Positions 1 through 64,000 of a DNA stretch of 64,000 nucleotides are shown here, piece by piece; the first letter of the stretch is position 1, and each line of letters starts with the position of its first letter. The translations under genes were made by a program, and so were the position numbers. Under the pieces are notes generated by a model that saw only the letters and a program-made list of their open reading frames with translations, searched no databases and was not told the DNA's origin. Source of the stretch: Octopus vulgaris (lineage: Eukaryota); NCBI GenBank assembly GCA_951406725.2, contig OX597839.1:3162001-3226000 (forward strand), given 5' to 3'.

Positions 1-388
1 TTCTACTATCGGCACAAGTTCCGAATTTCTTGGGGAGAGACCATTCGATTAGATCAACCCCAGTACGCAACTGGTACTTAATTTATCGACCCCGAAAAGA
101 AGCAAAGTCGACCTCGGCGGAATTTGAACTCAGAACGTAGCGGCAGACGAAATACCTATTTCTTTATTACCCACAAGGGGCTAAACATAGAGAGAACAAA
201 CAAGGACAGACAAACGGATTAAGTCGATTATATCGACCCCAGTGCGTAACTGGTACTTAATTTTATCGACCCCGAAAGGATGAAAGGCAAAGTCGACCTC
301 GGCGGAATTTGAACTCAGAACGTAGCGGCAGACGAAATACCGCTAAGCATTTCGCCCGGTGTGCTAACGATTCTGCCAGCTCACAGCC
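1..388 (-). mobile_element. Two tandem copies of tRNA-derived SINE family A
   Basis: Reverse complement of the shared core GAGTTCAAATTCCGCCGAGGTCGACTTTGCCTTTCATCCTTTCGGGGTCGATAAA, with a box-B-like GAGTTCAAA. The central domain resembles the Meta-SINE domain (from memory). Confidence 0.8.
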
Positions 389-406
389 TCATAATAATAA
401 TAGCAA

Positions 407-440
407 CTAGCTGAACCCGTGAAAAATTCACGGAAAACAC
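407..440 (-). mobile_element. Helitron-type 3' terminus
   Basis: Reverse complement: CCGTGAA-tt-TTCACGG hairpin followed by gttcagCTAG|T. Confidence 0.5.
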
Positions 441-747
441 TAAAAATGTAAGCATCTGTAAACAGTGTACTGGTGCCATGAGAAATGTTTGTATATTATA
501 ACCGTCAGTCTTTACATTCTGAGTTCAAATTCTGCCGAGGTCGACTTTGCCGTTCGTCCTTTGGAGTCGATAAATTAAATAACAGTTGTGTACTGGGGTC
601 GATCTAATTAACTAGCCCACTGCTCACAAAATTTCAGGCCTAGAAAAGTATATTGTGACAGTTACAGAATATAGAAAGTAATGTAACACTAATGACTGTG
701 TAATCCAAACAAAATATGTTACACCAACGTAAACGGAATTACCATTT

Positions 748-1136
748 GGATGGAAGCACTCCGTCGGTTACGACGACGAGGGTTCCGGTTGATCCGAATC
801 AACGGAACAGCCTGCTCGTGAAATTAACGTGTAAGTGGCTGAGCACTCCACAGACACGTGTACCCTTAACGTAGTTCCCGGGGATATTCAGCGTGACACA
901 GAGAGTGACAAGGCCGGCCCTTTGAAATATAGGTACAACAGAAACAGGAAGTAAGAGTGAGAGAAAGTTGTGGTGAAAGAGTACAGCAGGGTTCATCACC
1001 ATCCCCTGCCGGAGCCTCTTGGAACTTTAGGTGTTTTCGCTCAATAAACACTCACAGCGCCCAGTCTGGGAATCGAAACCGCGATCCTATGACCGCGAGT
1101 CCGCTGCCCTAACCATTGGGCCATTGCGCCTCCACA
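748..1136 (-). mobile_element. Full-length tRNA-derived SINE family C with 13-bp TSD
   Basis: Head GGCGCAATGGCCCAATGGTTAGGGCAGCGG...GGTTTCGATTCCC. GGAATTACCATTT occurs at both 735-747 and 1137-1149. Confidence 0.9.
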
Positions 1137-1488
1137 GGAATTACCATTTAACCTTATTCGAAGAACCTTCTTGGTTTAGTGATACGGAACGTTTTTTCTG
1201 GTATTCTTTTATTCTTTTACTTGTTTCAGTCATTTGACAACGGCCATGCTAGAGCATCACCCTTTAGTCGAAGAAATTGACCCCTGGACTTATTCCCTGT
1301 AAGCCTGGTGCTTATTCTATCAGTCTTTTGTGCTGAACAGCTAAATTACAAAGACGCAAACGCACCACCATTGGTGTGGAGCAACGGTGATGGTGGGACA
1401 AACACAGACACAAACACACATACATACATACGTACATAAATACATACATACATACACACATACATAAATACATACATACATACATACA

Positions 1489-1524
<36 letters not shown>

Positions 1525-1538
1525 TATGCGTAAATTAA

Positions 1539-2117
1539 CTCACTGGGAGGGAGCAACTTCACATTATCACCTTCTTTTTTTAGTAGTCCTTGGAATTTCT
1601 TTAAATCTTCCTTCATTATTACAATGTTTTTACAGGAGCGAGTTGCTGCACTCGCAAAATTAATTTTTGACTTTTCCTCTTGTTTAGCCTCGCTAGACAT
1701 CTTGTCGTCTGCCTTTGTAACGAGCGCGTGCGACGCCTCTATACTTTTACCTTTCTCCTCCCTCATTTCGTCTCTACGTCTTCACACAAAATTTCGAAGT
1801 TTTCCTCGGACTCGGAAGAAATTGGTGGCAAATTCATGTTTTTCGCCGCTTCCCCCTTGAAACAAGGGGGCAACAACAGCAAAACTCTGCTGCAACAGCA
1901 GAAAAGAAGTGGTCTTCAAGACCAAAACAGCAAATTTTCACAATTTTCAGCACAAAAACAATCTTTCACTGCGGAGCAAAGAATAACACGACCGATAACG
2001 AGTGAAAGAGAGAGAGTCAAACACATAAAGAGAGAGAGGCAGACAGCAGGTGTCAGATAGTTCACAGTGAAGTTTTCACACCTCCCTCTCTCTCCCTCTC
2101 TCTCTCTCTCTCTCTCA

Positions 2118-2163
<46 letters not shown>

Positions 2164-2581
2164 CTTGCTTTGCCACTAACTGGAATTGTTTTTCGGTCGT
2201 GTTATTCTTTGCTCCACTGTGAAAGATTGTTTTTGTGCTGAAGATTGTAAAAATTTACCGTTTTGGTCGTCGAGACCACTTCTTTTCTGCTGTTACAACA
2301 GAATTTTATCACATGATTTTATCACCAATTTCTTCGGCGTCAGAGGAAAACATCGAGAATTCGTTTCAAGGCATAGAGAGGACTATGAGGGAGGAGAGCG
2401 GTAAAGATATAGAGGCGTCGCACGCGCTCGCTACGAAGGCAGACGATAAAATGTCTAGCGAGGCTAGACATTTTATCGTCTGAGAAAATATTCAAATAAA
2501 CAAGGACGATTTTTAAAAAAAATCAAAGTTTACTGCAAAAAGAAGGTGAAAATGTGAAGTTGCCCCCCCCCCGCCAGTGAA
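1539..2581. mobile_element. Fold-back MITE with about 450-bp diverged TIRs and TTAA flanks (piggyBac-like)
   Basis: 1539-~1998 is the diverged reverse complement of ~2190-2581. TTAA at 1535-1538 and 2582-2585. Ends are CTCACTGG / CCAGTGAA. Confidence 0.75.
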
Positions 2582-2908
2582 TTAATCAACACGACAGAGA
2601 GAAAAAAACACTGCTAGAAAAGGTGGACCCAGTGCTGTGCAACATTTTATCAACTCCAAACGGGAACTTCTTGGGCTCTTGGAGCATTTGCATGGACTTA
2701 CTGAGTTCATACAATTTGGTCCGAAGTTGATTTCCACCATATACATATATATGTGTGTATGTGTTTGAGAGAGAGAGAGAGAGAGAGGGGGGGGTGAGTA
2801 TGTATAAATGTACATATAGATACATATATATATACATACACATATAACTATACACCTATACATATGTATGTATATATATACACGTATATGTATATACACA
2901 TATACCTA

Positions 2909-2962
<54 letters not shown>

Positions 2963-3416
2963 CATTTGTCTATACTAGTGATTGAAGAAATGGTGTGCAT
3001 GTGCGTCTGAATGTACACACACGTGTCGGTGCGAGTTCGCGCGCGTATGTATTCGTGTATATGTTTTTTTTTAAATCAAATTTGTTATGTATTTCTTTAT
3101 TTTATTATTAACACATGTCTATCATGGAAGCCGTATACAAATCTGCATTGTTTCCCATCTAATCAATGAGGAAAATTACGCTTTGATCTAATTACAAAGT
3201 TGACACCTCTCATTTGCAATGTCTGTTTTGTATTCTGACATGAAATAACAATAACAACAAAAAAAAACATTAAAATATATACATAAAACCTGCTCTTTTT
3301 GTTTGTACTGTTAGATGTTGTTATTGAAAGTTGAGGAAATGCTTGGATAAGCATTAATTCAGTTTATTTCGCGTTTGTGACATACGCGAATCCGCAGACT
3401 TAATCTGTTGTCTGAG

Positions 3417-3425
3417 ATGAGGATG

Positions 3426-3511
<86 letters not shown>

Positions 3512-3540
3512 AAGAAGAAGAAGAAGAAGAACAAGAAGAA

Positions 3541-3575
<35 letters not shown>

Positions 3576-3725
3576 AGGACAACAACAACAACAACAACAA
3601 CATCATAGAAACCAAAAACAACAGCAACAATAACATCATCAACAACAGCAACAACAACAACAACAATAATAATAATAATAATAATAACAATAATAATAAT
3701 AATAATAATGATAACAACAACAACA

Positions 3726-3791
<66 letters not shown>

Positions 3792-3862
3792 GGATGAGGA
3801 TGATAGGATGAGGATGAGGATGAGGATGATGATGGTGATGATGATGATGAGGATGATGATGA
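3417..3862. repeat. Compound trinucleotide microsatellite (AAT/AAG/AAC/GAT)
   Basis: Seen directly. Confidence 0.95.
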
Positions 3863-4169
3863 TAAGACATTGAGGACTATATCAAAAGACTAAATACAAT
3901 AGAGAAGGATGTGGAGATTATGTCGAACAAATGAGAAACAGCAGCAATAAAGATGTAAGAAACAGCACGAAAATAGAATTAACACAATAAATAATTAAAT
4001 AAATAAATAAATAAACAAGCAAACAAAAAAAAAGGAATGAATGAATAAATAAACACAATCTCCCGTAGTGGGGCAGTTCACCAAGAGTAATTGCACAAAA
4101 TATCCCGGATTATCTGCCATCTCGAATGTATGGGAAGTGCCGTCTTTCAGTTTCTGTTCAACTTCTGCT

Positions 4170-4390
4170 TTGAAGAAAATTCTCACAGTAGGCCGCCCAT
4201 TTACCCGCACCAATCTTGTGACTCTTATCCACCTTTCGATAAACTCACTAGGGGTCACCACCTCTCTCTTTAACCTCTCCTTCCTCTTCGAGTGATATTT
4301 GAAGAAATTGTTGCGAGCTTGTCCAGATTGCTAAGCACCTATTCTTGAAACCTTTACGTATACACGCAGCACACCGACACACAGTCGCTA
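4170..4390 (-). mobile_element. Probable Tx1/L1-clade LINE ORF2 C-terminal fragment
   Basis: SGQARNNFFKYHSKRKERLKREVVTPSEFIERWIRVTRLVRVNG resembles Tx1-like ORF2 ends (recalled similarity). Confidence 0.5.
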
Positions 4391-4574
4391 ATCAGAGAAA
4401 GAATCTGCTTCCCTTGTACCGATCTCTACAATACATTATGTATGTATACACGCACATATATGTATGTATGTATGTATCACCGTCCAGATTATCAGATGTT
4501 GCTACACATCGCTGGTCACAATGCGGTTCGCATTGTTTTAGCCTTTAAATGACGCCATCCCGCTGGCGAAGCGA

Positions 4575-4772
4575 GCAGGCCAACAGAAGAAAGAGTGAGA
4601 GAAAGTTGTGACGAAAGCGTACAGCAGGGATCTCCACCACCCCATGCAGAAGCCTCGTGGAGGTTTAGGTGCTTTCGCTCAATAAACACTCACAACGCTC
4701 GGTCTGGGAATCGAAACCGCGATCCTACGACCGCGAGTCCGCTACCCTAACCACTGGGCCATTGCGCCTCCA
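4575..4772 (-). mobile_element. SINE family C, 5' part
   Basis: Closely matches 950-1135. Confidence 0.85.
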
Positions 4773-4896
4773 CACACACACACATATATATACCGCATCA
4801 GTGGTCCTTTGTTTTCTTCTTTCTTATCTGTGTCTCTCCTTACTAACCGTCAGCCATACATACATACATACACAAATAAGAAAGAAGAAAACAAAG

Positions 4897-4940
4897 GACC
4901 ACTGATGCGGTCACAGGAGTGTGACGAAAGAACTCTGGCC
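4897..4940 (+). ncRNA. Minimal type-I hammerhead-like motif (A9C core variant)
   Basis: cca CTGATGC g GTCAC-aggagt-GTGAC GAA AGAACT C tgg. Stem I cca/tgg, 5-bp stem II. Core differs from CUGANGA at position 9. Confidence 0.5.
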
Positions 4941-5115
4941 GAAATAAGATTAAGATTAATGTAAAAAATAAATAACAATGAAGCAAAATAACACCAAATA
5001 TATAGTGCGTGTGTTTTTATTGGCTAAACTGGCAAAATGACCATTCCGAAATATAACAATATCTGTTTCAACACACGACTTCACATAAAAAATCTTGCAC
5101 AACAAATATTTAAAC

Positions 5116-5152
<37 letters not shown>

Positions 5153-5155
<3 letters not shown>

Positions 5156-5545
5156 CATCATTGCTCATGTGAACCCCTAGGTCACGCAATGACTCTGACT
5201 CTGGGACTCTAGTGCATTCCGATTTTAGCCTCGTGTTGGGCCGATAAAGGAGTGTCTGAAATTTCATAGCATTGAACTGCATGTAAGTTTTGTTTGTCCA
5301 TTTGTGTATTTCATTCAGGTCTCTCTGCAGTTTTACGATGTCCTTCGGGTTCCTAACTGCCTGTGATACTTTTGTGTCGTCAGCATAACTGGTCAGATTG
5401 GCTGGCTGTACCGCGGAAGGCCTCTCTGAATAGTAGTGGCCCCAGTACCTGTAGGACTCCGCTGAGAATTGGTGTCTCTTCAAAGTGAGCACCATTGGCT
5501 GCAACTGTTTGATCCCTTCAGAAAGTCATGCAACCACTCTCCCTG
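5153..5545 (-). mobile_element. CR1/L2-group LINE reverse transcriptase fragment
   Basis: YADDTK...LQRDL..IHKW...MQFNAMKFQ...SLRDLGVHMSND are the RT motif 5 and thumb motifs. Confidence 0.85.
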
Positions 5546-5559
5546 TTTCCTAGTAATAC

Positions 5560-5702
5560 CTATTTCTTTACTACCCACAAGGGGCTAAAACATAGAGAGG
5601 ACAAACAAGGACAGACGGATTAAGTCGATTATATCGACCCCAGTGCATAACTGGTACTTAATTTATCGACTCCGAAAGGATGAAAGGCAAAGTCGGCCTC
5701 GG
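5560..5702 (-). mobile_element. SINE family A, 3' part
   Basis: Matches the family core and tail. Confidence 0.85.
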
Positions 5703-6358
5703 TGTTTCAGGATTAAAATTTCACTTGGCTCTTAGAGCGTTGTATGGGTTTCATATGAAAATTACATTACTAAAATTGACGTACTCAGTCAGTTTCACAA
5801 CGATAGGAAATGACGGATGTTCAAAAGTTTGATTAATTAATATATGATATAGATTTGAAAGTTCAGTAGGTTTCAATGTAATTAACTTACTGCTTGGAAA
5901 ACGATTAAACTCTCAAATTTCTATCGTGTTCTATTGTTATGAAATTTATCCAACGTTTGAACTCTGGTTATTTCCTATTGCTGCGAAACTTATGGAACAA
6001 TTGACTTTATAAGCATGCTTTATAGCAATAGAATTTTCTCCTGTGCATGCAGCTTCTGTTAAAGTTTTATCTGTTTTATTTACCAATGATAAATAAAACA
6101 CGACCTGCCAAAAAGTCGTTGAAACTGGTATGCGATTTTGACATTTTAAAAAAAAACGAAACAAGAGGCAATACAATTCGTTTTGCTATCTATTTGTATT
6201 TTCATCCACCCAATCAAACTTATCATCCTACTTTCATAGAAGTAAGTATGCATATATATATATATAGGGAGAGTTTACGAAAAAAAAAACAAAAGACGAA
6301 GACAGGTGGTGTACAAAACAAACAGATGTATTAGTATAACGCTCAGGAATAGAAAAGT

Positions 6359-6394
6359 CTTTTACGTTTCGAGCCTACGCTCTTCTACAGAAAG
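6359..6394 (-). ncRNA. Minimal hammerhead motif (CUGUAGA core), copy 1 of a tandem pair
   Basis: Reverse complement: cttt CTGTAGA a GAGC-gtag-GCTC GAA ACGT A aaag. Stem III is the palindrome ACGT. Confidence 0.65.
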
Positions 6395-6446
6395 GGACAC
6401 AGAAAAAACAAGGAGAGAATATATATATATGTATGTATGTATTTGC

Positions 6447-6524
<78 letters not shown>

Positions 6525-6614
6525 AGAGTTAACGAAAAAAAAACAAAAGACGAAGACAGGTGGTGTACAAAACAAACAGATGTATTAGTATAACGCTCAG
6601 GAATAGAAAAAGTA

Positions 6615-6649
6615 TTTTACGTTTCGAGCCGACGATCTTCTACAGAAAG
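6615..6649 (-). ncRNA. Minimal hammerhead motif, copy 2 of the tandem pair (stem II mutated)
   Basis: Same motif as 6359-6394 but with GATC in place of GAGC in stem II. Confidence 0.5.
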
Positions 6650-6673
6650 GGACACATAAAAAACAAGGAGAGA

Positions 6674-6708
<35 letters not shown>

Positions 6709-6753
6709 TGTATGTATGTATGTATGTATGTATGTATGTGTTTGCATATATAC

Positions 6754-6826
<73 letters not shown>

Positions 6827-6895
6827 TTAATCCAAACAAGAAAACACAGAAAAAAAGAGAAAAAAACAGCAACGCGAGGACGTGGAACAATTAAA

Positions 6896-6938
<43 letters not shown>

Positions 6939-7813
6939 TAGGTATGTATGTATACATACACACATATATGTATATATATTCTCTCTTCTCTCTGTCTTTT
7001 CTCATTCTGTATTTCTCTCGTTCACACATATTCTAGAAAGATTATAATGTTAAATTTTTGTAATTCAAATATATAAATGAAAATTTAAGTTATTTGGTAG
7101 CCGAAAGATTACTGGATTTTTGATACCGCATACGTCAAAATTAGCAACTTCCATTCATTCATTCTTCCTATCTATCTATCTTTACTTATTTATTCTTTCT
7201 TTCTTTCGGTCCTTCTTGCTTTCCTTCCTTCTTTATTTTTTTGCTTCGTTTTTTGCTTTTTCTTTCGTCCTTAACTTTTCTTTCTTTCATTCTTTCTTTT
7301 TTGTTTCATTCATTCTTTGTTTTTTTTTATTTTATTTCCTCCCTTCTTTCTTTCTTTTTCTCATTCACTCATTCTTTCTTTTGTTTCATTCCTCCATTCA
7401 GTCAATCTTTTATTCTTTGTATTTTCTTTCGTAAATTCTTTTATTCTTTGGTATTTTTTTGCTCCTTTTTTCATTTCGTTCCTTTATCCTCATGCTCTCT
7501 TTTATTCTTTGCTCTTTTTTCTTACCATTATTTGTTTGTTTCTTCCTTCATTTCTAGATTCTTTCTTTTCCTTCTATATTTCTGTCGACTCTGGTCAGTT
7601 TCAACCGGTTCTTTCTAGTCAGTTCTTGTAAAAGAAATCCCATCTTATTCCTTGTGAGATTAACAAATATGTTACGATTAGTGACAGGATTAACAGTGAG
7701 AATAATGACAGACGCATATGTATAAAACAATGATAAGCACGCCAGCAAAATATAATATAATATGATATAATACAATAAAATACATTATAATATGAAAGAT
7801 ATAATAGAATATA

Positions 7814-7886
<73 letters not shown>

Positions 7887-7989
7887 GCATATATATATAC
7901 ATATATATATATACATATATATACATATATATACATATATATACATATATACATACATATATATATATATATTATATATATATATATAT

Positions 7990-8024
<35 letters not shown>

Positions 8025-8989
8025 CATATATGTATACACATATATATACATATATATACACACAAATATATATATATACACACACACACATATATATATA
8101 TATACACACATTATATTAATACCACACATATACGTATGTCTTAATATATATACTTATACATACGTATATACATAATTATATACACGCAAATATCCAGTAC
8201 ATTTTATGGATACACACACACACACACATACGTACATACAAATATACATATATATATATATAATATGTACATAAATATGCACATATAATATAGATTAAAG
8301 ACATTTATGAATATATATTCATAAGTATACACGTGTATGTGAGTGTGTGAGCGCGCTTATGTATAGGCGCGCGCGTGTGTGTCTTGTGCATATATATATA
8401 TATATATATATATACATTAACTGTTGAACCAAGCAAAAGTACACCAGTCTAACAATTCCACCATTAGCATCATCAAACATTTTTATATACAAGAGGATTG
8501 TTGTAAATATTAGTATACGAATAATAGAGTCGCTGAATATCAGCTATATATATATATAGGGTATGTATGTATGTATGTATGTATGTATGTATGTATGTAT
8601 GTATGTATGTATGTATGTATGTATGTATGTATGGTGCTACACACCATACTAATCGTATCTGTCAGGCATGAGGAAGAGACAGTAATTCGGCAGGAAGACT
8701 TAAACGACATGCAAAGGTACATGAAGCCCAGTCACAACTACAGCCGGCTGTTGCTGGTAAAGGTTTTAGCTGCCAATTCTGTACAAGACATTGTAGATCT
8801 TTAGCTGGGCTAAAAAGTCACGTTCGATCACAGCACCAATAACAGTTAAGCTTCGTGCAATGGCCATACTCCATAACGAGGGGGCAGTCATAATGTATAT
8901 AAAAACTGATATTGATAGTGATAATAATAATGATTCATTCAATTGATGATATTTAATATCAGTTTAATTCCAACCTTGAATATCTATCA

Positions 8990-9117
<128 letters not shown>

Positions 9118-9300
9118 GGAGGAGAGAGAAAAATATAGAGAGAAGAGAGAGAGAGAATGCCAGAATAGTTGTGATGGGTAACAAAATGGAAAAATGTAAA
9201 TACAAATATGATTGTGAGAGAAGCATACTAAAAGAGAAAGTAGAAAAAGTGTGATATTATAGAATATCATATTTGTATTAACTATCCTACCATTTCCAGG

Positions 9301-9411
<111 letters not shown>

Positions 9412-9671
9412 GTCTTTTTTTTCCTCTCCCCTTTTCTTTTTTTCCCTCTCCCCACCTTTTTTTTAAAATCCTCCCCTTTTTTGTCCTCTTTCTTTCCTTT
9501 TACGATCCCTTTTGATCGAAAACCAACCCCCTTTTTTACCCCCAAAAGAAAAGTTCTACCTTGTAATTTGTTCTGTCTGTGTGCAGCCCTGTGTGGCTAA
9601 TAAAGAAACATATCTATCTATCTATCTGCCTGTCTATCTATCATTCCATGTATCCATCTATCCATCCATCC

Positions 9672-9730
<59 letters not shown>

Positions 9731-9754
9731 CATGTATCCATCTATCTATCTATC

Positions 9755-9811
<57 letters not shown>

Positions 9812-9971
9812 TAAATAAAATGAGACAACAAAGCCAGGGCAGAGTAAAATTTCTAGGACATTTATAAAGAGAAAGGTAGTCTTACAGCTGTTTCAATCTA
9901 ACTACGGTCCTTCCGTAGCACTTATATAGCCTTACCTGCCATTTCGGGTCTTCTGGATACCAAAATCTTTC

Positions 9972-10027
<56 letters not shown>

Positions 10028-10166
10028 AATTGTTCATTTTGAATTGATAAAAGGTGGGGTTTTTCTAATTTATATATATATATATATATTATATTTTGTG
10101 AAATTTGATTTAGTATTTCTAAATTGAATTTTTCCCTGTAAGTTAAGAATAATATTCCCTCACATT

Positions 10167-10237
<71 letters not shown>

Positions 10238-10241
10238 CATT

Positions 10242-10292
<51 letters not shown>

Positions 10293-10902
10293 CTCTCTCT
10301 ATATCTGTCTAATTGTGTTTCTCTCTGTCCCCCCTCTCTCTCTCTTTCATATATACCACTCCCGGTTCCTTTAAACAACATTGTAGACACATACTGTGTC
10401 TTTAATGAACGCAAATGAATTAAATTAAATAAATACGCGAATGATGGAACATATAAACATATAAACAACTAAATCAACTTAATCAGTATCATGTTTCTTC
10501 AGGTATTTGATCTGATCCGGCTTTATAAATGATAAATCACTCGACAATATTGAGATAGGAAGATATAATAGATACAAAAGACTTATTCTCCCCACCCCTC
10601 TCTTTCTTTCCTTCCTTCTTTCCTTCTTTCTTTCTCCTTATCTCCTCCCCATTTTCTACTACCTCTTTCAATATTATCGAACCGGTGTGAAGATACGTCG
10701 ATACGTCTGGATATTATGAACGCCAGAAAAATCGAATAGCACCGAATATACAGTACAATCGTATTGATATCTAATATAGACATATGATTTGAAAATTGGA
10801 GGGTACAGAATATCACATGGCAATTTAAAGTAGTCCGCACTCATACTTTATGAAATCGAGATGGAAGTAGCAGACTCCTCGTTTGTTTCATTCTTTGACT
10901 TA

Positions 10903-11165
10903 AGGCGGCGAGCTGGCAGTAACGTTAGCACGCCGGGCGAAATGCTTAGCAGTATTTCGTCTGCCGTTACGTTCTGAGTTCAAATTCCGCCGAGGTCGAC
11001 TTTGCCTTTCATCCGATAAATTAAGTACCAGTTACGCACTGAGGTCGATGTAATCGACTTAATCCCTTTGTCTGTCCTTGTTTGTCTTCTCTATGTTTAG
11101 CCCCTTGTGGGTAGTAAAGAAATAGATATTTCTTCTGTCTTTACGTTCTGAGCTCAAATTCCGCT
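10903..11165 (+). mobile_element. SINE family A, full length
   Basis: GGCGGCGAGCTGGCAG head through the AGCCCCTTGTGGGTAGTAAAGAAATAG tail. Confidence 0.9.
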
Positions 11166-11795
11166 ATGATAATAATACGGATGATCCCAAAGTATGCAGT
11201 CTTTAACTGTATTCATTGTTGTAATTAACGTTGTCTTTTTATTAGTGATTTCAAATTTTGGCACAAGGGCAGCAATTTCAGGCGAGAGGGTAAGTCATTT
11301 ACATTGACCCAACTGGAATTTATTTTATCGACCGCGAAAGGATGAAAGGCAAAGTTGACCACGCAGAATTTGAACTCAGAACGTGAAGACGGTCGAAATC
11401 CCGCTAAGCATTTTGCCCAGCGTGCTAACGATTCTGCCAGCTCGTTTTTCTAACTACAACCATGATAATACGGATGATCCCAAAATATGCAGGCTTTAAC
11501 TGTTTATTGTTGTAATTAACGCAGTCTTTTTTTTTTATCATGATTTCAAATTATGGCACAATGCCAACAATTTCATCGACGCCAGTACTCAACTGAAACT
11601 CATTTTATCGCCCACGAAAGGATGGAAGGCAAAGTTGACCACGGTAGAATTTGAACTCAGAGTGTGAAAACGGACGAAATGCTGTTAAGCGTTTTGCCCA
11701 GCGTGCTAATAATGATTCTAATTACTATGATAATAATTCAGATGGTCCCAAAGTATGCAGTCTTTAACCAGGTTTATTATTGCTATTAAGGTAGT
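11165..11795. repeat. Degenerate tandem array (about 270-295 bp units) carrying minus-strand SINE A copies
   Basis: ATGATAATA..GATG(A/G)TCCCAAA(G/A)TATGCAG recurs at about 11167, 11462 and 11728. Confidence 0.75.
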
Positions 11796-12392
11796 CTTTA
11801 TCTTTTACATTTATTTTTAACTGTTTTTTTTTTGTTACATGTTTTATGTGCTTATGTGAGAGTATGCATAGGTCATGTGTGTGTGTGCACATATGTAACC
11901 GAGATTTTTCCTCTCTTGTACTCGAAAATCCTTTCACTCGCTTCTAACAATAAACACTTGTATTCAGATGACACATCAGTGTTCTTTATAATATAAACAC
12001 TTCTCTAGTTCGTGTATTAACACCGGATTCAGAAATCCGGAAAAATATATCTCAATAAACACTGACAACTTAATTTCCTTCAACAGTACAATGGCGTAAT
12101 CATTACACTTGTCAAAGAACCACTTGTGAACTACTCTTTCTCTTTTGCTACGTCAAAAACAAACAAACAATTAGAACTCTTTAAGCTGGCACAAGGTCTC
12201 CTCATCGTAGATGGACTCTCAATGACAACACTCTTACATAATGTTCACGAAGAGAACAGCCGACTTGCTGAAAACATCAACTTAACCATCCTCAAACCGC
12301 ACCTACACTGACTTCCTTGATTATACACACACACATATATATATATATGTATATACATATGTATGCATATGCATTTATATATATATATATAG

Positions 12393-12468
<76 letters not shown>

Positions 12469-12514
12469 CGTTAGCCACTACACACATTTTTTTCTCTCCT
12501 TTTTTTTCTGTGTA

Positions 12515-12552
12515 TCTTTCTGTAGAAGAGCGTAGGCTCGAAACGTAAAAGA
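12515..12552 (+). ncRNA. Minimal hammerhead motif (CUGUAGA core)
   Basis: tcttt CTGTAGA a GAGC-gtag-GCTC GAA ACGT A aaaga. 5-bp stem I. Same element family as 6267-6680, opposite strand. Confidence 0.7.
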
Positions 12553-12920
12553 CTTTTTCTATTCCTGAGCGTTATACTAATACATCTGTTTGTTTTGTAC
12601 ACCACCTGTCTTCGTCTTTTGTTTTTTTTTTCGTAATCTCTCCCTATATATATATGTGTGTGAATGTGTGTGTGTATGTGTGTGTGTGAAAGCACATGTA
12701 TGTGTGTGTGTGTGCGTGTGTGTCTGTGTGCGAAGGAGCATGGCTCGCAATCGCGAGGTTGGTTCCCGTATGTATGTGTGTATACATACACACATACATA
12801 CATACATACAAACGTGTGTATACATGTGTGTATACATACACACATACATACATACATACATACAAACGTACATGCACACATACTGACAAACAGGCACATC
12901 TACATACATACATACATACA

Positions 12921-12956
<36 letters not shown>

Positions 12957-13421
12957 CATGTATACATGCATGCATGCATACATACCAACTATACCACATA
13001 TTTACAAACACCGGGAACTCTCTGGATGTCCTGTCGCTTTGTTAGCGACCGGCCTGAAGTCTCTCAAAAAGAACTTAAATAAAACTCAAAATAGAAATCA
13101 TCCACCTATCTATACATACATATCAATTAATATACACAGTATTTATATACGAGCTACTGTTATTTTCATGCTGTGGGAAGATAAATCGGCAGAGTTATAT
13201 ATCATGCCTGCTTGAGGCTCAAATACACAGCGTGGCTGGTCTTATGTAAAATAAATAAATAAAGAGAAAGGATGCTGGTCTATGAGAAGAGAAGAGAAAA
13301 GACGAGAGGAAGATGAATGCAAAATGTCGAATGAAAAGATGCGGAAGTACAAAAGTAAAAGCAAAGGAAAGAGGAAGAGATGAAAGAAGACCAAGAATAA
13401 CGTCTTCTTTTTCCGTCGAAA

Positions 13422-13737
13422 TCTCTCTATATATAAAGCTGAAGTTGTCTGTGTATGGCAGGTTTGGTAGCCTTCAACTAACTCTATCTCCTCCGAGACC
13501 CTGCGGCGCAAGTTGACCAAAATTGAAAGTATGATAGAAGAAGGCTTGCTCTTCCTTCCGTAGAAGAAAAAATTCAATCAGACCATGTTAACACCAAAAA
13601 TTATATACATCAAAAAGGTGGAGGTTTTTTCTATGAAAATCCCTATTGTTTATGATTTTTTGACTGCTGTGTCGCCATTTTTCGGTGTATTTCAACCAGA
13701 AAAATGTTCACTCAAAGAGAATAACAAGCTACATAAT
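13422..13737 (+). mobile_element. Helitron-like non-autonomous element, 5' part
   Basis: A|TCTCTCTATATATAAAG start resembles the 36727 element. No 3' hairpin seen. Confidence 0.45.
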
Positions 13738-13784
13738 CCTCACTTGTATCGAATATCTGTGTGAATCATAATACTAGTCCTGAT

Positions 13785-13900
13785 AACTCTGAAGTTTGTT
13801 AGCAATGGCTTTCATTGAATTTCCGGGATCATTATTGAAAGTGTTTTGAACCACCTGTTGGATAATTTGTGGTGTCGTCGTAATGTCTGAAAGTTCCAAC
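13785..13900 (-). mobile_element. Tc1/mariner transposase HTH fragment
   Basis: TTPQIIQQVVQNTFNNDPGNSMKAIANKLQ. A related copy lies at about 14750-14832. Confidence 0.6.
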
Positions 13901-14363
13901 AGCATCGAAATACAGTTGAAGATTCCCGCCAGTGATACATTGATAATTAAATGTCTTGAAATGTCCATCATGTGGGTAAAATATTGTTATCGTTATGTAG
14001 ACACCGTTTATTAATTAATAGTATTTGCCTTAATGAAGCCTTTAGTTGTTATGCTTAAATTATCGGAATATTTGAATAGACGAAAAAGGTTATTCTTAAT
14101 TAGTTCTGAAATATACAAATGACGAAGAAAAAGAGGAGGGGGAGATGATGAAGAAGAAGAAGAAAGAAAGAAAGAAAGAAAGAAATTGATGGAGCGGACA
14201 GGGTGAGGGTTGGATGAATTCCATACAAATAATTTTGAAGATCAATTCTGTGTCATTTGACCGAATCAATCATGCGTAAAGATAAATAGAGGCTTATTGT
14301 AACAACCGATGTATACAAACATGTTCGTTCAAGCGTACATATATATATATATATATATATATA

Positions 14364-14714
14364 CTCTTTTATACTTATTTGTTTGTCATTTGACTGCAGC
14401 CATGCTGGAGTACACTGCCATTAGTCGAACAAATCGACCCCAGGACTTACTCTTTGTAAGCCTAGTACTTATTCTATCGGTCTCTTTTGCCAAACTGCTA
14501 ATTTACCGAGACGTACACACACGAACATCAGGTTAAGCGATGGTGAGGGGACAAACATAGACACACAAATACAAACACATATGTATATGACGGGCTTCCT
14601 TCAGTTTCCGTCTACCAAATCCACTCACAAGGCCTTGGTCGGCCCGAGGCTATAGTAGAAGACACTTGCCCTGTCCGAGGTGCCACACAGTGGGACTGAA
14701 CCCGGGATCATATG

Positions 14715-14716
<2 letters not shown>
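14364..14716 (-). mobile_element. SINE family B (CORE-like)
   Basis: Reverse complement of the 40687 element. Confidence 0.85.
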
Positions 14717-14752
<36 letters not shown>

Positions 14753-14915
14753 TTTTGAACCTGTTGGATAAACTGCGGTATCGTCGTAATGTCTGAAAGT
14801 TCCAACTGTATCGGAATACAGTTGAAAATTCCATAGAATTGAACTCTATCTCCTTTTCTCTGTCAGTCACTCACACATTCACTCACTACAAAAAGTGATT
14901 AACAAAATTTCAGTT

Positions 14916-14988
<73 letters not shown>

Positions 14989-15297
14989 CCATACATACAT
15001 ACATAATCTATGTATGCATATATACATAAATACTTAACAACCTTCGCGTGTGTGTGTGTGTCACTGAAGTCATTCATACATAGCCTCTCGCTCTCGCTTT
15101 TTCTCTGTCAATCACTCACACATTCACTCACTACAAAAGTGAATAAACAATTTCAGTTATCTCTCTCTTTTCTGTCTGTCTGTCTGTCTCTCTCTCTCTC
15201 ACACACACGCGCACACATACACACATACACACACCAGCAACATGACTCTCTCTGTCTCTTCACACACACTAATAAAAGCACATATATATTATATATA

Positions 15298-15363
<66 letters not shown>

Positions 15364-15595
15364 ATTTTCTGCCGAACAACCACACAGATGCTTCGTTTAT
15401 AGTGATCAAATCTTTGTGTATACATAAGCTCACTGTGCAGATCTGCGAGTGTGCCACGCGCACAGGTGTCGAAACGATCGCAGAGAAACTTGAAATAAAA
15501 TGTTTTTTTGAAGAACACAGCGCAGTGGCTGGTCCTGGTGTCGAAACCACGATCTCGCGATCGCCAGCACAACACACAAACTTCTACTCAATGCT

Positions 15596-15708
<113 letters not shown>

Positions 15709-15983
15709 CCGAATTTGCACAAATAAAAGAATATATAATGACCATTATTTATGCCTTTTCATATGTATGTATGTATTTATGTATGTATATAATTGAGTTC
15801 ATATATCTAAGTGTGTGTGAGTGGGGAACACATAAGTTTGCATGTATGTAGGTATTTAAAAGAACAACAACAACAAAAAGAATTTTCGTTTTCCAGGCTC
15901 TACTTATAGTTTTGCGGCCATTAACTTTTTATTCAACGTTCTTCCAGTCCTATTACAAAGACATAAAAAATGCATTGAATGTT

Positions 15984-16080
<97 letters not shown>

Positions 16081-16312
16081 GACAACAATGCTACTGCTGC
16101 TGCGGCTGCTGATGCTGCCTAGGCTCGTTCTGTTGTTATTTTCATGGATATCGATTCTAAATATAATTATTTTCTTTTTGATGTGCTCTGAAATGAAAAT
16201 ATTCTTTTTAATACTATTTTGCTTCGATAAATTTTCTGTTTTTCTTTTATTTCGCGTACGTTTCGTATATAGATATGTGTGCATGTTTGTATATAAATGT
16301 TTGGATGGACGG

Positions 16313-16521
<209 letters not shown>

Positions 16522-16653
16522 TATACGTATTTCGGCATACATAAACTCGTCATACATAGGCATACATTCATACATATTCATATGTGTATAGGTCTTTGCA
16601 CACATAAATACGTATATGTAAGTGTGCGTATATACAAATATATATACAGAAAC

Positions 16654-16719
<66 letters not shown>

Positions 16720-17325
16720 GCATATTTCCTTATACAAACTTATATATACATACGTACACACAAGTGTTTGTGCACATACAACATTTAAATAAATCAACAT
16801 ATGCATTCGGTACATGTGAATGTGTGTGTGTGTATGAATATGTATACATATATATACATATAGATAGATAGATACATACATACATACATACATACATACA
16901 CCATACAGACACACCACACACACACACACACACACACAAATACTCATACAAACACAATCTTTGTATACATTATAAATAAAAATAGATTTCGCTTAGAATT
17001 TCCAACCAAGTGTGTTTAGTTACTCTTTCAACTGAAAGACCAGCTCCATTGAGTTGGCTTTCAAGTTTCGCTTCTAAATTTAGGCTGTCACGTGTACACT
17101 TAATATCAATCTCAGTTGGAACGAACGTTACACTGTGAGTGATATGGCGGTGCCATTGTTTTACGGGGGCAATCCACCTACATGGCTTCCATGCTGTTTC
17201 ATATTACTCAATTTCACACAAGAGTATATTTGTCGATCCGATACTACAGATGCCACGCAATGGAATCGAAACCGAAACCTCACGATTGCGGGTCAAATTT
17301 CTAATCTATTCAGGCAAACTATACC

Positions 17326-17362
<37 letters not shown>

Positions 17363-17408
17363 CACATTATCTCTAAATATTTGTGTATATATATATATAT
17401 ATCTGTGA

Positions 17409-17458
<50 letters not shown>

Positions 17459-17527
17459 GTATATATACATATGTGTATGTGTGTATGTATAAATATCTAT
17501 AAATGTATATATACATATATTACATAT

Positions 17528-17563
<36 letters not shown>

Positions 17564-18072
17564 GCATAATATGCATACATACACACTCACACACATATAT
17601 ATGTATATGTGTGTATATATATTTATATATATGTGTATAAAGAGAAAGAGAGGAAGAAAGAGAGAGAGAGAGAATGGGCGTAGGCATATAGACAGATATA
17701 TTTTCGTATCTGTGTGTATTTGTATGTAATTAACATGCATGGGTAGAGAACTTCATTAATATTGTAAATGTTTAATGGACACCCGAGCGATGTGCTTGTT
17801 AATCAATTCAATGTTGTGTCGTTATTATTCCTTGGCGGTTTGTCTCGTCAGTAAACAACTATAATTGCTATTTTATTTTGTATTCTAATGATATGATAAG
17901 AAATCTTAGATTATATACGGTGACTGCTGTAAAGACAGAGAAGACATGTTTGTTTTATTGAGTCGTATTTTATTTCAGATATTTGAAGCTGGATAGATCA
18001 AGAGACCGATACCGGTACAAAAATAAACAGACAGGCAGACAGATAGATAGACAGACAGACTGATAGACAGAC

Positions 18073-18182
<110 letters not shown>

Positions 18183-18249
18183 GCAGACAAATAGATAGAT
18201 ATATAAATAGATAGATAGACAGATAGATAGACAGACAGACCGACAGACC

Positions 18250-18375
<126 letters not shown>

Positions 18376-18410
18376 GAGGCAGGCAGACAAATAGATAGAT
18401 ATATAATTAA

Positions 18411-18453
<43 letters not shown>

Positions 18454-18454
<1 letters not shown>

Positions 18455-18862
18455 TAGCAATTAAGCCCGGTTTCACCCGATCTGTTTGGATGATGTGGGT
18501 GTGATCGTTTTCGGTTAAGTTTAATTTATAACAGCGTTTCTCAACCTTATCATTTCGGGTCCCCTGTTTCGATTGGAGCCTCCAGCTATATGAAAATTTC
18601 CTGACCCCACCCCGTCAGAAAACAGCTCCTAAGCAACTGGTTGTTTTAATGGCAGAAGAAAGAGGGAAATTCCATTAGAAAAAGTTTTAATCGATTTTCT
18701 CGGTAAGTATAGGTGCTAGGGGAAAATGCAAACTGTATTCCAATCTATGCACCTGTCTGCACATGTGTGCCATTTTTCACGCGAATCCCCCCTGCCATTT
18801 GGCTGTGAACCTCAAGACAAGAAAGAATACAACGCTCACCCATGTCCAATTTATATTATAGA
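18454..18862 (-). mobile_element. Non-autonomous Helitron
   Basis: Reverse complement starts A|TCTATAATATAAA and ends with the CGGGTGAAACCGGG hairpin, then TTAATTG CTAG|T. Confidence 0.75.
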
Positions 18863-19684
18863 TGTATACATAGAGAGATAAATAGTTAGGTTGGCAAATA
18901 GATAGTTAGTCACAGAGAGCTGAAGACAGAGATAGAAGGCAAATCATAAGAAATGTGAGAGGAGTAGATTGAGTGATGTAGGAATGAATAAGTAAATCGA
19001 ATCATTTATCCCTTCTTTGTCTCAACACATATATATACACATATGCGTACATGTATACTCAAGTAAGCGTGCGTGTGTGTGTGGTTTGTGCCTGCGCGAT
19101 AAAATACATCAGTAAAGCGTAGAAGATTATACGGCAAGAAGAAGATAAAGAAATAAATAGTATAAGAGCTTTGAAAAGTGAAACGCGTCATAGAAAAAAC
19201 ACCTAAATTTGAAACCAAATAACAGCAATCAAAATCTGCTTACAATAAATAAAGATATATGTAATGAAGATAAATACAATACGTCAATGAAAGGAATAAA
19301 GGGGGATCTCACGTTTATCAGTGAAGAAGAAAATCATTGAGAGATGTGAAAGAAAAGTAGAAGCGAAAGCGATTTTACGACACTTGATTAAAATGAAGGC
19401 TCAGTGTAAATACGCCATCTTTATTCCACAATCACAAGAAATATAATAGCCAAGCCACAAAAATAAGTATTCAATAAACGAGCAGAAACATAACACAAGC
19501 ATGAGAGCACACACGAGACGATGAATAGAAATACCCTACCAGAATTGAGGTGTTAAAGTTCTCGCCTGAAAATCGCAATTTCGTGAAAATTGAGTGGAGA
19601 GACATGCATTGAGTTTCAATAAATTATATACCCTATATGTGTTGAGTAGGCCTCTCCTTTTCATTTGACTTAATTTAACTTCCG

Positions 19685-19726
<42 letters not shown>

Positions 19727-19764
19727 TATATTAAAAATAAGCAACAACAATATCTTCGGTAATT

Positions 19765-19848
19765 TGGTACGATCGTTTCACGCTACACCATTTTATTACA
19801 CATTGTAAGTATTACAACAGTTTTAAAATGTTGAGCAATCATCAGCCA
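19765..19848 (-). ncRNA. Type-I hammerhead ribozyme, canonical core, long stem II
   Basis: Reverse complement: tgg CTGATGA t TGCT-CAACATTTTA...TAAAATGGTG-t-AGCG t GAA ACGATCGT A cca. Stem III is an 8-nt palindrome. Confidence 0.75.
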
Positions 19849-20027
19849 TTTATAGAGGTTTTCCATCAATACATATACATATTTTCATGTTAATTGATAA
19901 CATTATAAAGAGGGTAGATATATAAACAGAGATGTTGATTTGAATGTTGATTACAATCACCCCATGGATTTATATGGATAACACCATACAGAATTCTGGT
20001 GCATCTAACTTAAGTACCATATTCATT

Positions 20028-20206
<179 letters not shown>

Positions 20207-20308
20207 ATAAAAACGGTAAGATAACAAAAGAAAGAAAGAGACCTCGATATTATGTAAATAGAGATAGCCAAGATAAAACTCATTTTTCATAGCGTTTTTC
20301 CGATGGCC

Positions 20309-20371
20309 GGATAACTGAAGAGATGGTAGCGTGGATTTCCACCTCAGCATCCGAAACTCTGAGTTTTATCC
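20309..20371 (+). ncRNA. Type-I hammerhead ribozyme, canonical core
   Basis: ggataa CTGAAGA GATG..GTGG-attt-CCAC..CATC c GAA ACTCTGAGT T ttatcc. Perfect 6-bp stem I. Confidence 0.8.
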
Positions 20372-20454
20372 TGGCTACCGAATAATTGTCACATATTACT
20401 TTTGCAGATATATATATGAATAGATAGATAAATAGATAGATACACACAGGCACG

Positions 20455-20548
<94 letters not shown>

Positions 20549-20660
20549 TACTTGGAAATTGATGTGTCGCGTTCACTATATACACACACAATGCAAAGTG
20601 TTCATTGCATTGCTCGTGTATATATATATATATATATATATAACCACTGAGCCATGCGCC

Positions 20661-20711
<51 letters not shown>

Positions 20712-20950
20712 GTTGTACAACCGAACCAGGATGACATGACTTTTTGCGAGAAAGCCATTTCTTCAAGACGCCACATAGTGGGACTGAACCCAGCAGGCGA
20801 TAATTGATTGCGAAGTGATTTTCTCTGCTCAGTCAACTATGCCCGCGCTCACTCAACGCACTTATCTATGTATATAGCTAGCTAGCTATATTTCAAGGGG
20901 GTGCTCCAACGTGGTCACAGTCAAATGAAAGAAACAAGTAAAAGAGAGGA

Positions 20951-20992
<42 letters not shown>

Positions 20993-21050
20993 TCACTCAC
21001 ACGCACACACAAACACAAACATACACTCACACGAAAACACACATGCACAA

Positions 21051-21127
<77 letters not shown>

Positions 21128-21398
21128 TAGACGCACAGGTGAAAAATCAAGAAATCCACTTGATTCTGTCCATACACTCGATAACAAGGCTACAATATGA
21201 TGGCATAACTTATATAACAGATGAGTAATCTTACCATGATGCTTCGTAAATGTCACCATGTGAATAATTTATTTATTGTCCTGTTCATACTCTCATTATA
21301 TGCAACTGATCGAAATTTGATCAGCTTCTGGCTTGGCACCAAATATGTCGTCTTCTCGTATGCCTATCTATTTCATATAATATATAGCATTTATGTTT

Positions 21399-21471
<73 letters not shown>

Positions 21472-21657
21472 TATATTTATATATATATAAAATTATAAAT
21501 TAGGGTATCTACGAGATACCAACGTGCTGAAAATAGCACCCATGATCTGACTCTAAAACCACCTAAATTGTCCATATATCAACAGGTATCAACATGTATG
21601 TATACGTTCGTATATGTAAGTATTCGTATGTTATATATGTATATATATATATATATA

Positions 21658-21701
<44 letters not shown>

Positions 21702-21730
21702 GTATGTATTTATGTTTCTCTTCTGTGTGT

Positions 21731-21788
21731 ATTCTACTGACGAGGCAAAGCATTCCTAAATGCAAAGTCAGAAATCCGGATCTAGAAT
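21731..21788 (+). ncRNA. Type-I hammerhead ribozyme, canonical core
   Basis: attcta CTGACGA GGC-aaa-GCATT-ccta-AATGC-aaa-GTC a GAA ATCCGGAT C tagaat. Perfect 6-bp stem I, palindromic stem III. Confidence 0.8.
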
Positions 21789-22353
21789 TATCCAGTAATT
21801 TTTTACTAGTTTCATCTTGTCTCTTTGTTTTTTCTCCATATGTATGCATGTATGCATGTATGTACGTACGTATGTATGCATGTATGTACGTACGTATGTA
21901 TGTATGTATGTATGTATGTATGTATGTATGTATGTATGTATGTATGTATGTATGCACGTTTGCAGGGTTTCCTTTGCAGCGGTTAACAAGCAGCGTTTAG
22001 CAACGTTAAGTGATATTTTGAGATTTAGTGCCAATTGTAGCCAAGGTGTTCTTACTCATCCGAAGTGTTTGCCATTTAAAAGTGAATTTATTGTGTTATA
22101 ATATAAACTGAAATATCAAACAACGATGTTAGATCAGAGGAAATAGCTGAATAGGATTTCTTCATTCATGAGGAATCACAGTGGTTTGAAACTTGAATGT
22201 ATGAAAGGGCAACTATATATATATTATACGCTTCTTTTAATGGGGGTTGTTTTGTTTTGAAACTTGTGTAGTATCGAGGAGGAGGAGAGGGTGGAAGAAA
22301 TATCAAGGAGTAAGAAGTGGAAGAGGAAGGAAAGCAGTAGGAGGATAAAAAGG

Positions 22354-22354
22354 G

Positions 22355-22385
<31 letters not shown>

Positions 22386-22529
22386 GAGGAGGAGGAGGAG
22401 GAGGAGGAGGAGAAAAGGAAGCAGAAGGAAAAGTAGAAGAAAAAGGAGAAAAGGAAGAAGGATAAGGAGTAAAAGGAGGGGTAGCAGCAGCAGCAGTAGT
22501 AGTAGTAGTGGTAGTAGTAGTTGTAGTAA

Positions 22530-22577
<48 letters not shown>

Positions 22578-22800
22578 CAGCAGAAGAAGAAGAAGAAGAA
22601 GAAGAAGAAGAAGAAGAGAGAAGAAGAAGAAGAAGAAGAAGAAGAAGAAGAAAGAGAAATAGAAGAAAAAGGAGGAGGAAGAAGAAGAAGAAGAAGAAGA
22701 AGAAGAAGAAGAAGAAGAGAAGAAGAAGAAGAAGAAGAAGAAGAAGAAGAAGAAGAAGAAGAAGAAGAAGAAGAAGAAGAAGAAGAAGAAGAAGAAGAGG
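22354..22800. repeat. Compound (AGT)/(AGG)/(AAG) microsatellite
   Basis: Seen directly. Confidence 0.95.
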
Positions 22801-23233
22801 ACGACGAGGAGGTAAAATTTCGATGCGAAATCTAGACTAAGGTGATACAGAACCTCAGCGCGAAATATAAGGTCCTAGCTGGAAGAAGCATAGTAGTCGA
22901 TATGACCGACAAAATCGTTTGAGAGGTACTCAAGTAAGACCACATTCTCATACCCGAAACCATAAAAATAATACACACACACGTATATAGCAATGAGGAA
23001 TAATGATAGCAATACAGATGTGTAGAACAAGTGACATAAGCCATGATAGGAGAACAGGCAACGATTATGGAGTGATATCAGGTTATAGTTGCCTACAGCG
23101 CACTGTCAGATGTCATCAGAAGCTGTCTGATATCACAAGTTGTATGTATGTATGTATGTATGTATGTATGTATGTATGTATGTATGTATGTATGTATATA
23201 AGTATCTATCATTACACACACACACACATCTAT

Positions 23234-23329
<96 letters not shown>

Positions 23330-23581
23330 AAAGAGAGAGAGTGAGAGTGGTGCAGATAAACACAATTAGGCTTTTCGGTCGTTTGTCCACTCACATATGT
23401 ATAAGCATTTATAAGCATATATACATATACACATAGAGATACGCATATACACATATAGCTAGATATATTCAGAAGATAAACAGATATGTGCAAACATCGA
23501 TGTTTATATGTATGGGAAAATGTATTTACATAGAGTATAAAACTAGAGAATACTAAAGAGAGAAAACATTGTTTCTTTTTA

Positions 23582-23995
23582 ACTGGATAGCAAAACTTCA
23601 CACACCACATCCACCCCCATCAGTTAAAAAATGTGCACGCCCTAACTGTGGTACCTGCCCCTTCCTACTTGAAGGCTCTGAATTTACTTTCAAACACGGA
23701 ACAAAGTTTAAAATCAAAACCAGCTTCTCCTGTTCCTCCGAGAACCTCATCTACGTTCTCACATGCGCCGGTTGCCAACACAGTTAAGCAGAAGAGTAGC
23801 AGTCCATAAAGAACAGATAAATCTCCTACAATACCGTCAAATTCCACTCAGTAGCCACATAGACCCTTGCGCTAGAGATAAAAATCCCAAATTTCACATA
23901 TTCCCTTTCTACCAATGAAAAGACAGACTCTCTACACAAGAAAGAATCAACAAGGAGAATCTTTTTTTTCAAAAATTCCAAACGCGTCTTAATAT
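23582..23995 (+). mobile_element. Penelope-like element GIY-YIG endonuclease remnant (pseudogene)
   Basis: KCARPNCGTCP (CxxxxCxxC linker)...FSCSSENLIYVLTCAGC, then a deletion, then HKEQI..YRQIPLSSHIDPC...FHIFPFY..RINKENLFFQKF..LN. Confidence 0.85.
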
Positions 23996-24499
23996 GCAAA
24001 CTCCACGGTGACCATACTCCTTTTTCTAACATCCTGTCTAACAAAAAAAGTGATATATGCATCCTGTTTGACAAAACATACATCGTTCCAATTAAAGAGC
24101 ATAAAATCCACAGAATTGTCTCCCCTTACTCACAGGAACTGGTTAGCTCCTACCCCATTTCCTGTTTTGAAAACACAATCACCCAACTCTTTCAAACTAA
24201 ACACTACACTTAAACACATGCATCCTAATCCTCCAAAGAAGTTTTCCCAAGGACTATTATTGAACTCTAAAAGCATAAGACACTACAATGTATTGGTATA
24301 CTTATTTATTAATTTTTGTATATATGTATTATTATTTTTTTGAAAAAACATTGTAAATTTATTTTTTCCCCTTCCAAATCTTGAAAATTTGCCTTGCAAT
24401 AAAAGCCGGTTTGATTTATCATTTTTTATTTTTTATGTTTTCATAGACCCATTTTTGTTAAAATTTACTTTCAATTTAGCATTCTGCCTTATAATTTTT

Positions 24500-24561
<62 letters not shown>

Positions 24562-24637
24562 AAAACAAAAACACGCAAACATATACATATGTATGTATAT
24601 GCATATATATAGGCACACACACACAAATATATATATA

Positions 24638-24783
24638 TATATAATATTAATTCGAGACAAAACCACTACTTTGCAAAACAAACAAGGAAAGACTTAATCA
24701 ATACATAAAATTTTATGTATTGATTAAGTCTTTCCTTGTTTGTTTTGCAAAGTAGTGGTTTTGTCTCGAATTAATATTATATA
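24638..24783. repeat. Perfect 146-bp palindrome with no spacer
   Basis: Centre AAAA|TTTT at 24710/24711. The arms match exactly. Confidence 0.95.
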
Positions 24784-24857
24784 ATATTTTACTATAAAAT
24801 TGGATTTAATCCTAAATTTGATTTTTTCCCTGTAAATTTGGATTTATTCCCTAATAT

Positions 24858-24921
<64 letters not shown>

Positions 24922-25266
24922 AAGAGAAAGAGAGAGAGAGTGTGAGAGAAAGAGGAAGAGAGATTACATCGATATTCATACGCGCAAGCTTAGTAACACA
25001 ATCGCATGTATGCATATTTGTCCCGTTTGTAAGTATTTATTTATTTATGTATCCAATTTATGTTTGGATACAGACACAGTGAGATTGAAATCATTAGAAA
25101 TATCCAGTTAATCACTCTTGATTCTCATTCAAACATGGCCGCTGTATTCGTATCCAAAAATAGCCTCTGAAGAACGCACGCACACACTCACACATGTGCA
25201 CACACTCATGCACACATATACATCATGCACGTGTGGGTGCATATATATACATATGTGTGTGTATGC

Positions 25267-25316
<50 letters not shown>

Positions 25317-25556
25317 ACATATATACATTTATATACACACATACGTATGTGTGTGTATGTATCTATATACATATATATATATATATATATACACAAATAC
25401 GTGCAGATATTTATGTGTATATGTATACATATATATGTGTGTGTGTGTAAATATATATATATATATAGAAATACATATATATATATATACGTATATATAT
25501 ACATATATTTAAATATACCTATATATACATACATACATATGTAATATATATGTATT

Positions 25557-25611
<55 letters not shown>

Positions 25612-26540
25612 GTATACACACACACACACATATATATGTATATATATATGTGTGTGTGTGTGTGTCTCTGTGTGTGTGTGTGTGTACACACAAAAAGTAA
25701 TATATATGTGTGCATGCGTATGTGTTGTGTGTGTGTGTGCACATGTGTGTGTGTGTGTGTCTTAATTAAAGTTAACTGTTATCGTAAACAATATTCTAGT
25801 CGGCGGTAATAAATTTTTCAACGCATTATATCTTGTATACTCTACTTTGTTTTGGGAATAACGTTAATAAACACATAAAATATATCCATTTCTGTTTCTG
25901 TATATAGATGGATCTTTCATCAGTTTCTACGACTGTTATTACAGTTTATCAATTAACTGACTGCGTGTTTTTTACGTGGGTATGAGACATTTTGGCACAG
26001 CTGTTTTACCGCCGCCTATTTGGCGTCGCTGATTCGACACTGACTTATTTCGCAGCTGAGGTTTTAATGGTTTTTCTCCTTTCGATGTTACCCTCGTTTT
26101 CTCTCTCTATCCTCTGTCTGCCGGGTTTGTGGGGTCAACCGCGTCCTCCGCTTCATTTTTTGTTAATCACTCATTCTCATTTAATTGTATATATTTTAAT
26201 TGTTTGTTTATTCATACGTTTCGTCTCATTCGATACCCTGATCCCAATGTTTGTTTTGTCTGTCCCTGTATTGTCCCCCCCTTTTTCTCAACCTTATGGT
26301 GAATAAAGAAATACTCTCTCTCACTCTCTCTTTCTTCCTTTCTCTTTTTTTGTCAAGTAATGCTGCTATTAACAGTACTAAGACGATTGCCAATATCAAA
26401 CAAAGAACAGCCTCAAAAGCAACAATAAAAAAACATCCCTATTACCTCCAACACCACAAGGCGGCGAGCTGGCATAAATGACAGCAAAATGCTTAGCGGC
26501 AATTCATCTATCTTTACGTTCTGAGTGCTTTACTCTAATT

Positions 26541-26723
26541 CAGTGGTTTTCAACCAGGGTTCCGCCAGTACAGTCCAGGGGTTCCGCAAGAAGTTACAAA
26601 AATGCTAAAATCTCCTGTGCAGATATGTGTGCATAAGACTATTAAATTATTGCACATGGGTTCCTCGAGCCAGTGGAATGTTTCCTTGGGGTTCCGCTCC
26701 AGCAAAAAGTTTGAAAAGCACTG
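26541..26723. mobile_element. hAT (Charlie-type) MITE with 8-bp TSD
   Basis: TIRs CAGTGGTTTTCAA / TTGAAAAGCACTG. CTCTAATT at 26533-26540 and 26724-26731. Confidence 0.9.
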
Positions 26724-26922
26724 CTCTAATTAAATGTATTTAGTGATCCTTTAATATTTTGACAGGGTTTTCTTTGAGGCGTCGAGCTGCCAGAAACGTT
26801 AGCAAAATGCTTAACGGCATTTCGTTTATCTTTACGTTTTGTCTTTACGTTCTGAGTCCTTTATTCTAGTTAAATGCATTTAGTCAACTTTTAATTAATA
26901 TTTTGACAGGGTTTTCTTTTTA

Positions 26923-27110
26923 AGACGGTGAGCTGGCAGAATAGTTAGCACACCTGGCAAAATGCTTACCGGCATTTCATTCTGAGTTCAAATTCCGCCC
27001 AGGTCGACTTTGCCTTTCATCCTTTCATGGTCGTTAAAATAAGTAACGTATGATGTAATCAACTTACTCCATCCTCCGAAAATTGCTGGCCTTGTGCCAA
27101 ACCTTGAGAC
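26923..27110 (+). mobile_element. SINE family A (preceded by two head-only tandem units from 26459)
   Basis: Family head and core. Confidence 0.8.
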
Positions 27111-27200
27111 CATTATTACCTCCAGCACTGTACATTTAGAGAGATAAATACACGATAAATACTCATCAATTCACACACACGTATATATGTATATATTTGG

Positions 27201-27235
<35 letters not shown>

Positions 27236-27246
27236 TTTATATATAC

Positions 27247-27293
<47 letters not shown>

Positions 27294-27472
27294 TATGTAT
27301 GCGTATATATATGTATGTGTTTGTATATTCATATATATATACATACACATATACATATATAAACGTTTATATATGAATATATGCATATTTATATATACAT
27401 GTATATGAATATGAATATATTCATATATGTGTACATATATATAATTTGCACGGGTGTCTACGTTTGAGAGTG

Positions 27473-27515
<43 letters not shown>

Positions 27516-27934
27516 CTGATGTACAATTTCACCAATGAGTATGACTGCCAATTTTGGTTCACTTTATTCTTCATTACAAAGTCAGATATTTTCGACCATA
27601 TAAATGTTTAGTTTCCAATCTTATCAGGCAGCATGAAACTCGCAAAGTGTTAAAATATCAGTTATAGTCAACACACTATTTCAGATAACCATTCTGTAAA
27701 GCAAATTGAAATAATCACTGCACGAAATTTTTTGGCAATACGGAATTTTGTCAGTGAACAGGTCGAGGTCTCAAAGCAACGAAAATATTTTGGCAAATTA
27801 AATTTAAATGTTGAAGTGAATCTAACGGTTTTTGTGTGTCTTTAAATGGCTTATAAACACCTTCCACGCTGCAATTGTTTTTGTTTCAGCACACGATCGC
27901 AGATCAGGTCACTTGCTATGCAAGTACATTTCTA

Positions 27935-28209
27935 TCGGTCTTCTCTTTTGCTGAACCGCTAAGTAACGGGGATATAAACACACCAGCATCGGTTGTCAAG
28001 CAATGCTAGGGGGACAAACACAGACACACAAACACATATATACATATACATATATACGACGGGCTTCTTTCAGTTTCCGTCTACCAAATCCACTCACAAG
28101 GCTTTGGTCGGCCGAGGCTATAGTAGAAGACACTTGCCCAAGGTGCCACGCAGTGGGACTGAACCCGGAACCATGTGGTTGGTAAACAAGCTACCTACCA
28201 CACAGCCAC
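27935..28209 (-). mobile_element. SINE family B
   Basis: Reverse complement of the 40687 element. Confidence 0.85.
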
Positions 28210-28422
28210 ATATATATATTTACTTAAAAGAAATAAATTACGGATTCGCACAAGGTATACCTTCGTGTGTTTCCTATCTCGTACTTAGTGTCAAGTGGAA
28301 TACTTTATGAGGCAACATAAAAATACAACACATTCTATTCTAGCCACTAGATATCTCTTTATATTCGACATTCTGTAAAACAATCGGCTTCTAAATGCTT
28401 TGAGAATGTCTTCACTATTTTC

Positions 28423-28465
<43 letters not shown>

Positions 28466-28530
28466 TATACATTCATACATACATATACACATGCATACAT
28501 ACACACACACACATATATACATATATATAC

Positions 28531-28671
<141 letters not shown>

Positions 28672-28685
28672 CGTGTGTTTATATT

Positions 28686-28721
<36 letters not shown>

Positions 28722-28811
28722 CACACATACATATATCTATGTATATATATCGATATAAATGCATATATACATATATATATATTTATACATACGTATATAT
28801 GTATATACAAA

Positions 28812-28857
<46 letters not shown>

Positions 28858-28876
28858 CCCCTTGTGGGTAGTAAAG

Positions 28877-28927
<51 letters not shown>

Positions 28928-29781
28928 GTACGTATGCATGTATGCATGTATGTATTATGCATGCATATATGCATTTATGTATGTATTCAATGCTGTCACA
29001 AAATTTAATGTCTCATTGGTGCAAACATTGCAAAACCAAGACACTTAGTTTCCATATTAAACTAAGTTAGCTCATAAAATATTCCACTGTACAAAGGCAT
29101 CGCACGGACAAATTCCAATTTTGTTACATTAATCTAGAGATTAACTGACACATTTAACGATAATCTTCTTTTCGTATTTGCTTTATGAGTTTTTTACGGA
29201 GGTCGACTGTAATATATAAAATGGAACAGAGACAATACAACCGTGTGAAAAGAATATACAAATTGTTTTATGGCGAAATTACTGTGTTGGCGGATAGAAA
29301 TATTCGGTTTTTTCTTGCTTGACACTTTGTCATCATACGTCTAAAAATCGGTAAAATTTAATCAAATTTTAAAAGCGATAAACAAGACTTGTAGGAGGAA
29401 GAATGGAACTACACAAAAACAAAAATGACCCATAAACCACTGCGATAAAATATTTTTTAAAATAACATTGAAATGTCCGTGAAAGAGATGCGTAAGGGAA
29501 AATGGATTGAACGATGTTCGTTATTTCATATCACTACAATTGTTTCCCTACATTGATACTTCCCAAACACATAATTGACCCAAACGCATAATTGTATGCA
29601 CATACACACACTTCCTTAAGCACATATACGTTATTGTTCATTCACAAAATACTTACATACAAACAGGAGACTCTAGGAATTTAAAATGACGTTATCGAAA
29701 CGAACAAAATATTGTGATAGTAGATGTATAGAAAGATTGGAAGGGGGAAAGAAAGGAAGAATAAAACAAAGTAAAAAAGAT

Positions 29782-30010
29782 TTGGACTGAAAAAATATGA
29801 ATTCTGTAGACGAGGTCAGGACAGTACTAGAAGAGTATTTTGCGTCACGGACAAGTGAATTTTGGAAGAGGGGCCTTGCAAGTCTACCAGAAAGACGGAA
29901 GATCATTGAAGGAGAGTATATTTTAGATTGAAAAAGAACTTTATTTATCTTTATTCTGAAAAATAAAATAAGTATTTTAAAAACCGCATTATTTATGGGA
30001 TGACCCAATA
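29782..30010 (+). mobile_element. Mariner transposase C-terminus plus right TIR
   Basis: NSVDEVRTVLEEYFASRTSEFWKRGLASLPERRKIIEGEYILD*. TIR-like end ATTTATGGGATGACCCAATA followed by TA. Confidence 0.8.
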
Positions 30011-30196
30011 TAATAGCGTTGTAGTTCGCTTGGAGCAATGTAGTACAGAAGTAAAAATGAAAGAAAAGAGAAATAAGGAAAAATCGAACAATACATTGTT
30101 AGAAGCTTTATTTTACTTTTCTTTCCTTTTCTACACACACACGCACGCACACGCACTCACATACGCACACACACACACACACATATATATATATAA

Positions 30197-30271
<75 letters not shown>

Positions 30272-30294
30272 CATACATACATACATATATATAT

Positions 30295-30401
<107 letters not shown>

Positions 30402-31335
30402 CTTCTCTAATTTCTAGCATTTCCTTTCCGCTTGCAACACCATGTAAAGATGAAATGGCTGATGCCGTTGACATTTAAGTTTGTGTTTTCTTCTATATTT
30501 CCTGCCAAGTTGTCAAATCGTAACAATGTTTTTTAACTTACTGTCATTGACATGTAATTGTCCCAGTAGTAAGTTATAGCTATATTATTCTCATGAATTA
30601 TACAAGAGAAGGGGAAAGAAACGAACAGAAAATTCACACAAAAAACGCGGGCTTGCTCTTTTCTCGTCAGTTATCATCGAAAAAGAATCATTACAATTTC
30701 ACGCCTCATTCTCAGCTGGATAAGATGACGGAATTACGAGTACGTTGGACAAAAATGCTTAGCGGCATTTCTTCTCGCATTATTTCTAAGTTCAAATCCT
30801 GCCGAGGTAGACTTTGCCTTTTTTTTTCTGGATCGATAAAGTAAATACCTGTTGAACATTAGAGCCAATGTAATCACCCATCCTCTGGAACCAAACTTTC
30901 AGCTCTTGAGCGAATTTTCCTCAATTGACAGAAAAAACAAGAGAAGTAATCCCAGTATTTTAAGTACAACACAAAAAGTCTTTCGTAGAAGGATTATACT
31001 AGTAACTTTTATTTATTAAAGTGAAGACTTTATGCAGCTGGAAAACTATTAGAAAATGTCTACTATAGCACTGTAAGTTGGTGGAGCATGGCTTAGTGAT
31101 TAGAATGTTGGACTCATGATCGTAAGAGTGTGGTTTCGATTCTTAGACTGGGTGATGCGTTGTATTCTTGATCAAACCACTTCATTTTCCATTTCTCCAG
31201 TCCACTCAGCTGATAAAAAGGAGAAATCCTACGACGAGCTGGCGTCCCGTCTAGGGGGGGAATTTATACGCCAGAGAAACTGGGAAACCGGGAAATCCTT
31301 ACAGAGTGATGTGGACTAACCAATCACAGAATTAT

Positions 31336-31629
31336 AGGAATATGAAATAATTGTTTTTTGGAACAGTGGATCTCGAAGCATATAAGGCTATAAAAAATAG
31401 CATGTAAATATTTGATTTAAAGACCCATTTGGATAGAAAAATTCGAAGTCTATCTGTGGGACTCGAGAACGCCTTTCATTTCTACAAGAGATATAAGTTC
31501 CAATCCTGGTGACAAACTTCGACATTTTCTATTCAAAAGGGATTTTTAACCCGATATTTGCATGCTATTATTTATAGCTTTATATGCTTCGAGATCCACT
31601 GTTCCAAAGAAAAATTATTTCACGTTCTT
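31336..31629. mobile_element. MITE-like fold-back with about 115-bp arms
   Basis: GGAACAGTGGATCTCGAAGCATATAA... mirrored by ...TTATATGCTTCGAGATCCACTGTTCC. Confidence 0.75.
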
Positions 31630-31934
31630 TAGAAAGTTTATATTGCAAAAATTCTTTTGATGCCACCTGTAAGAAATATTCAATTTATTGCAAACGATAC
31701 AAACCTTGAAATTAAAACAGAGGATTGTTTTCCGCCTCAGGAGACGTCAGCAAACGTAGAAGAGTATTTGGAATGATCGTTGTGAAAAGAAAGAGGACAT
31801 AACATTGAGAGAAAGTTAGAGAATTAAACAATATAACAACTAAGCAAAGGATGGGGTTACAGAGCATTAATAATAATAATAACAACAACAACAACAACAA
31901 CAACAACAGTAACAATAACAACAGCAAGAACAAC

Positions 31935-31993
<59 letters not shown>

Positions 31994-32204
31994 TGATGAT
32001 GATGATGATGATTATAATTTTTGTCTTGTTTTTCTGCTTGCCAGAGGAGGAATAGATAAAGGGACATTTCAAGGACAAATTATAAAAGCGCTTAGACAGT
32101 TTAAGAATTTACGAAAGCAAAAGAAAGCATTAAAAATACAGGCTTATGATGATAATGATGGTGATAAACATGATGACGACCGCTCTCAAGAATTAAGTGG
32201 GAAA

Positions 32205-32420
32205 AAAAAAACAGAAAAAATAATCCAGAATCCTTATCCAGTACTGGATTGGTCACAAAATCTAATCAGTTTGTGCCAGTCACGGGGTCAAACATCTCTG
32301 AAAGTTTCATCCGAATCCACCCGGTAGTTCTTGGGGTATCTTGTCTACGGAAAACAAACAAACCAGCCAACAAACATCACTGAAAACAATACCTCCGTCT
32401 TCGCTAAGGCGGAGATAATA
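32205..32420 (+). mobile_element. Helentron/DINE-like non-autonomous element, 3' end
   Basis: GAAAACAATAC followed by the terminal hairpin CTCCGTCTT-cgct-AAGGCGGAG, then ATAAT. Confidence 0.55.
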
Positions 32421-33157
32421 AGATCTATTCGTGTTTTATCTTCCATCCTAATCAGTTTCTTAACTATGCATACCTATCCTTTGTGTATAATATATATTTT
32501 CAACTGAAAAGCAGATGGCGAAAAAACTGGCACATTATAACATTTATTTTACTCGGCATCGGAATAAGAAATATTACTTTTATAACCTAATTTTTATTGG
32601 GGTGTTTTAACTTGTACACATCTCAATGCATAGATATTATTATGCATAGTTTTTATTTTTGTTGCTGATGTAACTAATAATTTCTCCCCATTTCAGACCT
32701 GACAGAGCAAAACTATGATCAATGTCATTCAAGCCGTGACCATAATCTTCTCTTGATCAAGCAGAATTTTGTTTAAATACGAGGACACCTATAACTATCC
32801 TGTCATGGGCTTCATCATTCAAAAATGGCAAAGAACCTCAGAGAAATTTTATTCAAGATGTGAAACGAAATCGAACCCTAATGCACGTGGCTGAGAATCG
32901 AACTCCATAACCATACCCCTTTAACTGCATCCTGCACTGCCTGCTTAAAGGTTATTGTAGTCAACGGCATGTGCAACTTTTTTAAGAAGCGGGCCGCATG
33001 AAAAATGGTTAATCATCAAGTGGGCCGCACTACTAAAAAAATTCCAAGTAATTTTTCGTTAGGTGAGCCATTCAGCAAGACTTGCGGGCCGCAATTTACT
33101 CGTGACTGGATTAAACAAAGAGCGGCCGGGATGAACGCATTAGTAGGAGGCCAATTA

Positions 33158-33375
33158 AGTGGCGAATTGGCAGAAACGTTAGCACGCCTGGCGTATTTCG
33201 TCTGTCGTTACGTTCTGAGTTCAAATTCCGCCGAGCTCGACTTTGCCTTTCATCCTTTCGGGGTCGCTAAATTAAGTACCAGCTACGCACTGGGGTCGAT
33301 ATAATCGACTTAATCCGTTTGTCTGTCCTTGTTTGTCCCCTCTGTGTTTAGCCCCATGTGGGTAGTAAAAGAAAT
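33158..33375 (+). mobile_element. SINE family A
   Basis: Head, core and tail present. Confidence 0.85.
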
Positions 33376-33822
33376 TATTAGTAACAAGCCAACAAGAGTG
33401 GTCCCCACTGTGGTCGTTCTATATGGAAAACATAGCAACGAAACCTTTCAGAAATAATTCTCTACTGTTATACAAAACAAAAAGTAACTTGAGGAAGGAA
33501 GAAATAAAGAAAAAAACCGAAGGACGCATTTGATAATTCTGTCCGAGATAAAATGACTGAAAAACAGATAGATAAATAAATGTGAGATGCTCACGGCTGG
33601 AATGTATTTTATCATAGGTCATCTCATTCACAGAACACTTGGGGCCATAAACAGATGTAACGGACATAAGAGGCTGATGTATAACATTTAAATACACAGA
33701 AGTCAGCTTTAGTCTTCAAAATCGATATAATCCTTTTAGTAATATATTCAAATTAGCTGTAAGCAAAGTCGGCATACATAGTTGTCAAAAAATTACTTCT
33801 ACACACATTCATATCTGCCTCA

Positions 33823-33855
<33 letters not shown>

Positions 33856-34031
33856 TCTCTTTCTTTCTCTCTTTCTCTCTTTCTCTTTTTCTCTTTCTAG
33901 ATTTTCTCTGTAAAATGTGTGTGTATATAAGTTTCTGTATATACTTTATGTGTATGCGTATGTGGGGGGGGCTATGCCGTGTGTGTAGTACGTATGTGTG
34001 AGTATGTATATACCTATCAATGTATAAATAC

Positions 34032-34071
<40 letters not shown>

Positions 34072-34084
34072 CTATCTATTTGTG

Positions 34085-34187
<103 letters not shown>

Positions 34188-34225
34188 TGATAGATAGCAG
34201 CAGAAAATTCAACAACAGGTTTTGT

Positions 34226-34259
<34 letters not shown>

Positions 34260-34361
34260 TATAGAGATATATAGGTGCATATATACATAAATATGTATAT
34301 CCCTGTATATACGCATAACTATTTATCATCTATCTACCACCATACCTATCTGTCTATTTCC

Positions 34362-34394
<33 letters not shown>

Positions 34395-34399
34395 TCTCT

Positions 34400-34471
<72 letters not shown>

Positions 34472-34991
34472 TCAGTAAATCATAAATCCGAAAAAAAAGC
34501 ACACTCTAAGTTACAGAGCAGTAAAGTATATAGACCAATTTAGATAGCGTAACCACATAGACCGGCCATATCTATACAAGATATATATATATATATATAC
34601 AAGAAGATATCTGTGCCTATATAATACACATATAACTGCTCAAGTAGCCATCTGTTAACATAACGAGCATCGAGCATTTAGGTTTCAGTTAAAAGCCAAC
34701 AGCGTCTTAGGCTAATAATAGTCATTGCCTGAAATGGAACGGTCTTTGTTGAATGGCGAATTTGAACAGTATTCACAGCTGTGATAATCAATATCTGAAT
34801 ATTATTGTTATAACAATGGTGATTTTTGGAGTGAATGTATATTTGTGGCTGTTCTGTTTTTATGCTGGCTACTCTCTGTGTCCTGTGTATGTATGTATGT
34901 ATGTATGTATGTATGTATGTATGTATGTATGTTCTTAGTTACATATGTATGTACCTAGGCCCGTGTGTTTGGATGTATCTAATCTCACATG

Positions 34992-35024
<33 letters not shown>

Positions 35025-35044
35025 TATATATACATATATATATA

Positions 35045-35084
<40 letters not shown>

Positions 35085-35091
35085 CATACAC

Positions 35092-35130
<39 letters not shown>

Positions 35131-35156
35131 TAGATAGAGAGAGAGAGAGATTGATG

Positions 35157-35225
<69 letters not shown>

Positions 35226-35954
35226 GAGTACATGTACGTGTGAGTATGTATCCTCCTGTGTACGTATGTATATATGCATCTATATGTGTAAGCATGCATG
35301 CACGCACGTACGTACGTATGTATGTATGATTGTGTGTATATATGCATGTATATATGTATTTATGAATGTATGATGTATGTTTGTATGTTCTAGTTTTGAA
35401 GTTTCTCACCAATAAAGAAAAGAAGACAACATCATCTGTAATTCAAACGAACATCAACCAGGCCGTCACATCTCTTTTGTCCTTTGTGATTTATTAAAAC
35501 GTTTTCGTTTTTAGACTTCAAGCCGGTCACTGACAATGATCCAAGATTCTTTTGTCTAAATCATGACAGCTCTTTGAGTTTGTAGCTATCTGGTTTGTTT
35601 AGTGTCAGTAAATACGTGCTTGTGTGCATGTGTATGCTTGGGGATAAACTGGCTGTCGTGCACTGGGTATGCATATCCCTTTCTACACAACAAACGCTTG
35701 TACTTCGTAACCGTTTATGTGGCGTGCGTGCCTGCCTGTGGATTTGATATGCACATTTTGACCTTTTGTCATTGAACTGCGACCATACCGGAGCACCATC
35801 TTGAAACGCTTTGTCCAGTGATTCTCGACCAAGGCTCATGTGAATCTTAGTGCTCCATATAAGACCTACGAGGGTCCACAGAAGCAAATTATTAAATTGG
35901 GGATCTGCCATAGTATTTTAACGATTATGACAGCAAAGTTTGCTTTAGATTTTT

Positions 35955-36650
35955 TTATTCTTTTACTCGTTTCAGTCATTTGGCTGTGGCCATGCTGGAG
36001 CACCGCCTTTTTAGTCGTGCAAATCGACCCACAGGACTTATTCTTTGTAAGCCTAGTACTTATTCTATCGGTCTTTTTGCCGAACCGCTAAGTGACGGGG
36101 ACGTAAACACACCAGCATCGGTTGTCAAGCGATGCTGGGGGCACAAACACAGACACACAAACATATACACACACATATACACACATATATACATATATAC
36201 GACGGGCTTCTTTCATTTTCCGTCTACCAAATGCGTGCGTGTTAATGTATCCATGACGTGCTTCTTTCAGTTTCCGTCTACCAAATCCACTCACAAGGCT
36301 TTGGTTGGCCCGAGACTATAGTAGAAGACACTTGCCCAAGGTGCCACGCAGTGGAACTGAATCCGGAACCATGTGGTTCGTAAGCAAGCTACTTACCACA
36401 CAACTACTGCGAGAAACAGCTAGGTTTGTTTCTCTAATGTTTAGGCGCAGGCGTGGTTGTGTATAGGCACAGGCATGGTTTAGTAAGAAGCATTCTTCCC
36501 AAACACATGGTTCCGGGTTCAGTCCCACTGCGTGGCACCTTGGTCAAGTGTCTTCTACTATAACTTCGGGCCGAGCAAAGCCGTGTGAGCAGATTTGGTA
36601 CACGGAAACTGAAAGAAGCACGTCATGGATACATTAACACGCACGCATTT
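35955..36650. mobile_element. Head-to-head pair of SINE family B copies
   Basis: 35955-36405 (-) and 36463-36620 (+). Confidence 0.85.
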
Positions 36651-36726
36651 ACGTGTGTATATCTGTGTATATATTTGTGTGTTTCTATGTTTTTAAGTAT
36701 GTAAACAAACCACATCCAGTTTCATA

Positions 36727-37120
36727 TCTTTATATATAAAAGAGAAGTTGTGTGTCTGTCTCCTACGATTTAGATTCCTAACTACTCCCACATTTTGCGG
36801 TGCAGTTTAACCAAAACCGGGTATCATATAGTCGTGATTCATATCGAGCCCTTCTGGGTATTAGCGCGCGTCTACGATGAGTCTACGATTTTAAAAAAGA
36901 TTACCATCATTTTTTTCCACTTTAATGCATTTTTTCGCTATTATATAAGGGAACTAACTCTCTAAAAATGTCTACGATGAGTCAACGATTTTTTAAAATT
37001 ACCATATTTTTTTTTCCATTTATTATGCATTTTTTTGCTATTTTTTGGCTATAACTCTCTAAAAATGCTTATATAGTTATTTCCCTTACAAACCCGAGCA
37101 ACGCCGGGCGATACTGCTAG
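36727..37120 (+). mobile_element. Non-autonomous Helitron
   Basis: A|TCTTTATATATAAA ... CCCGAGCAACGCCGGG hairpin, then CGATACTG CTAG|T. No TSD. Confidence 0.85.
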
Positions 37121-37340
37121 TACAAAATAAATCTAAAGAAATTGTCTTCTGTGAAAAGTGTCACTGGGGTTGCCTCCATTTCCGGCTACGTACGTTTAGG
37201 TTTGTTTTTTCTCTTTTTCGACGTCGTAGGATAAACTGCTTTCCATTCTAATAAAGTGGCGTTCAATCATGTAATAATATAAATAGTGTATAAATATATA
37301 TGCATACCTACACATATATGCATACCTACACATATATATG

Positions 37341-37433
<93 letters not shown>

Positions 37434-37435
<2 letters not shown>

Positions 37436-37690
37436 TAGAAAAAACCCACCTTTTATCAATTCAAAATGAACAATTGAATTACACCATCTAGAAAATTACA
37501 TATAATAGAAATATTAAAATTAAAATAATAATATACCAAATATATACGTTTTTATTATTATTTTGCACATTACTTAATCATCGGTATATTATTGTTATTT
37601 TATATTTAATATTTCTATTATATGTAATTTTCTAGATGGTGTAATTCAATTGTTCATTTTGAATCGATAAAAGGTGTTTTTTTTTCTAAT
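37434..37690. repeat. Inverted repeat with about 105-bp arms and 45-bp spacer
   Basis: 37434-37537 versus 37583-37690. Part of the right arm and its downstream tail recur at 10028-10160. Confidence 0.85.
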
Positions 37691-37785
37691 TTATATATAT
37701 ATATATTATATTTTGTGAAATTTGATTTAGTATTTCTAAATTGGATTTTTCCCTGTAAGTTAGGAATAATATTCCCTTAAATACT

Positions 37786-37850
<65 letters not shown>

Positions 37851-38836
37851 TACACATTTATGTATGTATATACACAAAGAGAATACAAAAGGCACCTTAA
37901 ATTTATGACAGCTGATTCGGCAGAAATTTATAAGTGCATTCGTACAAGAGTACATGTATATTTGTATATACATGCATATATGGGCACAGGAGACCACGGT
38001 TGTTTACGTTCCGTAGTGTCCTATCACCATATATGCATGTATATACAAATATATGTATGTACATATATATGTGCATGTATGCATATATATTTATATATTA
38101 TTTATATTATTATATAGTTGAACGCCACGCATCCATTTCCAAGTCTTCTATCTCAATGGTATGAGGCCTGCACACGTAGTTTATCAGTATATATATAATA
38201 CTATATGTGTTTGTGTTTGTGTGCGCCCAAGGTGGTGTATGAATGTATGTACACTGAAAAACATAAGTATATATTTATATGATTATATGTGTGTATTGTA
38301 TGCGTGTGCGCGCGTGTGTGTGTGTGTGCATACGTGTGTCAGCGCATGCGTATGTATGCAGCTACACAATGAAATAAACTAGAAAACGGCTCAGTCTGTA
38401 ACAAGCCGATATTTGGATAAGAATATCTAATTAAAATAAATTATAAGTATCTAATTAAAATATGTACTTAATTATAATTTCCCTTTGCTACCCCACTGAA
38501 GTGTCTTAGGCATATAAAACATTAATTAATGCGTTTAGCAATTTCAATCAAACATATATTCAACTTTCCCCAAAAATAGATTGCGTTGTTCATCAGTATA
38601 GTCTAGTATATTTCAGTGGTTATCTACACATATTTACAAACTCGGTGTGCTGGAACTAATAAAATTAATAGAATGTGTTTTAATCTTCATATCCGATCTC
38701 TTCTGTAATTTAGAACTTATAAATTCTTTAACCCTATTCCTCCTACTCTTCCTACTTTTCCACTTTCATTAGAGGAAGTAATATTTATGCACTTAAATTA
38801 AATTCTTTTTACATACAGCAATATTTTTATACATAA

Positions 38837-39230
38837 CTAGCAGTATCGCCCGGCATTGCTCGGGTTTGTAAGGGAAATAACTATATAAGCATTTTTAGAG
38901 AGTTATAGTCAAAAAGTAGCAAAAAATGCATTAAAAATGGAAAAACAATGATGGTAAATTTTTTTTAAATCGTTGACTCATCGTAGACATTTTTAGAGAG
39001 TTACTTCCCTTATATGATAGCGAAAAAATGCATTAAAATGGAAAAAATGATGGTAAATTTTTTTAAAATCGTAGACTCATCGTAGACGCGCCCTAATACC
39101 CAGAAGGGCTCGATATGAATCACGACTATATGATACCCGAATTTGGTTAAACTGCACCGCAAAATGTGGGAGTAGTTAGGAATCTAAATCGTAGGAGACA
39201 GACACACAACTTGACTTTTATATATAAAGA
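38837..39230 (-). mobile_element. Non-autonomous Helitron, same family as 36727
   Basis: Closely similar reverse complement with the same termini. Confidence 0.85.
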
Positions 39231-40686
39231 TAATCTAAGTAATTTATTGACTAATTTCACTCACATTATCAAAATTTTGTCTCAGTGCAGTAATATCGTT
39301 ATAATCCAGCAAATTCGGATATATTTTTCTTCAGTACGATTATTGCTTCTGCTTCACCTTCCTACCAACTTTGGTACTTTTACTTCACAACTTCAAAATA
39401 ACTGTTTAACAGATTTTATTCAAATTTCCCAGCATTTAAGCTAACGTAAATTTATCTGTTCATGAACTGGATACCGATTAAAAACCTATAAAAGCTTAGT
39501 AACTTAAACATGTTTGATTATGCCTGTGCCACTCATACTTTTTCCGCTCATCTATTAATTCATCGTGTTCAATTTTTCATTATTTGGTTAATATTATTGC
39601 CATTTTAATCATATCTTCGCAATATATTCATTTATTCCATACTCCCTCTCTCTCTCTCTCTCTCTTCTTCTTCTTCTTCTTCTTCTTCTTCTTCTTCTCT
39701 CTCTCCCTTCTCTCTCTCTCTCTTTCTCTCTCTATCTCTGTCTCTATCCCTCTCTTTCTCCACTATTTCTTTTTAGATTTTCTAAAATTCTTATACATTG
39801 ATTTTTGATATAATTTAGCTATACACTATTTAGTTATCTCTCTCTTAAGTAACTTTAGCGCAGTCTATTCATCTTACGTAATAAAATTATACACATTCGT
39901 ACAGATTAAATTTGATAAAACACATAAATGGCATCCATCTTATCTACTCGTATATATCCTATTCTCAAAACAACGCTACACAATACAATTTAGTCCATCG
40001 TTCCTTTATGATTGAGTCTGCGGCATACTTCTGAGAATTGACGGGGTCAGTTTTAAATTTGGCACTGGTCTCCGTAATAATGAATTATCGCTGCTAGTCT
40101 CTGATTCTGGATTGAGCCAATGGATTTAAAGGCGCTTGAAGATGAAATATACCGTTCAAGTCTTCTATTTATCATTTGTTTTAATCATATATAATTTGTT
40201 TCCCTCTACGGGTCTCGCATGATGATTCCAATTTGGATATCGATCTTTCACTGGTCAATTATACTCCCTTCCATATTGAAATGCTGATTTTTCTGTTTGA
40301 ATGTTCATATGTTGTTAAACATGCATGATCAGCAATGTATCAAATACTGACTGCATGGAGTAGCCTGATGATTTGGGAGACTATTGCATTATAATAAATA
40401 TGCGATGCTACCTCACAATAAAATCATTTAATGAGACATTGTAACAAGACCGTGTATTCAAATCGTCTGCTTCTTTTTATCATTATATTTTATCATAAGA
40501 GATGAAGCCAGAATAGAAGTTCCACTATAATTTGAATATCATGGATTTGCAGATTACCAAAGAGCAATTAGCTTTTTCCTCCATTTTAAACACTACACCA
40601 ATGGAATGAATTGTTTATCTGATAATTTGTGTCGTACTATCTAGGAATCAAGTGTTGTGTACTCGCTGATATACCTCAATTTTTAA

Positions 40687-41080
40687 GCGCAGGAGTGGCT
40701 GAGTGGTAAGTAGCTTACTTACCAACCACATGGTTCCGGGTTCAGTCTCACTGCGTGGCACCTTGGGCAAGTGTCTTCTAATATAGCCTCGGGCCGACCA
40801 AAGCCTTATGAGTGGATTTGGTAGACGGAAACTGAAAGAAGCCCGTCGTATATATGTATGTGTGTGTATATGTTTGTGTGCCTGTGTTGTCCCCTAACAT
40901 CGCTTGACAACCGATGCTGGTGTGTTTACGTCCCCGTAACTTAGCGGTTCGGCAAAAGAGAAGACCGATAGAATAAGTACTAGGCTTACAAAGAATAAGT
41001 CCTGGGGTCGATTTGGTCGACTAAAGGCGGTGCTCCAGCATGGCCGTAGTCAAATGACTGAAACAAGTAAAAGAGTAAAA
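40687..41080 (+). mobile_element. Full-length SINE family B (tRNA head, CORE-like CCTTGGGCAAGTGTCTT)
   Basis: GCGCAGGAGTGGCTGAGTGGTAAG...GGGTTCAGTC head and (AAGAGTAA)n-like tail. Confidence 0.85.
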
Positions 41081-41221
41081 GAGAATATATATTTCTGTGT
41101 GTGTTAGGGGTTGAGAAACCAAATAAAGGATAGTACATATCCAATATACTGCTGGTATATTGGATAGCTATCATAGGTACACGCCAATACGTACTCTCTT
41201 ATACACACACAAACCTTCGTG

Positions 41222-41347
<126 letters not shown>

Positions 41348-41404
41348 CTATATGGAAAAAAAGTCAAGATAGGAAATGCTAAAATAATTTTATAAAAAAC
41401 ATTT

Positions 41405-41440
41405 CAGTACCAGTTTCAGTCATTGAGACTTTTTCAACTG
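41405..41440 (-). ncRNA. Minimal hammerhead with U3-A8 covariant core
   Basis: Reverse complement: cag TTGAAAA AGTC-tcaat-GACT GAA ACTGGT A ctg. Confidence 0.7.
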
Positions 41441-41833
41441 TGAGTATGGAAAACAATTAAATTTGGAAAAGAATATTTGTATAGTGTCCAAATACAAGGG
41501 CCATTTTCCTAGTTTCTGCCTGTCTCTTCTCTCTTGTTTACTCTTGTGGGTTCGAAGATCGTTGTGTGAATATATATATATATATGTATGTATGTGTGTG
41601 TGTATGTATGTATGTATGTATGTATGTATGTATGTATGTATGTATGTATGTATGTATGTATGTATGTATGTGTGTATGTATATGAGGCACAAATGTTTAT
41701 TTCTACACTCTCACTTCTGAAAGCGCTGTTGCGTGTTTGGTTTGAGAACGGAACCGGAAGTTTCATATTAAATCCGTTATTTGGTTAATTTCCGATTGGA
41801 TATCGGAAAATTCTTCTAATTCATGACGCTAAC

Positions 41834-41885
<52 letters not shown>

Positions 41886-42135
41886 ATAATAATAATAATA
41901 CGAGAAAACCCTAAAACAAAAATATTAAAAAAGAAAGAAAAATCAGACATACAAAGGAAGAAAATATTCAGTGCAAAAAACAAAACCAGGTCATATCCTT
42001 TTATATATGGATGCACAGAAGCCTCATACATATATTGCGAATATCAAATAAGCTCATACAATGACTGCATATGTTATACATACATGTTAACACACTGATT
42101 GCCAGCTGATAATACATTTTCTGTTCATACGTATT

Positions 42136-42217
<82 letters not shown>

Positions 42218-42285
42218 AGTATATATATATATAAGTATATAAAAGCATATAAAAGCATATAAATATGTATGTATATATATGTATA

Positions 42286-42368
<83 letters not shown>

Positions 42369-42543
42369 GAGGCACACATTCATAATGAACGTATCAAAAG
42401 CTGCAAAAACAGAGGATAAAGATAGAAAAAATTGTTGGTTAGAAATACTATGTGCTTGCGTTTCAATAACCTACACGTGTATGTGTATGTATATATGGGT
42501 GCATGTACTCATCAATGACGTGCACACACACATACACATATGC

Positions 42544-42632
<89 letters not shown>

Positions 42633-42766
42633 ACTTGTGTGCATATTGCCGTTGTCAATATTTGGTCTAATCTTGTTACGGGCGATTTCTCTTCGTGATG
42701 GCAGCTAGAAAAACAACCACTTTTAATTATCTTTCAGGTCTCGCATAAATATATATATATTTATAT

Positions 42767-42887
<121 letters not shown>

Positions 42888-43384
42888 TGTATGTATGTAT
42901 GTATGTATGTATGAATGTATGTATAAATATATGTACGTACACATACAAATATATATAAATGTGTGTAGGTATACATATACATACATACATACATACATAC
43001 ATACATACATACATACATACATACATACAGACGCTCATATAAACTAGGAAATAAATATAGCTTTTATTAACTGCCACAGCATATAAAAGATGTATATAAC
43101 AATTATACACGAACTAAACACACACAGAATTCCCGTGCACACAAACTTAGAATACAGAGTGAAATCCATGCATCCATCTCTCTCCCTCTCTTTCACTCTT
43201 TCTCTCTCTATCTATCTTTATATATATATATATAAACAACTTATAAATGAGGGCAAACGAAAAAATTTCTAATGCCAAATATGCCGAAATTAGACACATT
43301 GTCCATAACCATATATTTTATCACAATATGCACGCTACTCGAAAAAGGTCGACAGAAATTTCTAAAAAAATTCCGTTATTACCA

Positions 43385-43438
43385 TTACGGACCGATTTCA
43401 GGATTAGTTCATAAGAACCCTCCCTTCGTCAGTGATAA
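43385..43438 (-). ncRNA. Hammerhead motif, canonical core, weak stem I
   Basis: Reverse complement: ttatca CTGACGA AGGGA-gg-GTTC-ttat-GAAC-taa-TCCT GAA ATCGGT C cgtaa. Confidence 0.6.
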
Positions 43439-43492
43439 ATGCGGCAAAAAATAAATGAAATGCTTACTCATATCCTACATTAGATGTAAATT

Positions 43493-43566
<74 letters not shown>

Positions 43567-43687
43567 ACCGACCAGACTATTAAATGTTGTTACACATCGC
43601 TGGTCACAATGCGTTCGCATTGTTTTAGCCTTCGAATGACGCCACCCCGCTGGCTAATCTAGCAGGCCAATATATATATATATATAT

Positions 43688-43892
43688 ATTTCTTTATTGC
43701 CCACAAGGGGATAAACATAGAGGGGACAAACAAGGACAGACAAAGGGATTAAGTCGATTACATCGATCCCAGTGCGTAACTGGTACTTAATTTATCGACC
43801 TCGGCGGAATTTGAACTCAGAACGTAGCGGCAGGCGAAATACGGCTAAGCATTTCGCCCGACGTGCTTACGTTTCTGCCAGTTCGCTGTCTT
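43688..43892 (-). mobile_element. SINE family A
   Basis: Matches the family, with an internal deletion. Confidence 0.85.
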
Positions 43893-43910
43893 AATAATAA
43901 TAATAATAAC

Positions 43911-43986
<76 letters not shown>

Positions 43987-44428
43987 GAAATATGAGTTCA
44001 TCCGATAAAACTCTAGAGCAAAAAAAGAAACAAATATAAACAAAAACTAATATTTATAATAATTTTCAAGGAATCAAATTTATTCAAATGAGAAAAATAA
44101 AACTAGATAACTTATCACCTTCCCTGATGTTAATGAATGCAATGTCATCATAGCGGAAATAATTGATGACAAGATCGAATAACAAGTCAGACACACCAGC
44201 AAGCTTTCCATATAATGAATTTAATATTTCTAATTGTCGCCAACGGAATTCTTAAAAACTGAAGCCAAGAAATATGAGAAGAAATACAATCATAATTTCA
44301 CTAACGGGAGTCTCAGTGTGTTAACGCATAAGAATTCTTATCATCGTATGCGCATATACGTCGCGGACGCATGTGCATATGTATGGCTACATACATACGT
44401 TGTACATCTATCCGTTCATTCATTCATC

Positions 44429-44710
44429 AATGTATCCATCCAGCTGTATGCATGTGTGTGTGTGTGTGTACATAGACAGATCTCGTGATCAAACGGGTTA
44501 TCGAATGTTGTTATATATCGCTGGTCACAGTGCACTTTGCATCCTTTTAGCTGTTGAATAATGTATCCATCCAGCTGTATGCATGTGTGTGTGTGTGTGT
44601 GTGTGTGTGTGAGTGTACATAGACAGATCTCGTAATCAACCAGGATATCGAATGTTGTTATATATCGCTGGTCACAGTGCACTTTGCATCCTTTTAGCTG
44701 TTGAATAATG
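44429..44710. repeat. Local tandem duplication (units of about 131-147 bp)
   Basis: AATGTATCCATCCAGCTG...TTTTAGCTGTTGAATAATG occurs twice. Confidence 0.9.
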
Positions 44711-45375
44711 ACAGCCCGTTTGTTAGGTAAGCAGGCCAACATCTCCCCACCCCAGATCGGAAAGCTAGTTTGTTACAAGGTTACCCATTTACAGCTGAAT
44801 AAAATTAAGTGTTTTACTCAAGAAAAAAAAAGCAACACGCGGCTCGGTATGGAAATCGAACCCACGATCTAAGGATCGTGAGTGCAACACCGTAACCACT
44901 ATATCATACTCCTTCGCTACATAGACATATACATACATATAAACATACATCAACTCGCGACCAAGTAAGACCACTTGTTAAACACATTTCACTCCAAGAA
45001 ACATCTTAAGTTTAGTTTTCCCTTCACTGATGACGTCTCGTATGTCTCCTAAGGCGTGCAAAGGGCCTACAAGTCATTCCACAAGACCACAAGTCAACCT
45101 ACCAGCGACAAACAATCTGGAAGTTGGAGCCTACACAACTGAGTGAATCCACTGGCCGGCCCATATACTTTATTACACAAGATTCACAGGAGAACATACT
45201 GGATATCACATTAATAACACTTGTGGCTGAATAGGCCTTCCTTTGAGAAGAAGACACACGGAAGAGAATGTTTCATGCCTTGCTCAGGAAGAAGATCCAT
45301 ATATTTACTGGCATGTTCCAGTTCAGTGTATGTCACTCTGTTGTTCTCGTCGTATTTTTGCATCCAACAGAGACC

Positions 45376-45601
45376 TATTTCTTTACTATCCACAAGGGGC
45401 TACACACAGAGGGGACAAACAAGGGCAGACAAACGGATTAAGTCGATTACATCGACCCCAATGCGCAACTGGTACTTAATTTATCGACCCCGAAAGGATG
45501 AAAGGCAAAGTCGACCTCGGCGGAATTTGAACTCAGAACGTAACGGCAGACAAAAATACGGCTACGCATTTCGCCCGGCGTGCTAACGCTTCTGCCAGCT
45601 C
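45376..45601 (-). mobile_element. SINE family A with 16-bp TSD
   Basis: GCATCCAACAGAGACC at 45360-45375 and 45602-45617. Confidence 0.9.
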
Positions 45602-45612
45602 GCATCCAACAG

Positions 45613-45735
45613 AGACCATAAACCCATGTCTCATCACCACTGATAACGGTCTCCATGAAGACCGGGTCGTGGTTTGCACAGTCCAGCATGTTCTGAGCGG
45701 TTTCCACGTTTTAAAACTTACCCTTCCTGTGTTGT
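45613..45735 (-). mobile_element. Mariner transposase fragment (first catalytic Asp)
   Basis: AQNMLDCANHDPVFMETVISGDETWVYG. Confidence 0.85.
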
Positions 45736-46020
45736 CTTTCATTTTGCCTTCATTGCTTTCACTACATAGACATATATGTGTGTGTATGTCTGTACAAGTG
45801 TGTGCGTGTGTATGTGAGTGTGTGTGTGTGTATGTGTGTGTGTAGGCTTATATACATATGATTAGACTGTAATTTGAACTGGATCCAGCTTGTTCACTCC
45901 ACAACATTTAACAATTTAACCATTTTAGTGATTTCGGTTTCAATGAGTTATGGAAACCTTCAGGCGTGAGTTTCTGCAAGCGTAGTCGCCGTACACAAGC
46001 TCAAATCACACACACACACA

Positions 46021-46082
<62 letters not shown>

Positions 46083-46834
46083 CACGCACATACACACACA
46101 CACATATAAGGACACACGGTTGTACAAACACACATATACACAAGCATACAATTCCACATGCAGATACACATATACACATGTGCACAGATATGTACGCACA
46201 TATGTCTTCGTACATATAATGAATTATTAGTAACTGTTAGAATGCTAATTAGCTTAAACGCCTTCATATTCTGCGATACATGATATCTCCAGAGCAGTTA
46301 AGTGCGTCATAGAAAGCTTTGTTCACATTGTGAGAAAGACGATGCCAGTTATTGTCTTTGACATTCAGTGTCTCCCTTCACTGTCTTCCTTTTCTCCTGT
46401 CCTTGAGAATTTGATGAAGGACTTACATGAGGGGGTTGGTTGAGAGGATCAGTTGAAAACAGATTAAGCTGCTATGACAATTTTCAAACACCTTCCCACT
46501 TGACCAAAGCCAATGGGTTGGGCTTTATGTAATCTTTTAACCCGGTGTAAATAGCAGCCAAATACACGCAAAGAAAATTCTATTGTCTTCAGGTTATGCA
46601 GGTGCTAAGATACACCACACGTTAAACCAGCCGGATATTTTTTTTTAATTTATGAAATTAAATACGGTATATATGTATATATATGTATATATATATGCGT
46701 GTGTGTGTATGTGTGAACACATGCACACATATCCACTAATTCTTAAACACACACATGCACGCACACATGCGCGCACACACACGCACGTACACATACACAC
46801 ATCTATCTATCTATTTGTCTGTCTCTCTCTCTCC

Positions 46835-46890
<56 letters not shown>

Positions 46891-47080
46891 TAATAGTAAT
46901 AGTATGACAACAAAAGAATGAACGATCGAATCGATCGCAATGATACCTGGTTGATCTTGTCAGTAGTCACTGGTGTACCTTTTGTGATCTAGATATATGA
47001 TTTATAATATATTTTATTTTTTCTATATGGTATGGTGTATGTCTATCATTGTTTGAATTACATAATAGTGGTTTTTCTCT

Positions 47081-47144
<64 letters not shown>

Positions 47145-47393
47145 TGTATGTATGTATGTATGTATACACACAAGAGGTACGCAATGAAACATGTTTCATA
47201 CCGAGAGCAACCTTTAAATTAAAATTTTTATTCCTTAGATATTTACTCGTCAAGTTTTTAATATTCAGTTATTATTTAAATTTATTATTTGTATTTCTAT
47301 TCATTTGCACATGTTAAGTAAGATTATATTGAAGATATAGAGTATCATGGAAGTATATAAGAGTTAGGGGTAGTGAAAAATGTTGAGGAATCC

Positions 47394-47493
47394 AGACCTG
47401 ACGATTGGGAGTATGTCGACCCGAGTAAGTATTGAAACTAGATACCTCGTATCTAATCAATACCGACGTACTTTCATGAAACGCGTGTAGTCT
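47394..47493 (+). ncRNA. Type-I hammerhead ribozyme, canonical core, extended stem II
   Basis: agac CTGACGA t TGGGAGTATGTCG...CGACGTACTTTCA t GAA ACGCGTGT A gtct. Stem II has 13 bp plus a nested hairpin (gtattga..tagatac-ctc-gtatcta..tcaatac). Confidence 0.85.
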
Positions 47494-47735
47494 TATAAAC
47501 GGAAAATACAGGATTCAGAATAGATATAGCTAGTTAAGATTTAATTTTTAATATTTTATAGAGTGGTCGGGTATAAAAATCTTAGTGTTGACTGAGTTGA
47601 AGGTGGTTCTGTCTCTAAAATTACTTTTATATATATGAATTAAACATTGAGAGATGTTCATTTTAGGACATCTAATTTGAATGTCTTTCTCCTGTGTACT
47701 CGGAACTAATATTACCTAATAATTATAATATATAT

Positions 47736-47789
<54 letters not shown>

Positions 47790-47844
47790 ATATATGTATA
47801 TGTAAGTATGTATGTGTGTATGCATATATATATATATAATATAT

Positions 47845-48354
47845 ATAGTGTAATAAATAAAATATATGCATATATACAAACATATATGTACGTACCTACA
47901 TCTACATGTACATATACATGCATATATAAATATATACGTAAGTACAGGACACCACAACTAGACGTAGAACTCAACGAGAAACGAAAATGGAAAAACAAGC
48001 ATGGAACAAACCATTTTTTTACAACAGAAAAACAGAGTACAAGACAAACACGAGGAAAAATCCTTCATCAGCTGTCCCTAGTTCGACTCTAGCGTGTCGA
48101 AACACGCTAGAGTTGAACTAGGGACAGCTGATGAAGGATTTTTCCTCGTGTTTGTCTTGTACTCTGTTTTTCTGTTGTAAAAAAATGGTTTGTTCCATGC
48201 TTGTTTTTCCGTTTTCGTTTCTCGTTGAGTTCTACGTCTAGTTGTGGTGTCCTGTACTTACGTATATATTTATATATGCATGTATATGTACATGTAGATG
48301 TAGGTACGTACATATATGTTTGTATGTATGCACATATTTTATTTATTACACTAT
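47845..48354. repeat. Near-perfect 510-bp palindrome with a 4-nt loop (CGAA)
   Basis: Arms 47845-48097 and 48102-48354, only a few mismatches. Confidence 0.95.
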
Positions 48355-48424
48355 TGTTTGACAGCGCCCTCGCGTCGATTCGATTCGTTCGTTTCGTTCC
48401 GTTCTTCTTCTTCTCCAAGTACTG

Positions 48425-48466
<42 letters not shown>

Positions 48467-48639
48467 TTTTAATTCTAAATTTCTCAGAGAGAGACATTCA
48501 GTAACACTTCTTGAAAGTAAAAGCTAATTGCCAACAAAATATGGCTGTCCTGGAAGTGAGGTTGTTACTATTTATTAGCTCCAAGAAACATCGTTTATAG
48601 CTGGCTATACGACTCACTATCTTTGGCCTTTTGTGTGTG

Positions 48640-48736
<97 letters not shown>

Positions 48737-48789
48737 TCGCGTTTATGCATATGTATATAAATATACTTGTGTGTCTATGTGTATATAAA

Positions 48790-49260
48790 TAGCATGACAG
48801 CGCATCCCTGTTTCGATGTTAAAGTATGAAAAGAGTGTCATTCACAAATGTCGCAGCTCTTTAGCGATTCCATTGTATACTTGTAGTATCATGCTAGTTA
48901 AAGGTAAATTAATTTGCTAAACAAATGTGCTATCAATATCTTCATACGTATAAACTTTGACGTTCTTGTTACTTCATCCCAAAAGATGAAACCGTTATCT
49001 CGAATTTGTCTTGCCATTTTGCTGTCGATATCAATGCCGGAAACGACGATCATGTCAGTGGAAATTACAATATGGAAAGTTGAATAACCTGAAGAATCGC
49101 TTTTGTAGAATAATACTAGAGATGCAACAGCAAGATATAGTTGATTCCATGTTCTCGATAAATGCTTGAATAAAAAACGTTTTTACAGATCTATCAATAG
49201 AGAAAGGATTTGTATTTAAATTGTTTTTTTCTTTATGGCAGCAGTTAAAGCGTCAACGAC
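48790..49260 (-). mobile_element. Decayed Helitron PIF1-like helicase fragment
   Basis: LAVAS...GYSTFHIVI...IDIDSKMARQIRDNGFIFWDEVT, resembling the motif Ia to Walker B region. Frameshifted. Confidence 0.6.
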
Positions 49261-50067
49261 ATGTCATTATTGATTTGAGTTCTACGTCCTTCGATTGCTT
49301 CCTTCAATTTTCTATATATTGTCTACAATGGGTTAAAATATATTCTAACTCTTGAACGATGGATATCATCAAATGATGTTTCATTAGCGAACAGCTGGCA
49401 TCATGAGTTGATGCTTCAAACATTTTACACGGGTACGGTCATTGTCAGTTGACCAAACTACTACTTCGTCAAATACGCTTAGACGCAAGCGGCTCTTATC
49501 GATGGGAGAAACCAAGTCACAAATAGGTTTATATGACGATGAAGAAGCTATTTTTCTGGCATAACTTCGTTATTAGATAAAATAGATGATGATTATGGTG
49601 GTGTAAAAATAGTAGTGGGACTAAAACTTCTTCAAAGCGGTGCCTGGGTGGAACTTTGGGCAACTGTCTTCTACTGTAGCCTCGGCCCGACCCCTCTTTA
49701 GATAAGATTAATACAAGAATAATATAAGACGTCTCTATGCTTGCGTCCCCCGGAACCTAATGACTTGATTGGTTGCAAGAAATGCACTTCATTTTTACCC
49801 GGGGTACCCAGGAAAATCCGACAGGAATTAATCGTATTCCGCCCTGATGAAGAGCCCACAGGCAGCCGTTGCTGAGCATTATTATAAAGAGTGTTCTTCT
49901 ATAGTGATCTTAAGATATAAACTCAGTAACTTAAAGATGGTTTGCAGCGCAGAAACAAATGTGATCTATTGATGAAACTTATCTTCTATCCTCGTGTTAT
50001 ATTATTCTTATATATATATATATATATTGTGTGTATTTATATCTGTGTGTATATATATTTGTATGTA

Positions 50068-50235
<168 letters not shown>

Positions 50236-50287
50236 GTGTGTGTCTGTGTGTGTATATATATGTGTGTGTGTGTGTTGTGTGTGGGTG

Positions 50288-50362
<75 letters not shown>

Positions 50363-50937
50363 GTATATGTATTTATGTATGTATGTATATATATATATAC
50401 ATTCACATTACTATCTCTTGTCTATTGTCATAGTCTAATCAATAGGTACCTAAGCGTTACAAAATATTCAAATTCAATTAGACTTGTCTCCAAGCTGTAT
50501 CGGGAACATACAGTACGATTCTACCTTTATGCTTTTTATATCATCTTCCCATCATATAATCTAATGGTGTCACCGCATAACTAAATTACTTCATAATAGA
50601 CTGTGTGCTTTCCTCCTGTTCTCCTTCATCCATTTTACAATGCCTCTGTTGTCTTGCTGATATATGTTGATGATGCTGCTGCTGTCGATTTTTCTTGGTT
50701 GGTAAGTGTGATGTCAGACTTTCTCTGCAATCATAAGTTATACGTAAGAATTGTCACGATTTCGCAAATTCTTTATTGTTTATTTTTTTATGCATTATTC
50801 TCTTTTTTTTCTTTTCTTTTGTGAACTGACAAAATGAAAACGAATACATACATATATATATATATATATATCTGTGTGTGTGTGTATACGTATGTCTATA
50901 TATATATATATATATTTATACACATATATATATATTA

Positions 50938-50976
<39 letters not shown>

Positions 50977-51101
50977 ATACATATAGTCATACATATATAT
51001 AAACAAGTGTATATATATATATATATATGTATATATATTATTCTTTAGACATCAAGGCCTCTGTGTACACATTTATTAAATTGCTATGTCTACATGCCTA
51101 G

Positions 51102-51175
<74 letters not shown>

Positions 51176-52458
51176 ACGTATGTATATACATATATATATG
51201 TATATATATATATATCGATATTGGTCTTCATGGCTATGTACGCACACCACACAGGCATACACATCAAAACGCATACATAGATGTTATGTATTTAAAGAAA
51301 ATATATTCACTACATACATTTCAGGTTATATATATTTAATATAATTTACATTTGTTGCAACTTAAAGTTTGGCGCTCACAGCTAACAAAACACTTCACAC
51401 ATATTTAGATAATAGGCAGCCATATTCTATAAATATGCTAAGAAATATGCATCAATATTTTTAAAAAAATGAATTGAGACATAACTACACAGAAAAAAGC
51501 TTTTAACTGTTGACATGTAAATATCATAAGAATGGTGTTGATAGGGGAATAGTACTAGATCATGTATTACAATAAATTGTCCATGAAATAGAGTCATTAT
51601 ATAAATATACACACATGCATGCATACATATATCATTCAACTATGGTAGTAGTTGAATGATATTCTTAAGGCTGCAATTTACTCACACGCAGCATCTTTCA
51701 GAGCTTGTCACTAATTCAGTTCTTAGCCAAGTTGAAAACTGTTACCGTTTTTGAAGAGGACTGGTCTCTAGCTACATTTTGGCATAAAAAATTGAGATTT
51801 GGTCCAGTAGAGAAAAGTTTGCAGCAACGTTAGAGGAGAGTAAGTGACGCCAACAATCAAGTTTAGATCTAAATAATTTTTTTTTTATTTTAAAAGCAAA
51901 ATATATTTATCTTAACTTCAATGATAGAAGAAAGCGTGAAGAACTTTATAGTTCTGGTCCCATGCAAAAAAAATCTGTATCAAAAAAGTTGAGAGGTAAA
52001 ATATCTTGAAAAATGTAAGTCAGGCAAAAAATTGTATTTAAGCATAATTAACTTTTTTATTTTAAAAACAAACTATATTTTAATTAAGCTTTAATGATAG
52101 AGTTCAATTCGAGGAATTTCACGGTTTCAATTTCATGCAATGAAGTTTTAGAAGAGAAAAGTTATGAGTGTTTGTTTCTCAAATTTGAGGGTGATAATAT
52201 AGTTCTATACTTTTTTATGAATATAGTTCTAGGGGAATTTTGATATATGTCACCGGCATCATTGAGGTAAGGAAAAATTATCAACGACACCGCTAATTGA
52301 CACATTTGACACATTATTAATTAGCATAAATTAGCATAACAGCATAGCCTGGAAAAAACATGGATTACATGGGAAAATGCGAGCAAGAGAAATAATATTC
52401 TTAAGATTATAAATCTGGAAAATTATAGAACAAGTTATTACACTTGGAAAAGTTCAGG

Positions 52459-53118
52459 ACAACTTATTACATCTGGTAAAGTACAGAACAAGAACATTTT
52501 TACTTAAAATATTGCAGCTAAGGATAAAATTTGAATATTAAAAAATATTTTATTTTAATTTACGAAGTAACATTATAATTTTAAAATGTACCATCCTTTT
52601 TATTAAAATATTGACACACTAGAATACTTAAAAACTGAGAAAGTTTTATGCAAAGTAAAATAGTATATATGGTATACAAATTCATTATGTAAAAAATAGG
52701 CATTGGGTCAAGACTAAAAATGTGAAGACTTGGCAATAACTCAAGCAAATTTTACTGTGAACTTGTTGTTATAGGTAAATTTAACAGTAATACATAACTA
52801 ATTTTTGTATTATTCTATTGATTGTACTAATTATGAACTAGTACTATTTTTTATAACCTATTTTCAAATTTCTGGTTATTAATTAATAATTAAAAAAAGG
52901 AAGTTTTTAAAGTGCAAAAATATTTTGAGTTATTTTTAATTTTTGATAGAAGTAACAAGTAATTAGAATAGAAGTTATAACTTGTAATAAAAGTTTTAGT
53001 TTTTATAAACGCTAATATTTTCTAAATCTAAATATTATATTTGAAACTTTATCCTTAGCTGCAATATTTTAAGTAAAAAATTTCTTGTTCTCTACTTTAT
53101 CAGATGTAATAACTTGTT
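52459..53118. mobile_element. MITE-like element with about 80-bp inverted arms and an AT-rich interior
   Basis: TTATTACATCTG..TTTTTACTTAAAATATTGCAGCTAAGGATAAAA is mirrored at about 53040-53118. About 29-bp subrepeats lie upstream (52405-52490). Confidence 0.65.
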
Positions 53119-53370
53119 CAGAAAATGTGTCAAAGGCTCAGAAACATGTCTCTGGGTGCAGGCTTAGCTGTTGGGGGTGCTTGTCTCCCCTTTGTAAACA
53201 TAAGGACACAGGAAATGCGTCAAGGCCGACAGGAAGCGTTGATGCTTCCTAGGGCTAAATAGCGGTGGTGTGATTCCCTTTATGGGACTGTCACGTTAAG
53301 TTGACAGTATACCACTGCTCTATCGTTCCACCACTGCTTATATCTCTCTGAGATATTTAGAAATTTAATA

Positions 53371-53427
<57 letters not shown>

Positions 53428-53475
53428 GAATATACATATAAATATATACAGACATGTATGCATCTATACACACAC

Positions 53476-53535
<60 letters not shown>

Positions 53536-54301
53536 TTGTATGTGTGTGTATATACACACAAGTATATACGCATGTACATATGCATACACGCTCGGACACA
53601 TACTCGCAAATATATATAAACGCATAAACTTTTTACAAAGACTACTGAGATTAATAAACTTAATTCTCTTAACAAACGAACAAAATACTACACAATTAAA
53701 AACATATATTATATTTAAACAATTTATGAATTCGTTTTTGATCCGAAAATTTTGAGGTTAAGCGTAAATTAAATTGAAAATATTTTATTAAATATTATTG
53801 ATTCCATAATGATATAAAGTACTTTATTTAAACATTAATTTATTGAAATTATTACTTTCAATTTAATTTGTTTACCTTTCAATTCATCAAAGCATAGTGA
53901 AATGATCGATGCTTGTAAAACAAATACTTACCAATATCAAATCTCGGTTTATTTCGTAACTTATTTAATGACATTTAACGATGACCTTTTATTTTCTGTT
54001 CTGTGTGCTATAACATATCATCTGATTTTTTTTTCTCACTTCAATTTATATATATTCTTTTATTCTTCTACTTGTTGCAGTCATATGACAACGGCCATAT
54101 TGAAACACCGCCTTAAAATTTTTTTTTAGTCGAAGAAATCGAACCCAGTAGTTATTTTTTGTAAGCCTAGTACTTATTCTATCGGTCCCTTTCGCCAAAC
54201 CGCTAAGTTACAGGGACGTAAACACACCAAGATAGATATATTTCGTTTTGGGATTTGGTTTGCAAGATTCTTTATGTGAGTTCATGTGTTGAAGCACATT
54301 C

Positions 54302-54451
54302 TGTTGTGTCTGGGAAGAGTCATTCTCTTTTAGTGCCTTATAATTTAACACACTCACCGGTAAAAAAAGGAAGTGGTAATTTGGTAATTTTACCGGTGAG
54401 TGTGCTAAATTATAAGGCACCAGAAGAGAATGGCTCTCCCCCGACACAACA
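54302..54451. repeat. Fold-back (64-bp arms), same family as 58976-59310
   Basis: TGTTGTGTC..CACTCACCGGTAAAA is mirrored. Confidence 0.85.
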
Positions 54452-54501
<50 letters not shown>

Positions 54502-55090
54502 GTCACACATAGAAAGCTGTGATATGTTTCGTATGCTATTGTGAAACAACAATTCTAACGTCTCGAGTAGAGGCCTTTATTTGTATACAAGCCCTGCTTC
54601 AATATATTTGCTAACGTTACTAAATAATTGTTGCCGACGCACACTAATATTGCGACACATCTGCAAATAATATGATCAAGAAGCAAATTAAATAAAACTC
54701 GAAGTAAAATGAAGTAATAAAGTTGAAGTGAATTGATATAATCTTGATCAAATAAAAATAAATCCGGAAACAAATTTATTTAGGAGTAAATTAAATAGCA
54801 AGTATTTAGATAAATCATCGTAGATGTCTGTAATATGAATTGTTAGTAGGTACTCTGATATTAATTTTAAATCTGAATTGATTTTTAGGTCTACAACGTT
54901 GCGTTTACGTTTGGAGGGCGAAAATAAATTCCAGATTTTCAATGTAATGATTGTTTGTCTCAGTCTACAAACATTGGTACTTCACGTGGTATCAAGCAGG
55001 AGAGTAAGCAGTGGGAGCATACAAAACGTGGTATTAAGACAACAGTACATAACTAGGGATGCAAGTTTGAAGTGTCTATGTCACGGTAGG

Positions 55091-55360
55091 AGAGTCTATC
55101 ACAAGTGGAAGAGTCTATTATAAGGTGGAAGATTTCATGACAAGTGGACGAGTCTATGATAAGATAGAGGAGTTCATGACAAGTGGAAGAGTTCATAACA
55201 AGGTGAAAAAGTCCATGATAATGTGGGGGAGTTATTGACAAGTGGAGGAGTCCATGATAAGGTGAAGAAATTCATGACTAAGTGGAGCAGTTTATGATAA
55301 GGTAGAAGGAGCTATGACAAAGTGTACGAGTCCATGATATGGTAGAGGAATCCATGACGA
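55091..55360. repeat. Degenerate minisatellite, about 20-bp unit (GAGTYCATGAYAAG(G)TGGA)
   Basis: About 13 diverged units. Confidence 0.8.
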
Positions 55361-55620
55361 GGGGTCCAGAGATAATTTAGAGAAGCTTCCTGAGTAATGT
55401 TTTGAGTGCATAAATGATTGCTCACAATAAGGAACGGAGAAGCTTTGCAAACTTTTACAAGTATCGCTGTGTGCTTAAGAAGCTCTCTTCATTTGGCAGC
55501 TATATTGCTTCGGGATCAGTTCCACTTTTGTCAAGAATCTTCTACTGTCGCCCTCAGTCGATCAATGATTTGTGAATGAATTTGGTTGGGAGAAACTGTG
55601 TGAAAGCCCGACGTTTTTAT

Positions 55621-55653
55621 TTTCCAACGAAGGGCTATGCTCCAAACGTCAAA
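55621..55653 (+). pseudogene. Decayed minimal hammerhead, similar to the 63443 motif
   Basis: ttt CCAACGA a GGGC-tat-GCTC CAA ACGT C aaa. G5 and G12 are mutated. Confidence 0.5.
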
Positions 55654-55788
55654 CTCTCTCTCTTTTCACCGATTCCTTGTGCATGTCCTCTTATTTATCG
55701 ATCCTGAAAGAATGAAAGGCAAAGTCGACCTCGGCGGAATTTGAACGCAGATTGTATAGCAGGGTCAGTTGAGCACTCTCTGTATACC

Positions 55789-56090
55789 ATGACTCAATTC
55801 GCTCTGCTGGACATTTGGAAACGACGTGCTGTACAGCTTAGTATTCGCGCCGGAAGCTACAATGCGAAAATTTCAGACTCAACACAGAATCCCACATCAA
55901 GTGCCTAGAGGAGGTAGTGCTGCCCTGGGATCAGAGAGTGGCTACTGGAAGACCCTATGTCTGGCAACAGACATGTATGGAACCATGCCACACAAGCAGG
56001 AGAACCCAGTCATGGTAGTCAGACGATTTCTGCGACCACATCACCCCCTAACATCTAGTCACCTAACTCCCCAGACTGCTAACTCCCAAG
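55789..56090 (+). mobile_element. Internally deleted Tc1/mariner transposase
   Basis: N-terminal MTQFALLDIWKRRAVQLSIRAGS joined to CLEEVVLP..GRPYVWQQD..PCHTSRRTQSW..FCDHITPNI*SPNSPDC. Confidence 0.8.
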
Positions 56091-56602
56091 ACTGCTCTCA
56101 CGTGACCATCGGCCATCTTTCTTTCTTCTTGTATCTTGTGTTTCTTTCTTTCTCTCCGTTGTAGCTGGAACAAGGAAGACGTGTTCATGTTTGTCACCTG
56201 TCCCTGTTTGATTTACGCACTCGCTACCACAACCTTGTTTAGGCTTAGCATCCCTTCCTGTTTGTTTTCACTGCCCTGTTTGTGTTACCAATTTTGACCC
56301 TCCGCAAAATCCCAAATTTTATTTAATTTGTTTTGCGGGAGCAACTGTTTTATGGAAAGCGTATATTGTTATTAAATGCACGAAATGCGAGACTAAAAAT
56401 ACAGCTAACAACTGATGAAGAGTCGTTCTTTATGTACTTTATTTTGTTTTCTATTTGTGTCTTTCGTCGTTCGAAAGAATAGTCCATGTCCCATGCACTC
56501 GTGCCCCATATTTTTTGTTGTACACGTTTTGTGACGTCCGCTGCCCACATATGCATATATACATATACGTATAGATGTAAGTATGTACATATACGCATAT
56601 AT

Positions 56603-57218
56603 ATACTTTGATACTTTGATACTTTGATAGGTTTCGGCCATTATTGGCCCAGGCCATGTCTAACTTAATAGCACCACCTGGTGAAGTCTTTCAAGTCAGA
56701 ATTTGGGCACTATGGCCCACTCAAGTAGAGAGTTATTGTTTACAGAGACATATCCGGGTGTAGGGGGTTTATCCGGGATTTCTTGAAGGAATCTGTCCAA
56801 AGACTTCTTGAACCCTATGGGGTCAGTTTCTGTTTTAATGTGTTTTGGTGTAATGTTAAAGAGAGCGGGGCCAATTGAGGTGAAATAATTGTGCCGTATT
56901 GTTGTTATGAGATGAGAGTGCGATTTTTGTTTTGGGCGGATGGCACGGGGCCCAAGCCTTGGATGTACCTTGAAGGTGATGCCAACATCATTTGGGCAAT
57001 GCTGATGGAATATTTTCCACATCATGCAGATGATGTAGCGCTCACGACGACGTTGGAGAGAATAGAGTTTTAGCTTTTCTAGTCGACCCCAATAGTCGAG
57101 GCCTGTCATGCCATCTATCTTTTTTGTGATTGCCCTTTGAGGTGCTTCAACTTTTATGATACCTTGTATTGTGTGGGGAGACCACAGTGGACAACAGTAT
57201 TCAAGGTGGGGTCGGGCT
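56603..57218 (-). mobile_element. 5'-truncated CR1-group LINE with intact ORF2 end, 3'UTR and (ATCAAAGT)n tail
   Basis: Open frame from 57218 to 56696: [13 protein letters not shown]...[28 protein letters not shown]. Tandem ACTTTGAT at 56605-56628. Confidence 0.9.
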
Positions 57219-57275
57219 ACATGTATATATATTATTTATATTATATATATATATATACATACATATATATGTATG

Positions 57276-57314
<39 letters not shown>

Positions 57315-57347
57315 TGTACATATACTCATACACACACATACACACAC

Positions 57348-57400
<53 letters not shown>

Positions 57401-57411
57401 CATACATACAT

Positions 57412-57489
<78 letters not shown>

Positions 57490-57719
57490 GGCAGCAACAA
57501 CACCAACAGCAGCACCATCTACAGCGATGACAAACAATATCAGCGTAACACGCCTCAGAAATTCAATAATTCTAGGGACGCAAAACCAGTAGACAGACAT
57601 TTATCATTTGTCGGTCAGTCTATGTATGTATATATCTATCTATCTATTTATTTATCTATATATCTATATATTTATCGGCATATCTGCTTATCTGTCTGCC
57701 TGTACGTATATCTGTCTAT

Positions 57720-57772
<53 letters not shown>

Positions 57773-57869
57773 CAAGGTATTCCTTACATTATATTTCAAT
57801 TGATCCTCCGGGAAACCACTGCATATTGCATTACTGTATTATATATTTCGCAGACACACACACACACAT

Positions 57870-57914
<45 letters not shown>

Positions 57915-57972
57915 TACTCACATGCACACACATGCACACTTACACACGCACGCATATATATATATATGTATG

Positions 57973-58014
<42 letters not shown>

Positions 58015-58159
58015 TATGTGTGTGCATGTGCATATGTATTTACATATACTGAGCTATATTTGTATACATATTTATGCATGATAGTCATACATGTATATAT
58101 ATATGTATATATATATATATGTATATATATATATGTATATATATATATGTATATATATG

Positions 58160-58198
<39 letters not shown>

Positions 58199-58975
58199 AC
58201 ACATATATATATGCATGTGTGTTGGTGTTGTACATATATTCACATGTATACACGGTATATACACAAGTATATATCCGTGCGTGTCTGTTGGAGGATGCTG
58301 TACCTATATATTCACAAATCAACAATGGAAAGAAAACAAGTAAAAATAAAAAACAAAAACACGCACTAAAGCTCATCACCTCTGGGGTTTCCTTATGATT
58401 AACTGCTTTCCATAACAATAATAAGAAAGAAAGCAAACAACAAACAACGATCGTGTTTCGTCGCTGTATACTTTACATATGGTCATTGAAGGTTTAACTT
58501 GATTGCGTTCTATACTGGTACATTCTAATTGTTTGTTTGGGCTTATATTTTCTTTTGTTTTGATATACTTATATTTCTTACATAAAATTGTTTGTGCTCG
58601 GCCTTGTCTTGTTTTAGTTTGTGTAATATTTTTGATAATTGTTTTCACCATTTTTTTACATGATTCTGTATTTTCTTTTTTGTTTTTTGTTTTGACTTGT
58701 TTTGCATATATTTCAATTTTTTTGATGTTGTTTCATTATTTTCTATTTTTTTCCTTTATGGTCTTTCTTTCTATTGTTCGGTCTTACGGTCTACAGTTAC
58801 TGTTACGAAGACATGATAGATGTGTTGTATGTTTGCATAGATGCATAGTGCTATATATGTATGTATACAGCCCCATAAATTGGTTTCATGCTTGGGATGC
58901 ATGAATAATTTGACCTCCGATACATAGTAGGGTCTTTATTTTAATTTTTTTTTATAAATATCACTTTATATAAGT

Positions 58976-59238
58976 TGTTGTGTCTGGGGAGAGTCATTTT
59001 CTTTTTGTGCCTTATAATTTATACTCACCGGCAAAATTTCCACTTTTTTCTTATTTTTATTGTCCCAAAATTTTCATTGCGTCTTGCAAACTTTTCAGTA
59101 GTTTCAAAACTATTGAAAAGGTTGCAAGACGCAACGAAAATTTTAGGTCAATAAAAATAAGAAAATAGTGGAAATTTTACCGGTGAGTGTGTTAAATTAT
59201 AAGGCACAAAAAGAAAATGACTCTCCCCAGACACAACA
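58976..59238. repeat. Fold-back (about 130-bp arms) with a hammerhead motif at the apex
   Basis: The arms meet at about 59104-59106. Confidence 0.9.
59110..59146 (+). ncRNA. Minimal hammerhead with U3-A8 core at the apex of a fold-back
   Basis: cta TTGAAAA g GTTGC-aagac-GCAAC GAA AATT T tag. A mirrored degenerate copy lies at about 59065-59101 (-). Confidence 0.55.
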
Positions 59239-59552
59239 GAATATGCTTCAACACACGAACTCATATAAAGAATCTTGCAAACCAAATCCAAAAACGAAAC
59301 TTTATATAAGATTAACTTCTTAAAAAAAAGGTTTTTCAATGTCAACTTCCGGTACTGACGTAGCAAAGGCGGCTTGACGTAGCTACTGTGACTATCTAGC
59401 TAGCTATGTATGTGTTCGCTTTTCTCGCGAAAATGGTTGCACGAATTAGTACTATATTTGGCAGGCACGTTCTCTATCTAACTTCTCACTGTGCTTCCTC
59501 TCTTTCTATCTCTTACTCCATTATTCTGTCAACCACTCTTTATACCGTTTAC

Positions 59553-59786
59553 CTATTTCTTTACTACCCACAAGGGGATAAACACAGAGGGGACAAACAA
59601 GGACAGACAAACGGATTAAGTCGATTACACCGACCCCAGTGCGTAAATGGTACTTAATTTATCGACCCCGAAAGGATGAAAGGCAAAGTCGGCCTCGGCG
59701 GAATTTGAACTCAGAACGTAACGGCAGACGAAATACGGCTACGCATTTCGCCCGGCGTGCTAACGTTTCTGTCAGCTCGCCGCCTT
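59553..59786 (-). mobile_element. SINE family A, full length
   Basis: Matches the family. Confidence 0.9.
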
Positions 59787-59968
59787 TGTGTAGTGTTTAC
59801 CGTTGTACCAAAATAATTATTACAGCTACTTTCATTCTTTACAATCTTCTGTACATAGTTTGTTTGATTCGAAAATTAGAACACTGGTCCAGATGTTTGT
59901 ATAAATATGGGGGGGAGGGGCTGGGTGTGTGCGTGTGTGTATATAAATATACGCATATAAATATACGA

Positions 59969-60003
<35 letters not shown>

Positions 60004-60167
60004 AACACCTGCGTGACACCAACATCAACAGGAATACCACCAAGCCCAAACATCATCACCCCGTCGAACACTAAATCCTAATTTCAATAATTGCCGGAAT
60101 CGACATCTCAGTTTGTCTGAAAATAACCATGTATACGTTTATATGCATATATGCATACATACATACA

Positions 60168-60246
<79 letters not shown>

Positions 60247-60247
60247 A

Positions 60248-60292
<45 letters not shown>

Positions 60293-60359
60293 GTATATGC
60301 AAATACACGCTCTTCCTCGTATACATATAAACATAGAATAAATATAAATATGCATGTAT

Positions 60360-60421
<62 letters not shown>

Positions 60422-61126
60422 TGTATGTAAGTATATTATATATGTATATATATATATACATATATTCACACACAGATTCGTATATCATACATATGTGTGT
60501 GCATGTCCGTGTGTTTTGCGAGTGTGTGTGTGAGTGTGTGTGTTTATGTGTGGTGTGTGTGTGTGAGTGTGCTTGTGTGTGCATGTGCGCGCGCGCGTCT
60601 GTGGGTGTGTGTCTAATATGTATCAAACCAGGCGGAAAAATTATTGGAGAAATTTCAAATAGCTTGTTAGCATATCATGGCAACCGTATAATTTCCTATG
60701 AAATTGGTTCGATGAATAAAGATAAATTATCTATTAAGTGTCAGTTTCCGAAATATCGTCAGTCTGCGTCTATTAATTTGTTTTATATCATTGTAATTAT
60801 TATTTATACACTGAGGGGTGGTAACTAGCTAAAATGCGTAGAAAGTTGGATAAAAATGACTTGAAAATTTGTTTTTTTACCTGTCTTTAGTTTCTGAATT
60901 GAAATACAGCCAGATCCTTGTTGGTTTCAACCATTGTTTTGGTATTGCCTTAGTAATGTAATGTGCTAAACTAGTACTAGCAGCGTTGCTTTCATGAAAA
61001 CTTCAAATATGGGACCTTATGAATAAAGGGTTCTTTTTTCCCAGAATTGACAATGCATCACCCAAAAGTGCATTGCGTTATCTAATTAGATTTAAACAAT
61101 GAGCTAACAGAATCGTTAAGCACGCT

Positions 61127-61640
61127 GAGCAAAATGCTTCACGGCATTTCATCTGCCGCTACGTTCTGAGTTCAAATTCCGCCGAGGTCGACTTTGCCTT
61201 TCATCCTTTCGGGGTCGATTAAATAAGTACTAGTTACGCACTGGTGTCGATATAATCGACTTAATCCGTTTGTCTATCCTTGGAGCAAAATGCTTCACGG
61301 CATTTCATCTGCAGCTACGTTCTGAGTTCAAATTCCGCCGAGGTCGACTTTGCCTTTCATCCTTTCGGGGTCGATTAAATAAGTACTAGTTACGCACTGG
61401 TGTCGATATAATCGACTTAATCCGTTTGTCTATCCTTGGAGCAAAATGCTTCACGGCATTTCATCTGCCGCTACGTTCTGATTTCAAATTCCGCCGAGGT
61501 TGACTTTGCTTTTCATCCTTTCGGGGTCGATTAAATAAGTACTAGTTACGCACTGGTGTCGATGTAATCGACTTAATCCGTTTGTCTGTCCTTGTTTGTC
61601 TCCTCTGTGTTTAGCCCCTTGTGGGTAGTAAAGAAATAGG
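61127..61640 (+). repeat. SINE A with a triplicated 156-bp internal unit
   Basis: GAGCAAAATGCTTCACGG at 61127, 61283 and 61439. More SINE A copies follow to about 62210. Confidence 0.9.
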
Positions 61641-62254
61641 CGTTTCATTCGTCTTTATGTTCTGTGTTCAAATTTCGCTGAGGTCGACTTTGCCTTTCAT
61701 CCTTTTGTGGTCGATAAAATAAGTACCACTTGAGAAGTAGGGTCGAACTTCCTGATCTGCGACCAAAAATTGTGAAACCATTATTTAGTTAGTTTAAGGT
61801 GGGAAGATGACAGAATCGTTAGCATGCTGGACAGAAGGCTTAGTGGCGTTTCGTCGATCTCTACGTACTGAATTCAAAAGCTGTCCAGATTATCTGGACA
61901 GCTTTCATCCTGTCGCGTCGTTAAAATAAGTACCAGTTGAAAAATGAGATGGATGCAATCGACTGTCACTCCAGGCGGCGAACTGACAGAAACGTTTGTA
62001 CACCGGACGAAATGCTAAGCGGTATTTCGTTTGTCTTTACGTTCTGAGTTCAAATTAAGTACCAGTCGATAAATTAAGTACCAGTTGTGTATTGGGGTCG
62101 ATCTAATCGACTGACCCCCTCTCGAAAAATTTAGGGCCTTGTGCCTACAGTAGAAAATAATCGACTGTCACTCCACACTCTCAAAATTGCTGACACTGAC
62201 AAAATTTGAAAGCATTATTAGCTAGATCAGTGGTTCTCAAATGGATTCCATATT

Positions 62255-62512
62255 TGTTGGATGAGAATGGCATGAAAAAGCTTCCAAAGCCAAGCCAGTC
62301 ACGAGATAGGATCCCTATTGAACACCTCTAGGGCGTAATGGACAGGATACTTTGTAAAAAGAACAAGACAGTATCTGCAAAAGCCAGATCTTTTGAGATT
62401 GCTGCATGAAACTTTGCAAGAAATTCCGCAAGAGATTATTCATCCGATCAGTAACATACCTAATAGGATCTTTGCATTGAAAAACGCAAAGGTCATGTCT
62501 ACTAAATATTAA
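62255..62512 (+). mobile_element. Tc1 transposase C-terminal fragment
   Basis: PSQSRDRIPIEHL*G (degenerate SPDLNPIEHLW) ... IPNRIFALKNAKVMSTKY*. Confidence 0.85.
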
Positions 62513-62521
62513 ATAATCACA

Positions 62522-62751
62522 AAGCGGCGAGCTGGCAGAAACGTTAGCACGCCGGGCGAAATGCGTAGCCGTATTTCGTCTGCCGTTACGTTCTGAGTTC
62601 AAATTCCGCTGAGGTCGACTTTGCCTTCATCATTTCGGGGTCGATAAATTAAGTACCAGTTACGCACAGGGATCGATGTAATCGACTTAATCCGTGTGTC
62701 TGTCCTTGTTTGTCCCCTCTGTGTTTAGCCCCTTGTGGGTAGTAAAGAAAA
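62522..62751 (+). mobile_element. SINE family A with 18-bp TSD
   Basis: AAATATTAAATA(A/T)TCACA at 62504-62521 and 62752-62769. Confidence 0.9.
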
Positions 62752-62829
62752 AAATATTAAATATTCACATTATAACAATGAATAAATAATTTGAATGTGT
62801 AATTCCAGATTTAAATAAATTTTCATATC

Positions 62830-62871
<42 letters not shown>

Positions 62872-62974
62872 TTGGTGTTTTTCCCCCTCTGCTATCAAAA
62901 TTAAGTTATATTTGCCTCACTCTAGATTTGAGAGCACTCTAATGGATTTCTGCTTTGGAGTTTTTTTTTAAAAT

Positions 62975-63260
62975 GATCGTAAGGTCTTGCGTTTAATTCC
63001 CAGCGAGTCGTTGTGTCCTTGAGCAAGACACTTTATTTCACTTTGCTCCAGTCCACTCAGCTGGCAAAGATGAGTTGTACCTGTAGTTCAAAGAGCCGGC
63101 CTTGTCACTCTTTGTGTCACGCTGAATCTCCCTGAGAACTACGTTAAGGGTACACGGATCTGTGGAGTCCTCAGCCACTTGCACGTTAATTTCACGAGCA
63201 AGCTGTTCCGTTGACCGGATCAGCTGAGACCCTCGTCGTCGTAACCGACCGAATACTCCA
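62975..63260 (+). mobile_element. SINE sharing the family C 3' region
   Basis: The 3' part matches the reverse complement of 760-920. Confidence 0.8.
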
Positions 63261-63296
63261 TATATCTATCTATCTATATATCTATATATATATCTA

Positions 63297-63348
<52 letters not shown>

Positions 63349-63442
63349 ATCCAAACAAGAAAGCACAAAAAAACACAACAACACGAGGACGTGGAACAAA
63401 TATAGTATTATTGGACGCTCAGGAAAGAAGGAAAGAAGGAGG

Positions 63443-63477
63443 GTTTAACGTTTCGAGCGGAGCTCTTCGTCGGAAAC
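63443..63477 (-). ncRNA. Minimal hammerhead motif (CCGACGA, U4C variant)
   Basis: Reverse complement: gttt CCGACGA a GAGC-tcc-GCTC GAA ACGT T aaac. Confidence 0.65.
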
Positions 63478-63873
63478 AGGAGAAGGAAAGATCAAGAGAA
63501 GGGAAGACAGAGGAAAAAAATCGCCAACGGTACACACGAGGAAACATATATATATATATATATGCGTGTGCAGGCATGTGATGCATAGTCACTTACACAC
63601 ACGTATGCGCACACACATGCCCACACATATAAACACACACGCACATACACACACACATACACATATATATGTGTATGTGTGAGCGTGTGTTTGTATTTAT
63701 AAATCTCTATAATCTCTATAAATGTATGTATAGGTCAATTATTTTTAGCGTACGGTTGTAGGTGAACTCCATTGTGTTTATAGAACAATTATGGACTTCA
63801 GAAAGGAATTACACATATATACACACAAATACATACATACTTACATACATGCGTACATACATACATACATACA

Positions 63874-63909
<36 letters not shown>

Positions 63910-63923
63910 GATATATATATACA

Positions 63924-63995
<72 letters not shown>

Positions 63996-64000
63996 CGGGC

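Follow-up and report, generated by a model that had tools for sequence, protein, structure and literature searches.

Hammerhead ribozymes cleave RNA by acid-base catalysis involving G8 and G12, and their products end in a 2',3'-cyclic phosphate and a 5'-OH. Those associated with Penelope-like elements (PLEs) reportedly have a diminished stem III and cleave as dimers, as Lunse, Weinberg and Breaker are said to have described in 2017.

In the account of Cervera and De la Pena (2014, PMC4209133), metazoan PLE hammerheads sit in pseudo-LTRs, mostly as solo motifs, and resemble the motif analysed here in combining a short helix I, an enlarged helix II and a palindromic helix III; their monomers are silent and their dimers weakly active. 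Their consensus has one unpaired base followed by a G10.1-C11.1 pair, unlike the U-U present at our locus, and U-U is found in 2 of the 56 examples of Fig. S3 of that paper (from Hydra and Drosophila willistoni). The Hydra-clade PLE hammerheads tabulated by Craig et al. (2021, PMC8557442, File S2) share with our motif the type I layout, a consensus core, a short palindromic stem III and a 3–7-bp stem I. The GUA site is common among them, as here, and they lie near the 3' end, in nearly all families within (TA)n. In 14 of the 25 families tabulated there (a count in which two rows are identical), A9 is followed and G12 preceded by a U, and 10 of these 14 continue with U-A, like our motif. Their stem II has 3–7 bp and a 3–10-nt loop and spans at most 26 nt between the boxes, unlike the 73 and 59 nt of the two long-armed motifs described below.

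Two further systems are relevant. The axolotl ribozyme HHR_Amex2 (Cervera and De la Pena 2020, PMC7229834) likewise has a U-U base, a 2-bp helix III and a 4-nt loop, and its monomer is reported there to cleave 22% in 1 h and its dimer better; unlike our motif, it has canonical size, loop 1/loop 2 contacts and 350-bp tandem repeats that give circular RNA. The Selaginella element PLE-X1_sMoe (Craig et al. 2021, File S2, PMC8557442) has a long stem II of 9 bp with a 35-nt loop, in which a nested hairpin is possible by eye, but it is a plant, endonuclease-less element flagged as non-canonical by its authors, has no U-U and is shorter. For Octopus vulgaris itself, the published repeat annotation (PMC13282606) lists Penelope-like elements, and the available portion of its main text mentions neither ribozyme nor hammerhead.

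Here we describe a hammerhead at positions 47394–47493 of a 64,000-nucleotide stretch of Octopus vulgaris contig OX597839.1, referred to below as the window. Our preferred reading, to which we assign a probability of about 0.7, is that it derives from the 3' end (pseudo-LTR) of a PLE or of a non-autonomous derivative, is present as a solitary 5'-truncated copy and would work as a dimer.

Structure of the hammerhead

The motif carries the CUGANGA and GAAA boxes and the A15.1-U16.1 pair of type I hammerheads, together with an NUH triplet (GUA) and an open-ended 4-bp stem I, as that type requires. A first-pass annotation had reported the CUGACGA/GAAA core, the GUA triplet and the 4-bp stem I, and we verified their sequence and coordinates. 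The stem II that it described, with 13 bp, a U-U base and a nested hairpin, is present in all these parts with 27 pairs overall, and stem III can indeed pair with its own second copy at 8 of 8 positions (predicted energy −9.5 kcal/mol). The parts of the motif, and the sequence island that holds it, are as follows.

47394–47493, + strand: type I hammerhead ribozyme motif, whole, intact-looking
47394–47397, + strand: stem I, 5' strand, four Watson-Crick pairs with 47490–47493
47398–47404, + strand: core box C3-A9, CUGACGA, consensus, with C7
47405–47477, + strand: stem II, 73 nt (U10.1-U11.1, 13 bp, bulge, 7 bp, 3x1 loop, 7 bp, 3-nt loop)
U47405 opposite U47477, + strand: U-U mismatch at the base of stem II
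47406–47418 with 47464–47476, + strand: basal helix of stem II, 13 bp, three of them G-U
47419–47428, + strand: 5' bulge of stem II, 10 nt
47429–47435 with 47457–47463, + strand: middle helix of stem II, 7 bp, followed by the 3x1 internal loop
47439–47445 with 47449–47455, + strand: distal helix of stem II, 7 bp, with a 3-nt loop
47478–47481, + strand: core box G12-A15.1, GAAA
47481–47488, + strand: stem III; 2 bp and a 4-nt loop in the monomer, an 8-bp self-complementary duplex in the dimer
47487–47489, + strand: GUA triplet, with a cut predicted from the hammerhead consensus between 47489 and 47490
47490–47493, + strand: stem I, 3' strand
47388–47516, + strand: possible stem I extension, six Watson-Crick pairs (47388–47393 with 47511–47516) and a 17-nt 3' bulge (47494–47510)
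47172–47724, + strand: AT-rich unique island holding the motif, about 550 bp between microsatellites, boundaries approximate

Stem II closes the junction, and its 10.1-11.1 position is U-U rather than the usual R10.1-Y11.1. The motif has no canonical loop 2, and the candidate tertiary contacts (the stem I extension and pairings of the bulge) are post hoc. The extension, which the first-pass annotation had not listed, appears in the predicted fold of 47370–47540 (shuffle P = 0.003 by a strict and 0.045 by a relaxed rule) and has a pair probability of 0.01 within the whole 553-nt element. The claim that this is the best-formed hammerhead of the window is supported. Judged from its sequence, it is an intact-looking type I hammerhead with a palindromic stem III and, apparently, the dimer-dependent design of PLE hammerheads.

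Departure from chance and database searches

Stem II folds at −27.5 kcal/mol, and none of 1000 mononucleotide shuffles folds as well; the 111-nt region around the motif has z = −3.76, equalled by 2 of 200 dinucleotide shuffles. Four motifs of the window fit a strict hammerhead descriptor where 0.05 would be expected by chance (local dinucleotide shuffling gave no motif in 285 of 300 trials, one in 15 and more in none). When one core change is allowed, 10 motifs are found against 0.51 expected (693 shuffles); this relaxed descriptor demands a clean 4-bp stem II and hence omits two of the motifs listed below, at 20.3 and 21.7 kb. In a scan for rods on a U-U base, exactly two long motifs occur in the window, and two or more long ones in 10 of 1299 shuffles. 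All three non-Watson-Crick pairs of the 47.4-kb stem II are G-U on the + strand, and the stem is predicted to fold at −26.7 kcal/mol in the sense against −18.8 in the antisense direction, a strand difference of 8 kcal/mol. The G-U bias and the asymmetry of this predicted fold may be read as signs of RNA-level selection.

Rfam did not recognise the motif, either at gathering score across the window or at E-values up to 10 around the motif; microsatellite noise was the sole return of these scans. The three shorter strict motifs of the window were likewise missed at gathering score, so that the Rfam models do not cover this form; we regard this as a gap in the library and not as a defining failure of the motif. 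The 301 bases around the motif had no match in a phage collection searched in distant mode. A pattern of the two boxes separated by 40–70 nt gave 120 loci in bacterial and archaeal genomes (drawn from 22 of 64 parts), and none of these had more than 5 basal stem II pairs, of which the pattern itself forces 3. A single locus among the 120, whose stem II had 4 bp, satisfied relaxed requirements for stems I and III; it was taken as chance.

That two short boxes happen to flank a DNA hairpin is, to us, scarcely credible. In favour of this reading, neither box is long, the window contains 27 copies of the 5' box where 18.7 are expected, and Rfam is silent; but more than one strict motif was obtained in 0 of 300 shuffles where four are observed, stem II is better than 1000 of 1000 shuffles, the details agree with published PLE hammerheads, and the bacterial matches show nothing comparable at the base of stem II.

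Other hammerheads in the window and the U-U base

The window contains further full-core hammerheads, as well as the remnant of a PLE with a hammerhead of its own.

19765–19848, − strand: second long-armed U-U hammerhead (stem II of 59 nt with 22 predicted pairs), 3-nt terminal loop, perfect palindromic stem III, 3-bp stem I
20309–20371, + strand: full-core type I hammerhead, 6-bp stem I, palindromic stem III, irregular stem II base; resembles Hydra-clade entries
21731–21788, + strand: full-core type I hammerhead, 6-bp stem I, palindromic stem III, irregular stem II base
23455–24008, + strand: decayed PLE endonuclease end, with a C-x4-CxxC linker and a GIY-YIG domain, stops and a frameshift
24376–24417, + strand: decayed U-U hammerhead with a short (4-bp) stem II in the 3' UTR of the PLE remnant; U3-A8 core, A at position 12
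23455–24500, + strand: 5'-truncated Neptune/Nematis-like PLE, with a broken GIY-YIG end and a hammerhead-bearing 3' UTR, ending in (TA)n

As the first-pass annotation had noticed, the motif at 19765–19848 (−) shares the U-U base and the long stem II, and the interiors of the two rods are unrelated in sequence (P = 0.80). It is the weaker of the two: its whole-region z is −1.21, its stem II alone is equalled by 7 of 1000 shuffles, and it lacks strand asymmetry (−14.0 vs −13.3 kcal/mol). Compared by eye, it agrees with several Hydra magnipapillata families listed in PMC8557442 in the 5' strand of stem I, the core box and the opening bases of stem II.

The further proposal, that the U-U base marks a distinct structural subclass, finds no support in that form. 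The same base is present in the 14 of 25 Hydra-clade families mentioned above, which makes it the most frequent state there, as well as in axolotl HHR_Amex2 and in the short-stemmed 24376–24417 motif, and Perreault et al. (2011, PMC3088659) report U10.1-U11.1 as a natural variant and the best-tolerated mismatch. Since the motif at 24376–24417 combines U-U with a 4-bp stem II, the base is separable from stem length. By hand count, 2 of the 3 U-U motifs in the window have a long stem II as against 0 of 7 others (Fisher p ~0.07), an association that rests on two motifs. The U-U base and the dimer-type stem III are thus known already, and on present comparisons it is the length of stem II alone that sets 47394–47493 apart.

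Several other motifs of the window are listed here as observations. The strict motifs at 19765–19848 (−), 20309–20371 and 21731–21788 are clustered within 2 kb, and two of the three stand back to back at a distance of about 460 nt. Minimal PLE-type hammerheads with a short stem II occur at 12515–12552 (+), 6359–6394 (−), 63443–63477 (−) and 59110–59146 (+). The first two have a common sequence, both with U at position 6, which suggests a variant at the level of a family. Position 4 is C in the third, and the fourth has a U3-A8 core. Decayed hammerhead-like remnants, with a broken stem I, a missing GAAA or weak stems, lie at 43390–43432 (−), 45636–45673 (+), 56412–56477 (+) and 49844 (+). At 40365–40423 (+) there is a core box with a U-U base, a 48-nt stem II and an A replacing G12, stems I and III being broken; it is possibly, though uncertainly, a third and decayed long-arm motif, which the U-U scan missed, and it has A12 in common with the 24.4-kb motif. 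Positions 47377–47392, directly upstream of the 47.4-kb ribozyme, match the 19.8-kb motif in antisense at 15 of 16 positions, over its core and the 5' arm of its stem II (P = 0.02, one of 12 comparisons; reached by 0 of 200 real blocks); the match may be chance and was not counted.

The long stem II

The span of 73 nt between the core boxes makes the 47.4-kb arm about three times longer than that of published relatives. In a 2026 paper, 6 bp is called long for stem II and 4–5 bp usual (PMC13725137), and a 2014 hammerhead descriptor (PMC4209133) limits stem II to 7 bp and loop 2 to 10 nt, so that 47394–47493 would be missed by it. A described class of long-arm hammerheads was not found in the literature searched, in which Lunse et al. 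2017 was judged by its title. A near-repeat of 7–8 nt flanks the distal hairpin (47420–47426 and 47463–47470), which suggests that the rod may have grown by local duplication.

Selection might instead have kept the long stem II as a functional module in a lineage of its own, its 10-nt bulge either pairing with flanking RNA, in a switch or pseudoknot, or docking the protein of the element, and in this way standing in for the usual loop-loop contact; we think this quite improbable. Two unrelated U-U rods with a 3-nt terminal loop do occur in 64 kb, possibly with a third, decayed one at 40365. Pseudoknots often substitute for loop contacts in the examples given by Perreault et al. (PMC3088659), and one PLE hammerhead has been shown to need PLE protein (PMC11167929). 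The bulge at 47419–47428 is 92% unpaired, and the island holds three complementary sites of 6–7 nt (at 47243, 47567 and 47697), a number reached in 4 of 10000 dinucleotide shuffles and in 0 of 246 real blocks. This test is post hoc, having been devised after the sequence was seen, and when pairing is scored by duplex energy the best site has P = 0.029 as one of 16 comparisons and is equalled by 6 of 482 real blocks. The complementary sites are moreover mostly paired in the predicted fold of the island, the 19.8-kb rod has no such bulge, and the bulge is similar to the arm on the 3' side of stem II, as would be expected if the arm grew by local duplication. A pairing of 47559–47574 with the 3' arm of stem II was rejected (−13.6 against −20.8 kcal/mol for the native pairing, P = 0.07).

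Folding as monomer and dimer

For the 100-nt motif, the active monomer is predicted to lie 4.9 kcal/mol above the minimum-energy fold, in which core bases 47401–47403 pair with 47484–47486 of stem III. The active dimer is computed at −67.7 kcal/mol, below the −63.2 of two monomers and within 0.5 kcal/mol of the best co-fold (−68.2); the energies of the 19.8-kb motif are similar in pattern. By these computed energies, the locus displays what is expected of a PLE-associated dimeric hammerhead, namely a short self-complementary stem III, a weak monomer and a feasible dimer. With the flanks included, two inactive monomers (−75.2 kcal/mol) outdo a dimer model (−68.9) that omitted the stem I extension. 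In the whole 553-nt element, stem I has a probability of 0.01, and 12 of the 13 pairs of the basal helix have probabilities of at least 0.96.

Folding predicts an inactive monomer and a feasible dimer for 47394–47493, energies that would fit the known rule by which a single copy is off and a partner on a tandem transcript turns it on. In such a scheme, two copies of the parent element, on one tandem transcript or on two transcripts, would pair by way of the palindromic stem III of each and exchange strands of stem I, so that both cores are completed. Each RNA would then be cut 3' of GUA (here after 47489), which would release element RNA of unit length; the cleaved ends would be a 5'-OH and a 2',3'-cyclic phosphate. 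In the off-state of the monomer, the three core bases would be sequestered by stem III. The long stem II may have grown out of loop II; the core would tolerate it, and it would lock the fold around the weak U-U base. As a solitary copy, the 47.4-kb motif is most probably without effect unless another locus supplies a transcribed partner.

PLE hammerheads assayed as single copies gave no cleavage in the experiments cited (PMC4209133; PMC11167929), and a single-copy T7 transcript that stays uncut may for that reason still be a real ribozyme. The Anolis PLE hammerhead needs the protein of its element in order to cleave, and insertion in vitro can take place without the ribozyme (PMC11167929), which makes protein help plausible for 47394–47493 as well.

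Genomic setting and origin

The window is AT-rich (GC of 0.25–0.43 per 2 kb), 12% of it is microsatellite, and neither open reading frames nor Pfam reveal a convincing host gene in it; it reads as non-coding DNA of an invertebrate. Within it, the PLE at 23455–24500 ties hammerheads to a protein-coding remnant. In an exhaustive search, the endonuclease remnant matches 463 proteins at E ≤ 0.001 (best E 1.6e-15), whereas a word-based protein search with it gave no match. Among 12 of the matched proteins, Pfam finds RT and GIY-YIG in 5, GIY-YIG only in 5, RT only in 1 and neither in 1, and all 8 full-length matched proteins have DKG and a C-x(2-5)-CxxC linker, a combination that is Neptune/Nematis-like according to the sections cited from Craig et al. 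2021 (PMC8557442). By these motifs we assign the element as Neptune/Nematis-like. The 24376–24417 hammerhead lies about 370 nt behind the endonuclease remnant. It has one core change, and its descriptor class yields 0.5 chance motifs per window, so that its position behind the endonuclease gene carries much of its weight. That position ties U-U hammerheads to PLEs in this genome and implies that U-U is not confined to the Hydra clade.

This remnant is also the one place in the window where a U-U motif is linked to a PLE frame. All 219 tblastn matches of 150 PLE proteins to the window fall at 23455–24008 and none beside 47394–47493, with queries that were Neptune/Nematis-like and included no Hydra-clade protein. 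Pfam found no RT or GIY-YIG match in 450 of 473 reading-frame fragments (the 23 shortest were left out), a scan insensitive enough to miss the known remnant as well. Two peptides, one YREQ-like at 47199 and the other RNE-like at 47180, are reminiscent of PLE motifs but too short to count. The 47.4-kb motif has the hallmarks of a Hydra-clade hammerhead (either U-U or no extra nucleotide at the base of stem II, and a palindromic stem III of 4 bp), which are not exclusive, because the Neptune-like remnant here also carries U-U. The proteins of that clade are recognised by the motifs RWK, DKT and CxCX5C and by the lack of CCHH. Hydra-1_oBim, the Octopus family tabulated in PMC8557442, has no U-U and a different sequence. 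By eye the motif is absent from the Octopus Naiad 3' ends given there, and the core box together with two U has 0 matches across the whole supplement of that paper, although line breaks could conceal one.

The island at 47172–47724 would be the 5'-truncated end of a retroelement, and solo copies are the usual state of truncated PLEs in the survey of PMC4209133. Neither the island nor its motif has a second copy within the 64-kb window, which leaves the 47.4-kb motif with no cis partner close by. The flanks of the island are TA-containing microsatellites, which are frequent throughout; since one-third of the unmasked bases sit in islands of at most 600 nt, these flanks are weak evidence. We infer that the core tolerates the long arm and would act as a dimer, and also that the motif comes from a PLE, although the 47.4-kb copy is solitary and has no PLE gene beside it.

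The same solitary state bears on a distinctly unlikely alternative, that the motif is the solo unit of a non-autonomous retrozyme, i.e. of a short tandem repeat that is transcribed, cut by a dimeric hammerhead and circularised. The U-U base, 2-bp stem III and 4-nt loop are exactly those of HHR_Amex2 (PMC7229834), solo units are common and retrozymes are proposed, in a 2026 report (10.64898/2026.07.22.740005), to descend from PLE pseudo-LTRs, and the possible bulged extension of stem I is similar to the canonical type I layout. However, the tandem repeats of about 150–400 bp, each bearing a hammerhead, by which non-LTR retrozymes are recognised are absent, with no tandem or dispersed copy in the window, and the island is AT-rich and weakly structured (z = −1.85). 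In retrozyme hammerheads, as portrayed in PMC4209133, stem II also stays at 4 bp and loop 1 contacts loop 2, and the 27-bp stem II here removes the canonical loop 2.

Co-option by the host, with the ribozyme cutting a host transcript, seems highly improbable. The 47.4-kb core is unmutated where many of its neighbours are decayed, but a young insertion accounts equally well for this intactness, the window lacks a recognisable host gene, and the design requires a second copy. A solitary PLE-derived hammerhead is the reading that we retain.

Other features of the window were recorded in passing. The nearest to the island is an unrelated palindrome at 47845–48354 (510 bp, 253-nt arms, 98% identity, 4-nt spacer), with a CUGAUGA box in each arm (48128 + and 48071 −) and a central GAAA upstream of the box. 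A remnant at about 5240–5420 (−) with a YADD motif, which we take to be of LINE-type reverse transcriptase, accounts for one spare CUGANGA box and has no Pfam match. A C2H2 zinc-finger fragment at 8672–8839 (+; Pfam Zn_SUZ12, E 6.7e-7) is probably the end of a retroelement frame, and 24639–24784 is, by eye, a long near-perfect inverted repeat. The box order and spacing of the palindrome are reminiscent, by eye, of the half-core at the 3' end of the Octopus Naiad consensus shown in the literature. A bacterial promoter scan gave a chance-level result and is irrelevant for an animal genome.

Discussion

The sequence of the hammerhead at 47394–47493, its structure potential, its non-randomness and its likeness to published PLE hammerheads are established. 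It is probably a long-arm variant of a known ribozyme, surviving as the relic of a truncated retroelement. As such it adds one form to a very common class, in which the short limits set on stem II lead to undercounting.

A bolder possibility, which we consider unlikely but state for its consequences, is that PLE hammerheads whose loop II has grown into a 20–27-bp rod on a U-U base form a widespread lineage in this genome that has so far gone uncounted. The rod would be functional, its bulge pairing with the 3' end of the element or docking the PLE protein, and would gate cleavage to the transposition complex. If such a lineage exists, descriptors that allow at most 7 bp in stem II and 10 nt in its loop would be blind to its members, and hammerheads may hide in PLE families that have been scored as half-core. 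The PLE hammerhead of PMC11167929 is protein-assisted, and insertion in vitro proceeds without it. If the rod proves to be conserved, a large and removable stem II module would offer a direct handle on how cleavage is gated.
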